64,000 nucleotides of DNA from Candidatus Dojkabacteria bacterium (GTDB taxonomy: Bacteria > Patescibacteriota > Dojkabacteria > B142 > JAFGFJ01). Under the pieces are notes generated by a model. It was given only the letters and a program-made list of their open reading frames with translations. It was not told where the DNA came from and searched no databases. The position numbers and the translations under genes are program-made. The stretch lies in the NCBI GenBank assembly GCA_016931155.1, contig JAFGFJ010000006.1, forward strand, positions 314,896 to 378,895, given 5' to 3'. Numbering within the stretch: position 1 is the stretch's first letter; each line of letters begins with the position of its first letter. Below are positions 1-64,000 of this stretch, one piece after another.

Positions 1-9
1 TAAGAAGAT

Positions 10-34
10 GTGAGCTTTGTGCTCACTTTTTTTT
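10..34 (+). terminator. Rho-independent terminator upstream of nusA (hairpin gtgagc-tttgt-gctcac followed by T8)
   Basis: Perfect 6-bp inverted repeat with 5-nt loop followed by tttttttt, read directly in sequence. Confidence 0.6.
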
Positions 35-87
35 GAAGGGTAGATTTGCATAATAGCAGGGTGTTTAATATTTTTTATAAAAATACA

Positions 88-1431
88 ATGGCAGTACAAT
101 CAGATTTTTTGGTGGCAATCAATCAGATTGCGGCAGAAAGAGGAATAGATGCGAATGAAGTACTTGAAGCAGTAAAGGCTGCTATACTTACCGCTTTCAG
201 GAGAGAGTATCCTATAGAAGAGGAGAATACAGATATTGAAGAGGAAAAAGAGAGTACAGAGGAAGGTCAATTGCTTAAGGTGGATATTAGTTCTGATACG
301 GGGCTTTTCCATGTTTATGCTGACAAAAAAGTAGTAATTGAGGTTGCCAATCCCGCAACACAGATAGGTCTCGAAGATGCACAGAAAATTGAGCCTAAAC
401 TGAAAGAGGGTGATCATATTGAAGTAGACATTACTCCAAAAGGAGACTTTGGAAGGGTGGCTGCTCAGGTTGCAAAGCAGGTAATTCTTCAGAACTTGAG
501 GGAGTTTGAGAAAGAAGCGGTTATGGAGGAATTTAAAGATAAGATGGGGCAACTTGATACAGGCATCATTCAGAGAATGGATGGTGATACTGTTGTTGTC
601 GAAATAAGAAGAGCAAGTGCAGTAATGGAGGCGGAAGACAGAATCCCAGGTGAATTTTACAGAAGTGGAGACAGATTAAAATTTCTTCTGAAAAAAATAA
701 AAAGAACTACTAAAGGGAAAATCCTTACTGTATCAAGATCAGATCCGGATTTTTTGAGAGCTCTTTTTGAACTTGAAGTACCAGAGTTGGTATCAGAAAG
801 TGTTGAAATAAAAGCAATTGCGAGAGAGGCAGGGTCAAGGTCAAAAGTAGCTGTCAGTTCAAATGTTGAAGGAGTTGATCCTATTGGATCGTTCGTCGGA
901 CAAAAAGGTGTGAGGATAAATGCTGTTATGAACGAATTAAAAGTCGGCAGTAACGAAGAGAAAATAGATATAATACTATGGGATCAGGATATTAAGCAGT
1001 TTATTTCAAATGCGTTTAGCCCTGCACAAGTTGTGAGTGTGAAGATTAATGATGAGAAGGCGAAATATGCGGAAGTAGTTGTTCCTGATGATCAGCTTTC
1101 ACTTGCTATAGGAAGGGAAGGGCAAAATGTTAGACTTGCTGCAAAGCTCACAGGTTGGAGACTGGATATTCAGGGCGAGACTATTAAAGTGAATCCGGAA
1201 AACGCTGGTTCTGAAGACGGGGATGCTGGAAATATTTCTGAAGTAAAAAAGAAAACTTCAGCTGTTACAAAGAAAAAGGATGAAGCTAAGGAAAAGAAGA
1301 TAAAAGAAAAGAACGGGAAAAAAGCTATAAAAAAGAAAACAAGTAGTACAAGTAAAAAAAGAAAGGCAGTTATAACGAGTCAAAAGAATAAAACGGGTAA
1401 AACAAAAAAAACAGTTAAGGCTAAGAAGTAA
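88..1431 (+). CDS. nusA: Transcription termination/antitermination factor NusA with Lys-rich C-terminal tail (ORF opens at 46; likely start ATG at 88, MAVQSDF...)
   Basis: N-terminal domain, S1 and KH-like regions recognisable (AINQIAAERGID..., GREGQNVRLAAKLTGWRLDI); ~80-aa K-rich C-terminal extension. Confidence 0.9.
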   Translation: MAVQSDFLVAINQIAAERGIDANEVLEAVKAAILTAFRREYPIEEENTDIEEEKESTEEGQLLKVDISSDTGLFHVYADKKVVIEVANPATQIGLEDAQKIEPKLKEGDHIEVDITPKGDFGRVAAQVAKQVILQNLREFEKEAVMEEFKDKMGQLDTGIIQRMDGDTVVVEIRRASAVMEAEDRIPGEFYRSGDRLKFLLKKIKRTTKGKILTVSRSDPDFLRALFELEVPELVSESVEIKAIAREAGSRSKVAVSSNVEGVDPIGSFVGQKGVRINAVMNELKVGSNEEKIDIILWDQDIKQFISNAFSPAQVVSVKINDEKAKYAEVVVPDDQLSLAIGREGQNVRLAAKLTGWRLDIQGETIKVNPENAGSEDGDAGNISEVKKKTSAVTKKKDEAKEKKIKEKNGKKAIKKKTSSTSKKRKAVITSQKNKTGKTKKTVKAKK

Positions 1432-1442
1432 AAGGAGAAAAA

Positions 1443-1820
1443 ATGCTGATGCTGAAAGAATTATCTCCAAAAAAACATATTCCTATGCGTACTTGTATTG
1501 CAACTGGTATAAAGAAACCAAAAAACGATCTTATCCGTCTGGTCAAACTATCTAATGGACAAGTTGTAATTGATTTATTGGGAAAGGAGAGAGGTAGAGG
1601 GGCAAATTTAGATCTAAATACTGAAGCATTTGATTTGGCTGTTAAGAAAAATGTAATAAGTAAGGCTCTAAAACTTGAAAGAAATTTAACTGAAACGGAA
1701 ATTGAATATTTGAGAAAAGAATTTATTTCTGCTCTTGAGTTGAAAAAATTTCGTCAGGGTAAAAGGTCAGTTACGATCAGGGTGGATAAAGGAACTCTTG
1801 CCAGGAAACTGGCTGAATAG
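1443..1820 (+). CDS. ylxR: YlxR/DUF448 family RNA-binding protein (true start possibly ATG at 1485, MRTCIATG)
   Basis: MRTCIATGIKKPKNDLIRLV motif typical of YlxR proteins encoded downstream of nusA. Confidence 0.75.
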   Translation: MLMLKELSPKKHIPMRTCIATGIKKPKNDLIRLVKLSNGQVVIDLLGKERGRGANLDLNTEAFDLAVKKNVISKALKLERNLTETEIEYLRKEFISALELKKFRQGKRSVTIRVDKGTLARKLAE

Positions 1821-1839
1821 CGAGTTATTTTTGTTTTGT

Positions 1840-2931
1840 CTATTCTGTGTTGTTTTCTATGTTTGTAAGTTGACCACAAGCAGCCTCAACGTCCTCTCCC
1901 ATTGTTACTCTAATTGTGGCAGGAATACCTGCTTCAGTAAGTATCTTTGCAAAACTATGTATTCTATTTCTACTACTTCGGCGAAAACTCCTGAAAGAAT
2001 ATTTATCTGGCAGAAAGCGAGAACAATTAGTCTGTTTATTTACAGTTTTTATATCATGATAAATGGTAATGGGATTGTAAGGGATGAGGTTTATGTGGGC
2101 AAGTCTTTGCCCTTTCAAAAGTGCAACTAGTTCCTGAGCGTGTTCTCCCCTGTCGTTTACATCGTGTATCATGATGTATTCGTAGCTTATTCTTTTGTTT
2201 CGAAGATCCATGTACCAGGTTGTTGCTTTTATGAGCTTATCAATAGGAAAAAGCCTGGCAATGGGCATAATTTTTTCTCTGAGCTTCTGATTTGGAGCGT
2301 GCAGTGAAATGGCAAACCTTCCTTTGAAACCATCTTTGACCAGTTTCTTGAATTGAGGAATATATCCACAGGTTGAAATTATTATTCTTCTTTTACTAAG
2401 TCCAAGTTTTGCAGGATCTGTAATAATGTCCAGTGACTTTTGAACTTCAGACAGATTAAGTAGTGGCTCGCCCATTCCCATAAAGACAACATTAGTAACC
2501 TTTTGAGGTTTTTTACAACTGAGGAGAAAACGATTGAAATATAATATCTGATCGATAATTTCCTGTGCTGAAAGATTTCCACCGAAGCCCATTTTCCCGG
2601 TTGCACAAAATATACAGCCTACGGGGCATCCAACCATACAGCTTACACAGACGGTATTCCTTTTGTCTTTATGTCTTATGAGTACTGTTTCAATTTTCTT
2701 TTTATCGCTTCTTTCAAATAAGAGCTTTATTGTTTTCGAATTTTTGGATTCAAGTTTTTTTATCTCCCTTAATGTCGAAAAGGTTATTTCTTGAGATAAT
2801 TTATTTTTTATGTCTTTTGGAAGAGTAGTGATTTCCTCAAAACTTCTGATAGGTTTCTGATAAAAGGCTTCCTCAATTTGCTTGAGTCGAAACCCGGGAA
2901 GATTATATTTATTTATGAATTTTCGAAACAT
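1840..2931 (-). CDS. rlmN: Radical SAM 23S rRNA (adenine2503-C2)-methyltransferase RlmN/Cfr family
   Basis: CPVGCIFCATG radical-SAM cysteine motif, MGMGEPLLN, GIPATIRVTMGEDVEAACGQL C-terminal motif. Confidence 0.85.
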   Translation of the reverse strand: MFRKFINKYNLPGFRLKQIEEAFYQKPIRSFEEITTLPKDIKNKLSQEITFSTLREIKKLESKNSKTIKLLFERSDKKKIETVLIRHKDKRNTVCVSCMVGCPVGCIFCATGKMGFGGNLSAQEIIDQILYFNRFLLSCKKPQKVTNVVFMGMGEPLLNLSEVQKSLDIITDPAKLGLSKRRIIISTCGYIPQFKKLVKDGFKGRFAISLHAPNQKLREKIMPIARLFPIDKLIKATTWYMDLRNKRISYEYIMIHDVNDRGEHAQELVALLKGQRLAHINLIPYNPITIYHDIKTVNKQTNCSRFLPDKYSFRSFRRSSRNRIHSFAKILTEAGIPATIRVTMGEDVEAACGQLTNIENNTE

Positions 2932-3154
2932 AAAGGGATTATACCCTACATTATAAAGTGCAGACAGGGTAGGAGCTGATTTATGGATTTTTTTGGGACA
3001 GAAGATGAAGGTTATTTATTTGCTTCACACTTTATTGAAAATTTCCTACCACTCTGTTACTATTACCCAGCTTTTTTGAAGTAGGATGTACAATAACCTG
3101 TGAAGAGGGTTGTTGTTTTTTTGATCAAAAATTTAAATTATATTTATAAATTTA

Positions 3155-5302
3155 ATGGCAGGTACAGATTACACATCGGTAAAAGATAAAAATCTTTACA
3201 GGAATATTGGAATTATTGCTCATATTGATGCTGGGAAAACTACTACCACTGAGCGTATTCTCTTTTTTACGGGAAAGAAGCACAAACTTGGAGAAGTTCA
3301 CGAAGGAGCTGCGGAAATGGACTTTATGGACCAGGAAAAGGAAAGAGGAATAACTATCCAGTCTGCTGCTACTACTGCTTTCTGGGAAGTTGATAATACC
3401 AGATATAGGGTAAATATTATTGATACTCCCGGGCATGTTGATTTTACAGCTGAAGTTGAGAGGTCATTGAGGGTACTTGATGGAGCGGTTGTTGTATTCG
3501 ATGGGAAGGAGGGGGTTGAACCGCAGTCAAGTAAAGTGTGGCTTCAGGCGGAAAAATATTTTGTACCAAGGCTTTGCTATATAAATAAACTTGACGCAAC
3601 TGGTGGCGATTTTTTCAAAAGCCTGGAAAGTATTCAAAATGAACTCAACAAAAATGCATTTGCGGTTCAGATTCCTGTAGGTACTGAGTCAAACTTTAAT
3701 GGGATTATAGATCTTGTTGATATGAAGGCTCATATGTATAAGGATGAGCTTGGGAAAGAGATAGAAGTATCCGATATTCCGGATGATCTTAAGATAAAGG
3801 CTGAGGAATATAGAGAAAAAATGATTGAGAAAATTGCTGATGCGGATGATGTCATTGCTGAAAAGTATCTTGGCGGGGAGGAAATATCCCGTGAAGAAAT
3901 TGTTGCGGGTATTAGAAAAGGAACTGTCTCTGGTGTGATTTTTCCGGTTTTGGCAGGATCTTCGTACAAAAATAGAGGTATTCAGCTTATGCTTGATTGT
4001 GTTTGCAGGTATCTGCCGTCTCCCCTTGAAAAGATTCAGGTAATAAAAAACGAAGAGACTGGAGAGCAGACAAAATATATTGGAGAGGTAGTTGGGAAAA
4101 ATCCAAAGACTGATGCTGATGAACACAGGAAGGCATCAAATGATGAACCTTTTTCCGGACTTGTTTTTAAAATTGCAATGGATACTCATGTGGGCTCGCT
4201 GGCCTTTATAAGAGTATATTCAGGTAAGCTTCAGGCTGGAACGTATGTGTACAATTCATCTGTCGATAAGAAAGAAAGAGTGGCTAGAATTCTTTTGATG
4301 CATGCAAATCATAGAGAGGAAGCACCTGAGATAAGTGCTGGAGATATTGCGGCTCTTGTAGGGATTAAAGAATCCTATACTGGAAATACAATTTGTGATG
4401 AAAATAATCCTGTTGTTCTCGAGAGTATCAAGTTCTCTGATCCTGTTGTCTCGCTTGCGATTGAGCCAAAAACAAAATCAGATCAGGAGAAAATGGGTAC
4501 AGCTCTTAATAAGCTTTCGCAGGAGGATCCTACTTTTAAAATTTCGACAAATGAAGAAACGGGGCAGACAATTATTTCTGGGATGGGAGAACTACATCTG
4601 GAAGTAAAAGTGGATATTATGAGAAGGGACTACAATGTGGATGTTAATACAGGTAAACCGCAAGTAGCTTACAGAGAGACCGTAGAAGGAGAAATTGAAC
4701 ATAGAGAGCTTCTCAAAAAGCAGACAGGAGGTGCGGGACAATTTGCCGATCTCACTATCATTCTTTCTCCGAATGAGCGAGGGAAGGGGTATGAATTTAT
4801 TGATAAAATCAAGGGTGGAGCGATTCCAAGAGAATTTATTCCTTCAGTTGATAAAGGAATTCAACAGGCACTTTCTACAGGGGTAATCGGAGGATTTCCG
4901 GTAGTGGATGTGAAAGTTGAGCTGGTTGATGGATCCTACCACGAGGTTGACTCAAATACCGATACATTCAAAATTGCAGCGAACAGAGGTTTCAAGGAAG
5001 CAATGAAGAAGGCTTCTCCTATTCTACTTGAACCAATTATGAAGCTTGTAGTGAATACTCCGGATGAATTTGCAGGAGACATAACAGGAGCGGTTGCTTC
5101 AAAGAGAGGACAGATTAAGAAAATGGAATCAAAAGGTAATTACCAGGAAATCGAAGCAGAGGTTCCTCTTGGTAATATGTTTGGCTGGACGGGGGACATG
5201 AGGTCTATGACTAAAGGAAAAGCGAATAGTGTGATGGAATTTTCGCATTACCAGAAAGTACCTGAAAATCTTGTGGATCAACTACTCGGAAAGAGCGAGT
5301 AG
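3155..5302 (+). CDS. fusA: Translation elongation factor G
   Basis: AHIDAGKTTTTERIL G1 motif, DTPGHVDF, full-length 715 aa with EF-G domains III-V. Confidence 0.95.
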   Translation: MAGTDYTSVKDKNLYRNIGIIAHIDAGKTTTTERILFFTGKKHKLGEVHEGAAEMDFMDQEKERGITIQSAATTAFWEVDNTRYRVNIIDTPGHVDFTAEVERSLRVLDGAVVVFDGKEGVEPQSSKVWLQAEKYFVPRLCYINKLDATGGDFFKSLESIQNELNKNAFAVQIPVGTESNFNGIIDLVDMKAHMYKDELGKEIEVSDIPDDLKIKAEEYREKMIEKIADADDVIAEKYLGGEEISREEIVAGIRKGTVSGVIFPVLAGSSYKNRGIQLMLDCVCRYLPSPLEKIQVIKNEETGEQTKYIGEVVGKNPKTDADEHRKASNDEPFSGLVFKIAMDTHVGSLAFIRVYSGKLQAGTYVYNSSVDKKERVARILLMHANHREEAPEISAGDIAALVGIKESYTGNTICDENNPVVLESIKFSDPVVSLAIEPKTKSDQEKMGTALNKLSQEDPTFKISTNEETGQTIISGMGELHLEVKVDIMRRDYNVDVNTGKPQVAYRETVEGEIEHRELLKKQTGGAGQFADLTIILSPNERGKGYEFIDKIKGGAIPREFIPSVDKGIQQALSTGVIGGFPVVDVKVELVDGSYHEVDSNTDTFKIAANRGFKEAMKKASPILLEPIMKLVVNTPDEFAGDITGAVASKRGQIKKMESKGNYQEIEAEVPLGNMFGWTGDMRSMTKGKANSVMEFSHYQKVPENLVDQLLGKSE

Positions 5303-5765
5303 ACAAATTCCGGTAGGAGTTCCATTTGTCCATTATCAACTCCAAAGTTTCTCTTTATGGCTAAGTAACTTTATTGTCTGAGAGATTTCTATGGATAAAT
5401 GATCGCATTCATGATCTATCTTTATGGCAGCTAATTCCAATTGAAGCATTGATAAATACTTTTTTTATTACCGATTTCTTTTCTTACAAAATCTACCAGC
5501 GGTCAATGAAAGGGCTAATTGAATAATTGTTTTTACTGAAAAATTCAAATCCCATATCAAGCATGCTGGTGCAATACAAAGCAGTATTAATTCTTTGACT
5601 TATAAAGTCAAAGATATGATTTTACAGTATGGAGTGAAGAATAAGGAGAAATACTGGTCTGAAAATTTCTCGTAATAACTTGATTATTAGTCCAGGATTT
5701 GATATAAATTTGGATCGAGAACACAAATTCCTCGCGTGTTCTTTTTTAACTGCCTTTGACAGCAC

Positions 5766-5794
5766 TTGCGGGTGGTTGACCCAACTAATATAAT
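5766..5794 (+). promoter_or_regulatory. Candidate sigma70-like promoter for tuf (TTGCGG-N17-TATAAT)
   Basis: -35-like ttgcgg at 5766-5771, 17-nt spacer, perfect tataat at 5789-5794, ~63 nt upstream of the tuf ATG. Confidence 0.4.
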
Positions 5795-5857
5795 GAGGAG
5801 TTTTTGATTTAAGAGTATTTAACTCCAAACGTATTATTATTTTTAAAATTACAAAAA

Positions 5858-7039
5858 ATGGCAGACACAAAGTTTGATAGAACAAAGCCACATGTCAATA
5901 TCGGTACTCTAGGTCATGTTGACCATGGAAAGACTACTTTACTTCGAGGTGTTCTTGAAGTATTCGGTGGAGAAAGAAAAGAAGAGTTCAAGGAGAAACT
6001 TGATAAATCTCCTGAGTCAAGAGCAAAGAGCGTTACTATTTCCGTTGCTCATGTTGAAGCTGAGACAGATAGCAGGCATTATGCAATTGTTGACTGTCCT
6101 GGACACAGAGATTACATCAAAAACATGATTACAGGTGCGGCTCAAATGGATGGTGCAATTATTGTTGTTTCAGCAAGTGATGGTCCAATGCCTCAGACAA
6201 AAGAGCATGTCCTTCTTGCCAAGCAAGTAGGAGTGAAGAACTTTGTCGTATTTATAAATATTTTTGACGACTCAATGGATACTGAGCTTGTAGATCTCGT
6301 TGAAGAAGAGGTAAGGGATCTTTTAACTAAGTATGACTTTGATGGAAAAGGAGTAACAGTTGTGAGAGGTTCTGCTCTGAAGGCAGAAAAAGGAGAAGCG
6401 GAAGGAATTGAAGCAATAAAGAAACTGATGGAAGCTGTGGATAAGGATATTCCAATGCCTGAGAGGCCTGTTGATCAACCACTTCTTATGTTTATTGAAG
6501 ATGTTTTCTCGATTTCAGGGAGAGGTACCGTTGCTACGGGAAGGATTGATAGGGGAAAGATTAAGGTGAACGATGTAGTTGAGCTTGTTGGACTTTCAGA
6601 GAAACCAGTTGATGTTACTGTTACTGGAGTTGAAATGTTTAATAAACAACTCGATGAGGGTATGGCAGGAGACAATGTTGGTATTTTAATGAGAGGGCTT
6701 AAGAGAGAGGACGTTGAGAGAGGACAGGTACTTGCAGCAAAGGGTTCTATTAAACCTCATACTGAATTTGAAGCTCAGGTTTATATTCTAAAGAAAGAAG
6801 AAGGTGGAAGAACTACTGCATTCTTTTCAGGATACAAGCCACAGTTTTATATGAGAACTACTGATGTGACTGGAGATGTAACATTGAAGGAAGGAACGGA
6901 AATGGTTATGCCTGGGGATGATGCTGAAATCTCTATCAAGCTTATCACACCAGTGGCGGTTGAAGAGGGAATGAGATTTGCAATTAGAGAGGGAGGAAGG
7001 ACAGTAGGAGAAGGAATTATTACTAAGGTTATTAAGTAA
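5858..7039 (+). CDS. tuf: Translation elongation factor Tu
   Basis: [18 protein letters not shown], full-length 393 aa. Confidence 0.97.
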
Positions 7040-7045
7040 GAAACT

Positions 7046-7081
7046 GAAGTTGAGCTGGAAAAAACCAGCTCAACTTTTTTA
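7046..7081 (+). terminator. Rho-independent terminator/attenuator after tuf (12-bp stem aagttgagctgg / ccagctcaactt, loop A6, then T-run)
   Basis: Perfect 12-bp inverted repeat followed by tttttt, read directly; lies inside the apparent N-terminal extension of the rpsJ ORF, which argues the true rpsJ start is downstream. Confidence 0.65.
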
Positions 7082-7100
7082 TGTTGCTCTTTTTAAATTA

Positions 7101-7400
7101 ATGCAAAGGATAAGAATAAAAATAAAAGGATATGATTATCGTGTAGTTGATAAGGCTGCTCAGCAGATTATTGAAACTGCTGTTAGAACTGGGGCAAAGA
7201 CAGCTGGTCCAATTCCTTTGCCTACGAAGTTGAGGAGATGGGCTGTTCTGCGTTCTCCTCATGTTGATTCCAAATCGAAAGAGCACTTTGAGATGAGGAT
7301 TCACAAGAGGCTTGTGGATATAATTGAGCCAACAGGCCAGACGATTGATTCTTTAACGCATTTGCAACTTGCGGCGGGGGTTGGTATTGAAATAAAGTAA
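7101..7400 (+). CDS. rpsJ: 30S ribosomal protein S10 (start reassigned from 7050 to ATG at 7101)
   Basis: [41 protein letters not shown] matches S10; 100 aa from the internal ATG. Confidence 0.9.
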
Positions 7401-7512
7401 CAAACTTTTTGAACTGACCTTGGTTAATACTGTTCTTTTCAGGATAAGTTACCAGGACTCTGAAACTTCAGGGATCTTGGGCTTCTCAAAAAGAAGCCTT
7501 TTTTAATAGAAA

Positions 7513-8082
7513 ATGAAAAAAACTTTAATTACAGAAAAAAAAGAGATGACGAGCCTATTCGATGGAGATGGGAAGTTTGTATCTGTTACTGTACTTGAGG
7601 TAGGGGATAATGTTGTTTTTGGGACAAGAATTGAAGAAAAGGATGGTTATAGTGCTTTTATTATTAAAGATGAGAAATCTGGATTGGTAAAAGAGGTGAG
7701 AGTGGAAAGTGATGAGGAAGTAAAGGATATGAAGGTGGGGGATAAATTGGAGATAGACTTTAGTGAGGGAGATACGGTTTCTGCAACGGGAGTAACAAAA
7801 GGAAAAGGTTTTCAAGGAGTAGTCAAAAGATGGGGATTTAAGGGTGGACCAAAAACTCATGGACAATCAGATAGACAAAGACATCCTGGCTCTATTGGAG
7901 GTGGGACTACGCCGGGAAGAGTTTATAAAGGGAAGAAAATGGCGGGAAGGATGGGTGCAGTTACAAGAACGATCAGAGGATTGAGGATTATAAAAATAGA
8001 TAAGGAGAACAATTTAATAGCGGTAAAAGGTGCGATACCTGGAGGTAAAGGCGGATTGGTTTTGCTTAAGTCGACCAAATAA
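7513..8082 (+). CDS. rplC: 50S ribosomal protein L3
   Basis: GKGFQGVVKRWGFKGGPKTHGQSDRQRHPGSIG signature. Confidence 0.95.
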   Translation: MKKTLITEKKEMTSLFDGDGKFVSVTVLEVGDNVVFGTRIEEKDGYSAFIIKDEKSGLVKEVRVESDEEVKDMKVGDKLEIDFSEGDTVSATGVTKGKGFQGVVKRWGFKGGPKTHGQSDRQRHPGSIGGGTTPGRVYKGKKMAGRMGAVTRTIRGLRIIKIDKENNLIAVKGAIPGGKGGLVLLKSTK

Positions 8083-8084
8083 CA

Positions 8085-8609
8085 ATGAAAGCTTTGAAAT
8101 TAGTGCCCTATTTGGTACTTGTTTCTCTCATATCAGTAGGAGTGTACTTACTGATAGGAATAACAAATCAGGAGAAATTGCAAAGTTATTCTGACTTTAT
8201 TGAAACAAGTAGTGGCAAAGTACTTGAAGGGATAAACAAACAGAGTGAACAGATAAACAGAATTGGAAATATTTCGGATATTGAAGAAGGAGTAATAACG
8301 GATAATGAGGATATTTCAAGTAAGTTTAAGACTTTACTTGAAGCAGAAAAAAAAGCCTGGCAGGAATTAAAAAAGCCTGAAGGGTCTAAGGAAACTCAGA
8401 AACAAATGGAAGAGTTTTTTAAGGGTGCAGAAGAAAGCAATAAGCAGTTTGATGAGGCAATGATGGAAATAAAAATACTGAAAAAAGAAGATGAGCTTCT
8501 AAGTACAATTAAGGGCTACAATGAGAAAGTAACAAAATTTGCAGAAACATACGAAGAGCTTATTGAAAACTTAAATAATTATATTGATGAAAGTAACTTT
8601 ATACGATAA
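8085..8609 (+). CDS. Hypothetical membrane-anchored coiled-coil protein inserted between rplC and rplD
   Basis: N-terminal hydrophobic helix (LVPYLVLVSLISVGVYLLIGI) followed by a K/E-rich predicted coiled coil; ATG 2 nt after the rplC stop and overlapping the rplD start by 26 nt. Confidence 0.55.
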   Translation: MKALKLVPYLVLVSLISVGVYLLIGITNQEKLQSYSDFIETSSGKVLEGINKQSEQINRIGNISDIEEGVITDNEDISSKFKTLLEAEKKAWQELKKPEGSKETQKQMEEFFKGAEESNKQFDEAMMEIKILKKEDELLSTIKGYNEKVTKFAETYEELIENLNNYIDESNFIR

Positions 8610-9402
8610 AACAGGAAAAAAGACTGAGAAAAAGATTGAGCTTGACTCTGCGATTTTTGGGGCAAAGGTTAATAAAAAACTATTAAGCCAGGCTGTCTAT
8701 ATATATCTTTCAAATCAAAGGACAGCCAATCCCCAGACTAAAGACAGGGGTGAAGTTAGTGGTGGAGGAAGAAAGCCATGGAAGCAGAAAGGGACGGGAA
8801 GAGCCAGACACGGTTCAACAAGAAGTCCGATCTGGAGAGGAGGAGGAGTTACTTTTGGTCCCACAAATCAAAAGAATTATAAAAAGACTATGCTTAAGAA
8901 AATGAAAAGAGCGGCAATTAGGTCAGCTTTTAGTTATCAGACTGAAGAGAAAAAAGTGTTGGTAATGGAAAAACCCGATTTCAAAGAAGGAGCACTTACA
9001 AAACAAGTCTTGAAAATTTTAAATAATTTGAGAATTGATAAGAAAGTGTTGTTTGTTCAGGGAGATATTGACCAAAACTTTGTTAAAGCAGTGAGTAATC
9101 TCAAAACTGTTTTGGTAAAACCGGTAAACGAACTTAACACTTATTCAGTATTAAATACACAATGGCTGATTTTTACAGATGAAAGTTTGGGAAAGGTTAG
9201 CGAGTTTTGGGGAGCAGAAAAAGGAAAAACTTTAAATACAGAGAAAGGGGAAGAGAAGAAGCTCAGCTCTGTTCAAAGAGATTTAGTAAAAAAGGAAACA
9301 AAAAGAGTCAAGGATGAGAGTGAGAAAAAGCCTTTGAAAAAGGTTGCAAAAAAATCGACTATAAAGAAAGTTAAAATAATAAAATCAAAAACAAAGAAAT
9401 AA
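8584..9402 (+). CDS. rplD: 50S ribosomal protein L4 with ~70-aa Lys-rich C-terminal extension
   Basis: GGGRKPWKQKGTGRARHGSTRSPIWRGGGVTFGP signature; 272 aa against ~200 typical. Confidence 0.93.
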   Translation: MMKVTLYDKTGKKTEKKIELDSAIFGAKVNKKLLSQAVYIYLSNQRTANPQTKDRGEVSGGGRKPWKQKGTGRARHGSTRSPIWRGGGVTFGPTNQKNYKKTMLKKMKRAAIRSAFSYQTEEKKVLVMEKPDFKEGALTKQVLKILNNLRIDKKVLFVQGDIDQNFVKAVSNLKTVLVKPVNELNTYSVLNTQWLIFTDESLGKVSEFWGAEKGKTLNTEKGEEKKLSSVQRDLVKKETKRVKDESEKKPLKKVAKKSTIKKVKIIKSKTKK

Positions 9403-9704
9403 TGAATAAGGTCGAGGCAAGCAAAATTATAATAAGACCAGTCGTTACGGAGAAGACGCTGGATCTTGTCGAAAAAGAAAATCAATATACTTTTGTTATT
9501 GGTAAAAGATTCAACAAGATTGAAGTTCAAAAAGCGGTTGCTCTCCTATTTAATGTGAAGGTATTAGGGGTAAGAATACTGAATGTTCTTGGAAAGAAAA
9601 CAAGATTTGGGAAAAGCAGGATTGAGGGAAAGAGACAGGGAATGAAGAAAGCTATAGTCACCTTGAAAGTAGGTGATAAGATCAGTGCATTTGAAATTAA
9701 ATAA
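9402..9704 (+). CDS. rplW: 50S ribosomal protein L23
   Basis: IIRPVVTEKT... order and size consistent with L23. Confidence 0.9.
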   Translation: MNKVEASKIIIRPVVTEKTLDLVEKENQYTFVIGKRFNKIEVQKAVALLFNVKVLGVRILNVLGKKTRFGKSRIEGKRQGMKKAIVTLKVGDKISAFEIK

Positions 9705-9731
9705 TATAATTAGACATTTGATGTTTTTATT

Positions 9732-10595
9732 ATGGCATTAAAGTTTAGAAAACCAGTGACACCAGGACAAAGGCATACAGCTCTTGTTGATACCAGCTGG
9801 TTGACAAAGAAAGAACCTGAAAAAAGCTTGACTGTTGCATTAAAATATAAAACCAGGAATTCGAGTGGGAGGCTTACGGTAAGACATAGGGGGGGGAGAG
9901 TAAAGAGGCTATACAGAATTATTGATTTCAAGAGGAGAAAAGAGGGTATGAAGGCTGAGGTCGTTGCTGTTGAATATGATCCAAACAGAAGTGCCAACAT
10001 CTTGCTTCTCAAGTATGAAGATGGAGCAAAAACCTATATACTTGCACCTGATGGTATTAAGACAGGTGATAAGTTGGAGTCGGGTGAAAATGCTCCAATC
10101 AAGGTTGGAAATGCATTGCCTTTAAAAAAGATTCCTTCGGGAAGTTATGTTCATAGTGTAGAGCTGAAAAGAGGAGAAGGTGCAGTTCTTGGAAGAGCAG
10201 CAGGAGCAGCCATTCAACTGCAAGGATTCAATAAAGGATATGCTCAACTCAAGATGCCAAGTGGAGAAATAAGGCTTGTAAGGGATGTAAATTTTGCGAC
10301 AATCGGAAATGTTGGGAATACAGAGCATAGTGGAGTGAGTTTGGGGAAGGCAGGAAGGAAAAGAAAAATGGGAATAAAGCCAACGGTCAGGGGAGTTGCA
10401 ATGAGCTGGAAGCACCCTCATGGAGGAGGGCAGGGTAAAAGTGGAAGGCACGGTCCAGGGGGACCTGCAAAAGACAGGTGGGGGAATAAAATAGGGAAAA
10501 AGACCAGGGTTAATAAGACTACGAATAAGTATATAGTGAAAAGAAAGACATCTAAAAGAGTAAAGAAAGTTAAAACATATAAAACAATAGTTTAA
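9732..10595 (+). CDS. rplB: 50S ribosomal protein L2
   Basis: MALKFRKPVTPGQRH, SWKHPHGGGQGK motifs. Confidence 0.95.
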   Translation: MALKFRKPVTPGQRHTALVDTSWLTKKEPEKSLTVALKYKTRNSSGRLTVRHRGGRVKRLYRIIDFKRRKEGMKAEVVAVEYDPNRSANILLLKYEDGAKTYILAPDGIKTGDKLESGENAPIKVGNALPLKKIPSGSYVHSVELKRGEGAVLGRAAGAAIQLQGFNKGYAQLKMPSGEIRLVRDVNFATIGNVGNTEHSGVSLGKAGRKRKMGIKPTVRGVAMSWKHPHGGGQGKSGRHGPGGPAKDRWGNKIGKKTRVNKTTNKYIVKRKTSKRVKKVKTYKTIV

Positions 10596-10606
10596 TAATA
10601 TAGATC

Positions 10607-10912
10607 ATGAGTAGATCATCGAAAAAGGGACCATATATTGACGAAAGGCTTTTAGAGAAAATTAAAAGAGCCAGAGATACTGGTGATAAGAAACCAATCA
10701 AGACATGGGCAAGATCTTCCAGTATTTCACCCGAGATGGTTGGAATTAATTTTGAGGTACACAATGGAAAAGAATTTGTTAAGGTGTTTGCAACTGAGTC
10801 AATGGTTGGGCATAAATTAGGAGAATTTTCACTAACCAGGAAGTTCACTGGTCATAGTAAGAAAGGTAAGATTGCTAAGGCAACAGGAACAGCTGGAAGA
10901 GTTGAGACATAA
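10607..10912 (+). CDS. rpsS: 30S ribosomal protein S19
   Basis: [35 protein letters not shown]. Confidence 0.95.
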
Positions 10913-10916
10913 AAAT

Positions 10917-11402
10917 ATGGAAAAAGAATTGGTGTGTGCAAAAAACAGATATGTTGGGAATGCCCCTAGAAAGGTGAGGCTGGTAGCGGGTTTGGTTCGT
11001 GGGAAAAATGCACTTGAGGCTATTGAAATGCTTAAATTTGTTAATAAAGCTGCTTCTCTCCCTGTTAAGAAGGTGTTGAATTCGGCGATTGCCAATGCAA
11101 CCTTCAATAAAGGATGGGACAAGAAACAGCTAAAGGTATCAAAAATTACTGTTGATGAAGCTCCTTCTTTCAAAAGAGGAAGAGCAGTTTCAAGAGGAAG
11201 ATATAGAAGAATCTTAAAAAGGAACAGTCACATAACTGTTGTTTTGGAGCAGATTTCTGAAGAGAAAAACACTGAAACAGAAAAAGGCGAAGTAAAGAGG
11301 TCTGAAGTAGGAAAAGTTGAGATGAACAATGATAAAGATAGAAAAATAGATAAGAGTAAAATTAAAACAACTAAATCTGTTAATAAAAAAAATGGGAAAT
11401 AA
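10917..11402 (+). CDS. rplV: 50S ribosomal protein L22 with Lys-rich C-terminal extension (start moved to ATG at 10917, immediately after the rpsS stop)
   Basis: APRKVRLVAGLVRGKNALEAIEMLKF L22 motif. Confidence 0.9.
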   Translation: MEKELVCAKNRYVGNAPRKVRLVAGLVRGKNALEAIEMLKFVNKAASLPVKKVLNSAIANATFNKGWDKKQLKVSKITVDEAPSFKRGRAVSRGRYRRILKRNSHITVVLEQISEEKNTETEKGEVKRSEVGKVEMNNDKDRKIDKSKIKTTKSVNKKNGK

Positions 11403-12042
11403 GACAAATCCGACAAGTATGAGAGTGGGAGTAAATCAAAACTGGAAGTCAGTTTGGTACTCCTCGAAGTCAGACTATGCAAAAATGATGCACGAGGACT
11501 TAATGATAAATGAGATTATTAGGAAAAAACTCAAACCGGCTGGAGTTGACGAAATAAGGATAAAAAGATCTATGAACAAGGTGTTGATTGAAATAACTGT
11601 GGCAAGGCCTGGAGTTGTTATCGGAAGAGGAGGAGCAGGTATTGAAGATCTTAAAAAGGAGTTAAAGAAGAAAATAAAGGGAGATGTCGAACCGAAAATA
11701 TTAGAAGTGAAAAAGAATGATGTTTCAGCGAACCTGATAGCAGAAAATATTGGCAATCAGCTCGAAAGAAGAATTGTTCCGAAATATGCTGCTGAAAGAG
11801 AAGTTGAAAATGCACGAAGCGCCAGTGGAGTAAAAGGCGTCAAAATTTGGATTTCGGGAAGGATTAAAGGAGCAGAGATAGCAAGAACAGAGAAGTTCCA
11901 GTGGGGGAGGATTCCTCTTCAAACACTTAGGGCAGATATTGATTACTCTTATAAATCTGTCCAGGTTCCAAATGCTGGTAAGCAGGGAATTAAAGTGTGG
12001 GTCTATAAAGGTGACAAAAACGAAATTGAATATGACGAATAA
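11392..12042 (+). CDS. rpsC: 30S ribosomal protein S3
   Basis: [25 protein letters not shown] domain [14 protein letters not shown]. Confidence 0.95.
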
Positions 12043-12464
12043 TGTTGCAGCCTAAAAAAACAAAATATAGAAAACAGTTCAGAGGAAAGAGAGGGGGTAC
12101 GGTAGTAAAAAAAGGTGCTTTTATTACTATGGGTGATTATGCACTTCAGGCTATTGAGAGATCCTGGATAACAGAAAGGCAGATTGAATCTGCTAGAAAG
12201 GCAATTGTTAGGGAAACGAAAAGAAAAGGTAAGTTGTGGCTAAAGATCTTCCCAGACAAACCTTACACAGGAAAACCGGCGGAAACCAGAATGGGAAAGG
12301 GTAAGGGGGACGTTGTTGGATATGTCTCAGTAGTTAAGCCAGGCAGGGTACTGTTTGAGCTGGGTGGGGTTACTGAAGAAACTGCAAGAGAAGCGTTTAG
12401 GGTAGCTGGTCATAAGTTACCTATTAAGACTCAGTTTGTAACCAGAATACAACAAACAAGATAA
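12042..12464 (+). CDS. rplP: 50S ribosomal protein L16
   Basis: [19 protein letters not shown] signature. Confidence 0.95.
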
Positions 12465-12465
12465 A

Positions 12466-12753
12466 ATGAAACCAAACGAACTTAGAAAATTTAGTAAAAA
12501 GGAGCTTGAGGAAAGGTTGGTTAAAAAAGCTGAAGAATTAGAGAGCAAGAAGTTTGAAGTCAGGATGAAAAAAGATAATGATTATGCAAGCTTGAAATTT
12601 TTGAAAAAAGAATTGGCAAGAATAAATACAATTATAAAGGCAGGTTCGTTTGCCATTGATGATATAAAGGATAAGGTGGAAAAGAAGACTGTGAAGAAAG
12701 AAACGAAGAAAAAAAACAGTATTGTGAGGAAGGATAAAGAACCTGATAAGTAA
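12466..12753 (+). CDS. rpmC: 50S ribosomal protein L29 with Lys-rich C-terminal extension
   Basis: MKPNELRKFSKKELEERLVKKAEEL L29 N-terminus; position between L16 and S17. Confidence 0.85.
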   Translation: MKPNELRKFSKKELEERLVKKAEELESKKFEVRMKKDNDYASLKFLKKELARINTIIKAGSFAIDDIKDKVEKKTVKKETKKKNSIVRKDKEPDK

Positions 12754-12782
12754 TCAGTAAATAAATATTTTTAATATAAGAA

Positions 12783-13094
12783 ATGGCAACAAAAGCAGAA
12801 AAAATAACAAAGAAGTTAAAAACAAAGAGAGTTGAGAAATCTCAGCAGAAGATAGCAAGAATAAAAACAGGAATAGTAGTAGGCAATAAGGCACAAAAGA
12901 CCTTGAGAGTGAGGGTTGAAAGGAAATTCTCTCACCCTTTGTATACGAAGATTGTAAAGAGGCACAAAAATTATCTTGTTCACAGTAATGAGCAGGTTGA
13001 GGTTGGTAAAATAATAAGATTCAAAGAGGTTAAGCCCATCTCAAAAGCAAAGAAATGGGTACTAATTGATGTATTAGAAAAGAAACAAATATGA
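12783..13094 (+). CDS. rpsQ: 30S ribosomal protein S17
   Basis: [32 protein letters not shown]. Confidence 0.93.
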
Positions 13095-13474
13095 TTCAAT
13101 CACTGACTAGACTAAAAGTTGCAGACAATAGTGGAGCCAAAGAAATAATGGTCATTCAAGTACAGGGCGGCAAAAAGGGTGGTGGCTATCAAAGGTTTGG
13201 TACAGTTGGAGAAATCGTGAGTGCTACTGTCAAAAAGGCACAGCCAAACAGTGGGGTGAGCAAAGGAGAGGTTGTACATGCGGTAATCATAAGGGTTGCA
13301 AAGGAAATAAAAAGAATAGATGGGTCTTATTTGAAGTTTGATGACAATGCAGCAGTTCTTATTGATAAAAAGAGTGGAGATCTTAAAGGTACAAGAATTT
13401 TTGGTCCAGTTGCAAGGGAGTTGAAAGAAAAAGGGTTTAATAAAATTGTTAGTTTAGCACCAGAAGTACTCTAA
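13091..13474 (+). CDS. rplN: 50S ribosomal protein L14
   Basis: [24 protein letters not shown]. Confidence 0.95.
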
Positions 13475-13785
13475 TGAAACTAAAAAAGGGAGATACAGTA
13501 AAGGTATTATCAGGTAAGTATCGAGGGAAAACGGGAGACATCCTGAAGATTTTTCTCGCAAAGAATACTGCGATTGTTGAGAAAGTGAATATAGTAAAAA
13601 AACATAAAAAGAAATCAGCTAATGAAAAAGAACCTGGCGGAATAATTGAAGTTGAGGCTCCGGTTCATATTTCGAACCTTATGCTTCAATGTAAAAATTG
13701 TTTGAAATTTACCAGGGTAGGATTTAGAAACGATGAAAAAGGAAAAAAAGTGAGATATTGCAAAAAATGCGATAAGACAATATAA
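13474..13785 (+). CDS. rplX: 50S ribosomal protein L24 carrying a C-terminal CxxC-x17-CxxC putative zinc ribbon
   Basis: KOW N-terminus [26 protein letters not shown]; C-terminus QCKNCLKFTRVGFRNDEKGKKVRYCKKCDKTI has four Cys where E. coli L24 has none. Confidence 0.9.
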   Translation: MKLKKGDTVKVLSGKYRGKTGDILKIFLAKNTAIVEKVNIVKKHKKKSANEKEPGGIIEVEAPVHISNLMLQCKNCLKFTRVGFRNDEKGKKVRYCKKCDKTI

Positions 13786-13791
13786 AAAATC

Positions 13792-14460
13792 ATGATAGAA
13801 CCAAGAAAGAAAAAAGAATTTAATGAAAAAATAAAAAAGGAACTAATGTCAATTCTTGGGATTGATAATGTGATGGCTGTTCCGATGCTAACAAAAATAG
13901 TGATAAATACCGGAATGGGAGAGGCAAAAGAAGATACGAAGCAGTATGAAGAGATGGCAAATGAATTGGCTGCGATTTCGGGGCAGAAACCGGTTATTAG
14001 TAAAGCAAAGAAGGCAATTTCAAATTTCAAGATTCGTGCTGGTAGTATTGTTGGATTGAGTGTTACCTTGAGAGGGAGGAGAATGTGGGAGTTTTTTGAT
14101 AAACTTGTCAGCATCACTCTTCCAAGAGTAAAGGACTTTCGGGGTCTTTCTCCGAAGTCTTTTGATGGTAGAGGGAACTATTCTCTTGGACTTAAAGAGC
14201 ATACGGTATTTATTGAAGTAGATACTAATAAAGTGACAAAACTTAGAGGTGTCCAGATAACACTTTGTACCAGTTCTGGTGATGATAAAAGAGCCTATGT
14301 CCTGCTTGAGAAACTCGGTATGCCTTTTATGAAAAATACGAAAAAACAGGAAGAGATGAAACAGGCAATAGATGCGGTTGAAGCGGGTCCTACTGTTGAC
14401 AAAGAGATCAGGGAAAGCAAGGAGGTTGAAGGTGTACAAGGAAATAATGATAATTTATAA
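13792..14460 (+). CDS. rplE: 50S ribosomal protein L5 with acidic/Lys-rich C-terminal extension
   Basis: [34 protein letters not shown] motifs. Confidence 0.93.
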
Positions 14461-14468
14461 AATTTATA

Positions 14469-14663
14469 ATGAGTACAGAAGCACAAGAAGCAAAATCAAG
14501 AAAATACAAAAGAAAAGCAAATAAGTCGGTAAAAGCATTCAATAGATGCAGGATTTGCGGGAGGAGAAGAGGATATATGAGGATGTTTGATCTTTGCAGG
14601 ATACATTTCAGGGAACTGGCTCAAAAAGGGCAATTGCCCGGAGTAACTAAAAGTACGTGGTAA
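14469..14663 (+). CDS. rpsZ: 30S ribosomal protein S14, zinc-binding type Z (CxxC...CxxH variant)
   Basis: [38 protein letters not shown]; 63 aa. Confidence 0.92.
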
Positions 14664-14687
14664 TTATTTATTATTAGCTGAGTTTAG

Positions 14688-15083
14688 ATGAACGACCCAA
14701 TAGCAGATTTACTAACAAGAATAAGGAATGCACAAATGAGGAAGTCAAAGGTGTTTGTAATGCCTTCTTCCAAGATGGTCGTTTCTATTGTCGATATTCT
14801 GAAGAAGGAGGGTTTTATTGAAGATTATAAAAATAATGAGAGTGGCGTGATTGCAGGAAAAGAGATAATAATAAATCTGAAATATAATGATGGTAAACCC
14901 TCAATTACAGGGCTTAAAAGAATATCAAAACCTGGGGTCAGAAGATATGTTGGATACAGAGATATTAGGAAAGTACTTGGTGGACTTGGTGTGTCTATTG
15001 TTTCTACTCCCAGGGGAGTAATGACAGGTGATTCTGCAAGGAAGGAAAGAGTTGGAGGAGAGATACTTTGTGAAATCTGGTAA
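14688..15083 (+). CDS. rpsH: 30S ribosomal protein S8
   Basis: DPIADLLTRIRNAQMRK, GGEILCEIW C-terminus. Confidence 0.95.
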   Translation: MNDPIADLLTRIRNAQMRKSKVFVMPSSKMVVSIVDILKKEGFIEDYKNNESGVIAGKEIIINLKYNDGKPSITGLKRISKPGVRRYVGYRDIRKVLGGLGVSIVSTPRGVMTGDSARKERVGGEILCEIW

Positions 15084-15094
15084 TCATTCAAATT

Positions 15095-15667
15095 ATGTCA
15101 AGAATAGGAAAAAACCCAATAACAATTACAGAAGGAGTGATTATTACTGTTGAGGACGGAGGAAAATTTGGTCATAAGGTTGTGAAAGTAAAAGGACCGA
15201 AAGGAGAGCTCAGTGAGGATATTAGAAAAGGGATAGATATTGAGTTGAGTGAAAGTGAGCTAAAGGTTATAAATAAAAAAGATGAGGATAAGTATAACAG
15301 GTCTTTGCATGGATTATACAGAACATTGATAAACAATATGGTAGAGGGAGTAACAGAGGGCTTCCAGAAAAAACTGGAGATTGTTGGTATTGGATATAAA
15401 GCTATACCAAAAGGTGAAGATCTCGAATTATACGTAGGTTTTAGTCATCCTATTTTGGTAAAAGCTCCAGAAGGGATTGCTCTTTCAGTTGAAGAAAATG
15501 TTAAAATCACTGTTTCAGGAATCAATAAAAGACTGGTAGGGGAAATTGCTGCAAGAATAAGAAAAGTGAAAAAACCTGAGCCATATAAAGGTAAAGGAAT
15601 TAGATATGAAGGGGAAGTGGTGAAAAGAAAGGTCGGAAAAGCAGCAGCTACAACAGAAGCAACATAA
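15095..15667 (+). CDS. rplF: 50S ribosomal protein L6
   Basis: MSRIGKNPITI..., two-domain L6 length. Confidence 0.93.
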   Translation: MSRIGKNPITITEGVIITVEDGGKFGHKVVKVKGPKGELSEDIRKGIDIELSESELKVINKKDEDKYNRSLHGLYRTLINNMVEGVTEGFQKKLEIVGIGYKAIPKGEDLELYVGFSHPILVKAPEGIALSVEENVKITVSGINKRLVGEIAARIRKVKKPEPYKGKGIRYEGEVVKRKVGKAAATTEAT

Positions 15668-15671
15668 TATT

Positions 15672-16013
15672 ATGAGCAGACAAAATTTAAGACTAAAAAG
15701 AAAAACAAGATCGAAGTATAAAATCAGAGGAACTGATTCCAGGCCAAGGCTTAGTGTCTTTAGATCAAATAAACATATTTGTGGTCAGTTAATTGATGAC
15801 GAAAATTCGAAAACCTTGGTTCAAGTTTCTGACATGAAGTTCAAAAATAAAGGTACGAAGACTGATCTTGCCTTTATCGTCGGAGAAAATATTGCGTCTG
15901 AAGCAAAGACAAAAAAGATTACAAAGATTGTTTTTGACAGGAGTGGGTATAAGTATCATGGAAGAGTTAGGGCTCTTGCTGAGGGAGCAAGAAAAGGTGG
16001 TCTTTTATTCTAA
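15672..16013 (+). CDS. rplR: 50S ribosomal protein L18
   Basis: RPRLSVFRSNKHICGQLIDD..., KIVFDRSGYKYHGRVRALAEGARKGGL. Confidence 0.93.
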   Translation: MSRQNLRLKRKTRSKYKIRGTDSRPRLSVFRSNKHICGQLIDDENSKTLVQVSDMKFKNKGTKTDLAFIVGENIASEAKTKKITKIVFDRSGYKYHGRVRALAEGARKGGLLF

Positions 16014-16028
16014 TTTATATATTTATAA

Positions 16029-16616
16029 ATGGCAGAGGAACAAAAACAAAAAGCGAAAGTAGGTACAGTAGAACAGACTTCTCCCGGAGAAGTTAAGGAA
16101 AGGCTTGAACGTATAAAGGTGAGAAGAGTTCAGAGGAAATCTGATGCAAGAGGTAACAAGAGGGGAAGAGATAAAGACAGAGATGAGCTTGATACAAGAA
16201 TCATTAATATAAGGAGGGTAACAAGAGTATATAAAGGTGGGAAAAGGATGAGGCTGAGTGCCTTTGTTGTGGTTGGAGACAGAAAAGGTAGTATTGGACT
16301 GGGTGTGGGAAAAGGTTCTGATGTTAGATCCGCTGAGGCTAAGGCGATAAACTATGCAAGAAAACACATGGTAAAAATCAGTCTTAAAGGAAATACACTA
16401 CCTCATCAGATCATTGGGAAAAGCGGAGCGGCAGAAGTTTTTATGAAGCCTGCTGCCCCTGGAACTGGAGTTATTGCAGGCAGTGCTGCCAGGGCTGTTG
16501 TGGAAGTTGCAGGTGTTAAAGATATTCTTACTAAAGTGCTTGGATCTGATAACAGTATAAATAATGCATATGCGACACTTGATGGACTTACTAAACTTAG
16601 ACTCACTCGAAGCTAA
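16029..16616 (+). CDS. rpsE: 30S ribosomal protein S5
   Basis: INIRRVTRVYKGGKRMRLSAFVVVGDRKGSIGLGVGKG signature. Confidence 0.95.
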   Translation: MAEEQKQKAKVGTVEQTSPGEVKERLERIKVRRVQRKSDARGNKRGRDKDRDELDTRIINIRRVTRVYKGGKRMRLSAFVVVGDRKGSIGLGVGKGSDVRSAEAKAINYARKHMVKISLKGNTLPHQIIGKSGAAEVFMKPAAPGTGVIAGSAARAVVEVAGVKDILTKVLGSDNSINNAYATLDGLTKLRLTRS

Positions 16617-17068
16617 TGCTTAACAATTTGATCTCGCCAAAAACAAAAAAGAAAAGCAAAATAATCGGAAGAGGTTACGGTTCCGGGGTTGGTGGTCATA
16701 CTGTTGGTAAAGGTCAGAAAGGTCAGAAGTCGAGGTCTGGGTATTCAAAACCTAGACCGGGTTTCGAGGGGGGGCAGATGCCTCTTTCAAGAAGACTTCC
16801 AAAACTTAGAGGTTTCAAGCGGGGGTATTTTAAGTCAAAGTCACACAATACTGTTCTCAATCTTTCTGATCTAGAAGGGCTTGGACTTACAAGGGTTTCT
16901 TTTGAATCCTTGAAAGAAAAGGGATTATTAGGTGGATTTTCAAAAAAACAGGAAGTAAAAATATTATCTGGGGGAAAAATAAGTAGAAAAGTGGAAATCG
17001 TTGGAATTAAAATTTCAAAAAAAGCCCAGGAAAAGGTAGAAAAGGCTGGGGGAAAAGTTACTGCTTAA
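16616..17068 (+). CDS. rplO: 50S ribosomal protein L15 (directly follows S5; no L30 gene)
   Basis: GRGYGSGVGGHTVGKGQKGQKSRSG signature. Confidence 0.93.
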   Translation: MLNNLISPKTKKKSKIIGRGYGSGVGGHTVGKGQKGQKSRSGYSKPRPGFEGGQMPLSRRLPKLRGFKRGYFKSKSHNTVLNLSDLEGLGLTRVSFESLKEKGLLGGFSKKQEVKILSGGKISRKVEIVGIKISKKAQEKVEKAGGKVTA

Positions 17069-17078
17069 TTTTTTAATA

Positions 17079-18551
17079 ATGCTGGAAACACAAAAAAAAA
17101 GCTCAGGAATGCCTGCAAGTATTTTTAGTCGCACAGTAAGAAAAGTCTCAGGAGAGACTAAGAAGAGTGGCATTTTTACTAAATTCCAAAGGACGTTTGC
17201 AAATAAAGATATAAGGAATCGTTTCCTTTTCACTATGTTGATGGTTTTGGTATTCAGATTATTGTCTGCTGTTCCACTTCCAGGAATTGACCCTGCAGTT
17301 TTTAAAGAATTTTTTCAAGGTACTCCTTTCAGTAATATCTTTACCATAGTTACTGGAGGAAGGCTTGATAATCCGTCTATTGTAGCAATTGGGCTGGCTT
17401 CTTATATTAATGCCTCAATTATGATTCAACTGTTTACAACTGTTATTCCCTCTCTTGAGGAAATGTCAAAAGAAGGGGAAAGAGGAAAGCAAAAATTGAA
17501 TCAGATAACCAGAGTATTGACTGTTCCACTGACAGTGCTGCAGTCCGTAGTGATTTATACTATTTTGAAAAACAGTGCTGGTATTTCAAATCTCGTCGCG
17601 GAGTCATCGGTTTTGGATGTAGTTACTATGATTACGACACTGACTGCCGGGACGATGCTCCTGATGTGGATATCTGAGATTATTTCAGAAAGTGGGATCG
17701 GAAATGGCTCGTCAATAATAATTTCCGCTGGTGTTCTTGCAGTTATCCCGAGTTTTATTTCACAGGATTTCCAAAGTGTTGAACTCAATTTTAAATTTCT
17801 TTTAGAAGGAAAACTTGAAGTTCTATGGAGCTCAAATATGCTTTTGATCTATGCGATAATTGTGGGGCTTGTTGTTTTACTATTAGGTATAGTTTTTATG
17901 TCGGAGGCAACAAGAAAACTATCTATCCAGTATGCAAGAAGAGTAAGGGGTGGTGTGGCGGGATTTCAAAATACTTTTCTTCCGATTAAGCTTAACCAGG
18001 CAGGGGTGATGCCTGTAATATTTGCATCATCAATACTCATTCTGCCGCAGATACTTTCTCAGTTTGTGGTCAGTTCCTTTGAATCGGGTAAGTTTTATGA
18101 TATTGCCAATGCAATAGGAAATTCCTTTCTTTCAGACTATGGATCATTTGGATACAATTTAACCTACTTCTTTGCAATTATTGGGTTTACTTTCTTTTAT
18201 ACTTTTGTTGTTCTAAACCCGAATGATACAGCGGACAACCTGAAGAAAAGTGGAGGCTTCATACCTGGGATTAGACCTGGGACTTCAACTGCCAGTTATA
18301 TTACGAAAGTTATGATCAGATTGACTATTGTCGGGGGTATTTTCCTCGGGGCAATAGCTCTTGCTCCTTCTCTTATTAATCAATTTGCGACTAATCAGTT
18401 CCTTGGAGAAGCTGCAAATTATGGGAGATCGACTCTTTTTTCCGGAATTGGGGGTACCAGTCTTTTGATTTTGGTAGGAGTAATACTTGATACAAAACGA
18501 AAGATTGAATCTATGGCAGTTACACGTAGCTACGAGCATTACAAAGACTAA
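17079..18551 (+). CDS. secY: Preprotein translocase subunit SecY
   Basis: 10-TM profile; RLLSAVPLPGID, GTMLLMWISEIISESGIGNGSSIII motifs. Confidence 0.95.
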   Translation: MLETQKKSSGMPASIFSRTVRKVSGETKKSGIFTKFQRTFANKDIRNRFLFTMLMVLVFRLLSAVPLPGIDPAVFKEFFQGTPFSNIFTIVTGGRLDNPSIVAIGLASYINASIMIQLFTTVIPSLEEMSKEGERGKQKLNQITRVLTVPLTVLQSVVIYTILKNSAGISNLVAESSVLDVVTMITTLTAGTMLLMWISEIISESGIGNGSSIIISAGVLAVIPSFISQDFQSVELNFKFLLEGKLEVLWSSNMLLIYAIIVGLVVLLLGIVFMSEATRKLSIQYARRVRGGVAGFQNTFLPIKLNQAGVMPVIFASSILILPQILSQFVVSSFESGKFYDIANAIGNSFLSDYGSFGYNLTYFFAIIGFTFFYTFVVLNPNDTADNLKKSGGFIPGIRPGTSTASYITKVMIRLTIVGGIFLGAIALAPSLINQFATNQFLGEAANYGRSTLFSGIGGTSLLILVGVILDTKRKIESMAVTRSYEHYKD

Positions 18552-18554
18552 ATA

Positions 18555-19304
18555 TTGGGAATTACTATTAAAAACAAAAAAGAGATAGATTTAATGCGGG
18601 TAGGTGGGAAAATGCTTGGGGATATTGTTGAAGAACTTGGGAGGATGGTAAAGGCGGGAATTTCATCATGGGATATTGAAAAAAAATCCCAGGCTCTTTT
18701 ACAGCATTATAAGGTTAAGCCGGCGTTTCTGAATTATCTTGGCTATCCCTGTGTCTCATGTGTTGGATTAAATGACACAGCTGTACATGGGATTCCAAGT
18801 AAAGATGAAATTTTGAATGAGGGAGATATTGTTAGTATTGATATGGGACTGATTTATCAGGGGATGTATTTGGATCATGCTGTTACTGTCCCTGTCGGAA
18901 AAATCTCCAGTGAGAGTGCGAAGCTCATTAATGTGACTAGAGATGCGATGAAAGCTGGAATAAATCAGGCAAAAGAGGGAAATACGGTTGGAGATATAAG
19001 TCATGCTATTCAGACTACTGCGGAGCTTGCAGGGTTTTCTGTAATAAGGCAAATGGTAGGACATGGAGTAGGTTACCAGGTGCACGAACCTCCTCAAATT
19101 CCCTGCTTTGGAGAAAAAGGGACTGGAGAAATGCTTGAAGAAGGTATGACTCTTGCAATTGAGGCAATGGTAAATGCAGGTGGTGCAGAAATATTGATAT
19201 TGGAGGATGGTTGGACGACAAAAACGCAGGACGGAAAGAATTCTGCAATTTTTGAACATACTATAGTAGTTGGGGAGAAAAAGTCGGAGATTTTGACCGA
19301 GTAG
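18555..19304 (+). CDS. map: Methionine aminopeptidase type I
   Basis: Pita-bread fold motifs VHGIP, VSIDMG, HGVGYQVHEPPQI, EHTIVV. Confidence 0.93.
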   Translation: MGITIKNKKEIDLMRVGGKMLGDIVEELGRMVKAGISSWDIEKKSQALLQHYKVKPAFLNYLGYPCVSCVGLNDTAVHGIPSKDEILNEGDIVSIDMGLIYQGMYLDHAVTVPVGKISSESAKLINVTRDAMKAGINQAKEGNTVGDISHAIQTTAELAGFSVIRQMVGHGVGYQVHEPPQIPCFGEKGTGEMLEEGMTLAIEAMVNAGGAEILILEDGWTTKTQDGKNSAIFEHTIVVGEKKSEILTE

Positions 19305-19443
19305 TTTTAAATTTGGTATTTATTTGATATTTTTTGCGAAAAATTAATGAATTTAGGCAAAATGGCTTTGTTTGAAGGGAGTTCTTTGATATAATTATCG
19401 TCTGCTATGGATTAATGGCTGATGGCGGCTTTGCCGTATTTTT

Positions 19444-19701
19444 GTGTTTTCAAATATGACTGGAAGTGAGACCAAGCCAGGAGAGAAATTTAAGGTAACA
19501 GGTACTGTTACAGAGACTCTTCCAGGCGCAAAATTTAGAGTAAATATTAAAATGGGTGAACTCGACCATGAGATAATCGCCTATATTTCGGGCAAGATGA
19601 GAATGCACTATATTAAACTTCAGCCAGGGGATCAGGTGGAGGTTGAAATGACACCATATGATTTACAAAAAGGAAGAATCACTTATAGAGGACAAAAATG
19701 A
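19444..19701 (+). CDS. infA: Translation initiation factor IF-1
   Basis: [67 protein letters not shown]. Confidence 0.93.
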
Positions 19702-19829
19702 AAGTAAAGGCTTCAATTAAAAAAAGATGTGAGCATTGCTATATTGTGAGAAGACGCAAGAAAAACGGTAAGCATGTTATATATATTTACTGTAAAAGGG
19801 ATGCGACCCACAAGCAGAGGCAAGGTTAA
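19698..19829 (+). CDS. rpmJ: 50S ribosomal protein L36 (43 aa, zinc ribbon CxxC...CxxxxH); not in the ORF track because it is under 60 aa; ATG overlaps the infA stop (ATGA)
   Basis: Own translation: [43 protein letters not shown]. Confidence 0.9.
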
Positions 19830-19844
19830 TTATTATTTTGTAAA

Positions 19845-20228
19845 ATGGCTAGAATTTTAGGAGTAGAATTACCTGGTGAAAAGAGAACAGAGATTGCTCT
19901 CAGGTATATTTATGGCATTGGACCATCCATATCCAGAAAGATACTTGAAGCAGTGAAGATCAGTCCTGACAAGAGGGCGAAAGATCTTTCGAATGATGAA
20001 GTGAAATCTTTGGCAAATTTTATTGAGCAAACTTTCAAAGTAGAAGGAGAGCTTAAGCAGGTAATTTTTAGAAATATTAAAAGACTGAAAGATGTAAGAA
20101 GCTATAGGGGGATAAGGCATAAACTTGGTCTTCCAGTAAGGGGACAGAGAACAAAGTCAAATGCAGTTACGAGAAAAGGAAGAAATCTTGCGGTCGGAGG
20201 GCTTAAGAGAAAACTGGAGAAAACTTAA
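19845..20228 (+). CDS. rpsM: 30S ribosomal protein S13
   Basis: MARILGVELPGEKRTEIALRYIYGIGPS. Confidence 0.95.
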   Translation: MARILGVELPGEKRTEIALRYIYGIGPSISRKILEAVKISPDKRAKDLSNDEVKSLANFIEQTFKVEGELKQVIFRNIKRLKDVRSYRGIRHKLGLPVRGQRTKSNAVTRKGRNLAVGGLKRKLEKT

Positions 20229-20259
20229 TTTGATGGATTATTTATTTACCGAATAATAT

Positions 20260-20706
20260 ATGGGTAAGAAAAAAGACAAAAAAGCAAAAAAAGAGAATAA
20301 GATGAAGGATAAGGGTAAGGAGGCAGTAGCAGTTAAGAAGAAAAAGAAAGAGAAAAAGGTGGTTACTAAAGGTAAAATATATGTAAAATCGACATACAAC
20401 AATACACTTGTCACTGTTACGGATCTTACGGGCAATGTACTTTCTACCAGTAGTGGAGGTGTAGTTGGATTTACAGGGACGAAGAAAGCGACCGCTTATG
20501 CAGCAACAAAAGCAGCTGAGGATGCGGTAATGAAAGCTCAGAAATATGGTATTAAGGAAGCTGTTGTGATGGTCAGAGGAGCAGGACTTGGAAGACAGGC
20601 AGCTGTGAAGGGACTGAGATCTGGTGGGCTTAGAATTTCTCTCTTGATGGATACTACAAGGATTCCTCATGGAGGAGTTAAGCCGGAAAAAAGACCAAGA
20701 AAATAA
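20260..20706 (+). CDS. rpsK: 30S ribosomal protein S11 with Lys-rich N-terminal extension
   Basis: KGKIYVKSTYNNTLVTVTDLTGNVLSTSSGG, RGAGLGRQAAVKGL. Confidence 0.93.
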   Translation: MGKKKDKKAKKENKMKDKGKEAVAVKKKKKEKKVVTKGKIYVKSTYNNTLVTVTDLTGNVLSTSSGGVVGFTGTKKATAYAATKAAEDAVMKAQKYGIKEAVVMVRGAGLGRQAAVKGLRSGGLRISLLMDTTRIPHGGVKPEKRPRK

Positions 20707-20725
20707 TTAATTCTTTTTACGATAA

Positions 20726-21322
20726 ATGGCAAGATATACAGGACCAAAATGGAAAATAAGCAGGCGAGAAGGGGCTAGTGTTTATGGAGATGAAAAATGG
20801 AAAAAAAGACCTACTCTTCCGGGGCAACACCCGACGAGTATGAAAAGACCGAGTAACTACGCTATTCAGCTTAGAGAAAAGCAGAAAGTTAAAAGGATGT
20901 ATGGGCTATTGGAAAAGCAGTTTAGAGGAGTATACCAGAAGGCAACTGCTGCAACTGGAAATACAGGAACCAGGCTACTGCAACTTCTTGAGATGAGGCT
21001 TGATAATGTAGTTTACAGACTTGGTTTTGCGAAAACAAGAAATCAGGCAAGGCAGATGGTAACCCATGCTCATGTAAAAGTGAATGATAAAAAAGTTAAT
21101 ATACCTTCTTATATAGTAAAAGTTGGTGATCAAATTATGATAAAAGGGGCAGAAAAGAAGGATAATTGTGTAGCACTGATAAAGTTAGAAACAAAAAATG
21201 CTAAGGTTCCTTTGTGGTTGAGCAGAGTTAGTGAAGGAGGAGAGATAAAGAGTGTTCCTACAAGAGAGATGATGGATCCAACAATCAAAGAACAGCTTAT
21301 TGTTGAGTTCTATTCGAGATAA
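20726..21322 (+). CDS. rpsD: 30S ribosomal protein S4
   Basis: MARYTGPKWKISRREG, S4 domain RLDNVVYRLGFAKTRNQARQMVTHAHVKVN. Confidence 0.95.
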   Translation: MARYTGPKWKISRREGASVYGDEKWKKRPTLPGQHPTSMKRPSNYAIQLREKQKVKRMYGLLEKQFRGVYQKATAATGNTGTRLLQLLEMRLDNVVYRLGFAKTRNQARQMVTHAHVKVNDKKVNIPSYIVKVGDQIMIKGAEKKDNCVALIKLETKNAKVPLWLSRVSEGGEIKSVPTREMMDPTIKEQLIVEFYSR

Positions 21323-21346
21323 TATTTTAAATTACTGATTGATACT

Positions 21347-22285
21347 ATGTTTCAATTAAATCAATTTAATGTAAAGAAAATAGAAGAAAGGGAGGATTAT
21401 GGTCTCTTTGAAATAGGTCCTCTTCCCAGAGGGTATGGTCATACTGTTGCAAATATATTGAGAAGGATTTTAATGTCTTCTATTGAAGGTGCTGCGATTA
21501 CTTCAGTCAAAATAGGAGGAATTAAACATGAATATTCAAGTCTTGAGGGTGTTCACGATGATATTCTCAAGGTTCTTCTTGGTCTAAAAAATGTTGTGCT
21601 TGTGAGCCATTCAGAAGATCCTCAAGTTTTGAAGTTGAACGTTAAAGGCGGAGCAAAGGCAAAAGAAGTGAAAGCAGGAGACATAGAAACGACAGGCGAA
21701 GTTGAGATAGTAAACCCGGATTACGTGATCACAACCTTATCTGGTCCGAAAGCCAAGATTGAAGCGGAAATTATTGTTGAAACGGGTATTGGGTATAAGT
21801 ATCCTGATGAGTCGAAAAGAAAAGAAATTGGAGTTCTGCCTCTGGATGCGAATTTTTCTCCTGTCAGAAGGATTAATACAAGAATAGTACAGGCTAGGGT
21901 TGGTCAGCAGACAGATCTTGATCAGGTAAATCTTGAGGTATATACTAACAGAGCCGTGAAAGCAAGTGATGTTTTATTGAAAGCAGTGCAAGCCCTTGAT
22001 GAAGTTGCAAATAGATTTGTTTCTCTCTTGGGTGGCACACCAAAAGAAATCGAGTACATACAGGATGAACCAGAGGTTGAAGAGAAGAAGGTTCAATTAC
22101 CAATTGAAGACCTTGGGCTTTCTACCAGACTAACAAATGCTCTTGTAAATTCCCACTATAAGGATCTTGTAGAGCTAGAGGGGATGGGTATGGAAGACTT
22201 TATGAGCATAAAAGGAATGGGGCAGAAGTCAGTTGAGGAGCTGTATGAGGTTATGAAAGAAAATGGATTGGAAACAAAAGAATAA
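21347..22285 (+). CDS. rpoA: DNA-directed RNA polymerase alpha subunit
   Basis: GPLPRGYGHTVANILRRILMSSIEGAA N-terminal domain; C-terminal domain LGLSTRLTNALVN. Confidence 0.93.
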   Translation: MFQLNQFNVKKIEEREDYGLFEIGPLPRGYGHTVANILRRILMSSIEGAAITSVKIGGIKHEYSSLEGVHDDILKVLLGLKNVVLVSHSEDPQVLKLNVKGGAKAKEVKAGDIETTGEVEIVNPDYVITTLSGPKAKIEAEIIVETGIGYKYPDESKRKEIGVLPLDANFSPVRRINTRIVQARVGQQTDLDQVNLEVYTNRAVKASDVLLKAVQALDEVANRFVSLLGGTPKEIEYIQDEPEVEEKKVQLPIEDLGLSTRLTNALVNSHYKDLVELEGMGMEDFMSIKGMGQKSVEELYEVMKENGLETKE

Positions 22286-22995
22286 TGAAGAAAGGAAGAA
22301 AGATAAAAAAAATAGGAACAGATAAATCTCACAGGGTTTCTCTGTTGAAGAACCTTTCTTCATCGTTGATCATGACGGAGTATATGACTACTACAAGGGC
22401 AAGAGCCAGGGCATTTGTCCCCTATTTTGAAAGAGTAATTACTCTGGCAAGACCTGCCGATATCAATGCAAAAAGAAGAGTGATATCATTAATTCAAAAT
22501 GAAAAAGCTACAGATAAGATTTTTGATGTTCTTTTGAAGAGATTTGAAGATACCAAATCTGGCTTGGTGAGTGTTTATAAAATTGGGAACAGAAAAGGAG
22601 ATAATGCAGAAGTTGTTAAGCTTGTTTTGAAGGGATATGAACCACCAAAGAAAAAGACGAGGATAAAGGAGGAAAAGAAAAAGGAACAAAGTGAAGAAAA
22701 GATGCTTCAAAAAGATGAGAAGGGTCTTAGTAAAGAAACTAAGCTGAATATGGAAACAGATGTGAAGAAATCGCAAGAAAAGACTGCCGAGAAAGTAGCC
22801 GAAGTTCGAAAAGAACTGGCGAAACCAGAAGAGCCAGCGGGGGGAAATAAAAAGACTATTAAAAAGGAAAGAAGATCAGAGAATAAATCATCCAAGCAGA
22901 ATGGATCATTTTTTACAAAACTATTTGGATTTGGGAAAAAGGATCAACAAAAGACTACTGTCAAAGGAAGAGCTAGATCAAGATCAGGGATTTAA
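22285..22995 (+). CDS. rplQ: 50S ribosomal protein L17 with ~115-aa K/E-rich C-terminal extension
   Basis: HRVSLLKNLSSSLIMTEYMTTTRARARAFVPYFERVITLA; 236 aa against ~120 typical. Confidence 0.9.
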   Translation: MKKGRKIKKIGTDKSHRVSLLKNLSSSLIMTEYMTTTRARARAFVPYFERVITLARPADINAKRRVISLIQNEKATDKIFDVLLKRFEDTKSGLVSVYKIGNRKGDNAEVVKLVLKGYEPPKKKTRIKEEKKKEQSEEKMLQKDEKGLSKETKLNMETDVKKSQEKTAEKVAEVRKELAKPEEPAGGNKKTIKKERRSENKSSKQNGSFFTKLFGFGKKDQQKTTVKGRARSRSGI

Positions 22996-23001
22996 TTCTA
23001 T

Positions 23002-23433
23002 ATGAAAACAAGAAGTATTAAAGAAAAAGAAACAGAGATTAAATGGTACATGATAGATGCTACCGGGGTAAGACTTGGGAAGGTTGCGACAAAGGTGGCG
23101 GGGTTGCTTATGGGTAAAGCTGATGTGAATAGGGTGGAGTATCTTGAACCTAAAAATAAAGTTGTCGTTGTGAATTGTGAAAAAGTTGAGGCTTTCCCGA
23201 AAAAATTAAAAACAAAGATTTATTATTCTCACTCGGGTTATCCAGGTGGTTTCAAAGAGAAAACACTAGAGGAGATGATGAAAAAAACTCCGGAAAAAGT
23301 AATTCAGCTTGCTGTAAAAAGAATGCTTCCCCAAAATAGAATGGGAAGAAAGATGTTCAGCAATTTGAATGTAGTGAAGGGAGCAGACCATAAATTTGAA
23401 GCTCAAAAACCAGTAGAAATTAAATTACAATAA
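23002..23433 (+). CDS. rplM: 50S ribosomal protein L13
   Basis: KWYMIDATGVRLGKVATKVAGLLMGK. Confidence 0.93.
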   Translation: MKTRSIKEKETEIKWYMIDATGVRLGKVATKVAGLLMGKADVNRVEYLEPKNKVVVVNCEKVEAFPKKLKTKIYYSHSGYPGGFKEKTLEEMMKKTPEKVIQLAVKRMLPQNRMGRKMFSNLNVVKGADHKFEAQKPVEIKLQ

Positions 23434-23834
23434 TGGAAGCAAAAATTCAAAAATATAATTATGCTGTAGGAAGAAGAAAAACTTCTGTTGCCACTATCAG
23501 ATTGTTTGAAGGAAAGGGACAGAGTTTTGTAAATGAGAAAAAGGCTGAAGAGAGATTCCCTCTTTTGGCTCAGCAGAAAAGACTTTTGAAGCCATTTGAA
23601 GTTACCGGAACGATGGGTAAATTTTACTTTACTGGGAAGGTAAAGGGTGGAGGAGTAACGGGACAGCTTGATGCTCTTGTGCATGCAATATCTCGAGCTA
23701 TGATAAAGAACGATGAGGTGTATAAAGTTGATCTTAAAAAGAACAGTCTTCTAACAAGAGATGATAGAATGACGGAAAGAAAGAAACCAGGACTTAGAAA
23801 GGCAAGAAAATCCCCTCAGTACTCAAAGCGTTAG
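23433..23834 (+). CDS. rpsI: 30S ribosomal protein S9
   Basis: YAVGRRKTSVATIRL..., C-terminal PQYSKR. Confidence 0.95.
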   Translation: MEAKIQKYNYAVGRRKTSVATIRLFEGKGQSFVNEKKAEERFPLLAQQKRLLKPFEVTGTMGKFYFTGKVKGGGVTGQLDALVHAISRAMIKNDEVYKVDLKKNSLLTRDDRMTERKKPGLRKARKSPQYSKR

Positions 23835-24026
23835 TTTGTCTCGGGCAATTTATAATTCTTCATATTTTATGTTTTTGGCGTCAATTTTGCGGGCATATTA
23901 TTTATCCCTTGGAAATAATAAGTTCTCGCAAATGCGTAGCTAAATTCTCTCAATATATGATTGTGTTGATTAGGCTGGCTGAATTTTATAGGATTGTTGA
24001 GTATTCAGGCTTAGATTATTGATTAT

Positions 24027-25316
24027 ATGAATCTAAATAGAACCAAATTAACATATGTAATACTTGGTTTAATTCTTCTATTTTCTTTTGTAACGAGAAT
24101 ATACAGAGTATGGATTCCTGCTGAGTACTATTTTGACGAGGTTTATCATGCTGTTACAGCAAAACTTTATGCCAGGAATGATCCTTCCGGGTATGAATGG
24201 TGGCATGATGAGCCAGAACCTGGTACTGCGGTTGAATGGCTACATCCCCCGATTGCAAAACTTACACAAGCTTTAGGAATAATTCTTATAGGTGAGAACA
24301 GTCTCGGGTGGAGAATATCTTCAGTTGTATTTGGAGTTGGCGTTGTTATGGCGACTTTTCTTGTTGCTAATAAACTTTCAAAATCAAGAAAAGTCGCCCT
24401 TTTGTCTGCAATTCTACTAAGTCTTGATGGTCTTGTTTTTGTCCAGTCACGTATAGCAATGAATGATATCCATGTTACTTTTTTTATTCTAATGAGTGTC
24501 TTTTTTTATTCAAAATGGAAAGACTCTCAAGAGAAACAGTTGAATCTTGTTTTGAGTGGTGTATTTACAGGCATAGCGATTGCTACAAAATGGAGTGGTG
24601 TGTTTCTGCTTGGGATATTTATTATTGATCAACTTCTTACATGGATGCCTCGAATGATCTCGAGAAAGAAGTTCCCATCTTTTGCTTTGCTCTCCAATTT
24701 ATTCATTAATTTTATTTTTCTGCCTGTGTTGATATATGTATTATCTTTTTCACAGTTTTTCCTTCAAGGGCATAGCTGGAAACAATTTGAAGGACTTCAC
24801 AGTCAAATATGGCATTATCAGACGAGTCTTGAAGCAACTCATCCTCGTCAATCAAGTCCAATTGAGTGGGTGTTGGATCTGAAGCCAGTCTGGATGTATG
24901 TGAATTATGATTCAGGAGATAAGGTTGGGAATATATATAATTTGGGTAATCCACTTATCTTTTTTGGAGGACTTATTGGTATTTTGGGGATAGTTTATAC
25001 AATTATTCGAACAAAAAACAGGAATTATATTTTGCTCGTTTTAGCATATTTGATCGTCTGGTTGCCATGGATGTTTTCTCCCAGAATAATGTTTTTCTAC
25101 CATTATTTACCCGCAGTACCTTTTCTGACAATAATACTTTCAATTTTCCTTATGTCTATGATAAATGCCAAGTCAAGATTGATAAAGTATTTGGCGTATC
25201 TATTCCTCTTTGCGTGTGCTATATGGTTTTTTCTTTTTTATCCATATTTAACAGGTCTTCCAGTCTCAAAAGAGTTTGTTTCAAAGGTTTACTATATCCT
25301 GCCGGGCTGGAAATAA
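24027..25316 (+). CDS. Polytopic membrane glycosyltransferase, family 39-like (PMT / ArnT-like, phospholipid-carrier-dependent)
   Basis: YFDEVYHAVTA ... HPPIAKLTQALG first-loop motifs of the PMT/ArnT superfamily; ~11 predicted TM helices. Confidence 0.7.
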   Translation: MNLNRTKLTYVILGLILLFSFVTRIYRVWIPAEYYFDEVYHAVTAKLYARNDPSGYEWWHDEPEPGTAVEWLHPPIAKLTQALGIILIGENSLGWRISSVVFGVGVVMATFLVANKLSKSRKVALLSAILLSLDGLVFVQSRIAMNDIHVTFFILMSVFFYSKWKDSQEKQLNLVLSGVFTGIAIATKWSGVFLLGIFIIDQLLTWMPRMISRKKFPSFALLSNLFINFIFLPVLIYVLSFSQFFLQGHSWKQFEGLHSQIWHYQTSLEATHPRQSSPIEWVLDLKPVWMYVNYDSGDKVGNIYNLGNPLIFFGGLIGILGIVYTIIRTKNRNYILLVLAYLIVWLPWMFSPRIMFFYHYLPAVPFLTIILSIFLMSMINAKSRLIKYLAYLFLFACAIWFFLFYPYLTGLPVSKEFVSKVYYILPGWK

Positions 25317-25399
25317 GTCTGCTGGAATTCCCTTAGTTTGCTCTTTATCCTTAGCTTCTCTATAATTTCATAGTAATTAGATCTGTTGTTCTACTGTCT

Positions 25400-26095
25400 A
25401 TGAAAAAAATTACGGTTATTATATTCGCTGGAATTGTCCTTCTAGGGCTTGCTGTTTGGTCACCATGGAACAGGCTGGATTTCTCTTGGCAAAGACTTCT
25501 GGGAATTGAAAAGCCGGAAGGTATGGCAGGGCTTACAGTCTATTCACTTGGGGGGAATATGGAGGTAAAAATAGATGGAGAGTTGAAGGGAGAAGTAAAT
25601 CTTGCCAATTCTCCTCTTGAAATACACGATGTTGTTCCTGGTGAGCATAAAATTGAGTTAATTAGAAAAGGTTCACAGGATAACATTTATGCCGAGTATT
25701 TTAAAAATTTAAATTTTGAGGGTAACATAAATTCAATACTAAGTTATGAGCTTGGACCAACAGAAGAGTATAGTTCGGGCTATGTATTTTATGCTGTATC
25801 CAAAGGGAATTATGATGCTCTTGCTAGTTTGTCTGTGGTATCAAGACCTGAGCAGGCAAAGATCTTTCTAGATGGAATAGATGTGGGAAATGCTCCTTTA
25901 AGAGATGTAAAAATTTCTCTCAATCAATTACATAGGCTCAGGTTTGAGAAGGAGGGATTTGAATCACTTGAATTTGAAATTTTACCAAAGGAACAGGCAG
26001 ATCGAGATAAGCTTAAAGATTATAGTCTGGCAGTTGAGGCTCGACTGTTTAAGCTTCCAATAAATATAGTAGAGGAAGTATCAAATGAGAAATGA
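25400..26095 (+). CDS. Secreted/anchored PEGA-domain protein (two PEGA-like repeats)
   Basis: N-terminal signal anchor; LTVYSLGGNMEVKIDGELKGEVNLANSPLE and SRPEQAKIFLDGIDVGNAPL resemble the PEGA beta-strand motif. Confidence 0.55.
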   Translation: MKKITVIIFAGIVLLGLAVWSPWNRLDFSWQRLLGIEKPEGMAGLTVYSLGGNMEVKIDGELKGEVNLANSPLEIHDVVPGEHKIELIRKGSQDNIYAEYFKNLNFEGNINSILSYELGPTEEYSSGYVFYAVSKGNYDALASLSVVSRPEQAKIFLDGIDVGNAPLRDVKISLNQLHRLRFEKEGFESLEFEILPKEQADRDKLKDYSLAVEARLFKLPINIVEEVSNEK

Positions 26096-29000
26096 AGCTA
26101 ATAAGCTAAAAAGTACGAGTAAATACCCAACCTCAATAATTGTTAAGGGTGTTGATACCATTGGTGTAGAGCTTGCAGGTTCACTTATTGAACAGGGGGG
26201 GTATGTAATTATGATAGACACCTACAATGAGGAATCTTTCGGGAAAATAAAACATCTGTTGGAAAAAGATCTGTTTACATTTGTTGATTTTTCAGCTCTT
26301 TCTCATCTGGAAGATGATTTGAGGAGATTGGATTATGTTTTTTTTCTGGGACATCAGGAGACTGACATCGAAAATGAAATTTCTACTCAAGAATTTCTCG
26401 AAGTATCAAATTACTTGAATGCGATTCTTGACCTTTCAACTAAATTTGAAGCTAAATTCTTATTAACAAATTCGATAAGAGCACATAGGAGACTGATAGG
26501 AGAGCAGGACGTTCATCTCAATTTTGATCTAGAAAAGACTAAAAAACACACGGTATATTCAGAAGTTGAAATTCAAAGATATGCAGAAAGTTTGGTGATG
26601 GAGTACTACGAGAAGGTTTCTTTGAATGTAAGAATTTTGAGAATGGGAGAAGTAATTGGTGAGGCTGTTGAGTTTAAAGAAAAGACTCCTCTTGGAAAGC
26701 TTATATTTGATGCAATATCAGGAAATGACCTAGAGATAACTGGTGATGGTCTTGATGAAGAGTATTATGTTCATTATCTTGATGCTGTTTACGGATTATT
26801 GAAGGGTGAATTTACTCCAAATACTAAGGGGAAGATTTTTTCGTTGGCAAATCAAGAGCCGGTTACTACATTATCTTTAGCGTATAAGGTTCAGGAATTA
26901 GAGCCAAAGGCTGGAGAAATAAAATTTGTAGAAAAAAAAGGTCCACTGTCACTCAAACTATACAAGCCAGCTGAAAACCTGGCAGTTATCGGCTGGAGGC
27001 CAAAAGTATCTTTTGACAGAGCCCTGTCACAGTCTATTGAACAAGCATATAACCACTTTAGTATCGAATCTTCTAGTCAGGTGGAAGATGTAAGGGATGA
27101 AAAAAAGAATGATGTGCTTTCCAAAAAACTTAAAAACTTCTTTTTTATCTCAGACAATAACGGAGAAAAGGAGGATACATATAAGCCAAAAGGAGAAGGC
27201 TATGGTGCTCTTTCGAGACTTATTGCAGAAAGAAAATCTCAGGAAATGGGAAGAAAAGGTAGCATTGTTCTGGCAAATGACAAACTAAGAGAAAAGGTCA
27301 AGGGTCAAAATCAGAAACCTGCTATTCAAAGATTGGGTACTAAAGCAAATAAGTTTTATGACAGAATTAAGGTTCAGTTTAATTTCCTTACTAGATTGAC
27401 TCTTAGTGAATTTGCTCTCTATTTGTTTCTTGTAATGATTTTGGCAGTGGTATATTTCGGAGTAGTATCTCCATTACTTAGTCTTGGTAAAGATGTGTAT
27501 TTTGGGAACAGAAATCTTGAAGAAGCAAAAAATAGATTTATTAGTAATGACATAATTGGTGCTAGGGAATCTGCCAAGAGTTCTCTCAATAACTTTGATG
27601 CTGCAGAGAAAACACTAAACAGATTTGAAGCATTTTTTAATCTTGTTTCCCAGAAAGAAGTATTCATTTCAGGGACTACTCTCCTGAGAGGAGCAAAAAT
27701 GTACTCTGAAGGTCTTGAACAATCATTCTCAGCTGTCTCTCCAGCGTACGAGTATTTCGAGAAGTTTGAAGATAATGTCTATTACAGACCGAATGACGGG
27801 AATCTTCTTGTTTCTGAGTCCAGTGCCGATTATTCAGAGTATCTTCAGAAGATGTCAGGAATGGAGATAGTAGCAGATGATGGGATCAGCAAAATAGTAT
27901 CAGCAACAGCTCTTATGTCAACTGCAAGAAAGAACTATTTACCTAAAACAGTAATAGAAAAAATAAATTCTATTGTAAATAATATTGATGAGACTGAGGC
28001 TGAGCTTCAAAGTGCAAAAAAAACGATTAGATATTTACCTGATCTACTGGGAGGAGATGGCCCAAAATCTTACATTATTATTCTCCAGGATAACTCAAGA
28101 TATAACCCTTCAGGAGGCAAAATCAATTCATATGCTTTCTTAACATTTGAAAAAGGTGGTTTAAAATCTATTAAGGTTGAAAATGCATCCAGCCTAAACC
28201 TGTCATTTGATAGGTTGAATCCAAAAACACTTGACCAGATCAATCTGATTTCGTTTCAGAATCTAAAAGTAGAGGACGTAACTCTCAGTGATTTTCAGCT
28301 CATAAATGATTTTGATCTGTTTAGCAGTGAAATTATTCCTTACCTTGAAAATTATTTTGAGAGGGATATTGATGGCGCCATATTTTTAAATATTAACAGT
28401 CTTGAAAAATTAATTGAATTGTATGGCGGAATTGAAGTCGAGCAAATTGAATTTGACGGGAAAAATCTTCTGATGAATGTTGATCTGGTTCTAAGAGACA
28501 ATAGGGAGGAAAATAGAAGAACAGAGATTATTACTCAGGTATTTGCGCTTGTGCTTCAGAAAATATTCACTTCAACAGGAGAAAAAACGCTGGAACTTGC
28601 TTCTCTTTCAAATGTTCAGCTGGAAGTAAAGGATATGATGCTTCAGTTCGAGGGTGAATATTATCAGGAGCAGATTGAAACAAATAATTGGAATGGGAGG
28701 TTTAACAACAACTCAGATTTTATTAAGATTGCAGTGGTTTCAAAGGCAAGGGAATTTTCTCAAACAAAATATCCTAACTTAAATATTGATATAAATGATA
28801 GGTTGAAGTCTGACTTAACAACTGTTAAACAAGTTACAATTGAACCTAAAAGTCTTGAAGATCTTGATTATGTGACTGTATGCCTTCCTGCTGGAGCTAC
28901 AGAATTAAATTTTGGTGAAATTAATCCTTTACTGTACAACCAGAATTTTAGTGCTGGAAATGAGTGTGTGAGTATAAAATTTGGTCAAATAAGCAGGGCT

Positions 29001-29234
29001 GTGATATCATACAAGACCCCAGCTTTTGAAAGTGTAAGGGGCAATAGTTACAATTACAACGTAAGTATCCAAAATACTCCTGGACTCAATCTGATTTATG
29101 ATTATGAGTTGGAATTTGATCCGGGTTTGTACCCTCTTGAGTATGACGATAGAGGATTCCTCCAAAGAGATAAGCTGATATATGCAGGTACTCTTGATGG
29201 AAATTTAATTTTGAATTTAAAATTCGGAAGATGA
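26085..29234 (+). CDS. 1049-aa bitopic membrane protein: N-terminal degenerate NAD-dependent epimerase/dehydratase-like (Rossmann) domain, one TM helix (~aa 440-470), large C-terminal exported domain of unknown function
   Basis: IVKGVDTIGVELAGSLIEQGGYVIMID replaces the GxxGxxG motif; YSEVE replaces the catalytic YxxxK; GDGLDEEYYVHYLDAV replaces GDGxQxRDFxYVDD; TM segment FALYLFLVMILAVVYFGVVSPLLSL. Confidence 0.5.
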   Translation: MRNEANKLKSTSKYPTSIIVKGVDTIGVELAGSLIEQGGYVIMIDTYNEESFGKIKHLLEKDLFTFVDFSALSHLEDDLRRLDYVFFLGHQETDIENEISTQEFLEVSNYLNAILDLSTKFEAKFLLTNSIRAHRRLIGEQDVHLNFDLEKTKKHTVYSEVEIQRYAESLVMEYYEKVSLNVRILRMGEVIGEAVEFKEKTPLGKLIFDAISGNDLEITGDGLDEEYYVHYLDAVYGLLKGEFTPNTKGKIFSLANQEPVTTLSLAYKVQELEPKAGEIKFVEKKGPLSLKLYKPAENLAVIGWRPKVSFDRALSQSIEQAYNHFSIESSSQVEDVRDEKKNDVLSKKLKNFFFISDNNGEKEDTYKPKGEGYGALSRLIAERKSQEMGRKGSIVLANDKLREKVKGQNQKPAIQRLGTKANKFYDRIKVQFNFLTRLTLSEFALYLFLVMILAVVYFGVVSPLLSLGKDVYFGNRNLEEAKNRFISNDIIGARESAKSSLNNFDAAEKTLNRFEAFFNLVSQKEVFISGTTLLRGAKMYSEGLEQSFSAVSPAYEYFEKFEDNVYYRPNDGNLLVSESSADYSEYLQKMSGMEIVADDGISKIVSATALMSTARKNYLPKTVIEKINSIVNNIDETEAELQSAKKTIRYLPDLLGGDGPKSYIIILQDNSRYNPSGGKINSYAFLTFEKGGLKSIKVENASSLNLSFDRLNPKTLDQINLISFQNLKVEDVTLSDFQLINDFDLFSSEIIPYLENYFERDIDGAIFLNINSLEKLIELYGGIEVEQIEFDGKNLLMNVDLVLRDNREENRRTEIITQVFALVLQKIFTSTGEKTLELASLSNVQLEVKDMMLQFEGEYYQEQIETNNWNGRFNNNSDFIKIAVVSKAREFSQTKYPNLNIDINDRLKSDLTTVKQVTIEPKSLEDLDYVTVCLPAGATELNFGEINPLLYNQNFSAGNECVSIKFGQISRAVISYKTPAFESVRGNSYNYNVSIQNTPGLNLIYDYELEFDPGLYPLEYDDRGFLQRDKLIYAGTLDGNLILNLKFGR

Positions 29235-29695
29235 AACATAAGACTGTAATAACGAAAGAAGGTTTAAAGGATTTGAAAAATGAGCTTGATACCAGGAAGG
29301 ATAAGTTGAAAGAGATTGCTGATAAAATTGATGAGGCACGTCAGCAGGGAGACCTTTCTGAGAATGCTGCTTATACTACGGCTCTTTCAGAGAAAGAAAT
29401 GAATGAGGCGAAAATTAAGGAACTGGAAGATAAAATAAGTGGCTCGATAGTAGTTGAAGCTGATCCTTTAAATCCAGAAGTTGAACTTGGCGAGAAGGTT
29501 CTGGTGCGGCGGAGTTCTGATAACAAAAGGTTAACATATGAAATTGTTGGGATTGAAGAATCCAATCCGAGTGAAGGGAAAATATCTATAGGCTCTCCTA
29601 TTGGCAAGGCTTTGGCACATAAGAAGAAGGGAGATAAAGTAAAAGTTAAACTGCCATCTGGAGAGGAGGAGTTTTTAATTGAGGAAATTGCATAA
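29231..29695 (+). CDS. greA: Transcription elongation factor GreA
   Basis: ITKEGLKDLKNELD...QQGDLSENAAYTTA coiled-coil plus FKBP-like C-terminal domain. Confidence 0.88.
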   Translation: MKHKTVITKEGLKDLKNELDTRKDKLKEIADKIDEARQQGDLSENAAYTTALSEKEMNEAKIKELEDKISGSIVVEADPLNPEVELGEKVLVRRSSDNKRLTYEIVGIEESNPSEGKISIGSPIGKALAHKKKGDKVKVKLPSGEEEFLIEEIA

Positions 29696-29715
29696 TCAGT
29701 TTTCTCCTGAAAATT

Positions 29716-30981
29716 ATGGAAAGACATTCAGTGCCCCAAAATATTATGGATGTCGAGTTCAAGCTTTTTGGAAGCCTGACCGTAAGACAGTTCGCTAACC
29801 TTGCAGGATCTATTGTCGTTGCGGTTATTTTATATTTTTTTAATATTCCCGGAATTATCAAATGGCCAGCAATCGTCGGTTTTGTTTTCTTGGGCATAAG
29901 TTTGGCACTGGTTAAGATAAATGGTCAAACATTTGGTACTTGGCTTGGCAATTTTCTGGCTTCTATGTTTAGTTCCCAGAGGAAAATATGGAAGAAAGAT
30001 CCGAAAGTTCCTGAGATACTTACAAAGACTTACCGTCCACGAGTAAGTAATGAACAGCTTGTTTCTGCGAAGAAAAAAGAGTTACCTCCTTTTCTACGTG
30101 AGGATATAATTCAATCTACAAACGTAGTAGATGAAGAGGAGGAAGAGCGGCTAAAGAAATTAGAAAAATACATTCTTGGTGGTACCTCTTCAACGATAAG
30201 TGAGCAATTAATTTCAGACGAAGAAAAAGCACAACGACCGGTAATAATTGATCCTTCAGATCAAAATCTTGCTGGCACAATGAATACGGCAAATGAGGAT
30301 AATTATTCTATAAATCAGTCGGACGAATTCGCAGTAATTGGAAAGAAGATGGCTAATCAGAGAGAGCGACCGATAAGCTCAAGACTTGTGCATAAGAACC
30401 TTGCGGAAAACATAGGAATTGCTGTAAGTGAAGATACTAAAGAGTCCGGTTTGGGCAAGGAAAAAGAAAAAAAGTCAGAAATAGGTTATCTTTCTGAGAA
30501 ACCTGTTAATGATATGAACAGAGGATTAGATGTGAAAAGGAGTTCTTCCGACGAATTGATAGAGGCTAATAAAATACTGCAGGAAAGGATACAGGAACTT
30601 ACAGAAAAAGCGAAAAAATCTCCTGATGACTCTCAGATAGCTCAAAAACTTGCAGAGATGGAAAAACGTCTGGTGGAAATTCAGTCGGGAGGTTCGTTCG
30701 CTAATGAAAAAATAGTATCTCAAAAACCAAATGTTATTAGTGGTATAGTAACTGATAAAGAAAATAAATTACTTCCTGATGTTAGGGTGTTGATTAAGGA
30801 CAGAAGGGGTTTTTTGGTTAGATCACTGATTACTGATAAGCAAGGTTACTTTGTTACGACAACTTCACTTCCTGACGGCGATTATTTAGTTGAATTTGAA
30901 AGCGATAGACATCCTTTTGACCAGTATAAAGTTAACCTGAACGGGTCTTTGAAAGATACGTATAAATTTACTGCCAGATGA
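29716..30981 (+). CDS. VirB3/PrgI-like membrane protein fused to a long linker and a C-terminal carboxypeptidase-regulatory-like beta-sandwich domain
   Basis: N-terminus VEFKLFGSLTVRQFANLAGSIVVAVILYFF plus a second TM, as in the PrgI family; C-terminus ISGIVTDKENKLLPDVRVLIKDRRGFLVRSLITDKQGYFVTTTSLPDGDYLVEFE resembles a CarbopepD_reg/Big-like fold. Confidence 0.55.
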   Translation: MERHSVPQNIMDVEFKLFGSLTVRQFANLAGSIVVAVILYFFNIPGIIKWPAIVGFVFLGISLALVKINGQTFGTWLGNFLASMFSSQRKIWKKDPKVPEILTKTYRPRVSNEQLVSAKKKELPPFLREDIIQSTNVVDEEEEERLKKLEKYILGGTSSTISEQLISDEEKAQRPVIIDPSDQNLAGTMNTANEDNYSINQSDEFAVIGKKMANQRERPISSRLVHKNLAENIGIAVSEDTKESGLGKEKEKKSEIGYLSEKPVNDMNRGLDVKRSSSDELIEANKILQERIQELTEKAKKSPDDSQIAQKLAEMEKRLVEIQSGGSFANEKIVSQKPNVISGIVTDKENKLLPDVRVLIKDRRGFLVRSLITDKQGYFVTTTSLPDGDYLVEFESDRHPFDQYKVNLNGSLKDTYKFTAR

Positions 30982-31000
30982 TTTATCTTATTAGTTAATA

Positions 31001-31684
31001 ATGGCGTTTTTAGGAAGAAAAGAAACAACAACTCAGGAACATCTTGATATTGAGGATGTCAGAGATGATCTTGTTGTGTTAAAAAATGGTAACGTTTCTC
31101 TTGTTATGGAGACGACTTCTTTGAACTTTGATCTTCTTTCGGAAGAGGAACAGGATATACGAATTCTTGCCTTTGCAGGGCTTATGAACTCATTGAATTT
31201 CCCTGTACAGATAGTTGTTAGAACAGAAAGAACAGACGTAACTGATTATGTAGATAAGCTAAAGATCTATAAGGAAAAACAGATTTCGTTGGCCTTAAAA
31301 AGACAAATAGAGATTTACATGCAATTTATTAAGAATCTTACTGTGAACACCGAGGTTCTTGATAAAAGATTCTTTGTTGTTATACCAGGAATAATATCAA
31401 GTATACAAAGAACTAGTGCTGTGAGACAGATCTTCGGTAAACCAGTAAAAATTAAAAATATCGAGGAGGTGCTTGAAAAAGCCAAATTACTTCTTTATCC
31501 AAAACGTGATCATCTGCTGAAGCAGTTTCAAAAAATGGGGATAATTGCAGAGCAACTAAAAACTGATGATTTAATACGTTTGTATTACGGTATTTATCAA
31601 CCGGATACTCCTGGAATTAAGAAATTAATTTTGAAAAAACAGGATTTTTCTACTGGGATTGTAGAAACTTTAAAAGAAGAATAA
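31001..31684 (+). CDS. Possible N-terminal fragment of a VirB4/TraE-like conjugation ATPase (separate ORF, different frame from the ATPase body)
   Basis: LDIEDVRDDLVVLKNGNVSLVMETTSLNFDLLSEEEQDIRILAFAGLMNSL resembles the conserved N-terminus of Gram-positive VirB4 homologues; ends 4 nt before the next ORF. Confidence 0.4.
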   Translation: MAFLGRKETTTQEHLDIEDVRDDLVVLKNGNVSLVMETTSLNFDLLSEEEQDIRILAFAGLMNSLNFPVQIVVRTERTDVTDYVDKLKIYKEKQISLALKRQIEIYMQFIKNLTVNTEVLDKRFFVVIPGIISSIQRTSAVRQIFGKPVKIKNIEEVLEKAKLLLYPKRDHLLKQFQKMGIIAEQLKTDDLIRLYYGIYQPDTPGIKKLILKKQDFSTGIVETLKEE

Positions 31685-31688
31685 CAAT

Positions 31689-33635
31689 ATGTGGATATTT
31701 GGAAAAAGCAAAAAAGAAAAGGAAAAAGAGAAGGAACAGACAAGTCAGTCAGAGGATCTTGAAGAGAAGGCAATTGAAAAATTCGCTGAGGGATTGATTG
31801 ATGTAAAAGATCTGATAGCTCCGTCAGCGATGGAGGTGGATTTTAACGATGTTCTTGTAGGAAATAAGTACTTTAGAACTTTCCTTGCTACTGGATTTCC
31901 AAGCCATGTCGGACCAAATTGGCTTTCTCCACTTATCAATTTTGACTTTCCTGTAGATATAAGCACGTTTTATTATCCTGTGGATAGTTCAATGATAATG
32001 CAAAGACTCAAACGAAAGATTGGAGAAATGGAGGCAACAATCAGTCTTGATCTTGAAGCAGGAAAAGTGGTTGATCCATATGTTAAGGTTGCACTTGAAG
32101 ATGCAAAGAATTTACAGGAACAAATAGCAAAAGGTACAGAGAAATTTTTTCACTTTGCTCTTTATGTAACTATTCGAGCAGGCAGTATCAGGGAGCTTGA
32201 AAAAATCTCGAAGAATCTTATTTCAACAATGTCTTCTATTAGTGTGATTCTAAAGGTGGCTACTTTGCAGCAGGAACAAGGTTTTCAGAGTGTTGTACCT
32301 GTAGGAATAGACAAGATCTATATGACCAGAAATATGGATACGACCTCTTTGGCGACCACATTCCCATTCGTTAGCTCAGAGCTTACTATGGATACTGGTA
32401 TTTTGTACGGAATAAATAAACACAATAGAAGTCTTGTGATTTTTGACAGGTTTGAACTTGAAAATGCTAATGCAGTTGTTTTTGCAACTTCCGGGGCGGG
32501 AAAAAGTTATATGGTAAAGCTTGAGGCTATGAGAAGTCTTATGTTCGGGACTGAAATACTGATAATTGATCCCGAAAGAGAATATGAGAAGCTAACGAAA
32601 ACAATTGGAGGAGAATACGTATCGTTTTCGCAAGATGGCGCGCAAAAATTGAATCCATTTGAGCTTTCAGGAATTTATGACAAAGATGAAGACGAGCTAA
32701 GAATGAAAATTCTATCACTTCACGGCCTTATGAGGATTATGATGGGTGGAGATTTTTCTCCGGAAGAATCTGCAATACTTGATAGGGCACTTATTTTGAC
32801 GTATAAAGAAAAAGGCATTACGGTTGATCCTGTCACACACAAAAAAGAACCACCTCTTCTTGAGGATTTATATAAGATTCTCCAGGCAATGGCAGAGCCT
32901 CAAGCTCATAATCTTGCGACAAGACTTGAGAGGTTTGTAAGAGGAAGTGCAGCTGGTATTTTTGACAGAAAATCAAATATTGAGATTAAGAATACATTTA
33001 CTGTTTTTAGTATTCGAGAGTTGAGTGATGACCTAAGGCCTATAGCAATGTATATGATGCTTGATTTTATTTGGACAAGAGTGAAAAGACTTCGAAAGAA
33101 AAGACTTCTAATAGTGGATGAGGCATGGTGGATGATGCAGTATCCAGATGCAGCAAAATTTATCCACTCAATGGCAAAAAGAGCCAGAAAGTACGGTCTT
33201 GGGCTTACTACAATTACTCAAGATGTTGAGGACTTTTTGAGTACGGATTACGGGAAAGCTGTTGTTACAAATTCATCAATACAAATATTAATGAAGCAAA
33301 GTCCTGTAGCTATAGATAAGATTCAGAAGATATTCTATTTGTCTCAAGGTGAGAAGAACTATCTACTTTCAGCAGGTATTGGGGAAGGTCTATTCTTTGC
33401 CGGATCAAATCATGTGGCAATTCAGGTAATTGCGAGTGAAAATGAGCATAATCTAATAACTACATCTTATAAAGATATGGAGAAAGAGGAGAAGAAAAAA
33501 GCGGCATTGGCAGAAGAAGCTGTAAAAAATGCCGGAATTGGTATTGCAGATATTCCTGAAAATACAAACCAGCAAGTTTCCCCTACTGATAATATTAATT
33601 CCTATACTGGTAATACTTCTTCCAATGCGGTATAA
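31689..33635 (+). CDS. VirB4/TrbE/PrgJ-like type IV secretion ATPase (AAA_10 domain)
   Basis: Walker A FATSGAGKSY, Walker B LLIVDEAWWMM; upstream region IAPSAMEVDFNDVLVGNKYFRTFLATGFPSHVGPNWLSPLI matches the VirB4 family motif. Confidence 0.7.
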   Translation: MWIFGKSKKEKEKEKEQTSQSEDLEEKAIEKFAEGLIDVKDLIAPSAMEVDFNDVLVGNKYFRTFLATGFPSHVGPNWLSPLINFDFPVDISTFYYPVDSSMIMQRLKRKIGEMEATISLDLEAGKVVDPYVKVALEDAKNLQEQIAKGTEKFFHFALYVTIRAGSIRELEKISKNLISTMSSISVILKVATLQQEQGFQSVVPVGIDKIYMTRNMDTTSLATTFPFVSSELTMDTGILYGINKHNRSLVIFDRFELENANAVVFATSGAGKSYMVKLEAMRSLMFGTEILIIDPEREYEKLTKTIGGEYVSFSQDGAQKLNPFELSGIYDKDEDELRMKILSLHGLMRIMMGGDFSPEESAILDRALILTYKEKGITVDPVTHKKEPPLLEDLYKILQAMAEPQAHNLATRLERFVRGSAAGIFDRKSNIEIKNTFTVFSIRELSDDLRPIAMYMMLDFIWTRVKRLRKKRLLIVDEAWWMMQYPDAAKFIHSMAKRARKYGLGLTTITQDVEDFLSTDYGKAVVTNSSIQILMKQSPVAIDKIQKIFYLSQGEKNYLLSAGIGEGLFFAGSNHVAIQVIASENEHNLITTSYKDMEKEEKKKAALAEEAVKNAGIGIADIPENTNQQVSPTDNINSYTGNTSSNAV

Positions 33636-33643
33636 ATAAAAAG

Positions 33644-34204
33644 ATGTTTCCACTAGATATTTTTACAAAACAATTCAACCTGAGTGGGCTAGTACTTATA
33701 GCCTCTGTTGCTATTTTTTCTTTGGCAGTAATTATTCTTTTGGTGAATGTTGTTATATTAAACAGGAAGCTAAAAAAAGCTACTACACCGACGTATGGTT
33801 TTGCAGGAAAGCCAATATATCCCATTATTGCAACATTGCTAATATCTGTATCTATACCTCTAGCTGTATATTCTTTATCTCAGGAGACTACTTTTGAACA
33901 AAAAGCAGAAGAAAATGTGATTCTACAGAGTAGTCATTATGTGGTATCAAGAGATGGGGAGAATTTACGGCTTGAGTTTAATGTTGTTCCATATGTAGAT
34001 GGGGTAGCTTGGGGAGAAAAGTCGTTTGATATTTTCTGGTCATTTAAGGGAAAAACATCCAAAACTAGCTATGAGTTTAATAAATCTGCGATTAATCCCA
34101 GTAAAATGACAATTACTTTGCCAAAAGGTGAGTATGATCTTACTATTCTTGTTACTTATGAGAATAGATCTCAGAGGTTAGAACAAAAGCTTGTTCTAAA
34201 ATAA
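33644..34204 (+). CDS. Small two-TM membrane protein with beta-rich C-terminal domain, cotranscribed with the VirB4-like gene
   Basis: Two hydrophobic helices (LVLIASVAIFSLAVIILLVNVVIL; IYPIIATLLISVSIPLAVYSL); starts 9 nt after the VirB4-like stop. Confidence 0.45.
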   Translation: MFPLDIFTKQFNLSGLVLIASVAIFSLAVIILLVNVVILNRKLKKATTPTYGFAGKPIYPIIATLLISVSIPLAVYSLSQETTFEQKAEENVILQSSHYVVSRDGENLRLEFNVVPYVDGVAWGEKSFDIFWSFKGKTSKTSYEFNKSAINPSKMTITLPKGEYDLTILVTYENRSQRLEQKLVLK

Positions 34205-34223
34205 TTCTTGTTTGTGCGTGCTA

Positions 34224-34229
34224 TAATTA
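34224..34229 (+). promoter_or_regulatory. -10 box (TATAAT, with upstream TGn-like tgtgcgtgc) for rnpB
   Basis: gctataatta immediately 5' of the P1 helix of the RNase P RNA. Confidence 0.5.
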
Positions 34230-34234
34230 TTTCG

Positions 34235-34627
34235 GTCTAGTCAGAACGGTCGCTAAGCGTGAGCTTAGAGGAAAGTCCGAACTCCTCTTGGCACAATAGT
34301 CAGGACAAGGTACCTTGGAGACAAGGCAGGGAGTGATCTCTGGGATTAGAGCAACAGAAAGTAAGGAGCCTGCGAATTGCAGGCGATCTTGAAAGGGTGC
34401 CTCCGGGTTTTTCTGGGGGGCGTACATGAAATTTCATGTATGACGTGTAAGAGACCACCGGTCACGATAGTAATATCGAGATGCTGGTAATCCCTATCGG
34501 GAGCAAGATCAAAGTGTAGATCGCAAAGTGTTTGTTCTTTTGATTAATCAGAACAAATACTGCTAGAGAAATGACCGTCATTCTGGTGTTGCCAGAAAGA
34601 ACAGAATTCGGCTTATTGACTAGACCA
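34235..34627 (+). ncRNA. rnpB: RNase P RNA, bacterial type A-like
   Basis: Universal motifs read in sequence: AGAGGAAAGUCCGAACUCC (P4 5' strand), GUAAGAGACCACC, ACAGAAUUCGGCUUAUUGACUAGACC (P4 3' strand plus P1); the 5' GGUCUAGUCAG pairs with the 3' UUGACUAGACC to form P1; no ORF of significance. Confidence 0.88.
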
Positions 34628-34734
34628 TTTTTTCAACCACTTCAGGAGTATTTCCATTTGGGTGCATAATACTTCCTGTATAGAAACCATTATTTCTTGA
34701 AAATTTCAATTTACAGTGGGAACACATAGATACA

Positions 34735-35433
34735 TTATCTTCTTGATGTTCCTTTTACCCTTAAGAAGAAGTATAGCAGTGTACTGAGAGATTGGACGGT
34801 GGCAGCAACATAAGTAAATGCGGCAGCGTTCAGGACTTCTTTTGCTTTTTCTATTTCAACGCCATCAAGTAGAGAAAACTCTCTAATGAATTTTAACGCT
34901 CTTTTACTTGCGTCAAGTTCTACGGGGAGTGTCAAAAATGAAAATACAGTAGCTGAAGAAAATAATGTAATTCCTAACCAGGAAATCTGTCCTAGACTCA
35001 AAATGATACCAATTATTAAAAGAGCGTAACCCGTATTTGTAGTAATTCCAACTATTGGTGCAACAAACGATCTGATGCGAATGGCGAGAGTTCCCTCAAT
35101 ATGTTGTGAAAGGTGTCCGGTTTCATGTGCTGCTATTGCAACAGAAGCAATGGACGGAGTTCTACTTACTTCAGAGGAGAGAAGAATCGTTGAAGTAATT
35201 GGATTATAATGATTATTTAAATCATTGTTACCTTCCTCAAAAATAACCTGATAGTTCTTGGCCTTACTTATTGTATATACTGTGTCTACTCCGTTTATTC
35301 CTCTTGCATTCAAAGAATTAGAATACTTTCTGTATGTAGACGAAACTATATGAGAAGACAGAAGTCCTACAAGTAGTGCTGGAAATGAAAAAATTATGTA
35401 TAGTGGATCAAAGTTCATAAGTAATTTTAACAT
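34735..35433 (-). CDS. Membrane zinc metallopeptidase, YugP/putative neutral zinc metallopeptidase family
   Basis: HETGHLSQH zinc-binding motif, two terminal TM regions, family-typical length ~230 aa. Confidence 0.7.
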   Translation of the reverse strand: MLKLLMNFDPLYIIFSFPALLVGLLSSHIVSSTYRKYSNSLNARGINGVDTVYTISKAKNYQVIFEEGNNDLNNHYNPITSTILLSSEVSRTPSIASVAIAAHETGHLSQHIEGTLAIRIRSFVAPIVGITTNTGYALLIIGIILSLGQISWLGITLFSSATVFSFLTLPVELDASKRALKFIREFSLLDGVEIEKAKEVLNAAAFTYVAATVQSLSTLLYFFLRVKGTSRR

Positions 35434-36162
35434 ATTTTACAAAAGTGTTATTGTACAAACTTTTTTGTCCGGTACTCATGAAGTAATAATAGAGATTAGG
35501 CAGACATGCTAGAAGATAAAAGGCAGGAAGGTATGTATGCCCCAATGTATACCAAATTTGATCAGATAATGATTGATATTGCAGTGTTTTGAATGGTACT
35601 AATATATGGACAAAAAATAGAGCAATGAATTGTAAGGCAATAAATAATATTATAATAATAGAAAGGCAAATTTTCAGTCAATAGTATCTTGGTAGTGATT
35701 ATGTGTTGTTGAAAATTTTCTTACTGTAACATAAAAATATTATATGATATTTAAAAACATTTAATTACGTTAATTAACCAATATTATAAGAAATACTGGT
35801 TAGAATTTGCTTTACAAGTAACAATATAATAACAATAGCTTACCAGTTGTTGGCTTATGTGCTATACGGTACTCTAAATAATCGGTACATTTGTATAATT
35901 GGACACTGTGGACAAGCAAGAATCGATAATTATGTCACACAAAATAGGCTCTAGTAAAGTTAGGGTCGGGATCTACTAAAACTGGTATTTAGTAAATATT
36001 CAATTTAGAGAAATAAAAATAGTAAGAATAAAAAAATTGTACAATAAGTCGGATAAGGCTACAATGGTGACTGATCCGCAAAATCAGGAATGTGTAACAA
36101 TAGGGTAACATAAGGGTGACTTATGAGTATAATAAATTGGGGAAAAATAAATAATGTGGTAT

Positions 36163-39141
36163 TTAGAAGGTTTTATGTTCTTTAGCATTGATTAGTCCGC
36201 ACTTCTTATATTTTAGACCGCTACCGCAAGGGCAAGGGTCATTTCTTCCGATTTTTAGTTTTGTGGTAGTATCCTGTTGTTTACCTCTCTGTAAATATTT
36301 CCCTTCTTTTTTTTGTTTGATTTTTAAATCATTAGGCTGTTGTTTTGTTTGCATTTCTCTATCTTCTATAAGTATATTCTCTATTTGTGAAATATTTGTG
36401 GATACGCTCTCCTGTGTTTTCTGTAATATCCTTTTAATCTTCAAAATTATTCTTGCAAAATTGGAGTCAACATTACCAATAAATTGTTCAAATAATAGGA
36501 ACCCTTCATTTTTGTATTCGACAAGTGGTTCTCTTTGAGCATATCCTCTAAGACCTATTCCTTGCCTGAGGTCTGTCATGCTATCGAGGTGTTCTGTCCA
36601 GCCGTGATCCATACTTTCAAGATAATAGTTTTTTACAATAAGGGGATAGTCTTTACCATATTCCTCAACTTTAACTCTCAACATTCTTCCAACCAAATCT
36701 TTAAGGTAGCTAGTTATCTCATTTAACTTTTTTCCTTCTATTTCCATTTCCAGGTACTCTCCAGCTTTTGTTGCATCAGTTAATTTCTTCTTTGTTGGAA
36801 TTTTAGTGACAAGCTCATCTTCGAATAAGTCCAGGAAATCCGCTATCACTTGTTTTCTGTCCAAATCATCACTTCTTTCAGGGATAAAGTGTTTATTAAC
36901 AATAAAGTCGACTTCTTCCTCCAATAACCTTTGTAATCTTTCGGTGAGCTTCATTGTTTTCTCCTTCGTCTTCAGTATTTCTTCTTTCTTGTACAATGCT
37001 GCAAGATGATCCGTTTCTTCCAAAATCGTTCTTCTCTTTTTGTAATAGATTTCTCTTTGCTTATTTACTACGTCATCATACTGAACAAGCTGCTTTCTTA
37101 CATCAAAATTTGTACCCTCCATCCGCTTTTGTGCGTTTTCAATTGCGCCACTTATCATTCCAGATTCAATGGGCATATCTTCAGGAATATTTGTCATTTC
37201 CATTAATTTTTGTACAATTGGACCGCCCTGTATTCTCATGATTTCATCGTCAAGTGCGACGTAAAACCTGGATACTCCAGGTTCGCCCTGTCGTCCTGAT
37301 CTTCCTCTGAGCTGATTGTCGATCCTTCTAGCTTCATGCCTTTCTGATCCAATTATCTGTAGTCCTCCTGTTTTAACGACCTCTTCAAACTCCTTATCTG
37401 TAGCATTGAATCCACCGAGTTTGATATCCGTTCCCCTACCAGCCATATTTGTTGCAACTGTTACTGCAGATTTCTTTCCTGCATTTGCGACTATGTTTGC
37501 TTCTCTTTCATGGTATTTTGCATTTAGTACTTCGTGATCTACTCCTTTTTTATCAAGGAGCCTTGACAGATATTCCGACTTTTCAATTGAAGTGGTTCCG
37601 ATAAGCACTGGTTGTCCGTCCTTGTTTTTTTCCGTTACTTCTTCTGCTATTGCATTGAATTTTGCTTCCTGGTTTTTGTAGACTCTGTCAGGCAGATCTT
37701 TTCTTATTATCGGCTTGTTTGTAGGTATGGAAAGTGAGTCTAGAGAATATATCTTAAAAAATTCTTCGGCCTCTGTCATGACTGTCCCTGATCCTCCTGA
37801 TAGCACTTTGTATAATCTAAAAAGATTTTGGAATGTAATCGTTGCGAGTGTCTTTGACTCTCTTTTTATCTCCACTCCTTCTTTTGCTTCTATGGCTTGA
37901 TGAAGACCTTCTGAATATCTCCTGCCGGCTAGAACTCTTCCGGTAAATTCGTCAACTATCATGACTTCACCATCTCTAACCAGGTAATGATCATCCAATT
38001 TGTATAAGGTTTCAGCCTTCAGGGCATTCTCAAGATGGTGTGCCAATCTATAATCTTCCCATATGTTTTTTACTCCAAGCAATTTTTCTGCTTTTTCAAT
38101 CCCTTCATCAGTTAAAACAGATGAGTGTGCTTTTTCATCCAAAACATAGTGTCGCTCGGGTTCTAGATTCTTTACAAGTTTTGCAAATTTGATATAAAGT
38201 TCGTTTGATTGTTCAGCTGGGGCAGAAATTATCAGGGGAGTTCGTGCTTCGTCTACAAGAATAGAGTCGGCCTCGTCAACAATGCAAAAGTACAGTTCTC
38301 CCTGAACAATGTCTTCAGTAGTTCGTACCATATTGTCTCTGAGATAATCAAAGCCAAACTCATTATTTGTTCCATAAATCACATCACACTTATATGCTTC
38401 CTGTTTTGATACCTCAAGGAGATTTAGACCATCTGAGTCTCCAGGGTTCATTACCTTTATTTTTTTTCTTTGCTTATACGCTTCTTCATTTTTGAATTCC
38501 TTTATCTGCTCATCAGTAATATATTTGTAGGATTTCTCAGGTGTAATTACTCCTACGCTAAATCCCAACTCAGAGAGAATGTGACCTGCGTATTCACCAT
38601 CTCTTTTTGCAAGATAATCGTTTACAGTGACAACATGTGATCCTCTTCCGGTAAGACTGTATAAGGCTGCAGGCATCTGAAAAACGAGAGTTTTTCCTTC
38701 TCCGGTTTTCAGCTCTACTAACTTAAAACCTTGTGCAAGAATCGCACTGGCCAGAAGCTGAACATCAAACTGTCTAATAAATTTTTTTCCTTTACGCATT
38801 TTTCTTTTGGACACCTCTCTAATCATTGCGTAAACTTCAGGAAGAAATTCAAGCAATTTATCTTGTATGGCTTTTTCGTATTGAGGCATATCTTTTCCTT
38901 TTTCCGGAGTTTTTATTGACATTTTGTCTTCTGAAGGCACTTTTTCTACTAAAGTGTTCAATTCATTTCTTATTGTATCAAGCCTTTTTTGGAAGGATTT
39001 GATGTCTTTTTTTTCGAAATCTGGTTCAAGAGAATTAATTTTCTCGACAATGGGCCACGCAGCTTTTATCTGCTTTTCATTAGAGTCGAAAAATTTTGAA
39101 AAAATATTCAGGAACATTTGTGGAATTAAATCAAACATCAT
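36163..39141 (-). CDS. secA: Preprotein translocase ATPase SecA (with C-terminal zinc finger)
   Basis: DEAD-like motor motifs (GEGKTL, IVDEADSILVDEARTPLIIS, GTNNEFGFDYLRDN), C-terminal CPCGSGLKYKKCG. Confidence 0.95.
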   Translation of the reverse strand: MMFDLIPQMFLNIFSKFFDSNEKQIKAAWPIVEKINSLEPDFEKKDIKSFQKRLDTIRNELNTLVEKVPSEDKMSIKTPEKGKDMPQYEKAIQDKLLEFLPEVYAMIREVSKRKMRKGKKFIRQFDVQLLASAILAQGFKLVELKTGEGKTLVFQMPAALYSLTGRGSHVVTVNDYLAKRDGEYAGHILSELGFSVGVITPEKSYKYITDEQIKEFKNEEAYKQRKKIKVMNPGDSDGLNLLEVSKQEAYKCDVIYGTNNEFGFDYLRDNMVRTTEDIVQGELYFCIVDEADSILVDEARTPLIISAPAEQSNELYIKFAKLVKNLEPERHYVLDEKAHSSVLTDEGIEKAEKLLGVKNIWEDYRLAHHLENALKAETLYKLDDHYLVRDGEVMIVDEFTGRVLAGRRYSEGLHQAIEAKEGVEIKRESKTLATITFQNLFRLYKVLSGGSGTVMTEAEEFFKIYSLDSLSIPTNKPIIRKDLPDRVYKNQEAKFNAIAEEVTEKNKDGQPVLIGTTSIEKSEYLSRLLDKKGVDHEVLNAKYHEREANIVANAGKKSAVTVATNMAGRGTDIKLGGFNATDKEFEEVVKTGGLQIIGSERHEARRIDNQLRGRSGRQGEPGVSRFYVALDDEIMRIQGGPIVQKLMEMTNIPEDMPIESGMISGAIENAQKRMEGTNFDVRKQLVQYDDVVNKQREIYYKKRRTILEETDHLAALYKKEEILKTKEKTMKLTERLQRLLEEEVDFIVNKHFIPERSDDLDRKQVIADFLDLFEDELVTKIPTKKKLTDATKAGEYLEMEIEGKKLNEITSYLKDLVGRMLRVKVEEYGKDYPLIVKNYYLESMDHGWTEHLDSMTDLRQGIGLRGYAQREPLVEYKNEGFLLFEQFIGNVDSNFARIILKIKRILQKTQESVSTNISQIENILIEDREMQTKQQPNDLKIKQKKEGKYLQRGKQQDTTTKLKIGRNDPCPCGSGLKYKKCGLINAKEHKTF

Positions 39142-39274
39142 GATAGCACAAAAAGCAAATTCCGCGGGAAATTTATTTAAGTTAATAGCAGTATAAATCT
39201 TGTTAATTTAAGATCAGTTTTGGATTTTCTACAAATTTAAGGATTGTCATGAAAAAGTGGAGAGGTGACTCTGT

Positions 39275-40033
39275 CTAGAGTTCCAAAGCAATTACCACAA
39301 TTCTGTTGTCACTTCCCCCGGGTACTCCTGATTGAAGTGAACAGGATATTATCTTGATAAAGTTTCGTTTTGATGTTTCGTAAATATTTACGTCGTTCGG
39401 ATTTTTTATTGTGACACTCCGAACTGAGTATCTTATTGGCTTTCCTGATGGATCATTTACCTGAATTAGATCACCCTTTTCTAGAAGATTTATATTCCAG
39501 CAACTTCTTGGGTCATCTTGTTGAAAGTATCTTCTGTGGCATAGTACTATTGTTTCACCGTTTCCAGGAGTACTGGAAGATGGATACATCCAAAATCCTT
39601 GATCCATTAGAGAATCACCATCGCTTCCCCCGAACACATTTGCTCTCACATTTATTTTTGGAATGATTAACTCTCCAATTACTCCTGTTGTAACTTTGGT
39701 ATCGAATGCAAACTTTTGTTGCTCAGGCGAGAGAATATCATCTCTTGTATATATTTTCTCTTTATTCAATTGACTGTCTTGAGCAGTGGAAGTATCTTCT
39801 GTACTGCTTTTTTGTTTCTCTTCTTCCACCTTCTTAACCTCTGACATTGAAGGAACTAAAAAATTATATCCGTACTTCTGCCTACCATTTTCTCCTTTTA
39901 AAAATACTGAAATAAGGCTTATATGTGTTGTTCTTGCCTTTGTGTATAGAAAAAGTCCGCTAACAATAAGAAAGCTTAGTATAAACAAAATAAAAATCAC
40001 CTTTGTTGTTGAATCTTTTTCCTCGTTTTCCAT
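39275..40033 (-). CDS. Sortase-family transpeptidase (membrane-anchored)
   Basis: N-terminal TM; beta6/beta7 region GFWMYPSSSTPGNGETIVLCHRR matches the sortase pattern (h-YP-x-PG-x-GN-x-h-h-x-HR), downstream IKIISCSLQSG matches the TLxTC catalytic Cys, followed by a conserved Arg. Confidence 0.65.
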   Translation of the reverse strand: MENEEKDSTTKVIFILFILSFLIVSGLFLYTKARTTHISLISVFLKGENGRQKYGYNFLVPSMSEVKKVEEEKQKSSTEDTSTAQDSQLNKEKIYTRDDILSPEQQKFAFDTKVTTGVIGELIIPKINVRANVFGGSDGDSLMDQGFWMYPSSSTPGNGETIVLCHRRYFQQDDPRSCWNINLLEKGDLIQVNDPSGKPIRYSVRSVTIKNPNDVNIYETSKRNFIKIISCSLQSGVPGGSDNRIVVIALEL

Positions 40034-40105
40034 TCCGAATTATATCACAGGAAACTATTGTAGTTATATATTTAATATTGTTCAAAACGCTAATACGATG
40101 ATATA

Positions 40106-41092
40106 ATGCATTATTCCAATATAAAAACAATGAGGAAGGAATTTGATGAGAAAAAAGTGAGGCTGGCTCTGATGGTTTGGGGATTTATGGTTATCCTTAT
40201 TGGGCTTATTATTGGAATTGTGACGGTTGGACCACAGCTTACTCCGCTTGAGGCACAAGGACAGATTTGCACGACTGGTGCAGATTGTCCTCCTTGTGAA
40301 TATCCACAGGTAGCTTTCTGCGACCATAGCGGATCTTCCAATCCTTGTCGTTCAGGAGAGGGTATATGTACATGTAGAGGCGTACCTCAAAGTGACCCAA
40401 CTTGTGGAGGTGCTGTTTGTATCTCAATTTCTCCGAGTGAGGCATGTGATCCTGGTGGGTGTCCTTCGGGTTACACTGACTGCGGGATAAGTGGTCACAG
40501 AACTGATAATTCTTCAGAATGTCAAGCTTTTGGCAGTTGTACTACTAGATGTGCTTCGTGTAATAACCCAACTACATTTGTTAGATATTGCAGACCGGAA
40601 GTTTCACCTGTTGAACCATCACCGTCACCGTCACCGTCACCATCACCGTCGCCCTCCTACCCAGACTATGAAATAGTAAAGGATGTTATTGACTCAGATA
40701 GTTTTTACGAAATAGGGGAGACTGTGAACTTTAGTGTTACAATCAGAAATACAGGGGATGTAACATTTGAAAAGGTAAAATTTAGGGATGTGTACAATCC
40801 TGCACGATTGGATTATCTATCTAGTCGTGGTAATAAAAATGGTGGCACAGACGTAGAGTTAAATTTCAATATTATTGAAAGTACTGGAATTATAACTCAT
40901 TCAAACCTTGCGGTAGAGTTGGGAAATTTGAATCCTGGGGATTACTATCGAATATTTTTTAGCTTTAGAGCTTTGGTAAGTGTTCCGAGAACATGCAACG
41001 AAGCCTTTGTTAATCCTGATGATTTGGGTGAGAAAAGGGACGATGCTTGTGTCTCGATTAATACTGTGTTTATTCCCGTACCTGATTTATAA
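40106..41092 (+). CDS. Secreted/anchored cysteine-rich protein with (SP)7 linker and C-terminal DUF11-like (conserved repeat) beta-domain
   Basis: Signal anchor, then ~25 Cys in ~110 aa (CPPCEYPQVAFCDH...CTTRCASC), PSPSPSPSPSPSPS, then a TIRNTGDVTFEKVKFRDVYNP DUF11-like motif. Confidence 0.6.
   Translation: MHYSNIKTMRKEFDEKKVRLALMVWGFMVILIGLIIGIVTVGPQLTPLEAQGQICTTGADCPPCEYPQVAFCDHSGSSNPCRSGEGICTCRGVPQSDPTCGGAVCISISPSEACDPGGCPSGYTDCGISGHRTDNSSECQAFGSCTTRCASCNNPTTFVRYCRPEVSPVEPSPSPSPSPSPSPSYPDYEIVKDVIDSDSFYEIGETVNFSVTIRNTGDVTFEKVKFRDVYNPARLDYLSSRGNKNGGTDVELNFNIIESTGIITHSNLAVELGNLNPGDYYRIFFSFRALVSVPRTCNEAFVNPDDLGEKRDDACVSINTVFIPVPDL
40616..40657 (+). repeat. Tandem 6-nt repeat (ccatca/ccgtca)x7 encoding (Pro-Ser)7 linker
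   Basis: Direct read: cca tca ccg tca ccg tca ccg tca cca tca ccg tcg ccc tcc. Confidence 0.9.
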
Positions 41093-41096
41093 TGTT

Positions 41097-41678
41097 CTAG
41101 CTCAATTCAAATCTGGAGATCTCTTTGTATACAGGACCTTGATTTGTTAGTGTGCTTTGAAGAATTGATATTGAATTTGCTGTAAAGGAAGTCTTTTTCT
41201 TTTCTACTCCTTCTAATATGCAGTGAATCTTCTTTTTGAAGTTTCTATTCACAGTTGGTTTTGCTCTTGCTATTGTCATATGATTAATTAAGGTTGCCCT
41301 ATCTTTTTTTCTCCCGGTATCTTCAAGTTTCAGCTCTTTAATAAATGAATGAACGGTATGGACGAGCAGATCAAGCTCTTTGTTTTTATTGACCAAACAG
41401 GAGAGCACAGTTGGTCTGGTTTCTCCTTTGAAGCCAAAATAAATTTTATTGAACTCTATACTTGCTTTCTTTAGTTTCCTCTTATATAGATTAAAGTACT
41501 CGATTATTCTATCAAGACTTTCTTTGGAAACATTATTCCCAAGAAACTTTATTGTTATATGAAGATGCTCCGGTTTTACAAATGTCAAATTTCTCTTTTC
41601 TTTATAAAAGAGTCTGGTAATGTCTCTAATTTTTTCTTTGATTTCCTGTGGCGGAAGAATTGTGATAAATAATCTCAT
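41097..41678 (-). CDS. thpR: RNA 2',3'-cyclic phosphodiesterase / 2'-5' RNA ligase family (2H phosphoesterase)
   Basis: Two H-x-T-x motifs (HITIKFLG and HMTIARAK) at the expected spacing. Confidence 0.75.
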   Translation of the reverse strand: MRLFITILPPQEIKEKIRDITRLFYKEKRNLTFVKPEHLHITIKFLGNNVSKESLDRIIEYFNLYKRKLKKASIEFNKIYFGFKGETRPTVLSCLVNKNKELDLLVHTVHSFIKELKLEDTGRKKDRATLINHMTIARAKPTVNRNFKKKIHCILEGVEKKKTSFTANSISILQSTLTNQGPVYKEISRFELS

Positions 41679-41682
41679 ATTT

Positions 41683-42507
41683 CTAACTTGATAGTCCTTG
41701 CAGGATAACTAGACTTAATAGCAATACAACGAGATATTCCAGTAACACCTCTTTTTTCAAAGAACCTTCGAGTTTGTGATGAAGAATTGCACTCGTAATA
41801 TAGAAAACCAGTAGGGTGTATGAGGAAGTCGCAAGAATCGAAAAGTTCGTATACGAGCTTAACGCAACTACTGTTTCAATAATTACTAAAGTGGTAATTA
41901 GATTGAAAATAATAGTTAAATAATTGAACTGATTTCTTCTTATCGTGACAATAGTATTGATCATGAATGCTGTCATTCCAATAAGAACGTAAGAAAGAAA
42001 AGGATCAAAACCAAAGTAATTTATAGTTTCAAGAATTGTGTTTGTAAGCTGGAAAAAAGTGATAAATTTGATAATGTCATATATGTAATGAGTTCTTTCT
42101 TCCAATTTGAATTTGTCTTCATAATATGCCCTGATATTAATGAACATTAATGTAAATATGAAAAAGCAAATAAAGAAGAAGAAATACTTGGGAAGTGTCA
42201 GGTGGTAGTAATATATTATTCCCAAGCAAGACATATATAGAGCAGTAGGCAGTAATAAGTGATGTGTAAATTGACTGAATTTAGAATAGGTATCAACCTG
42301 TGGTATTTCCATTTGAGCCAGGATTTTTTTTGAGTATATTTGGCTTGTCAGTACCTCGAAAACAAATACCAGATAAAGGATTATGCTTGCGATGAAGAAT
42401 AATTTTTGTTCCAGATTTATCATGAGCTCAACAAGAAATATGAGACCGATTGAGATGAAAAAACCGTAAAAGATTCCTCTTCTATTGTTTATTAAAAAGT
42501 TCTTCAT
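41683..42507 (-). CDS. Hypothetical polytopic membrane protein (~8 TM)
   Basis: Hydropathy only; no recognisable motif. Confidence 0.4.
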   Translation of the reverse strand: MKNFLINNRRGIFYGFFISIGLIFLVELMINLEQKLFFIASIILYLVFVFEVLTSQIYSKKILAQMEIPQVDTYSKFSQFTHHLLLPTALYMSCLGIIYYYHLTLPKYFFFFICFFIFTLMFINIRAYYEDKFKLEERTHYIYDIIKFITFFQLTNTILETINYFGFDPFLSYVLIGMTAFMINTIVTIRRNQFNYLTIIFNLITTLVIIETVVALSSYTNFSILATSSYTLLVFYITSAILHHKLEGSLKKEVLLEYLVVLLLSLVILQGLSS

Positions 42508-43952
42508 TTTGTTAACCCTTCAATTATCGTCCCACCTGCTCCTCCAATAAGTACCATCAAAAGCAGAACAATGAAATTTGAAATATGCAAATGATGCTTC
42601 CCTCTTTCTTTATAGCCCAGGGGAAGATTTGTCCTGGCAAGGAGTAGGGCATCAAAAACAAAGAGTGAGACTATAATGAGAAGTGCAGTAATACTTACAA
42701 CATTTTTTACGCTTGGAAACTCTCGAGCAATAATACTTATCAGTTTATTTGTTGCGATTTCTTTTGAGGAAAGAGTTTCCATTGTACTCAATACATTTCC
42801 TGTTTCAATGGTTGAAGATGTGATGTTTCCAGCTTTGTCAATCGCAGTAATTGCTAGCGTGTTAGAAGATTCAGTAATGGGTCTTGCTATGTCTACTTCC
42901 CAGTAATCAGAATAAGGTATGCGAACAAAATTTTTCTCTTCTTCGTTACTGTATAGATATACTTTTTCGGTGTCATCGGAAATAAGTATTCTGAGACGAT
43001 AATTATCAATATTTTCTGTTGACAATATTTCTAACAAATCTGTGTTTATTACTGGTGCTTGAGTGTCTACAACTACGCTAACTATACTTGATTTTTCGCT
43101 GGAAACCCCATGCTCGTCTATGGAATATGAAGATATCAAATGATTCCCCTGTTCAAAAGGTTTGTCTGATGGTGGCTTGTATATAAAGATACCCCCTTGT
43201 GCATCAATATCAGCAATGTTTTTTTCATTGTCAATTATTTTTACTTTTGTTTCCTTTTTTGCTCGACCTCTTATCGTGAAAAATTGATCGTTTGTCCAGG
43301 TACCATTCTCAGGCTCTTCAATTAAGGGGGTATTTTGAATGTCATTTGTTGGAAGTGCTTCTTTCACCTGATGTTTTGAATCACTTGTTATTGGAAGCGC
43401 ATTATAGGAGTTAACTTGAGAGCCGAAATGAACGACAACTACTACATTATTGGGGTTTCCCTGGAAGTTACCCTGAACAATGGAAATACCTATCTCTCTG
43501 AACTCTGGTTTCAGCATATTATCTCTATGACTGGGACTATTCATCCATGCCTGTACTACAGCTTCGTTATCATTAAAACCTTCTGCAAGGTTCTCTCCTG
43601 CATAAATATATTCATAATTCTGATCCTTGAAAAAATCCCAAGGCGATTTCTTATCGGGACAATAGTGAGACCAGCAGTCAGAAGCAAGCATTGCTTTAGC
43701 TTTTTCTGACGCAGAATTAGTCAGTTTGCTGCTAACTACTAATTTCGAAAGTCCTCTGCTGGTTCTTTCTTTATTATGAAGGCTGACAAGTATGGAAGTA
43801 TCGATCGCTGCGTAAGCTTTAGATATCGGTAAGCTTCCCACAGTAATATTAAAAATGAAGAGGATTAGAGTAAAAATGGCTAGACTTCCTTTTCTCAGAA
43901 GAAGTGGATAGTAATTATTTGTTTTAGTAGGAATGAATAAGTTTTTGATCAC
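42504..43952 (-). CDS. CAP/SCP (cysteine-rich secretory protein, YkwD-like) domain protein with N- and C-terminal TM anchors
   Basis: LHNKERTSRGLSKL..., YAGENLAEG..., AWMNSPSHRDNML CAP signature motifs. Confidence 0.7.
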   Translation of the reverse strand: MIKNLFIPTKTNNYYPLLLRKGSLAIFTLILFIFNITVGSLPISKAYAAIDTSILVSLHNKERTSRGLSKLVVSSKLTNSASEKAKAMLASDCWSHYCPDKKSPWDFFKDQNYEYIYAGENLAEGFNDNEAVVQAWMNSPSHRDNMLKPEFREIGISIVQGNFQGNPNNVVVVVHFGSQVNSYNALPITSDSKHQVKEALPTNDIQNTPLIEEPENGTWTNDQFFTIRGRAKKETKVKIIDNEKNIADIDAQGGIFIYKPPSDKPFEQGNHLISSYSIDEHGVSSEKSSIVSVVVDTQAPVINTDLLEILSTENIDNYRLRILISDDTEKVYLYSNEEEKNFVRIPYSDYWEVDIARPITESSNTLAITAIDKAGNITSSTIETGNVLSTMETLSSKEIATNKLISIIAREFPSVKNVVSITALLIIVSLFVFDALLLARTNLPLGYKERGKHHLHISNFIVLLLMVLIGGAGGTIIEGLTK

Positions 43953-44018
43953 GTTATACTGAAAAAGTTGCTACAATATAGTATAAGTGTTCAGATATAA
44001 TCTCAAGTTTCGTAATAT

Positions 44019-45572
44019 ATGATTGTTAGAACAAGATTTGCTCCAAGTCCGACAGGATACGCTCATTTGGGCTTTGTGAGTAGAGTCCTTATTAATTATG
44101 CAATGGCCAGAAAACATGGCGGGAAGTTTGTATGGAGAAATGAGGACACTGATAGAGAAAGGTTTGTTGAAGGATCTCTAGAGTTTAATATGAGATGGAT
44201 GAGGGAGTTTGGACTTGATTGGGATGAGGGACCGGATATAGGTGGATCTTATGCGCCTTACAACCAAAGTGAAAGATTAGATATCTATAAGAATGCGGCG
44301 GAAAAACTTATTGAGAAAGGTTACGCTTACAGATGTTTTTGTTCAAAAGAAAGACTTTCAGAAATGAGAGAAGAACAGGAAAAAAAGAAGGAGAGAAAAC
44401 ACTACGATGGCCTTTGCAGAAATATATCTGCCAGTGAGATAGAAAGTAATTTAAAAAAGAGTATTGCATACACGGTAAGGGTAAAAATGCCAAGAGATAG
44501 AAAAATAGAATTTGACGATATCATTACACGCACTCATATTACTTGGAATTCAAATGAAGTTGATGATTATATTCTTTTAAAATCTGATGGTTATCCAACT
44601 TATCACCTTGCTGCAGTTGTTGATGATGCTGCAATGGAAATTTCACACGTTTTTAGAGGTTCAGAGTGGATTGCTACAACTCCAGTGCATCAAATAATTT
44701 ATGAAGGTCTTGGTATTACAGAAAAGGAGAGGCCGGGTATTGGTCATTTTACTGTTATTTTGGATCCTTCAACTCCTGGGAAAAAGTTTAGCAAGAGGAG
44801 TAGCTCTTTTAAGGCAAATGGACTTGTGATACAAGGTTATTTAAAACCTGCAATACTTAATTATCTAATGCTTCTTGGATGGGCACCAAAAGATGACAGA
44901 GAGCTTTTTACACTAAAGGAGTTTGTGGAAGCATTTGATCTTTCAGGGATGCAGAAAGCAAATCCAACCTGGGATCAAAATAAAATGGATTGGTTCAATG
45001 GTATTTATATTCGTGCACTTTCCCCAGATAATTTGATAAAGGAATTCACAAACTGGATTACTAATTACCTTTTTAAGGAGCCGGCTGAGGATGTTAAAGA
45101 GAATCTTACCAGTGCTGATCTTGACGTGAAGAGAGTTAATGAATTGTTAGATCTTGCAAGAGTAATTAAAGACTCAGACAGAGATGCTTTAAAATGCCAG
45201 CTTTTACTTACTCAGGAAAGATCTATAAATTTCTGGCATACACTAAGTCAAATAGAATTTTTCTATAGAAGACCTGAAAAAATCGATTGGCAAATTAAGC
45301 AGTTAAATAAAATAAAGGAAAACTTGGAGGAGATCAAATTAGATCTAATTAGTATGTATAGTTCTATGGATGATAATTCTTCAAAGTGGATGCACGCAAA
45401 ATGGGAGAAAGATATCCGTAGACTAGGGGATAAGTATAGGAAAAAACATGGTGATATTTTTATGCTGCTTAGAGTGTCTATTACAGGTGGACCATTTTCT
45501 CCTCCGCTTTTTGAATCTTCGCAGATACTGGGAAAAGAAGAGTGTCTAATAAGACTTAAAAATAATAAATGA
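44019..45572 (+). CDS. gltX: Glutamyl-tRNA synthetase
   Basis: RFAPSPTGYAHLG (HIGH region), KFSKRSS (KMSKS), class I catalytic domain, long C-terminal anticodon-binding region. Confidence 0.88.
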   Translation: MIVRTRFAPSPTGYAHLGFVSRVLINYAMARKHGGKFVWRNEDTDRERFVEGSLEFNMRWMREFGLDWDEGPDIGGSYAPYNQSERLDIYKNAAEKLIEKGYAYRCFCSKERLSEMREEQEKKKERKHYDGLCRNISASEIESNLKKSIAYTVRVKMPRDRKIEFDDIITRTHITWNSNEVDDYILLKSDGYPTYHLAAVVDDAAMEISHVFRGSEWIATTPVHQIIYEGLGITEKERPGIGHFTVILDPSTPGKKFSKRSSSFKANGLVIQGYLKPAILNYLMLLGWAPKDDRELFTLKEFVEAFDLSGMQKANPTWDQNKMDWFNGIYIRALSPDNLIKEFTNWITNYLFKEPAEDVKENLTSADLDVKRVNELLDLARVIKDSDRDALKCQLLLTQERSINFWHTLSQIEFFYRRPEKIDWQIKQLNKIKENLEEIKLDLISMYSSMDDNSSKWMHAKWEKDIRRLGDKYRKKHGDIFMLLRVSITGGPFSPPLFESSQILGKEECLIRLKNNK

Positions 45573-47299
45573 TATCTTTGAAAATCTTCAAGATTTTTCT
45601 TTTTACAAATTTCTTTTTATTGTTTTCCTTTTTCTTAGGTGGACATAGTACATCTGCTGCATCTTTTTCCCAGGAATTCTCAAGTATTTACACAATAAAT
45701 AGTGATCTTTCTGCGAATGTGACCTTTAGGGAAGTATTTGTAAACATTTCTTCGACTGAAGTTCTTGATCGTTACAAGGTAAATATTCCTTTTGCAGATG
45801 CAACTGATATAAGTGTTAAGGTAAATGGATCGGGGACAATTTCTGGTCATAAGGTGACAGGTGGAAGAACTGAAGTAAGTGTGGATTTTGATCCTGTTAT
45901 TAAAGATCAGACAGCAGTTATTCTTACTTCTTTTAAGACATATCAAGTTGCCAAAGACTTTGGAGGGATAACTGCTTTACTTATCCCTTCAGTGGATTCA
46001 GGGGTAAAGATTAGTAATCAGGCAGTAAATGTTTCAAAGTCACTGGGAGAGTTGAGTTGTGCTTCTACTGACTTTACAAAGGGGAAGGAAACGAAGCAAA
46101 ATATTTACAATTTCAACTCTTCTTCTAATATATACATGACTTTTGGGAATAGTGTGAAATACAATTTCAGCTTAAAACAGTCCTTAATTAACAATACCAG
46201 CAAAGAGGTTACAACAAAATTCCTGCTTCCATATGAAGATTCAAGGCAGTCATTATATTTTTACTTTTCCAATTATGATGCGGTTCTGGTCTCTGATGGG
46301 AGTAACAATAAGGAGATATTTGTGTCATTAAAACCTACGGAAAATAAAAGTATTGGAATAAATGGACTGCTAAGTTCGAAAAATACGGATCGGGAGATCG
46401 TTGAAAGCAAGGTAAAAGATATTTACAAAAAGGTAATAAGTGAGCATTCTCCATCTTCCGACTCCAGATTTGAAAGAAAGTCGATTGGAGAATTGAAAGA
46501 ACAGAAGTCACTTAGTGAGATTCAGTATGCAGATCTATTGGTTTCTCTTCTAAAGGAGAAGAATATTGATGCAAAAATAATTATTGGCAGAAACAATGGT
46601 GCTCGAATGTTTGGTCGCAGTGAGGACATTGATGCTTGGGTTTCCTACTTTGATGAATCATCAAAGAACTGGCAAGGTCTTGATCCATATTTTGCTGATT
46701 CGAACAATCTTGGAGACGAACCCTTTTTTAATCCAGACAGGATAGCATATTTTGTTTTAGATGGTTCTAAAGCCGAGGAATCTTATGGGTATTACTTCCT
46801 TGAAGGACAAGGGTTCTATGTTGAGCTTTCGAAATATGATGGGGACGAATTTTTGATCGACAAGTCTTTTGATTACACTGTTACTATTGATCCTATTGAC
46901 AAGGTGTCACTTGATGTTCATTTTCCTGTTTCCATAAAACTGGCAAATCGTTCTTCAAGGGCAATTAGAATAAAAGATGCTCATTATAAGGGCAAAAAAC
47001 TGGAAATAAGAGCCAGAGATAAGAATTTATGGGTTCTTCCCGGGCATTCGGCAAGATATCAAATTGAAGGGCTTATGGTAAAAGGTCTTTTTGGAGAAAA
47101 AAAACAAACATTTGAACTTTCTTTAAGTATTGAGTCAGCGGGGGGAGAAATACAGAATCAGGAAAAAAGTATCGAAATAACTGCACTTCCGACTGTTAGG
47201 ACTTTCCTTCCGTTGATGGTTGCCCTGACTGTACTTTCAGTGAGTTTTTTCTTGTTTCTCATGTTTAAGAAACATATAAAATTGACACATAAGCGATGA
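45569..47299 (+). CDS. Secreted protein with C-terminal TM anchor and a probable catalytically inactive transglutaminase-like domain
   Basis: Signal peptide; IQYADLLVSLLKEKNIDAKIIIGRNNG...DAWVSYFDESSKNWQGLDPYF follows the transglutaminase-like core pattern (C..A.L..LLRA.GIPAR.V.G...HAWVEVY...W..FDPT) but Cys is replaced by Tyr and His by Asp; C-terminal ALPTVRT, TM helix, KKHIKLTHKR. Confidence 0.45.
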   Translation: MISLKIFKIFLFTNFFLLFSFFLGGHSTSAASFSQEFSSIYTINSDLSANVTFREVFVNISSTEVLDRYKVNIPFADATDISVKVNGSGTISGHKVTGGRTEVSVDFDPVIKDQTAVILTSFKTYQVAKDFGGITALLIPSVDSGVKISNQAVNVSKSLGELSCASTDFTKGKETKQNIYNFNSSSNIYMTFGNSVKYNFSLKQSLINNTSKEVTTKFLLPYEDSRQSLYFYFSNYDAVLVSDGSNNKEIFVSLKPTENKSIGINGLLSSKNTDREIVESKVKDIYKKVISEHSPSSDSRFERKSIGELKEQKSLSEIQYADLLVSLLKEKNIDAKIIIGRNNGARMFGRSEDIDAWVSYFDESSKNWQGLDPYFADSNNLGDEPFFNPDRIAYFVLDGSKAEESYGYYFLEGQGFYVELSKYDGDEFLIDKSFDYTVTIDPIDKVSLDVHFPVSIKLANRSSRAIRIKDAHYKGKKLEIRARDKNLWVLPGHSARYQIEGLMVKGLFGEKKQTFELSLSIESAGGEIQNQEKSIEITALPTVRTFLPLMVALTVLSVSFFLFLMFKKHIKLTHKR

Positions 47300-47344
47300 C
47301 CTAGCATAATTACTTAATAAAAATGTGTCAGTAAGTCTGCCCAA

Positions 47345-49432
47345 ATGAAGATAAAAGACAAATATACAATTTTTCTAGAAAACTATGACCTCAAGCAGGA
47401 GGAAGCTTTTGGTCAGAGAGCTAAAGATTTTTATGATCTCGTACATTTAAACGTGAGTGTTCCTTCTACTTTTTTTGTAAATTCCTCTGCTTTTGATGAT
47501 TTTATACATGGGAATAATCTCAGTGAATATATTATCGAACGTCTCTTAGGTGTGAATATTGATAATTCAAGGGATTTGGAGAAAACATCCAAAGAGATAA
47601 AAGAAGCAATTATGAGTGGGAGTATTTCTAAGGAATTGGAAGAGGAATTGTCTACTTGTTATTCCAGGCTTTCCGGTTTTAGTGATTCACTTGTTTCTAT
47701 GACATATTCTCCGATTAATCCGGATCTTGATTATTCATCATTTAGTGAAAAATCTTTTGTTCATCTAAATATTAGAGGTAAGGATGAGCTTATCGATACA
47801 GTAAAGCTTATCTGGACCTCTTTATTCGAACCAAAGGCTATTTTTTACAGGGAAGCAAAGAGATATTCTGGTGCTCTCACGGTAGCTGTAGTTGTTCAAA
47901 AACTAATCTTTGCCGAGTCTTCTGGGGTTTTATTTACAGTCGATCCAATAACAAATGATTCTACTAAGGCTCAGATTGAGGCGATACTTGGAGTGATTGA
48001 TCCTCTTGTTGACTCAGAGCTTAATCCTGATGTTTATATTTATGACAAAGTGCTAGGTACAATTACTGAAAAAAACACTGTCAATCAGGATTGGATGTTG
48101 GTACGCAAAGGAAGAGTAAAGGGTAATGAAAGTCCTCATGCAAAAGTTAACATATCTCCTGTTTATAAAAAGTTGCAGAAAATTGACGATACCTATTTGG
48201 ACTACCTTGGTAAGCTTGCAGTCACTCTTGATAAATACAACGAATCTCCGCTCGAAGTTGAATGGGTACTTGAATCAGGAAGGATAAGTGTTACAAGAAT
48301 AAGACCAGTGACTACATTGACGATCAATGAAACCGATTGGAAATTTGCTCCTACTGTAACAGCTCTAAAAAGTAAGTTGGAGTCCAGGGAAAAAACAGTA
48401 AATAACCAGTCAGGTTCGCTTTCATTGCAGGAATTTCAAGTCAAAAATAGATCGGATTATGAGGAACAGATGACTGAAATTTCTGAGATGATTCCTGGTA
48501 AAGGAGATCTAGTACCAATTTCTCCAGACATTGGAGTGCCTAAGCTATCACCTCCTTCAATGATTCAGGAAAAGAAGAAAGCAATAATGGGGGAAGATGT
48601 TAAATCTACTGAAGAGCTAGTTGTGCAGGAAGAAATTCTGGTTAATCGGGCTTTTCCAGTCTCTGATGACTTATCAACAGTTACAAAAATCTTTTACGAA
48701 GTTGAAAACAAACAGGGAGTGGAAAAAATTTCTAACTTACCATTAGATGGCGTTGTAGCCCAATTTAATAAAAGTCTTCTGGATAAAGAAATGGGTAGTG
48801 TTTTACTTGAGGCAGCATCAAGGGCAGGGGAGAAACCAGTTCTGTTTTCTCTGTTTTCCAATGGGAGTGTAAATGATATAGAGCTAAAAAAACAGATTGT
48901 GACTTTGAAACAAGTCAGGAATAAAAGCAACAAGAAGAATGTTTGGGTCACAATACCTGCTTTTCATGATAAGCAGGAAATAATAGAAGTTAAGAAATTG
49001 ATTTCAACAATTGGATTGAAGAGATCTTCTACGTTTAAAATTTTCTTGTCAATTAATAGCCCAGCTGCAGCTATGCAGATATTGGAATTTATTGATATAG
49101 GTATCGATGGGATTCTGATAAACTTTTCGAAGTTTGCTGCTCTTAGTCTTGATAAAAAGGTAGGTGATGTCCAATCAAGTGATCTTTTAAAAAACGAAGC
49201 AATTGAAAAAATACTTAGGGGATTGGTAATGGATATAAATAGATCCAAGATTGATTCAATAATTGTGTTTGATCATTTAGAGATTGATGAAAAAATCCTA
49301 ACTAAATTAGTAGAGATTGGGACAATAGGATTTTCTACTGAATTAACAACGATACCTGGACTTAAGAAACACCTCCAGTCTATTGAGGCAGAAAAGATAT
49401 TGAGGCATAAGGGAGGGAAAGCTCACAAGTGA
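47345..49432 (+). CDS. PEP synthase / pyruvate phosphate dikinase-like protein lacking a recognisable phosphohistidine swivel domain
   Basis: N-terminal PPDK_N-like ATP-grasp region (GALTVAVVVQKLIFAESSGVLFTVDPITND); C-terminal PEP-utilizer TIM-barrel-like motif (GIDGILINFSKFAALSL); no GGxTSHAAI motif found. Confidence 0.5.
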   Translation: MKIKDKYTIFLENYDLKQEEAFGQRAKDFYDLVHLNVSVPSTFFVNSSAFDDFIHGNNLSEYIIERLLGVNIDNSRDLEKTSKEIKEAIMSGSISKELEEELSTCYSRLSGFSDSLVSMTYSPINPDLDYSSFSEKSFVHLNIRGKDELIDTVKLIWTSLFEPKAIFYREAKRYSGALTVAVVVQKLIFAESSGVLFTVDPITNDSTKAQIEAILGVIDPLVDSELNPDVYIYDKVLGTITEKNTVNQDWMLVRKGRVKGNESPHAKVNISPVYKKLQKIDDTYLDYLGKLAVTLDKYNESPLEVEWVLESGRISVTRIRPVTTLTINETDWKFAPTVTALKSKLESREKTVNNQSGSLSLQEFQVKNRSDYEEQMTEISEMIPGKGDLVPISPDIGVPKLSPPSMIQEKKKAIMGEDVKSTEELVVQEEILVNRAFPVSDDLSTVTKIFYEVENKQGVEKISNLPLDGVVAQFNKSLLDKEMGSVLLEAASRAGEKPVLFSLFSNGSVNDIELKKQIVTLKQVRNKSNKKNVWVTIPAFHDKQEIIEVKKLISTIGLKRSSTFKIFLSINSPAAAMQILEFIDIGIDGILINFSKFAALSLDKKVGDVQSSDLLKNEAIEKILRGLVMDINRSKIDSIIVFDHLEIDEKILTKLVEIGTIGFSTELTTIPGLKKHLQSIEAEKILRHKGGKAHK

Positions 49433-49668
49433 TGTGTTCCAACTTGAAACAGAAACTCAATATAACTGCGTTTTGATGTTGATATGTCGTTTGCTTCTCT
49501 GCTGAGTGAATCGTTTACTTTTTTAAACATATTAATTGGCGGGATTTTTTTGTTTAGAAATACTTATGATAAACAAAGAGATAATAATAAATAAGCTAGG
49601 AATTGTCTGTAGTTAATATTTATTATTTTTTTGTATATTTGATACAACGATAATTACTGGAAAACATT

Positions 49669-50397
49669 ATGAATAAAAAAGTACTAATTTTTCTTGTGAC
49701 TTTGGTTTTATCTTTTACTTTGAGTGGCTGTGCTAAAAACTCGTCTAGTGACTCAATTGCTGATCATACATCAAAAAATGGCAGTGTAATTTTTATTTAT
49801 GGTGCAAGGGTCTTTACCTCTCCGCTTAAGGATAGTGACCTCATTAACGCAAATATTTCGATCACAACGAATATGATTTTTGATTTAAGTAAACAGGTAA
49901 AGGGGTTTACTATTTCTGAGATAAGTATAACTTCACCAGAACTAATAGGAATTGTTAAAAAGTTTAAACCAAAACACATACTGCGTAGTGATAATTGTGT
50001 AAACTGGTATTTGGGGGCTTGCGATGAAATACCTGATCCTGCTGAAATAGCAAGCGAGGGAGACAGCTTTGATTTTTTGGTGGTAGAGCATGAAGCAGCA
50101 TATCTGGATGAAATTTCAAAAGAAGGCTATTTCAATGTTATTTATAATGTTGTTGTAACTGAAATTGCACAGGTTTCATCAAGGAAAATTGAGGCAGATA
50201 CTGGGCATTTTGAGAACTCCAAAGTTCTGCAATATGCTGGTCTAAATGAAAAACAGTTGAGTTTTGATTTGACATATCAGGTGAAAATAGAATTTGAAGA
50301 TGGAGAAGAATTTTCTAACCAGTACAGATACATTGTTAATGCATTAGACTTAATTGAGAAGGGGTACACAACCGAGAACACAGAAGATAAGCTGTGA
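49669..50397 (+). CDS. Hypothetical lipoprotein (lipobox LSGC)
   Basis: MNKKVLIFLVTLVLSFTLSGCAKNSSS signal peptide II pattern. Confidence 0.55.
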   Translation: MNKKVLIFLVTLVLSFTLSGCAKNSSSDSIADHTSKNGSVIFIYGARVFTSPLKDSDLINANISITTNMIFDLSKQVKGFTISEISITSPELIGIVKKFKPKHILRSDNCVNWYLGACDEIPDPAEIASEGDSFDFLVVEHEAAYLDEISKEGYFNVIYNVVVTEIAQVSSRKIEADTGHFENSKVLQYAGLNEKQLSFDLTYQVKIEFEDGEEFSNQYRYIVNALDLIEKGYTTENTEDKL

Positions 50398-50491
50398 TTG
50401 GTGATCTATCGTCAAGCTAGATAAAGAAAAATTGACTTCAAGCCATAATGGACTTAGACTGTTGGATAACTAATTTATTAAACTGTCCATT

Positions 50492-51661
50492 ATGGAAAAG
50501 AATTTTTTAAGGCTTTTATCAAAAGCCTTTGCAGTGCTTCTTTCAGTTTTGTGCGGTAGTTCATTCCTCCTGATCAATACTCAAGCAGTAATGGCAAAAA
50601 AACCTAATCCACCGAAAGTGGATATTTTTCTTGATACAGACACTGGGGTAGGAGATGCGGTGGCAGTAGCCTGGGCACTAAAGGATAGTAAGACAAATGT
50701 GCTCGGTATAACCACAGTTGCAGGAAACACTACTGTGGAAAATGCTACAAAGAATGTGCTTACTCTGCTTGATGTCATGGGGAGGACAGATATTAGCGTA
50801 ACTATGGGGGCATCTGAACCTTTAGTTAAACCACATTACAATGTTGGGGATGTAATACACGGTTTAGATGGGCTTTGGTTTCAACAACAGCCACATGATT
50901 TGAGTGCAATCCCGACAGATGCACCCTTAGCACTGGCGACTGCAGCAAGTGAAAATCCAGGAATGACAATAGTTGCACTAGGTCCGTTGACTAACATTGC
51001 TCAAGCTGTTCAAAGATATCCGGATGATATGAGAGGAGTAAAAATTATCACATTAGAGCTGACTGGAAGTGAAACCAGCAGTGCTCACTCGGATCCATAC
51101 CCTGGTGGATTTAATGTGTGGAATGATCCTGATGCCTTGAAAGTATTACTTGAAGCAGATGGACTGGACTTGGATATCTATCTAGCTGGTACTGGAGTAT
51201 TGGATAGTGTAACTGTTGATAGTGCGACTTTCCCTCAGAGATTGATTGATAAGGGAGGTACATTAGGACAGTTTATGGCAGCATTCTTAATACCTAATTT
51301 TCAAATCGCAACTATGGGTGCCGGGGGTCCAGTTGTTATGGATGACCCAGCTTTGACTATCCTGGCAGTAAGACCTGAGTATCTAAAGTCATACGTAGAA
51401 GGTTACGCAAAAGTATCAACAAATGAAGATTTCACAAGCGGTCAAATATTTTTTGGTTATAACGTCAACACCAAGGCATTCCTACTTTCTACGCCGGAAG
51501 AACAATCAATACTTGCAGATAGAATGTTTTCTGATCCCAATTTTAACCTGCAGTATGAAATTGGGCTTATTTTGATGAGGCATCCTGATAATATTAAAGT
51601 GATAACCGAGATTAATGGTAAGAAAATAAAGAAACTAATTGATAAAGACTTTGTAAAGTAG
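50492..51661 (+). CDS. Secreted inosine-uridine-preferring nucleoside hydrolase family protein
   Basis: N-terminal signal peptide then DTDTGVGDAVAVAWAL (DxDxxxDD IUNH aspartate cluster). Confidence 0.75.
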   Translation: MEKNFLRLLSKAFAVLLSVLCGSSFLLINTQAVMAKKPNPPKVDIFLDTDTGVGDAVAVAWALKDSKTNVLGITTVAGNTTVENATKNVLTLLDVMGRTDISVTMGASEPLVKPHYNVGDVIHGLDGLWFQQQPHDLSAIPTDAPLALATAASENPGMTIVALGPLTNIAQAVQRYPDDMRGVKIITLELTGSETSSAHSDPYPGGFNVWNDPDALKVLLEADGLDLDIYLAGTGVLDSVTVDSATFPQRLIDKGGTLGQFMAAFLIPNFQIATMGAGGPVVMDDPALTILAVRPEYLKSYVEGYAKVSTNEDFTSGQIFFGYNVNTKAFLLSTPEEQSILADRMFSDPNFNLQYEIGLILMRHPDNIKVITEINGKKIKKLIDKDFVK

Positions 51662-51684
51662 AAAGCCAGTAATCTGTAATTAGC

Positions 51685-51714
51685 AAAGGGGGGATAAAAA
51701 TCCCCCCTTTTTTT
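51685..51714. terminator. Bidirectional Rho-independent terminator between convergent genes (AAA-GGGGGGAT-aaaa-ATCCCCCC-TTTTTTT)
   Basis: Perfect 8-bp GC-rich stem flanked by an A-run 5' and a T-run 3'. Confidence 0.75.
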
Positions 51715-51777
51715 GACCAATATGGAATCAAATGCTCTGATCCCTTTATTAAGTCTTTTGTCTGCTTAATTCAGATT

Positions 51778-52977
51778 CTAAAGACTCTGTTTTCTCATAG
51801 GGGGTTTGTCTGGAGTATACTTAGACCCCGGGCTGAAAAATTCATTCAGACTATCCTTGGTTTCGTATTCTTCTTCCAGTTTACCTTTGTAGTAATGTCT
51901 AAGTTTCACTGTAGCTTTGTATTTCCGGTAGGAACCGGTCAAATTCCAGGTAAAATTCCTTGACACGAATCTAATTAACTTATTTAACCAAGCAGGATTG
52001 GAGTCTCTTATTGCTGTGAGTTCCAACATTGGAACTACCCTCAGGGTTTCAGTATCATGGACATCAAATTCGTAACGATGATCACCTTCTTCACAGATAT
52101 TATAATATACATTGGCACGATTTCTGTGGGACTCTTTGTCATAATGGTCTTCTCCTCTTTCAAGAGTCCATTTATCAGGGTTGTGAAAAACGATTTTGCC
52201 ATCTTTGGCAAGCAGAATATTCGTTTTTACTGCAGAATTATTGTAGTTATTTTTGCTGATATTATAACCTGCAAGTCCCTGATAGGGTCCTGCAGCAAAC
52301 GAAAACCAGTGCCAGTGATTCCATATATCCAACATAGCATTAGTGAATCCATGATCACTATAGCCGTTGCCATTGAGTTCAATTTTTAAATCGCCCTTAC
52401 GTATATAACCGGTTATCTTTGAGAATGGTTGTGTGACCAGCCAGGCGATGAATTTGTCATCGACATTCGAACAGGTAATACCTGTTCCCTCACGGAAAGC
52501 AGGTACTAAGGCTCTTAATTCAAGGTATACTTCTATATCCAGTTTGGGTAAATACATGGTAGCCTTAAGGTGTCGAGTGTCGCCATTAATAGCCTCAAGT
52601 GTGTTTGGCCCCATTTTTACATTTAAACGATCTTTGCTGTAAGAAAAATCCTTTCCTGAATAATGAAATTCGTTAACTACCTCAATGCCTGGAAAATGTA
52701 TTTCTACAGACAAGTATGGTTCAGCTTTCTTGGATTTATATGTCAGAACGTTGTTATAGGTATAGTTAATCAGCATCCATCCCTCTTTAGTACGGGCATC
52801 AATATAATGCCATTCGAACCATCCTGGCTCTTCTCCAATAGGCGTCCTTACTGCTGCCTCCCAGTCTTCATGGAAATGCTTCAAATTTATCTTGTCACAA
52901 CCAAGTTTGCGATAAATATCTTTGTTTTTGGGATAGCCCAGAAATACTTTTGCATCTTCTTTTGTGTTCTTTTTCAT
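51778..52977 (-). CDS. Hypothetical protein, possibly AttH/CrtC-like lipocalin-fold family
   Basis: Weak resemblance only (EPGWFEWHYIDARTKEGWMLINYTY, W/Y-rich beta segments); assignment tentative. Confidence 0.3.
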   Translation of the reverse strand: MKKNTKEDAKVFLGYPKNKDIYRKLGCDKINLKHFHEDWEAAVRTPIGEEPGWFEWHYIDARTKEGWMLINYTYNNVLTYKSKKAEPYLSVEIHFPGIEVVNEFHYSGKDFSYSKDRLNVKMGPNTLEAINGDTRHLKATMYLPKLDIEVYLELRALVPAFREGTGITCSNVDDKFIAWLVTQPFSKITGYIRKGDLKIELNGNGYSDHGFTNAMLDIWNHWHWFSFAAGPYQGLAGYNISKNNYNNSAVKTNILLAKDGKIVFHNPDKWTLERGEDHYDKESHRNRANVYYNICEEGDHRYEFDVHDTETLRVVPMLELTAIRDSNPAWLNKLIRFVSRNFTWNLTGSYRKYKATVKLRHYYKGKLEEEYETKDSLNEFFSPGSKYTPDKPPMRKQSL

Positions 52978-53246
52978 TATAATTATATTTTAAATAAACA
53001 TAAAATTTGGGATCACTTAGTTGTGTATCCCCTTAATATATTATTCTAGTACATATATATTCTTTTTACTTTAATTCCCTCTTCCCATAAGTTCCATGCT
53101 GTGTATAGCCTTTCTGTGACTGTCATGCTACTTGTCTGCTTAAAATGTAATCTAGGATTGACATTCTAGCAGTTTTGTCGCATTTCTAATGATTATTTAG
53201 CGGAGAGTAAAGAATATATGGTGTTGCTGTTTTTATTGTTTTGGGA

Positions 53247-53873
53247 TTACTTGAACTTAATAACTACACAATATGATTTAGATAAATCTTCAAGGAAATA
53301 TGCAACCTTGAATACCAAAATACCATCAATATGTATATTTTCTATTCTGGAATAACCCAGATTTTCTAACTCCAGAGAAGTTATAGTCGCTGGTATACGG
53401 GCAACTATATTTGTAGTCAAATATTTGCGGGTCAGATTGAACATCTTTCTTAGACTGGGTTTTGTGTCATCTACGCTATTGACATGACTTGATCTGTCCA
53501 TTTTTCTTGTACTCCAACCGGGATCAAGAAATACTATATCAGCTTGAAGTTTTTTTAGAAGACTATGATCTAAGACATCTCCTTGGATAAAGTTTACTTT
53601 ATCGCTCACTCCATATATCTTTGAATTACTGGTAGCCATTTTTATTCTTTTCTCATCTAACTCAATACCTATGACATTGTCCATATATTTCCCAAGTTGT
53701 ATGCACAAAGCCCCGATACAACTGCATAATTCAATTGCTCTTGTAAATTTCCCCATAGAGCTTGCCTGTTTTGCGATATGTTGAGCGACATATTCAGGAC
53801 AGCTAATAAGAGCTGACTCCTTGTCGGAGCGAACCTCTTTCGTGAACCTTTGCGTCTTTTTTAATGTGATCAA
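53247..53873 (-). CDS. Class I SAM-dependent methyltransferase (RsmD / cap-guanine-N2 MTase-like)
   Basis: Motif I region IELCSCIGALCIQLG, acidic motif II GIELD, motif IV IVFLDPGWS (DPPW-like). Confidence 0.55.
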   Translation of the reverse strand: MITLKKTQRFTKEVRSDKESALISCPEYVAQHIAKQASSMGKFTRAIELCSCIGALCIQLGKYMDNVIGIELDEKRIKMATSNSKIYGVSDKVNFIQGDVLDHSLLKKLQADIVFLDPGWSTRKMDRSSHVNSVDDTKPSLRKMFNLTRKYLTTNIVARIPATITSLELENLGYSRIENIHIDGILVFKVAYFLEDLSKSYCVVIKFK

Positions 53874-54019
53874 ACGTTGTTATTGAAAAACAGGACGGCT
53901 AATAGGGTTAGAGCCGTTCTCGAAACAGTTTATGCCAAATGGAGTAGTAGAGGCAATTAATGTGTCCTTTTTTTGGATGGTATCAGGATGAGACGGTATC
54001 TTAACTTAATTTTTGAAGG

Positions 54020-54094
54020 TTGGAGCGGGCAACGGGAATCGAACCCGTATCATCAGTTTGGAAAACTGACATAATAACCTTTATACGATGCCCG
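54020..54094 (-). tRNA. tRNA-Gly (anticodon UCC) with encoded CCA
   Basis: Reverse complement folds as a cloverleaf: acceptor GCGGGCA/UGCCCGC, T-arm ACGGG-UUCGAUU-CCCGU, anticodon stem UCAGU/ACUGA with loop UUUCCAA, discriminator U then CCA. Confidence 0.75.
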
Positions 54095-54240
54095 CACAAA
54101 ACACGCAATTGTAGCAGATCAGTCTCCTTTTTGTGAAGCAATGGACCAGGAATTGTGTTAATGGTCGGGTACGGCTGAAACTTTATCGTGTCCTGTTTTC
54201 TGCTAGTTTTCATCTATTGCAATATTGGGATTACTTAGTA

Positions 54241-54320
54241 TGAGTAGCTATCTCCGAAGCACTTCAAGTCTCTGTGCATGAGTAGCTCTTCCCGCAGCAC
54301 TTCAAATTCCTGTCGTAAGT
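54241..54320. repeat. Imperfect tandem duplication (~38 nt x2, ~80% identity) spanning the stop codon and 3' end of the 424-aa ORF
   Basis: tgagtagctatctccgaagcacttcaagtctctgtgca followed by tgagtagctcttcccgcagcacttcaaattcctgtcgt. Confidence 0.7.
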
Positions 54321-55538
54321 AGACGGGTCACCGTTCTTTACGTATTTTAAGACCTTTCCGCAGATGTCACATCTCACCGGGTCGGGTCTGTCAGGGGTTG
54401 GTTGAGGTTCAAACCCCGGATTCAATATCGAGTTTACTCTTCCGAATGTGCTGAACTTTTCCGATATACCGCAGGCGCTCATCACATAACCTTCTTGTCT
54501 CATAAGTCTGGCTTGAGCATATCTATCCATTTTTTGAAAATCTGAGAAACCTCCATCTTGATCGTAATTAATCCCTGTTTCTAGCTTCATTACATCATGT
54601 ATATATTTTCTAAATCCGAACTGCAGGACTGCCATTGTTTCATTGATGAAGGAAAGTTCTTTAGAAATATTTTCCCCTTTATTCAATTTTGCGGCCGTCG
54701 CCGTAATCAATGTTCTAAATTCCTCCCTGACTCTTTCCCAAACAAACGTCTTTGCATAAGCCTCAATTAATCTAATTTTCATTTCTTCGAGACCTTTTGT
54801 TCTTTGTTCTATAAAATCGGTTATGATTCTGAGTTTGTTGTCATCAAAGAAGCCTGATGATGCCATTATGCTTAAATCTGAAAGATTATTGCTGTCTGTA
54901 TTAATTGCCAATTCATTCAGTAGTTCCTCATAATCAAGAGTCGAAGTTGCGGGTAGCCATTTTTGTATAACTTTCTCGGTACCATTTTCATTTATAAATA
55001 AAAAGATGGTGTCGTTCCCCAGATAACCTCTTTTTTTTGCTTCTTCGGTAAGTGGCGGGCTTGGGCTGAATTCTACAAAATTTCTTTTATCTCCCATCTG
55101 TCTTGCTCTTCTGAGTTTTTCATAATTGCTCAGATTTATTGTGTTTCTTAAGATTTCAAATTCAGGAATTTGCCCGCTCGCATTATTTATTGCTTCTCTA
55201 TAGATTTCGTCAAGTGTTCTGTTTCCTGTTGCGAGCTTCCACGGTAAATTGCTCTTATCCCAAGGGAGGCTGTATTCATATATTGCAGTAGTTTCTGCGA
55301 TGGGATGCTCAACGATCTGGGTGTATATGTCGGTAAGGCTTTCTGTCAATGCAATGTTCAACAATGCCTCCCTTTCCTCTCCTCCAGCAGATTGGATAGC
55401 TTTTAGAGCCTGAAGTACATAGTTTATTGAGTTTGAGTATCTGTTTGAATACTGCGCCCTGATAGAATCCATACTTAAATCTGCTTTATTGATCGCAAAT
55501 CTCGACGGTTGTATTTCCTGTATGGCTGTTTCGCTCAT
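54264..55538 (-). CDS. Hypothetical protein with C-terminal Cys cluster (CDICGK...CCGKSYSC)
   Basis: Long ORF with coding-like composition; no recognisable family. Confidence 0.4.
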   Translation of the reverse strand: MSETAIQEIQPSRFAINKADLSMDSIRAQYSNRYSNSINYVLQALKAIQSAGGEEREALLNIALTESLTDIYTQIVEHPIAETTAIYEYSLPWDKSNLPWKLATGNRTLDEIYREAINNASGQIPEFEILRNTINLSNYEKLRRARQMGDKRNFVEFSPSPPLTEEAKKRGYLGNDTIFLFINENGTEKVIQKWLPATSTLDYEELLNELAINTDSNNLSDLSIMASSGFFDDNKLRIITDFIEQRTKGLEEMKIRLIEAYAKTFVWERVREEFRTLITATAAKLNKGENISKELSFINETMAVLQFGFRKYIHDVMKLETGINYDQDGGFSDFQKMDRYAQARLMRQEGYVMSACGISEKFSTFGRVNSILNPGFEPQPTPDRPDPVRCDICGKVLKYVKNGDPSTYDRNLKCCGKSYSCTET

Positions 55539-56149
55539 TTCATTTCAGAAACGAGCAGTGTTGAAGAATTAATTTTCATGGCTTTCTGCTCGGAAAGATA
55601 AAATAATCTTGGCTGGTTTTCTGGCTTTTCCAGTGATGGAATTACAGTTGCGGCACAGCAGCGGTATTTCACCGCTTTTCCCATTTAATCCCGAAAAGAG
55701 AACCTGAAATATACTAGAGTAAAAATTATAATTTTGCAAGAAGTGTAGGTCTGATGTATTTGATGTACAACTTCAAGACCTATGTAGCAACTGAGACTCT
55801 ACGGGCTGTACAGGTTCATGAACATATGCAACAGCCATAGTAGAATACGTTGATGTTTCAAATTATTAATGATTCAAACAAAACGGTTGTTGTATAACGA
55901 GTTTAATCTTTAATATGTTTCATCACACGATAGAGAAGGCGAGTAAAATCAGCTTATTTTTTTCATTAACTGTAGAGACTCTTACAGAGAGCCAAGGATA
56001 AACTAGATGCTTGTTATGTATTATATGTAAGACAAGCAAACTCTCAATGAAGGAAGTAGTAGAGACCACGGCTAAGTTTTGCTCATCATTATTGTTGATC
56101 TTTTGCCAAATGAATTGTACTCTGTATTAGTCAGATTCCTGCCCTAATT

Positions 56150-56605
56150 ATGCAAATAGTATATGCCTCAACATCAGGGAATGTTGAAGTTGTGGTTGAA
56201 AAAGTAAGTGAGGTCTTAACAGAGAAGGGTATAGTTAATCGACTGCACAGATCAGAGCAGACCTCGATTGATCTAATAAGAAATAACAGTCTTTTTGTTC
56301 TTGCTACTTCTACATGGGAACACGGTGAGATAAACCCGTTCTTCAATAAGCTTCTTGCAAAAATAAAAAAAGAGGATTTAAGTAGAAAAAATGCGGCTTT
56401 TATTGGGCTGGGTGATATGCGATATGAGCCAATACTTTTTAATCAGGGTATTAAAATTCTTAAAGATGTCTGGATGGATAAAGGAGGAGGAATTCTCCAT
56501 GAACTTCTCTTGATAAATGGAGAGCCTTACGGAATTCTGGATTCGAGGGTGAGTAAATGGGCACTTGGTTTAGCTGAAGATATTAGGAAAAATGACAAAC
56601 AATAG
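56150..56605 (+). CDS. Flavodoxin
   Basis: MQIVYASTSGNVE FMN phosphate-binding loop, ~150 aa short-chain flavodoxin size. Confidence 0.75.
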   Translation: MQIVYASTSGNVEVVVEKVSEVLTEKGIVNRLHRSEQTSIDLIRNNSLFVLATSTWEHGEINPFFNKLLAKIKKEDLSRKNAAFIGLGDMRYEPILFNQGIKILKDVWMDKGGGILHELLLINGEPYGILDSRVSKWALGLAEDIRKNDKQ

Positions 56606-58334
56606 ATTAGTCATAAAAATATGCGGTAGCTCGGGACAGGGAATAAACTCTGTTGGGGAACTTACTGCAAAGGCTATCAAGAAGCTTGGTTACAAGCTCT
56701 TTGGCTACAGAGAGTACCCATCACTGATTAGAGGTGGGTTTGCAAGTTATCAGATAGATTTTTCGGATAATACTTTGAGATCATCTTCAAAAAAAAGCGA
56801 CGTGCTCATAAGTCTTGGACGTATTGCTACACATAAGTATTTGAAAGATTTAAATTCTTCAGGAATACTTATTCATTCTCTCAAAGGGATGAAATTCGAG
56901 CAGGATGAGGAGAAATTTATAAAAGAAAACAGAATAAAAGTAATTTTTCTTGATGCTTTTGATATGGCAGATAAGCTTGGAGGAAAAACAATAATTGCAA
57001 ACATCATTCTTTTCGGTTTAATGTGGAAAGTATTTGCGTTTCCAATTGAAGTTGTTGACGAAACTGTCAGGGAGGTTTTCGCTGGTAATCCAAAGTACAT
57101 CGAGCTTGATCTAAAAGCATTTGAGGCGGGATACAATTTCGATCTTTCCGGTGTAGAACAAATAAAAGTGCCATTTAAAAAAAATGAGAAGTGGAAGAAT
57201 TCCATGATTATAACCGGGAATGCGGCGGTAGCACTAGGTTCTATTTCAGCAGGAGTAAGAGCATATTATAGCTACCCAATGACACCTTCTTCATCTATTC
57301 TTTCATACCATGCGGACTTTTATAAAGATACAGGGGTTTTGGTTAAGCAAGCTGAAGATGAAATCACGGCAATTCAGATGGCTATAGGTAGTATGTTTAT
57401 GGGAACGCGGGCTCTTGTCGCCACTTCAGGAGGTGGTTTTGATCTCATGACGGAAACGATTTCTTTGTCTGGAATGACTGAAACTCCACTTGTATGTGTT
57501 ATAGGGCAACGACCAGGTCCAGCAACTGGTCTTCCTACCTGGACAGCAGATGGTGATCTAAATCTTGCAATTTATGCAGGGCATGGAGAATTTCCAAGAT
57601 GTGTTATTGCGGCAAGTGATCTGGAATCAGTTTATACGCTTACTCAAAGAGCTTTTGATATCGCTGAAAAATATCAGATACCTGTTCTGATGCTAACAGA
57701 TAAACAAATTGCTGAGGCTCTTTTCAATATTGACTCTTTTCCAAAAGACTCTGAAGTAAAGAGGTATCTGGTTGAGGGTGATGAATTGAAAAGATTAATT
57801 TCTTCTGACAGGTATAAGTTTGTGAATAATGGAATATCGAGCAGGTGGCTACCTGGATCATCGGAAGCAACTTTTGTAGCAAATGGTGATGAGCATATGG
57901 AAGATGGAAGTGTAAACGAAGAAGCAGTAAATGCAAAACAAATGATGGAAAAGAGAATGAAAAAGCTGGAAACTCTATATCAAGAACTACCCAGTCCGAT
58001 GCTTTATGGAGAGGAAACTGCTGATATTGTTTTTGTAGGATGGGGAAGTGCTAAGGCTGCAATTTTGGATGCTATGGATCAGTTGAAAAAGGCGAAGTCA
58101 AGTCAAAGTATATCCTACCTCCATTTTGACTATATTTATCCATTAAAAACAGAGGAAATTATGGATTTGTCAGAAAAAGCAAGGAAGGTTGTGCTTGTAG
58201 AAAATAATTATTCTGGACAATTGGGCAATTTAATTGTACAAAAAACTGGTTATAGATTTAATGAGCTACTTCTGAAGTACGATGGAAGACCGTTTTTTGT
58301 GGAGGATATATTAAATTATTTAAAGAAGCTATGA
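56592..58334 (+). CDS. 2-oxoacid:ferredoxin oxidoreductase, fused gamma-alpha subunit (pyruvate/2-oxoglutarate synthase family)
   Basis: N-terminal gamma-like domain (IKICGSSGQGINSVGELTAKA), alpha domain GNAAVALGSISAGVRAYYSYPMTPSS. Confidence 0.85.
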   Translation: MTNNRLVIKICGSSGQGINSVGELTAKAIKKLGYKLFGYREYPSLIRGGFASYQIDFSDNTLRSSSKKSDVLISLGRIATHKYLKDLNSSGILIHSLKGMKFEQDEEKFIKENRIKVIFLDAFDMADKLGGKTIIANIILFGLMWKVFAFPIEVVDETVREVFAGNPKYIELDLKAFEAGYNFDLSGVEQIKVPFKKNEKWKNSMIITGNAAVALGSISAGVRAYYSYPMTPSSSILSYHADFYKDTGVLVKQAEDEITAIQMAIGSMFMGTRALVATSGGGFDLMTETISLSGMTETPLVCVIGQRPGPATGLPTWTADGDLNLAIYAGHGEFPRCVIAASDLESVYTLTQRAFDIAEKYQIPVLMLTDKQIAEALFNIDSFPKDSEVKRYLVEGDELKRLISSDRYKFVNNGISSRWLPGSSEATFVANGDEHMEDGSVNEEAVNAKQMMEKRMKKLETLYQELPSPMLYGEETADIVFVGWGSAKAAILDAMDQLKKAKSSQSISYLHFDYIYPLKTEEIMDLSEKARKVVLVENNYSGQLGNLIVQKTGYRFNELLLKYDGRPFFVEDILNYLKKL

Positions 58335-59212
58335 ATTGCAGTAAATGTATACAAATGTTTGATTATTATTCTGATAATATTTTTACCTGGTGCACCAACT
58401 GTGGTAACTACGGAATTTTTTCAGCAGTAAAGAGGGCACTTGTTGCGGAAGAAATCGATCCGAAGGATGCTCTTCTCTGTTTTGATATTGGTTGTAATGG
58501 AAATGGATCGGACAAAATAAGTGGGTACAGATTCCACGGACTTCATGGGAGAGTTCTACCGTTTGCTGCTGGTGCAAGTCTTGCAAATAGAAAAATTAAA
58601 GTCATTGCCTTCGGTGGAGATGGCGGTACTTTGAGTGAAGGTATTAATCATCTTGTACATTCTGTAAGATCAAATTATGATTTCACCTTTATTCTCCATA
58701 ACAACGAAAACTACGGATTAACAACTGGACAAGCGTCTCTGACAACGAGAAAGGGTAAACCAATGAATGCTGCTCCCGATGGGGTAGTAGTGGAACCAAT
58801 GAATGTTATGGAATTTATTTTAGGGCTAAAACCGTCCTTTGCAGCAAGAGCTTTCTCTGGAGATGTGAAGCATATGACCGAAATAATAAGAGCTGGAATT
58901 AAACACCGCGGGTTTTCTTTTATTGAGATTCTTCAAAATTGTACGACGTATAATGCAGAGACACCTCATGAATGGTATCAAGAGAGGGTTTATGATATTT
59001 CGAAATTAAAAGGATATAACAAAGCTGATTTGGAATCTGCGAAGGAAGTTTCGAAGGATCTGGAGGAAAATATTGCGACTGGTGTATTGTACGAAGATGA
59101 AGATAGTGTAGACTTTTATTCAAGGCTTGCTAACAGGAAAGGAACACAAACAGAGCTGGTTGATGAGGTGAAAAACTATGAAATAGGCAATTTTCTGTCG
59201 CGATTTAATTAG
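58331..59212 (+). CDS. 2-oxoacid:ferredoxin oxidoreductase beta subunit (TPP-binding)
   Basis: CTNCGNYGIF N-terminal Cys motif, GGDGG TPP-binding loop; 4-nt overlap with the alpha gene. Confidence 0.85.
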   Translation: MNCSKCIQMFDYYSDNIFTWCTNCGNYGIFSAVKRALVAEEIDPKDALLCFDIGCNGNGSDKISGYRFHGLHGRVLPFAAGASLANRKIKVIAFGGDGGTLSEGINHLVHSVRSNYDFTFILHNNENYGLTTGQASLTTRKGKPMNAAPDGVVVEPMNVMEFILGLKPSFAARAFSGDVKHMTEIIRAGIKHRGFSFIEILQNCTTYNAETPHEWYQERVYDISKLKGYNKADLESAKEVSKDLEENIATGVLYEDEDSVDFYSRLANRKGTQTELVDEVKNYEIGNFLSRFN

Positions 59213-59397
59213 GCAATTGTTTATTAAGCTAGTAGGAGACACGACCTTCTTCACACTGTTTTTCGACCATTGAGATTCTTTTGCATGGTCAGTTTATTGT
59301 TTAGGGAAGTACTTATCCAATTAAGCTTATCTATTCATTGAAGATTATCTGTTCATAAATATTTATCTACTCATGAAAGCTTGTTTACCACGAAAGC

Positions 59398-61515
59398 TTA
59401 TTTGCGCACAAAGATTTTAATATCGACTGCAACACATCTTTCCTTTGTTATCATTGCTGGATTGATATCGATAGATTCAATTTCGGGATAAAGAAGAACA
59501 AGCTTTTGAACGGACTCAATTGTATCTATTAGCTTTTCGTAAGCTAAAGCTTGAAGCCCTCGTGTTCCCTTTACTACAGTTGAGATTTTTGTTTTATCTA
59601 TCATTTCCATTATTTGATTTCTGGACATCGGAACAAGTCCGGTTGATGTATCCTTATATACTTCTGTGTAAATACCTCCCTTGCCGAACAATACAATATG
59701 TCCAAATCCTTTACCATTATTATAAACAAGAGAATCGCCATCTCTGTTTGTGCCAATTATCAATTCTTCATCTGCCCTGATCTGTTCTTGAACCAGTATT
59801 ATAGGTGATTTATTGTTTGTAGCATTATAAATGTTCTTCTTGAGTTGAATGTAAGCTGATTGAAGCTCGTTTTCATTTGAAATGTTTAAAAATAGTGCTT
59901 TAAAGTCCGTTTTATGGCTGATATCTTCGGTTGAGGCTTTCAGCACAAGAGGATATCGAGTCTTATTTGCAAAAAGAATAGCTTCGTCAATATTTTTAAC
60001 AACTGCTTCTTTAGGTAAATCAAAATTCACCTCAGATGCAAGTTTTCTTACTAGATTCTCCGGTAGTGGTGTGGATTTATCTGAAAGATACTTCAAGATC
60101 TCGTTACTATATTTTGACTCACCTTTAAAAATACTGTCGCTGCTCGCAACTTTTAGTCTTGAAGAAATCAGTGAATAATCAGTCAGTTTTTTGAGAGCAT
60201 ATATTGCATTCTCCGGTGAGTCGAAAGAAGCGATCTTATTATTATAAAGTCTTTCCAAGCCCGCCTCAATATATCGTCCACCAATAAAGACTGGAATAAC
60301 TGGTTTCTCTCCAGTTAGGGAGAAATTTATCAACAGTTTAGCAGTTTCCTCTATTTGAGTGACAATTTGTGGTGAGAGAAGACAGATAATTGAGTCAATA
60401 TTTTGATCTTTAATGGCAATATTCAAGGCAGTATTGTATCTATCTGCCTGTGCATCTCCGATTATGTCTATTGGATTGTTGACACTAGCTGCAGCTGGAA
60501 GTGATTTTTTTAGTAATTTCCTTGACTTTTCTGTCGGTTCTGCAAGTTTTAACCCTGCCTTTACAATCTCATCTGTCATAATTATCCCCGGACCGCCAGC
60601 GTTTGTAATGATTGCTACTTTATCACCTTTAGTTTTCTTTGAGTACGAGAGTATCATAAGTGTGTTGAACATCTTTTCTATTCCATCAACCTGTATTATG
60701 CCGTACTGCTGGAGAGCAGTTCTTGTAATGATTGATGATCCTGCAAGTGAGCCGGTGTGTGATGAAATGGCTTTTTGTGCTTCCTGTGTTTCTCCTGGGT
60801 GAAGTACTACAACAGGCTTAAGGGAATTTTTTCTAATAAGCTCAAGGAGATCTCTTCCGTTCTCAAACTCTTCAATGTACATTCCGATGACTTTTATTCT
60901 ATCGTCTTTTAGCCAGTGTTCTAAAAAATCCAGCTCATTCAGGTCGGATTTGTTTCCTAGTGAAACAAAGTGCGAAAACCCGAGATTTTTTTTCATTGCA
61001 AGGTCAAGAAGGGCAGTGTTGAATGCCCCTGATTGTGAAACAAATGCAATATTCCCTTCCTCGATGTCTTGTGCTGCAAAGGTAGCATCAAGCTTATTCC
61101 TGGTTACAGCTATGCCCAAACAATTTGGACCCAGTATTCTAAGCCCATTTTTGCTGGCATAAGCAACTATCTTTTCTTCCAGTTTTTTCCCCTCTTTTCC
61201 AGTTTCACTGAATCCTGCTGAAATAATAATTGCGTATTTAACTTTTTTTTCAGCACAATCTTTTATTACGTCGAAAACGAATTGGGAAGGAATTACGATC
61301 ACAGCTACTTCAACAGCATCTGAGATACAGCCTACTTTTGGATAGCATTTGTTTCCAAAAATTTCCTTGTAATTTGGATTTACTGGATATACCCTGCCCT
61401 CATATCCTTCAGAGATTATATTGTTGTATATAATTGTTCCCAGTTTTGTTGTGTTATCAGAGACACCGATCACTGCGATAGATTTTGGATTAAATAGGCT
61501 GTCCAGATTTGTCAT
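59398..61515 (-). CDS. Acetyl-CoA synthetase (ADP-forming), fused alpha/beta (CoA-binding + ATP-grasp)
   Basis: MTNLDSLFNPKSIAVIGVSDNTTKLGT CoA-binding Rossmann start; ~700 aa architecture typical of fused ACD. Confidence 0.85.
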   Translation of the reverse strand: MTNLDSLFNPKSIAVIGVSDNTTKLGTIIYNNIISEGYEGRVYPVNPNYKEIFGNKCYPKVGCISDAVEVAVIVIPSQFVFDVIKDCAEKKVKYAIIISAGFSETGKEGKKLEEKIVAYASKNGLRILGPNCLGIAVTRNKLDATFAAQDIEEGNIAFVSQSGAFNTALLDLAMKKNLGFSHFVSLGNKSDLNELDFLEHWLKDDRIKVIGMYIEEFENGRDLLELIRKNSLKPVVVLHPGETQEAQKAISSHTGSLAGSSIITRTALQQYGIIQVDGIEKMFNTLMILSYSKKTKGDKVAIITNAGGPGIIMTDEIVKAGLKLAEPTEKSRKLLKKSLPAAASVNNPIDIIGDAQADRYNTALNIAIKDQNIDSIICLLSPQIVTQIEETAKLLINFSLTGEKPVIPVFIGGRYIEAGLERLYNNKIASFDSPENAIYALKKLTDYSLISSRLKVASSDSIFKGESKYSNEILKYLSDKSTPLPENLVRKLASEVNFDLPKEAVVKNIDEAILFANKTRYPLVLKASTEDISHKTDFKALFLNISNENELQSAYIQLKKNIYNATNNKSPIILVQEQIRADEELIIGTNRDGDSLVYNNGKGFGHIVLFGKGGIYTEVYKDTSTGLVPMSRNQIMEMIDKTKISTVVKGTRGLQALAYEKLIDTIESVQKLVLLYPEIESIDINPAMITKERCVAVDIKIFVRK

Positions 61516-61760
61516 GTCAAAGTAATGGTTTATTAATGGAAACAGTTTAGCAGAATTCTATCAGTTTGAAACATTGTCTTGCTTTTCAGTTGTTGTCTTT
61601 AGAGGCTTGTAGTTGATATCTTATACTTTAGAAAAACCAGGCAGAAAAGAAAATTATGTATCCAAGCGAGCAATATCTTCATTTATAAATAATAAGTAAA
61701 AGTCGATTTATAAGGATACTACTTTGCTTCATGAGAATAATGGGGGTTAAGCTGGAACAT

Positions 61761-62942
61761 CTATTTTCCAATTTCAAAGTAATCCCTTTTCTCAAGTTTT
61801 TCAGGCATACATCTTTGATCAGATTTTTTTGAAGGAAGGTTGTGATCGTATTCGTAGCCTTTGCCATATCCCATGTCTTTCATAAGTTTTGTGGGTGCAT
61901 TTCTAATATGCATTGGGACAGGAAGATTCCCATATTTCAGAACGTCCTGTTTTGCTTTTTCAGCTGCTATATAAGAAATATTGTTCTTTGGAGATTTAGC
62001 CAGGTATTCTGCGAGTTGTACGAGTGCAGTATTGCATTCTGGAATACCAAGCTTTTGGCAGGTGTCGAATACAACGTTTGCAAGTAGTAGTGCATTTGGA
62101 TTTGCATTTCCTATGTCTTCGCTTGCAAATCTCAAGAGTCTTCTTGCAATGTATAGGGGATCTTCTCCTGCTTCGAGCATTCTAACTATCCAGTAGACTC
62201 CGGCTGTTGCATTACTGCTCCTCAAACTTTTATGTATTGCTGAGATTATATTGAAATGCTCATCTCCTTTTTTGTCGTAACGGAGAAATCTTTGAATAGA
62301 TTTTTCAATAACCTCTTTATTAATCTCTTTTTCTTTTGTAAGATTGGCAGAAATTTCAAGGCTGTTTAGGGCAAATCTCATATCTCCATTGCTCAGATCT
62401 GCGAGATAAGCCAATGTTGTTTTTTTCATTTTCCTCTTTAAAGTTTTTAGTCCTCTTTCCAGAGCAATAATAATGTTTTCAGGAGAGTGGCTATTGAATA
62501 CGAAAACTCTTGTTCTTGAGAGCAGAGGAGAGATGACTGTGAAGCTTGGGTTTTCAGTTGTTGCTCCTATCAGAATTATCTCTCCAGATTCAACAAAGGG
62601 AAGAAGTGCGTCCTGCTGTGCCTTGTTCCATCTATGAATTTCGTCGACGAAGAGAATAGTAAGTCTGCGGTAGTCTTTATTTGCCTTGGCAGTAGTAATG
62701 ACTTTTTTTAGGGTATCTTTCCCATCAATTACAGCTGAAATTCTAATGAAATCAGAGAAGACGGTTTTAGAAATAATTTCAGCAAGTGTGGTTTTTCCGC
62801 TTGCAGGTGGACCCCAGAAAATCATGCTTGGAATTTTTCCTGAGTCTATTAGTATACGTAAGGAACCGTCTTCTCCTGTGAGATGTTCCTGCCCAATAAA
62901 CTCTTCAAGTGTCTTTGGTCTGAGTTGTGATGCTAGTGGCAT
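61761..62942 (-). CDS. rarA: Replication-associated recombination protein A (AAA+ ATPase, MgsA/RarA)
   Basis: GPPASGKTTLAEII Walker A, ILFVDEIHRWNKAQQD Walker B/sensor, MgsA C-terminal helical region. Confidence 0.88.
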   Translation of the reverse strand: MPLASQLRPKTLEEFIGQEHLTGEDGSLRILIDSGKIPSMIFWGPPASGKTTLAEIISKTVFSDFIRISAVIDGKDTLKKVITTAKANKDYRRLTILFVDEIHRWNKAQQDALLPFVESGEIILIGATTENPSFTVISPLLSRTRVFVFNSHSPENIIIALERGLKTLKRKMKKTTLAYLADLSNGDMRFALNSLEISANLTKEKEINKEVIEKSIQRFLRYDKKGDEHFNIISAIHKSLRSSNATAGVYWIVRMLEAGEDPLYIARRLLRFASEDIGNANPNALLLANVVFDTCQKLGIPECNTALVQLAEYLAKSPKNNISYIAAEKAKQDVLKYGNLPVPMHIRNAPTKLMKDMGYGKGYEYDHNLPSKKSDQRCMPEKLEKRDYFEIGK

Positions 62943-63198
62943 ATTGGCTTCGGTATAGTTACGGGTTATCTGATTCTATTTATAAATAAGCCAAAAGTCA
63001 ACACAAGCGTGTGGGAAAACAATGATATTTGCAGGTGTAGTTTTGGAGACTTCTCGCAAATGTGCGTATTGTGTGATAAAAAATCCTTTCCAAATATTTT
63101 TTACTAGAAATATTAGTATTAGATACTATCAGACAAATCATATTCAAGCCCTATTGCCTATATATTAGTTATAGAGTATAATTTTTGGGCAAACATTT

Positions 63199-64000
63199 AT
63201 GATGCAAATGCCAGATATACAAGAAAATATAGAAAATGAACAAGCTGGATTATTTGATCCAAGTTTTGCATACGAGGATCTGAGACTGCTGGAATATTTT
63301 TCTACGCCTCAACAGGTACTTTCGGATGAGGAAGCAGATAAATATATTGACTTAATAAATACAGTTTTTCAACCCGACTTGGAAGTCAATCGTTCTCACG
63401 CCTTAGGATATAAAGTAATGCTTGGTATGGTGGGTGTCGGGGGTGATTTTGCAGCGGGTCTTGAAGAAATCTCTGCTGAGGAAGATAGACTGCAATATGT
63501 GATAATGATGTCTCGCAGGGATAAGTATGTAAATTATGTAAGTCCATTATACACAAAAGGATATAGTGCTTTAGCGACAAATGATCCTTCTCGAATAAAA
63601 GATTACTCAAAATGGAATTTTAACAACCAGCAGGAAGCGTATGAATATTTTAGTAAGTACATTGAATATGCTAACAGTAATGTTGATTTCATCAAATTTC
63701 TTGGATATATTCTTTATTTTTTGGAACGGAGGGAATCTATTGAGACAGGAATTGATGACAATTCAACTGAGGGGCTAATTCAAATTACATCTGAGAATGA
63801 CTATCTGCATAAAAGTGCGAGGATAGGAATATTTAATTTCTTTATATTTAATCAGATGTATCCACTTGATGATGACAAGAGAAAAACGGTTTTAGAGAGT
63901 CTTGGAATACCTGCGGAGAAGGTTCCAATATTAAACTTGATGGATGATGACCTTGTCAAGACCCTTTGGGAAGAAGATGCGAAAAGCATTGAGTGGGCAC
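63199..64000 (+). CDS. Hypothetical protein, 5' part (ORF runs off the window end; not in the ORF track)
   Basis: Own translation from ATG 63199: MMQMPDIQENIENEQAGLFDPSF... open to position 64000. Confidence 0.4.
   Translation, partial: MMQMPDIQENIENEQAGLFDPSFAYEDLRLLEYFSTPQQVLSDEEADKYIDLINTVFQPDLEVNRSHALGYKVMLGMVGVGGDFAAGLEEISAEEDRLQYVIMMSRRDKYVNYVSPLYTKGYSALATNDPSRIKDYSKWNFNNQQEAYEYFSKYIEYANSNVDFIKFLGYILYFLERRESIETGIDDNSTEGLIQITSENDYLHKSARIGIFNFFIFNQMYPLDDDKRKTVLESLGIPAEKVPILNLMDDDLVKTLWEEDAKSIEWA

What the first reader, a model, noticed from the sequence alone, without database searches (positions are those of the whole stretch)
31001..33635. VirB4-like ATPase apparently split into two ORFs in different frames
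The 227-aa ORF (frame 2) resembles the N-terminal region of Gram-positive VirB4 homologues. It ends 4 nt before a 648-aa ORF (frame 0) that carries the remainder (IAP...GFP...GPNWLSPLI, Walker A/B). The combined length (~875 aa) matches a full-length VirB4. The ORFs are not in the same frame (31001 and 31689 differ mod 3), so a simple read-through is excluded. This could be a genuine split gene with two interacting polypeptides, a frameshift pseudogene, a programmed frameshift, or a sequencing or assembly indel in a homopolymer (aaaaaagcaaaaaagaaaagg around 31700).
Basis: partly seen in the sequence, partly recalled or inferred. Interest (0 to 1): 0.55.

Follow-up and report, generated by a model that had tools for sequence, protein, structure and literature searches.

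The report
TrsD-like gene plus VirB4 ATPase gene
[quoted passage not shown] It is not a broken or frameshifted gene, and the arrangement is already described in the literature.

Summary
ORF1 (31001-31684, 227 aa) ends with TAA. Four bases later ORF2 (31689-33635, 648 aa) starts in the +1 frame.

The split is not an error, a pseudogene or a programmed frameshift:
- In 78 of 78 related species genomes the two parts are separate ORFs, with relative frames +1 (37), +2 (33) and 0 (8).
- 72 of the 78 junctions lie between -40 and +25 nt.
- An independent assembly gives the same sequence.

The same two-gene layout occurs in Firmicutes plasmids, including TraD/TraE of a pSK41-like S. aureus plasmid, a C. 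botulinum plasmid and a Pontibacillus plasmid. A rare natural fusion of 787 aa also exists.

NCBIfam (TrsD/TraD), Pfam (TraC-like, PF26593) and Quinonero-Coronel et al. 2025 (PMC12102498) already describe TrsD next to VirB4 across Patescibacteria. The finding is already known and of low interest.

The parts
29716..30981 (+). PrgI-family (VirB3-like) membrane protein, 421 aa. It has the PrgI domain at aa 6-90, a long charged middle region and a C-terminal CarboxypepD_reg-like beta-sandwich (aa 341-398).
   Evidence: Pfam PrgI E 2.5e-10, 41.2 bits, above the cutoff of 27. A PrgI-like gene lies directly upstream of the ORF1 homologue in 61 of 78 related loci. The gene order PrgI, small TraC-like gene, ATPase is also seen in C. 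botulinum pCBG and in the fused CPR locus L088.
31001..31684 (+). TrsD/TraD-like ('TraC-like', PF26593) protein, 227 aa. It is the free-standing counterpart of the first ~180 residues of the VirB4 N-terminal domain. The folded core is aa ~13-200 and the C-terminal tail is variable.
31674..31691 (+). Junction: the ORF2 frame opens at 31674, the ORF1 stop TAA is at 31682-31684, the spacer is CAAT, and the ORF2 ATG is at 31689-31691.
   Evidence: There is no homopolymer or slippery run in the 8-nt window where a +1 shift could fuse the frames. Related loci have junctions mostly between -40 and +25 nt in all three frames.
31689..33635 (+). VirB4-type T4SS ATPase (CD1110 / MPF_FATA-like), 648 aa, lacking the extreme N-terminal subdomain. 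It has a non-conserved Lys/Glu-rich head (aa 1-~30), the remaining N-terminal domain (~30-250) and the P-loop ATPase domain (~257-590).
   Evidence: NCBIfam conju_CD1110 scores 392 bits, above the cutoff of 325, covering model positions 178-734 of 752. VirB4_plasma is covered at 279-893 of 894. Pfam P-loop_TraG E 5.5e-26. PDB 4ag5, the VirB4 C-terminal domain, matches at E 8.6e-47. Walker A is at nt 32484-32507 and Walker B at nt 33105-33122.
33644..34204 (+). 186-aa protein with one N-terminal hydrophobic helix (aa 13-34), co-oriented and starting 8 nt after the VirB4 stop. It is a possible accessory subunit; its membership of the system is uncertain.
   Evidence: It has no family hit. A homologue lies just downstream of VirB4 in 23 of 80 related loci.

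Best explanation
This is a two-gene version of VirB4 in the chromosomal type IV secretion module (PrgI/VirB3-like, TrsD-like, VirB4) of a Candidatus Dojkabacteria (Patescibacteria/CPR) genome.

Shown: ORF1 encodes a separate, conserved polypeptide that is homologous to the extreme N-terminal subdomain of VirB4. This is the family that NCBI calls TrsD/TraD and Pfam calls TraC-like. ORF2 encodes the rest of VirB4, namely the remaining N-terminal domain plus the P-loop ATPase. The two genes are adjacent and on the same strand, and are probably co-transcribed. Each is translated from its own start codon. Complementary homology, conserved adjacency and the existence of a natural fusion are all shown.

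Inferred: the two polypeptides associate non-covalently to rebuild a complete VirB4 N-terminal domain. By analogy with R388, where VirB3 wraps around the VirB4 N-terminal domain (PMC9259494), the TrsD-like piece would link the ATPase hexamer to the PrgI/VirB3-like membrane protein encoded just upstream. The tight stop-start spacing (4 nt here, mostly overlapping in relatives) suggests coupled translation that keeps the two products in balance.
For: 1. Complementary mapping. ORF2 covers CD1110 model positions 178-734 of 752, VirB4_plasma 279-893 and TIGR00929 238-724. ORF1 covers VirB4_plasma 103-233. ORF1-family members cover CD1110 2-178, VirB4_plasma up to 280 and TIGR00929 4-153.

2. Family-level homology. 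Of 57 diverse members, 57 hit VirB4_plasma, 56 hit TrsD, 29 hit CD1110, 11 hit TIGR00929 and 13 hit Pfam TraC_F_IV.

4. Conservation as two genes. All 78 loci from different species with enough downstream DNA have two ORFs, with relative frames 1:37, 2:33 and 0:8. The median ORF1 length is 225 aa. There are 2,956 cluster representatives at E<=1e-3. Among the best 150, many carry long low-complexity tails after the domain and only one is fused to the ATPase.

5. A natural fusion, P0223 (787 aa), occurs on 3 contigs from at least 2 samples, with a PrgI gene upstream. It aligns to ORF1 at aa 7-209 and to ORF2 at aa 213-785.

6. The same split occurs in Firmicutes plasmids: S. aureus traD (227 aa) plus TraE (670 aa), C. 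botulinum PrgI plus 'TraC family protein' (257 aa) plus ATPase (620 aa), and Pontibacillus 274 aa plus 621 aa.

7. An independent Logan assembly is identical over 5,078 nt, including the junction.

8. Literature. PMC12102498 reports 2,272 TrsD homologues in Patescibacteria, 1,664 of them next to virB4. It notes remote homology to the VirB4 N-terminal portion and essentiality in Ca. S. epibionticum.
Against: - No direct evidence here that the two proteins bind each other. No complex prediction or co-evolution analysis was run.
- ORF1 by itself scores far below the curated cutoffs (26.6 bits against 200 for TrsD, and 25.5 against 590 for VirB4_plasma).
- A shallow profile-profile comparison with one clade of CD1110 VirB4 gave only a weak local match. 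It was in the right place (ORF1 46-71 to VirB4 64-90) but at P 0.015.
- A profile of the family found nothing in PDB sequences.
- The literature assigns no function to TrsD.
- The genome barely uses Shine-Dalgarno sites (7 of 62 genes match even a loose motif), so translational coupling cannot be argued from the sequence.
Confidence: 0.9

Rival explanations
1. Sequencing or assembly indel: the real gene is one ~875-aa VirB4, and a 1-nt error creates the apparent split.
For: The region is A-rich, with several A5-A6 runs at 31634-31727.
Against: The flagged A-runs at 31703-31727 lie after the ORF1 stop. A fusing indel would have to fall within 8 nt (31674-31681, AAGAAGAA), which contains no homopolymer. 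An independent assembly of run SRR13394437 is identical over 5,078 nt. All 78 related genomes are also split, in all three relative frames, including 8 with an in-frame stop.
Confidence: 0.01
2. Frameshift pseudogene: a once-fused VirB4 was recently inactivated in this lineage.
For: Fused versions exist in a few Patescibacteria (P0223) and in many Firmicutes (804-aa B. cereus and 845-aa Spiroplasma proteins).
Against: Both halves are intact and conserved. The ORF1 family has 42-63% identity across 80 species loci with 30 invariant columns, and ORF2 has 59-75% identity. The split is shared by every related locus examined and by distant Firmicutes plasmids. The homologue is reported as essential in Ca. 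S. epibionticum.
Confidence: 0.01
3. Programmed +1 ribosomal frameshift produces a fused full-length VirB4 from the two frames.
For: ORF2 is in the +1 frame and only 4 nt separate the stop from the start.
Against: The frame relation is not conserved (+1 in 37 loci, +2 in 33, 0 in 8). The overlap window is only 8 nt and has no slippery or rare-codon motif. ORF2 has its own ATG in every locus. ORF1 C-terminal tails vary from a few to about 500 residues of low-complexity sequence, which does not fit a conserved recoding site.
Confidence: 0.01
4. ORF1 is an independent accessory protein (a TrsD-type paralogue of the VirB4 N-terminus) with its own role, such as an assembly factor, regulator or adaptor. 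On this reading it is not simply the missing piece that docks back onto ORF2.
For: The family evolves as its own protein. Many members carry long Pro/Gln/Thr-rich tails of up to ~500 aa. In Gracilibacteria, TrsD homologues are reported not to be associated with virB4. No function has been assigned.
Against: ORF2 and its relatives lack exactly the segment that ORF1 matches, so there is no duplicate copy of the domain in the ATPase. Adjacency is near-universal, and a natural fusion joins the two with a linker of only about 10 residues.
Confidence: 0.07

Closest known systems
TrsD/TraD plus TrsE/TraE of staphylococcal conjugative plasmids pGO1/pSK41 (MPF_FATA, pGO1 subclass; NCBIfam NF041427)
   Same: A small protein of about 227 aa sits directly upstream of a ~650-670-aa VirB4-type ATPase on the same strand. 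In the S. aureus plasmid, traD is 227 aa and TraE is 670 aa. The ORF1 family profile hits S. aureus TraD over nearly its whole length (31 bits, profile positions 8-200). ORF1 itself hits the TrsD model at E 4.6e-6, and pairwise BLASTP gives E 4e-5.
   Different: Identity is only about 26% over the N-terminal ~85 aa, and the score is far below the curated cutoff (26.6 against 200 bits). The locus here is chromosomal in a Patescibacteria genome, flanked by housekeeping genes, with no relaxase or coupling protein nearby in the stretches examined.
Patescibacteria T4SS as described by Quinonero-Coronel et al. 2025 (PMC12102498), and the essential T4SS of Ca. Southlakia epibionticum
   Same: The same component set and arrangement is present: a PrgI/VirB3 homologue, a TrsD homologue next to virB4, and VirB4 of the Patescibacteria clade related to MPF_FATA. 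It is chromosomal and lacks a relaxase.
   Different: Nothing substantive differs. This window is one more Dojkabacteria example. The exact break point (CD1110 model position ~178) and the rare natural fusion are small details not quoted from that paper.
Full-length VirB4 / TraC / TrwK (TIGR00929; CD1110 family; PDB 7o42, 8rtb)
   Same: ORF1 plus ORF2 together cover the full-length models collinearly. The ORF1 fold is closest to TrwK. The ORF2 ATPase domain matches PDB 4ag5.
   Different: There are two polypeptides instead of one. A Lys/Glu-rich head on ORF2 and a variable tail on ORF1 replace the short linker seen in fused forms.
C. botulinum pCBG-type and Pontibacillus plasmid T4SS loci
   Same: The gene order PrgI, small 'TraC family protein' (257 aa), ATPase (620 aa) is identical. 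In Pontibacillus a 274-aa protein is followed by a 621-aa CD1110 VirB4, with the best plasmid matches to both ORFs (29% and 37% identity).
   Different: These loci are plasmid-borne in Firmicutes and are presumably conjugative.

Membership tests
TrsD/TraD family conjugative transfer protein (NCBIfam NF041427) / Pfam PF26593 TraC-like | Sequence match to the family model | tested here: inconclusive
   ORF1 scores E 4.6e-6 and 26.6 bits against NF041427, covering model positions 11-148 of 201. This is far below the curated cutoff of 200 bits. Of 57 diverse relatives, 56 match at E<=0.01. The precomputed Pfam PF26593 'TraC-like' hit is listed for the exact protein but marked weak. ORF1 is therefore a homologue, not a member of the narrow staphylococcal subfamily.
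TrsD/TraD family conjugative transfer protein (NCBIfam NF041427) / Pfam PF26593 TraC-like | Small protein (~200-260 aa) without nucleotide-binding motifs, encoded immediately upstream of and co-oriented with a VirB4-type ATPase gene | tested here: met
   ORF1 is 227 aa and ends 4 nt before ORF2. The same adjacency is found in 78 of 78 related loci and in S. aureus, C. botulinum and Pontibacillus plasmids.
TrsD/TraD family conjugative transfer protein (NCBIfam NF041427) / Pfam PF26593 TraC-like | Remote homology to the N-terminal portion of VirB4 | tested here: met
VirB4 ATPase, CD1110 family (NCBIfam NF045971; MPF_FATA-like) | Score above the curated cutoff of the family model | tested here: met
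   ORF2 scores 392.1 bits against a cutoff of 325, E 4.8e-117.
VirB4 ATPase, CD1110 family (NCBIfam NF045971; MPF_FATA-like) | Walker A and Walker B motifs in a P-loop TraG/DUF87-type domain | tested here: met
   Walker A ATSGAGKS is at aa 266-273 and Walker B LLIVDE at aa 473-478. Pfam P-loop_TraG, AAA_10 and DUF87 all match. PDB 4ag5 matches at E 8.6e-47.
VirB4 ATPase, CD1110 family (NCBIfam NF045971; MPF_FATA-like) | Complete N-terminal domain within the same polypeptide (model positions 1-177) | tested here: not met
   ORF2 starts at model position 178 of 752. The missing segment is encoded by ORF1.
Programmed ribosomal frameshift gene | Conserved frame relation and a conserved slippery or shift-prone site in the overlap | tested here: not met
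   Relative frames are 1:37, 2:33 and 0:8 among 78 loci. The overlap window is 8 nt with no slippery motif.
Frameshift pseudogene | A lineage-specific disruption absent from close relatives, with signs of decay | tested here: not met
   The split is present in all 78 related loci. Both halves are intact and conserved.

The most novel reading that the evidence does not exclude
The detached TrsD-like subdomain may be more than a passive missing piece. As a separate polypeptide it could be loaded onto only a subset of VirB4 subunits. In R388 only the six 'central' VirB4 copies contact VirB3, which suggests how such a subset might arise. The variable low-complexity tails seen in many Patescibacteria relatives could then tune assembly or recruit partners in a T4SS repurposed for epibiotic life. 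This would give the 'no function assigned' TrsD family a specific stoichiometric or regulatory role.
Probability: 0.1. Interest if true: 0.45.

Novelty: already known. Interest (0 to 1): 0.12.

Why it matters
Little here is new. The result matters mainly for annotation. Adjacent VirB4-like ORFs in different frames in Patescibacteria and in many Firmicutes elements should be annotated as a TrsD/TraC-like gene plus virB4, not flagged as a frameshifted or broken gene.

There is one small added value. The break point is mapped precisely, at about position 178 of the CD1110 VirB4 model, and a natural fusion confirms that the two parts are equivalent to one VirB4. This gives a concrete starting hypothesis for the still uncharacterised TrsD family: that it forms the VirB3-facing tip of the VirB4 N-terminal domain.

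Tried and rejected
- ORF1 alone against Pfam gave only noise (DUF4928, CUT_C).
- ORF1 alone against PDB sequences gave one chance hit (3ck6, E 0.37).
- The family profile against PDB sequences gave nothing.
- hhalign of the ORF1 family against a shallow alignment of 60-94%-identical B. cereus-type CD1110 VirB4 gave only a weak local match at the expected place (P 0.015, probability 2.9%). It is not used as evidence. The NCBIfam models, which are more diverse, detected the relation.
- The main text of Guglielmini et al. 2014 (PMC4027160) does not contain the word TrsD. The statement about TrsD homology is therefore cited from PMC12102498 only.
- The E. mundtii Inc18 plasmid has a 217-aa ORF before a 524-aa VirB4, but that ORF does not match the ORF1 profile. 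It was not counted as another example.
- A Shine-Dalgarno argument for or against translational coupling was dropped, because only 7 of 62 genes in the window show even a loose SD motif.
- No complex prediction of ORF1 with ORF2 was attempted. The structure tool takes one chain and accepts only window or database sequences.
Full report
**Observation.** The window carries ORF1 at 31001-31684 (227 aa, stop TAA at 31682-31684) and ORF2 at 31689-33635 (648 aa), separated by the four bases CAAT. The starts are 688 nt apart, so ORF2 is in the +1 frame relative to ORF1. ORF2 has a Walker A motif (ATSGAGKS, aa 266-273) and a Walker B motif (LLIVDE, aa 473-478).

**Source and surroundings.** The exact ORF1 protein is on record as a hypothetical protein of a Candidatus Dojkabacteria (WS6, Patescibacteria/CPR) MAG. 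The window has 36.7% G+C. Upstream of the pair lie a GreA gene (29231-29695) and a 421-aa PrgI-family (VirB3-like) protein (29716-30981). Downstream lie a 186-aa protein with one hydrophobic helix, then RNase P RNA (34233-34631), a zinc peptidase and SecA. No relaxase or coupling protein gene was seen among the neighbours examined. This is a small chromosomal T4SS module set among housekeeping genes.

**What the two ORFs are.** ORF2 is a VirB4-type ATPase.
- It scores 392 bits on NCBIfam conju_CD1110 (cutoff 325), but covers only model positions 178-734 of 752.
- It covers 279-893 of 894 of the Mbov_0397 VirB4 model and 238-724 of 792 of TIGR00929.
- Its C-terminal half matches the solved VirB4 C-terminal domain 4ag5 (E 8.6e-47).

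So ORF2 consistently lacks the first ~180-280 positions of full-length VirB4 models.

ORF1 alone hits the same Mbov_0397 VirB4 model at positions 103-233 (E 2.5e-6) and the TrsD/TraD family model (E 4.6e-6). These are weak matches, so I tested the relation at family level. Of 57 diverse short relatives (32-52% identical to ORF1; alignment A2):
- 57 match VirB4_plasma (best E 4.6e-13);
- 56 match TrsD;
- 29 match the CD1110 VirB4 model (best E 2.5e-9);
- 11 match TIGR00929;
- 13 match Pfam TraC_F_IV, the N-terminal domain of TraC/VirB4.

Where these relatives match the CD1110 model, they cover positions 2-178 (for example P0254 at 18-178 and P0238 at 2-170). On the Mbov_0397 model they reach position 280. 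That is exactly the segment ORF2 lacks. The two ORFs are therefore complementary, collinear and non-overlapping pieces of one VirB4.

**Is the split real?** A scan of one genome per species returned 80 loci with an ORF1 relative (42-63% identity). In all 78 loci with enough downstream DNA, the ORF1 relative is followed by a separate ORF2 relative (59-75% identity).
- The relative frame is +1 in 37 loci, +2 in 33 and 0 in 8. In those 8 an in-frame stop separates the two genes.
- 72 of the 78 junctions lie between -40 and +25 nt. The commonest are a 1-nt overlap (19 loci) and an 8-nt overlap (10 loci).
- The median length of ORF1 relatives is 225 aa.
- A PrgI-like gene lies directly upstream in 61 loci.

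A library-wide profile search found 2,956 cluster representatives at E<=1e-3. Among the best 150, lengths run from 131 to 787 aa. Many carry long Pro/Gln/Thr/Ser-rich tails after the conserved domain, and only one (P0223) continues into an ATPase.

This pattern rules out three readings. A recent pseudogene is excluded because both halves are conserved and intact across species. A programmed frameshift is excluded because neither the frame relation nor any site is conserved. A sequencing error is excluded for three reasons.

**A natural fusion.** P0223 (787 aa) matches the ORF1 profile at aa 7-209 (195 bits) and ORF2 at aa 213-785 (59.6% identity). It is encoded on three contigs from at least two samples, downstream of a PrgI gene. 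In this protein only about ten residues link the two parts. That confirms that the two genes in the window together equal one VirB4. It also shows that the ORF1 tail and the Lys/Glu-rich head of ORF2 are dispensable linker remnants.

**The same layout outside Patescibacteria.** tblastn against plasmids found ORF1 relatives directly upstream of short VirB4 genes in several Firmicutes:
- Pontibacillus: 274 aa followed by a 621-aa CD1110 VirB4.
- C. botulinum pCBG: PrgI, a 'TraC family protein' of 257 aa, then an ATPase of 620 aa.
- A pSK41-like S. aureus plasmid: traD of 227 aa followed by a DUF87 protein (TraE) of 670 aa.

The ORF1 family profile scores 128.7, 42.7 and 31.2 bits on these three small proteins. 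Other Firmicutes and Mollicutes elements carry the fused form: 804 aa in B. cereus and 845 aa in Spiroplasma. In the Spiroplasma protein the ORF1 profile hits aa 104-222.

**Comparison with what is known.** The arrangement is already described. NCBIfam has a 'TrsD/TraD family conjugative transfer protein' model, and Pfam has PF26593 'TraC-like', which is precomputed on this very protein. Quinonero-Coronel et al. 2025 (PMC12102498) make the following statements:
- They found 2,272 homologues, of which 1,664 were associated with virB4.
- TrsD otherwise occurs only in the pGO1 subclass of MPF_FATA.
- The homologue in Ca. S. epibionticum is listed as essential.

The window is one more example of this. 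On strict membership, ORF2 passes the CD1110 VirB4 cutoff but lacks the model's first 177 positions. ORF1 is a clear homologue of TrsD/TraD but scores far below that model's curated cutoff. It belongs to the broader TraC-like/TrsD superfamily rather than to the staphylococcal subfamily.

**How it most likely works.** Homology, complementarity, conserved adjacency and the existence of a fusion are shown. The mechanism is inferred: the two polypeptides assemble non-covalently into a complete VirB4 N-terminal domain. [quoted passage not shown] The gene order PrgI(VirB3)-TrsD-VirB4 mirrors that N-to-C topology. The TrsD-like piece is therefore the likely interface between the membrane anchor and the ATPase. 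Tight or overlapping stop-start junctions suggest coupled translation. This genome hardly uses Shine-Dalgarno sites, so the sequence cannot settle that point. I did not test the interaction itself.

**Verdict.** The feature is ordinary for this lineage and already in the literature and the family databases. Its practical value is as an annotation caution. It also gives a precise break point (about CD1110 model position 178) for anyone studying the uncharacterised TrsD family.

Noticed in passing
window 29716-30981 (+): The PrgI/VirB3-like protein is unusually long, at 421 aa against roughly 90-130 aa for the PrgI genes in the plasmid loci fetched. It has a charged, Glu/Lys-rich middle region and a C-terminal CarboxypepD_reg-like beta-sandwich domain (aa 341-398, E 3.5e-7, just below the Pfam cutoff). 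The role of this extension is unknown.
   Followed up: partly
window 33644-34204 (+): A 186-aa protein with a single N-terminal hydrophobic helix starts 8 nt after the VirB4 stop. It has no family hit, but a homologue lies directly downstream of VirB4 in 23 of 80 related loci (27-36% identity among the hits listed). It may be a lineage-specific T4SS accessory subunit.
   Followed up: partly
P0126-P0267 (relatives of ORF1): Many Patescibacteria TrsD-like proteins carry C-terminal tails of 100-500 residues rich in Pro, Gln, Thr, Ser and Ala after the conserved ~200-aa domain. The window's protein has only a ~25-residue tail. The purpose of the tails is unexplained.
   Followed up: no
L088 4001-6364 and L089 877-3240: This is a natural fusion of the TrsD-like domain with VirB4 (787 aa) in another Patescibacteria lineage. 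It is followed by an 890-aa Peptidase_M23 protein and lies next to dnaN, and was seen on three contigs. Among the best 150 cluster representatives it is the only fused one.
   Followed up: partly
L017 5001-5567 (candidate division WS6 bacterium OLB20); L031; L041: Three related loci are atypical. In OLB20 the ORF1 relative is truncated (188 aa) with a 150-nt gap before VirB4. L031 has a 651-nt insertion between the two genes. L041 has a ~1,300-aa ORF2-frame product. These could be local errors, insertions or domain gains.
   Followed up: no
window 34233-34631 (+): A bacterial class A RNase P RNA gene (134 bits, full-length model match) lies immediately downstream of the T4SS module. The short minus-strand ORFs listed there (34227-34458) are artefacts of this RNA gene.
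   Followed up: yes
window 55594-55722 (-) and 54264-55538 (-): A cobalamin riboswitch (60 bits) lies upstream of a 424-aa minus-strand ORF. A tRNA gene is at 54024-54095 (-). These are unrelated to the finding.
   Followed up: no
window 26085-29234 (+): A 1,049-aa protein combines an N-terminal NAD-dependent epimerase-like region with a DUF4012 domain. It overlaps the GreA gene start by 4 nt. A PMT-family glycosyltransferase and a PEGA-domain protein lie just upstream (24027-26095).
   Followed up: no
whole window (62 predicted gene starts): Only 7 of 62 gene starts have even a loose Shine-Dalgarno-like motif within 25 nt upstream. Upstream regions are A/T-rich instead, which suggests largely SD-independent initiation in this genome.
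   Followed up: partly
L086 2435-4680 (E. mundtii Inc18 plasmid pPe16101): A 217-aa hypothetical ORF precedes a shortened 524-aa CD1110 VirB4 after a PrgI gene. The 217-aa ORF does not match the TrsD-like profile. This may be a different split or a genuine disruption.
   Followed up: no
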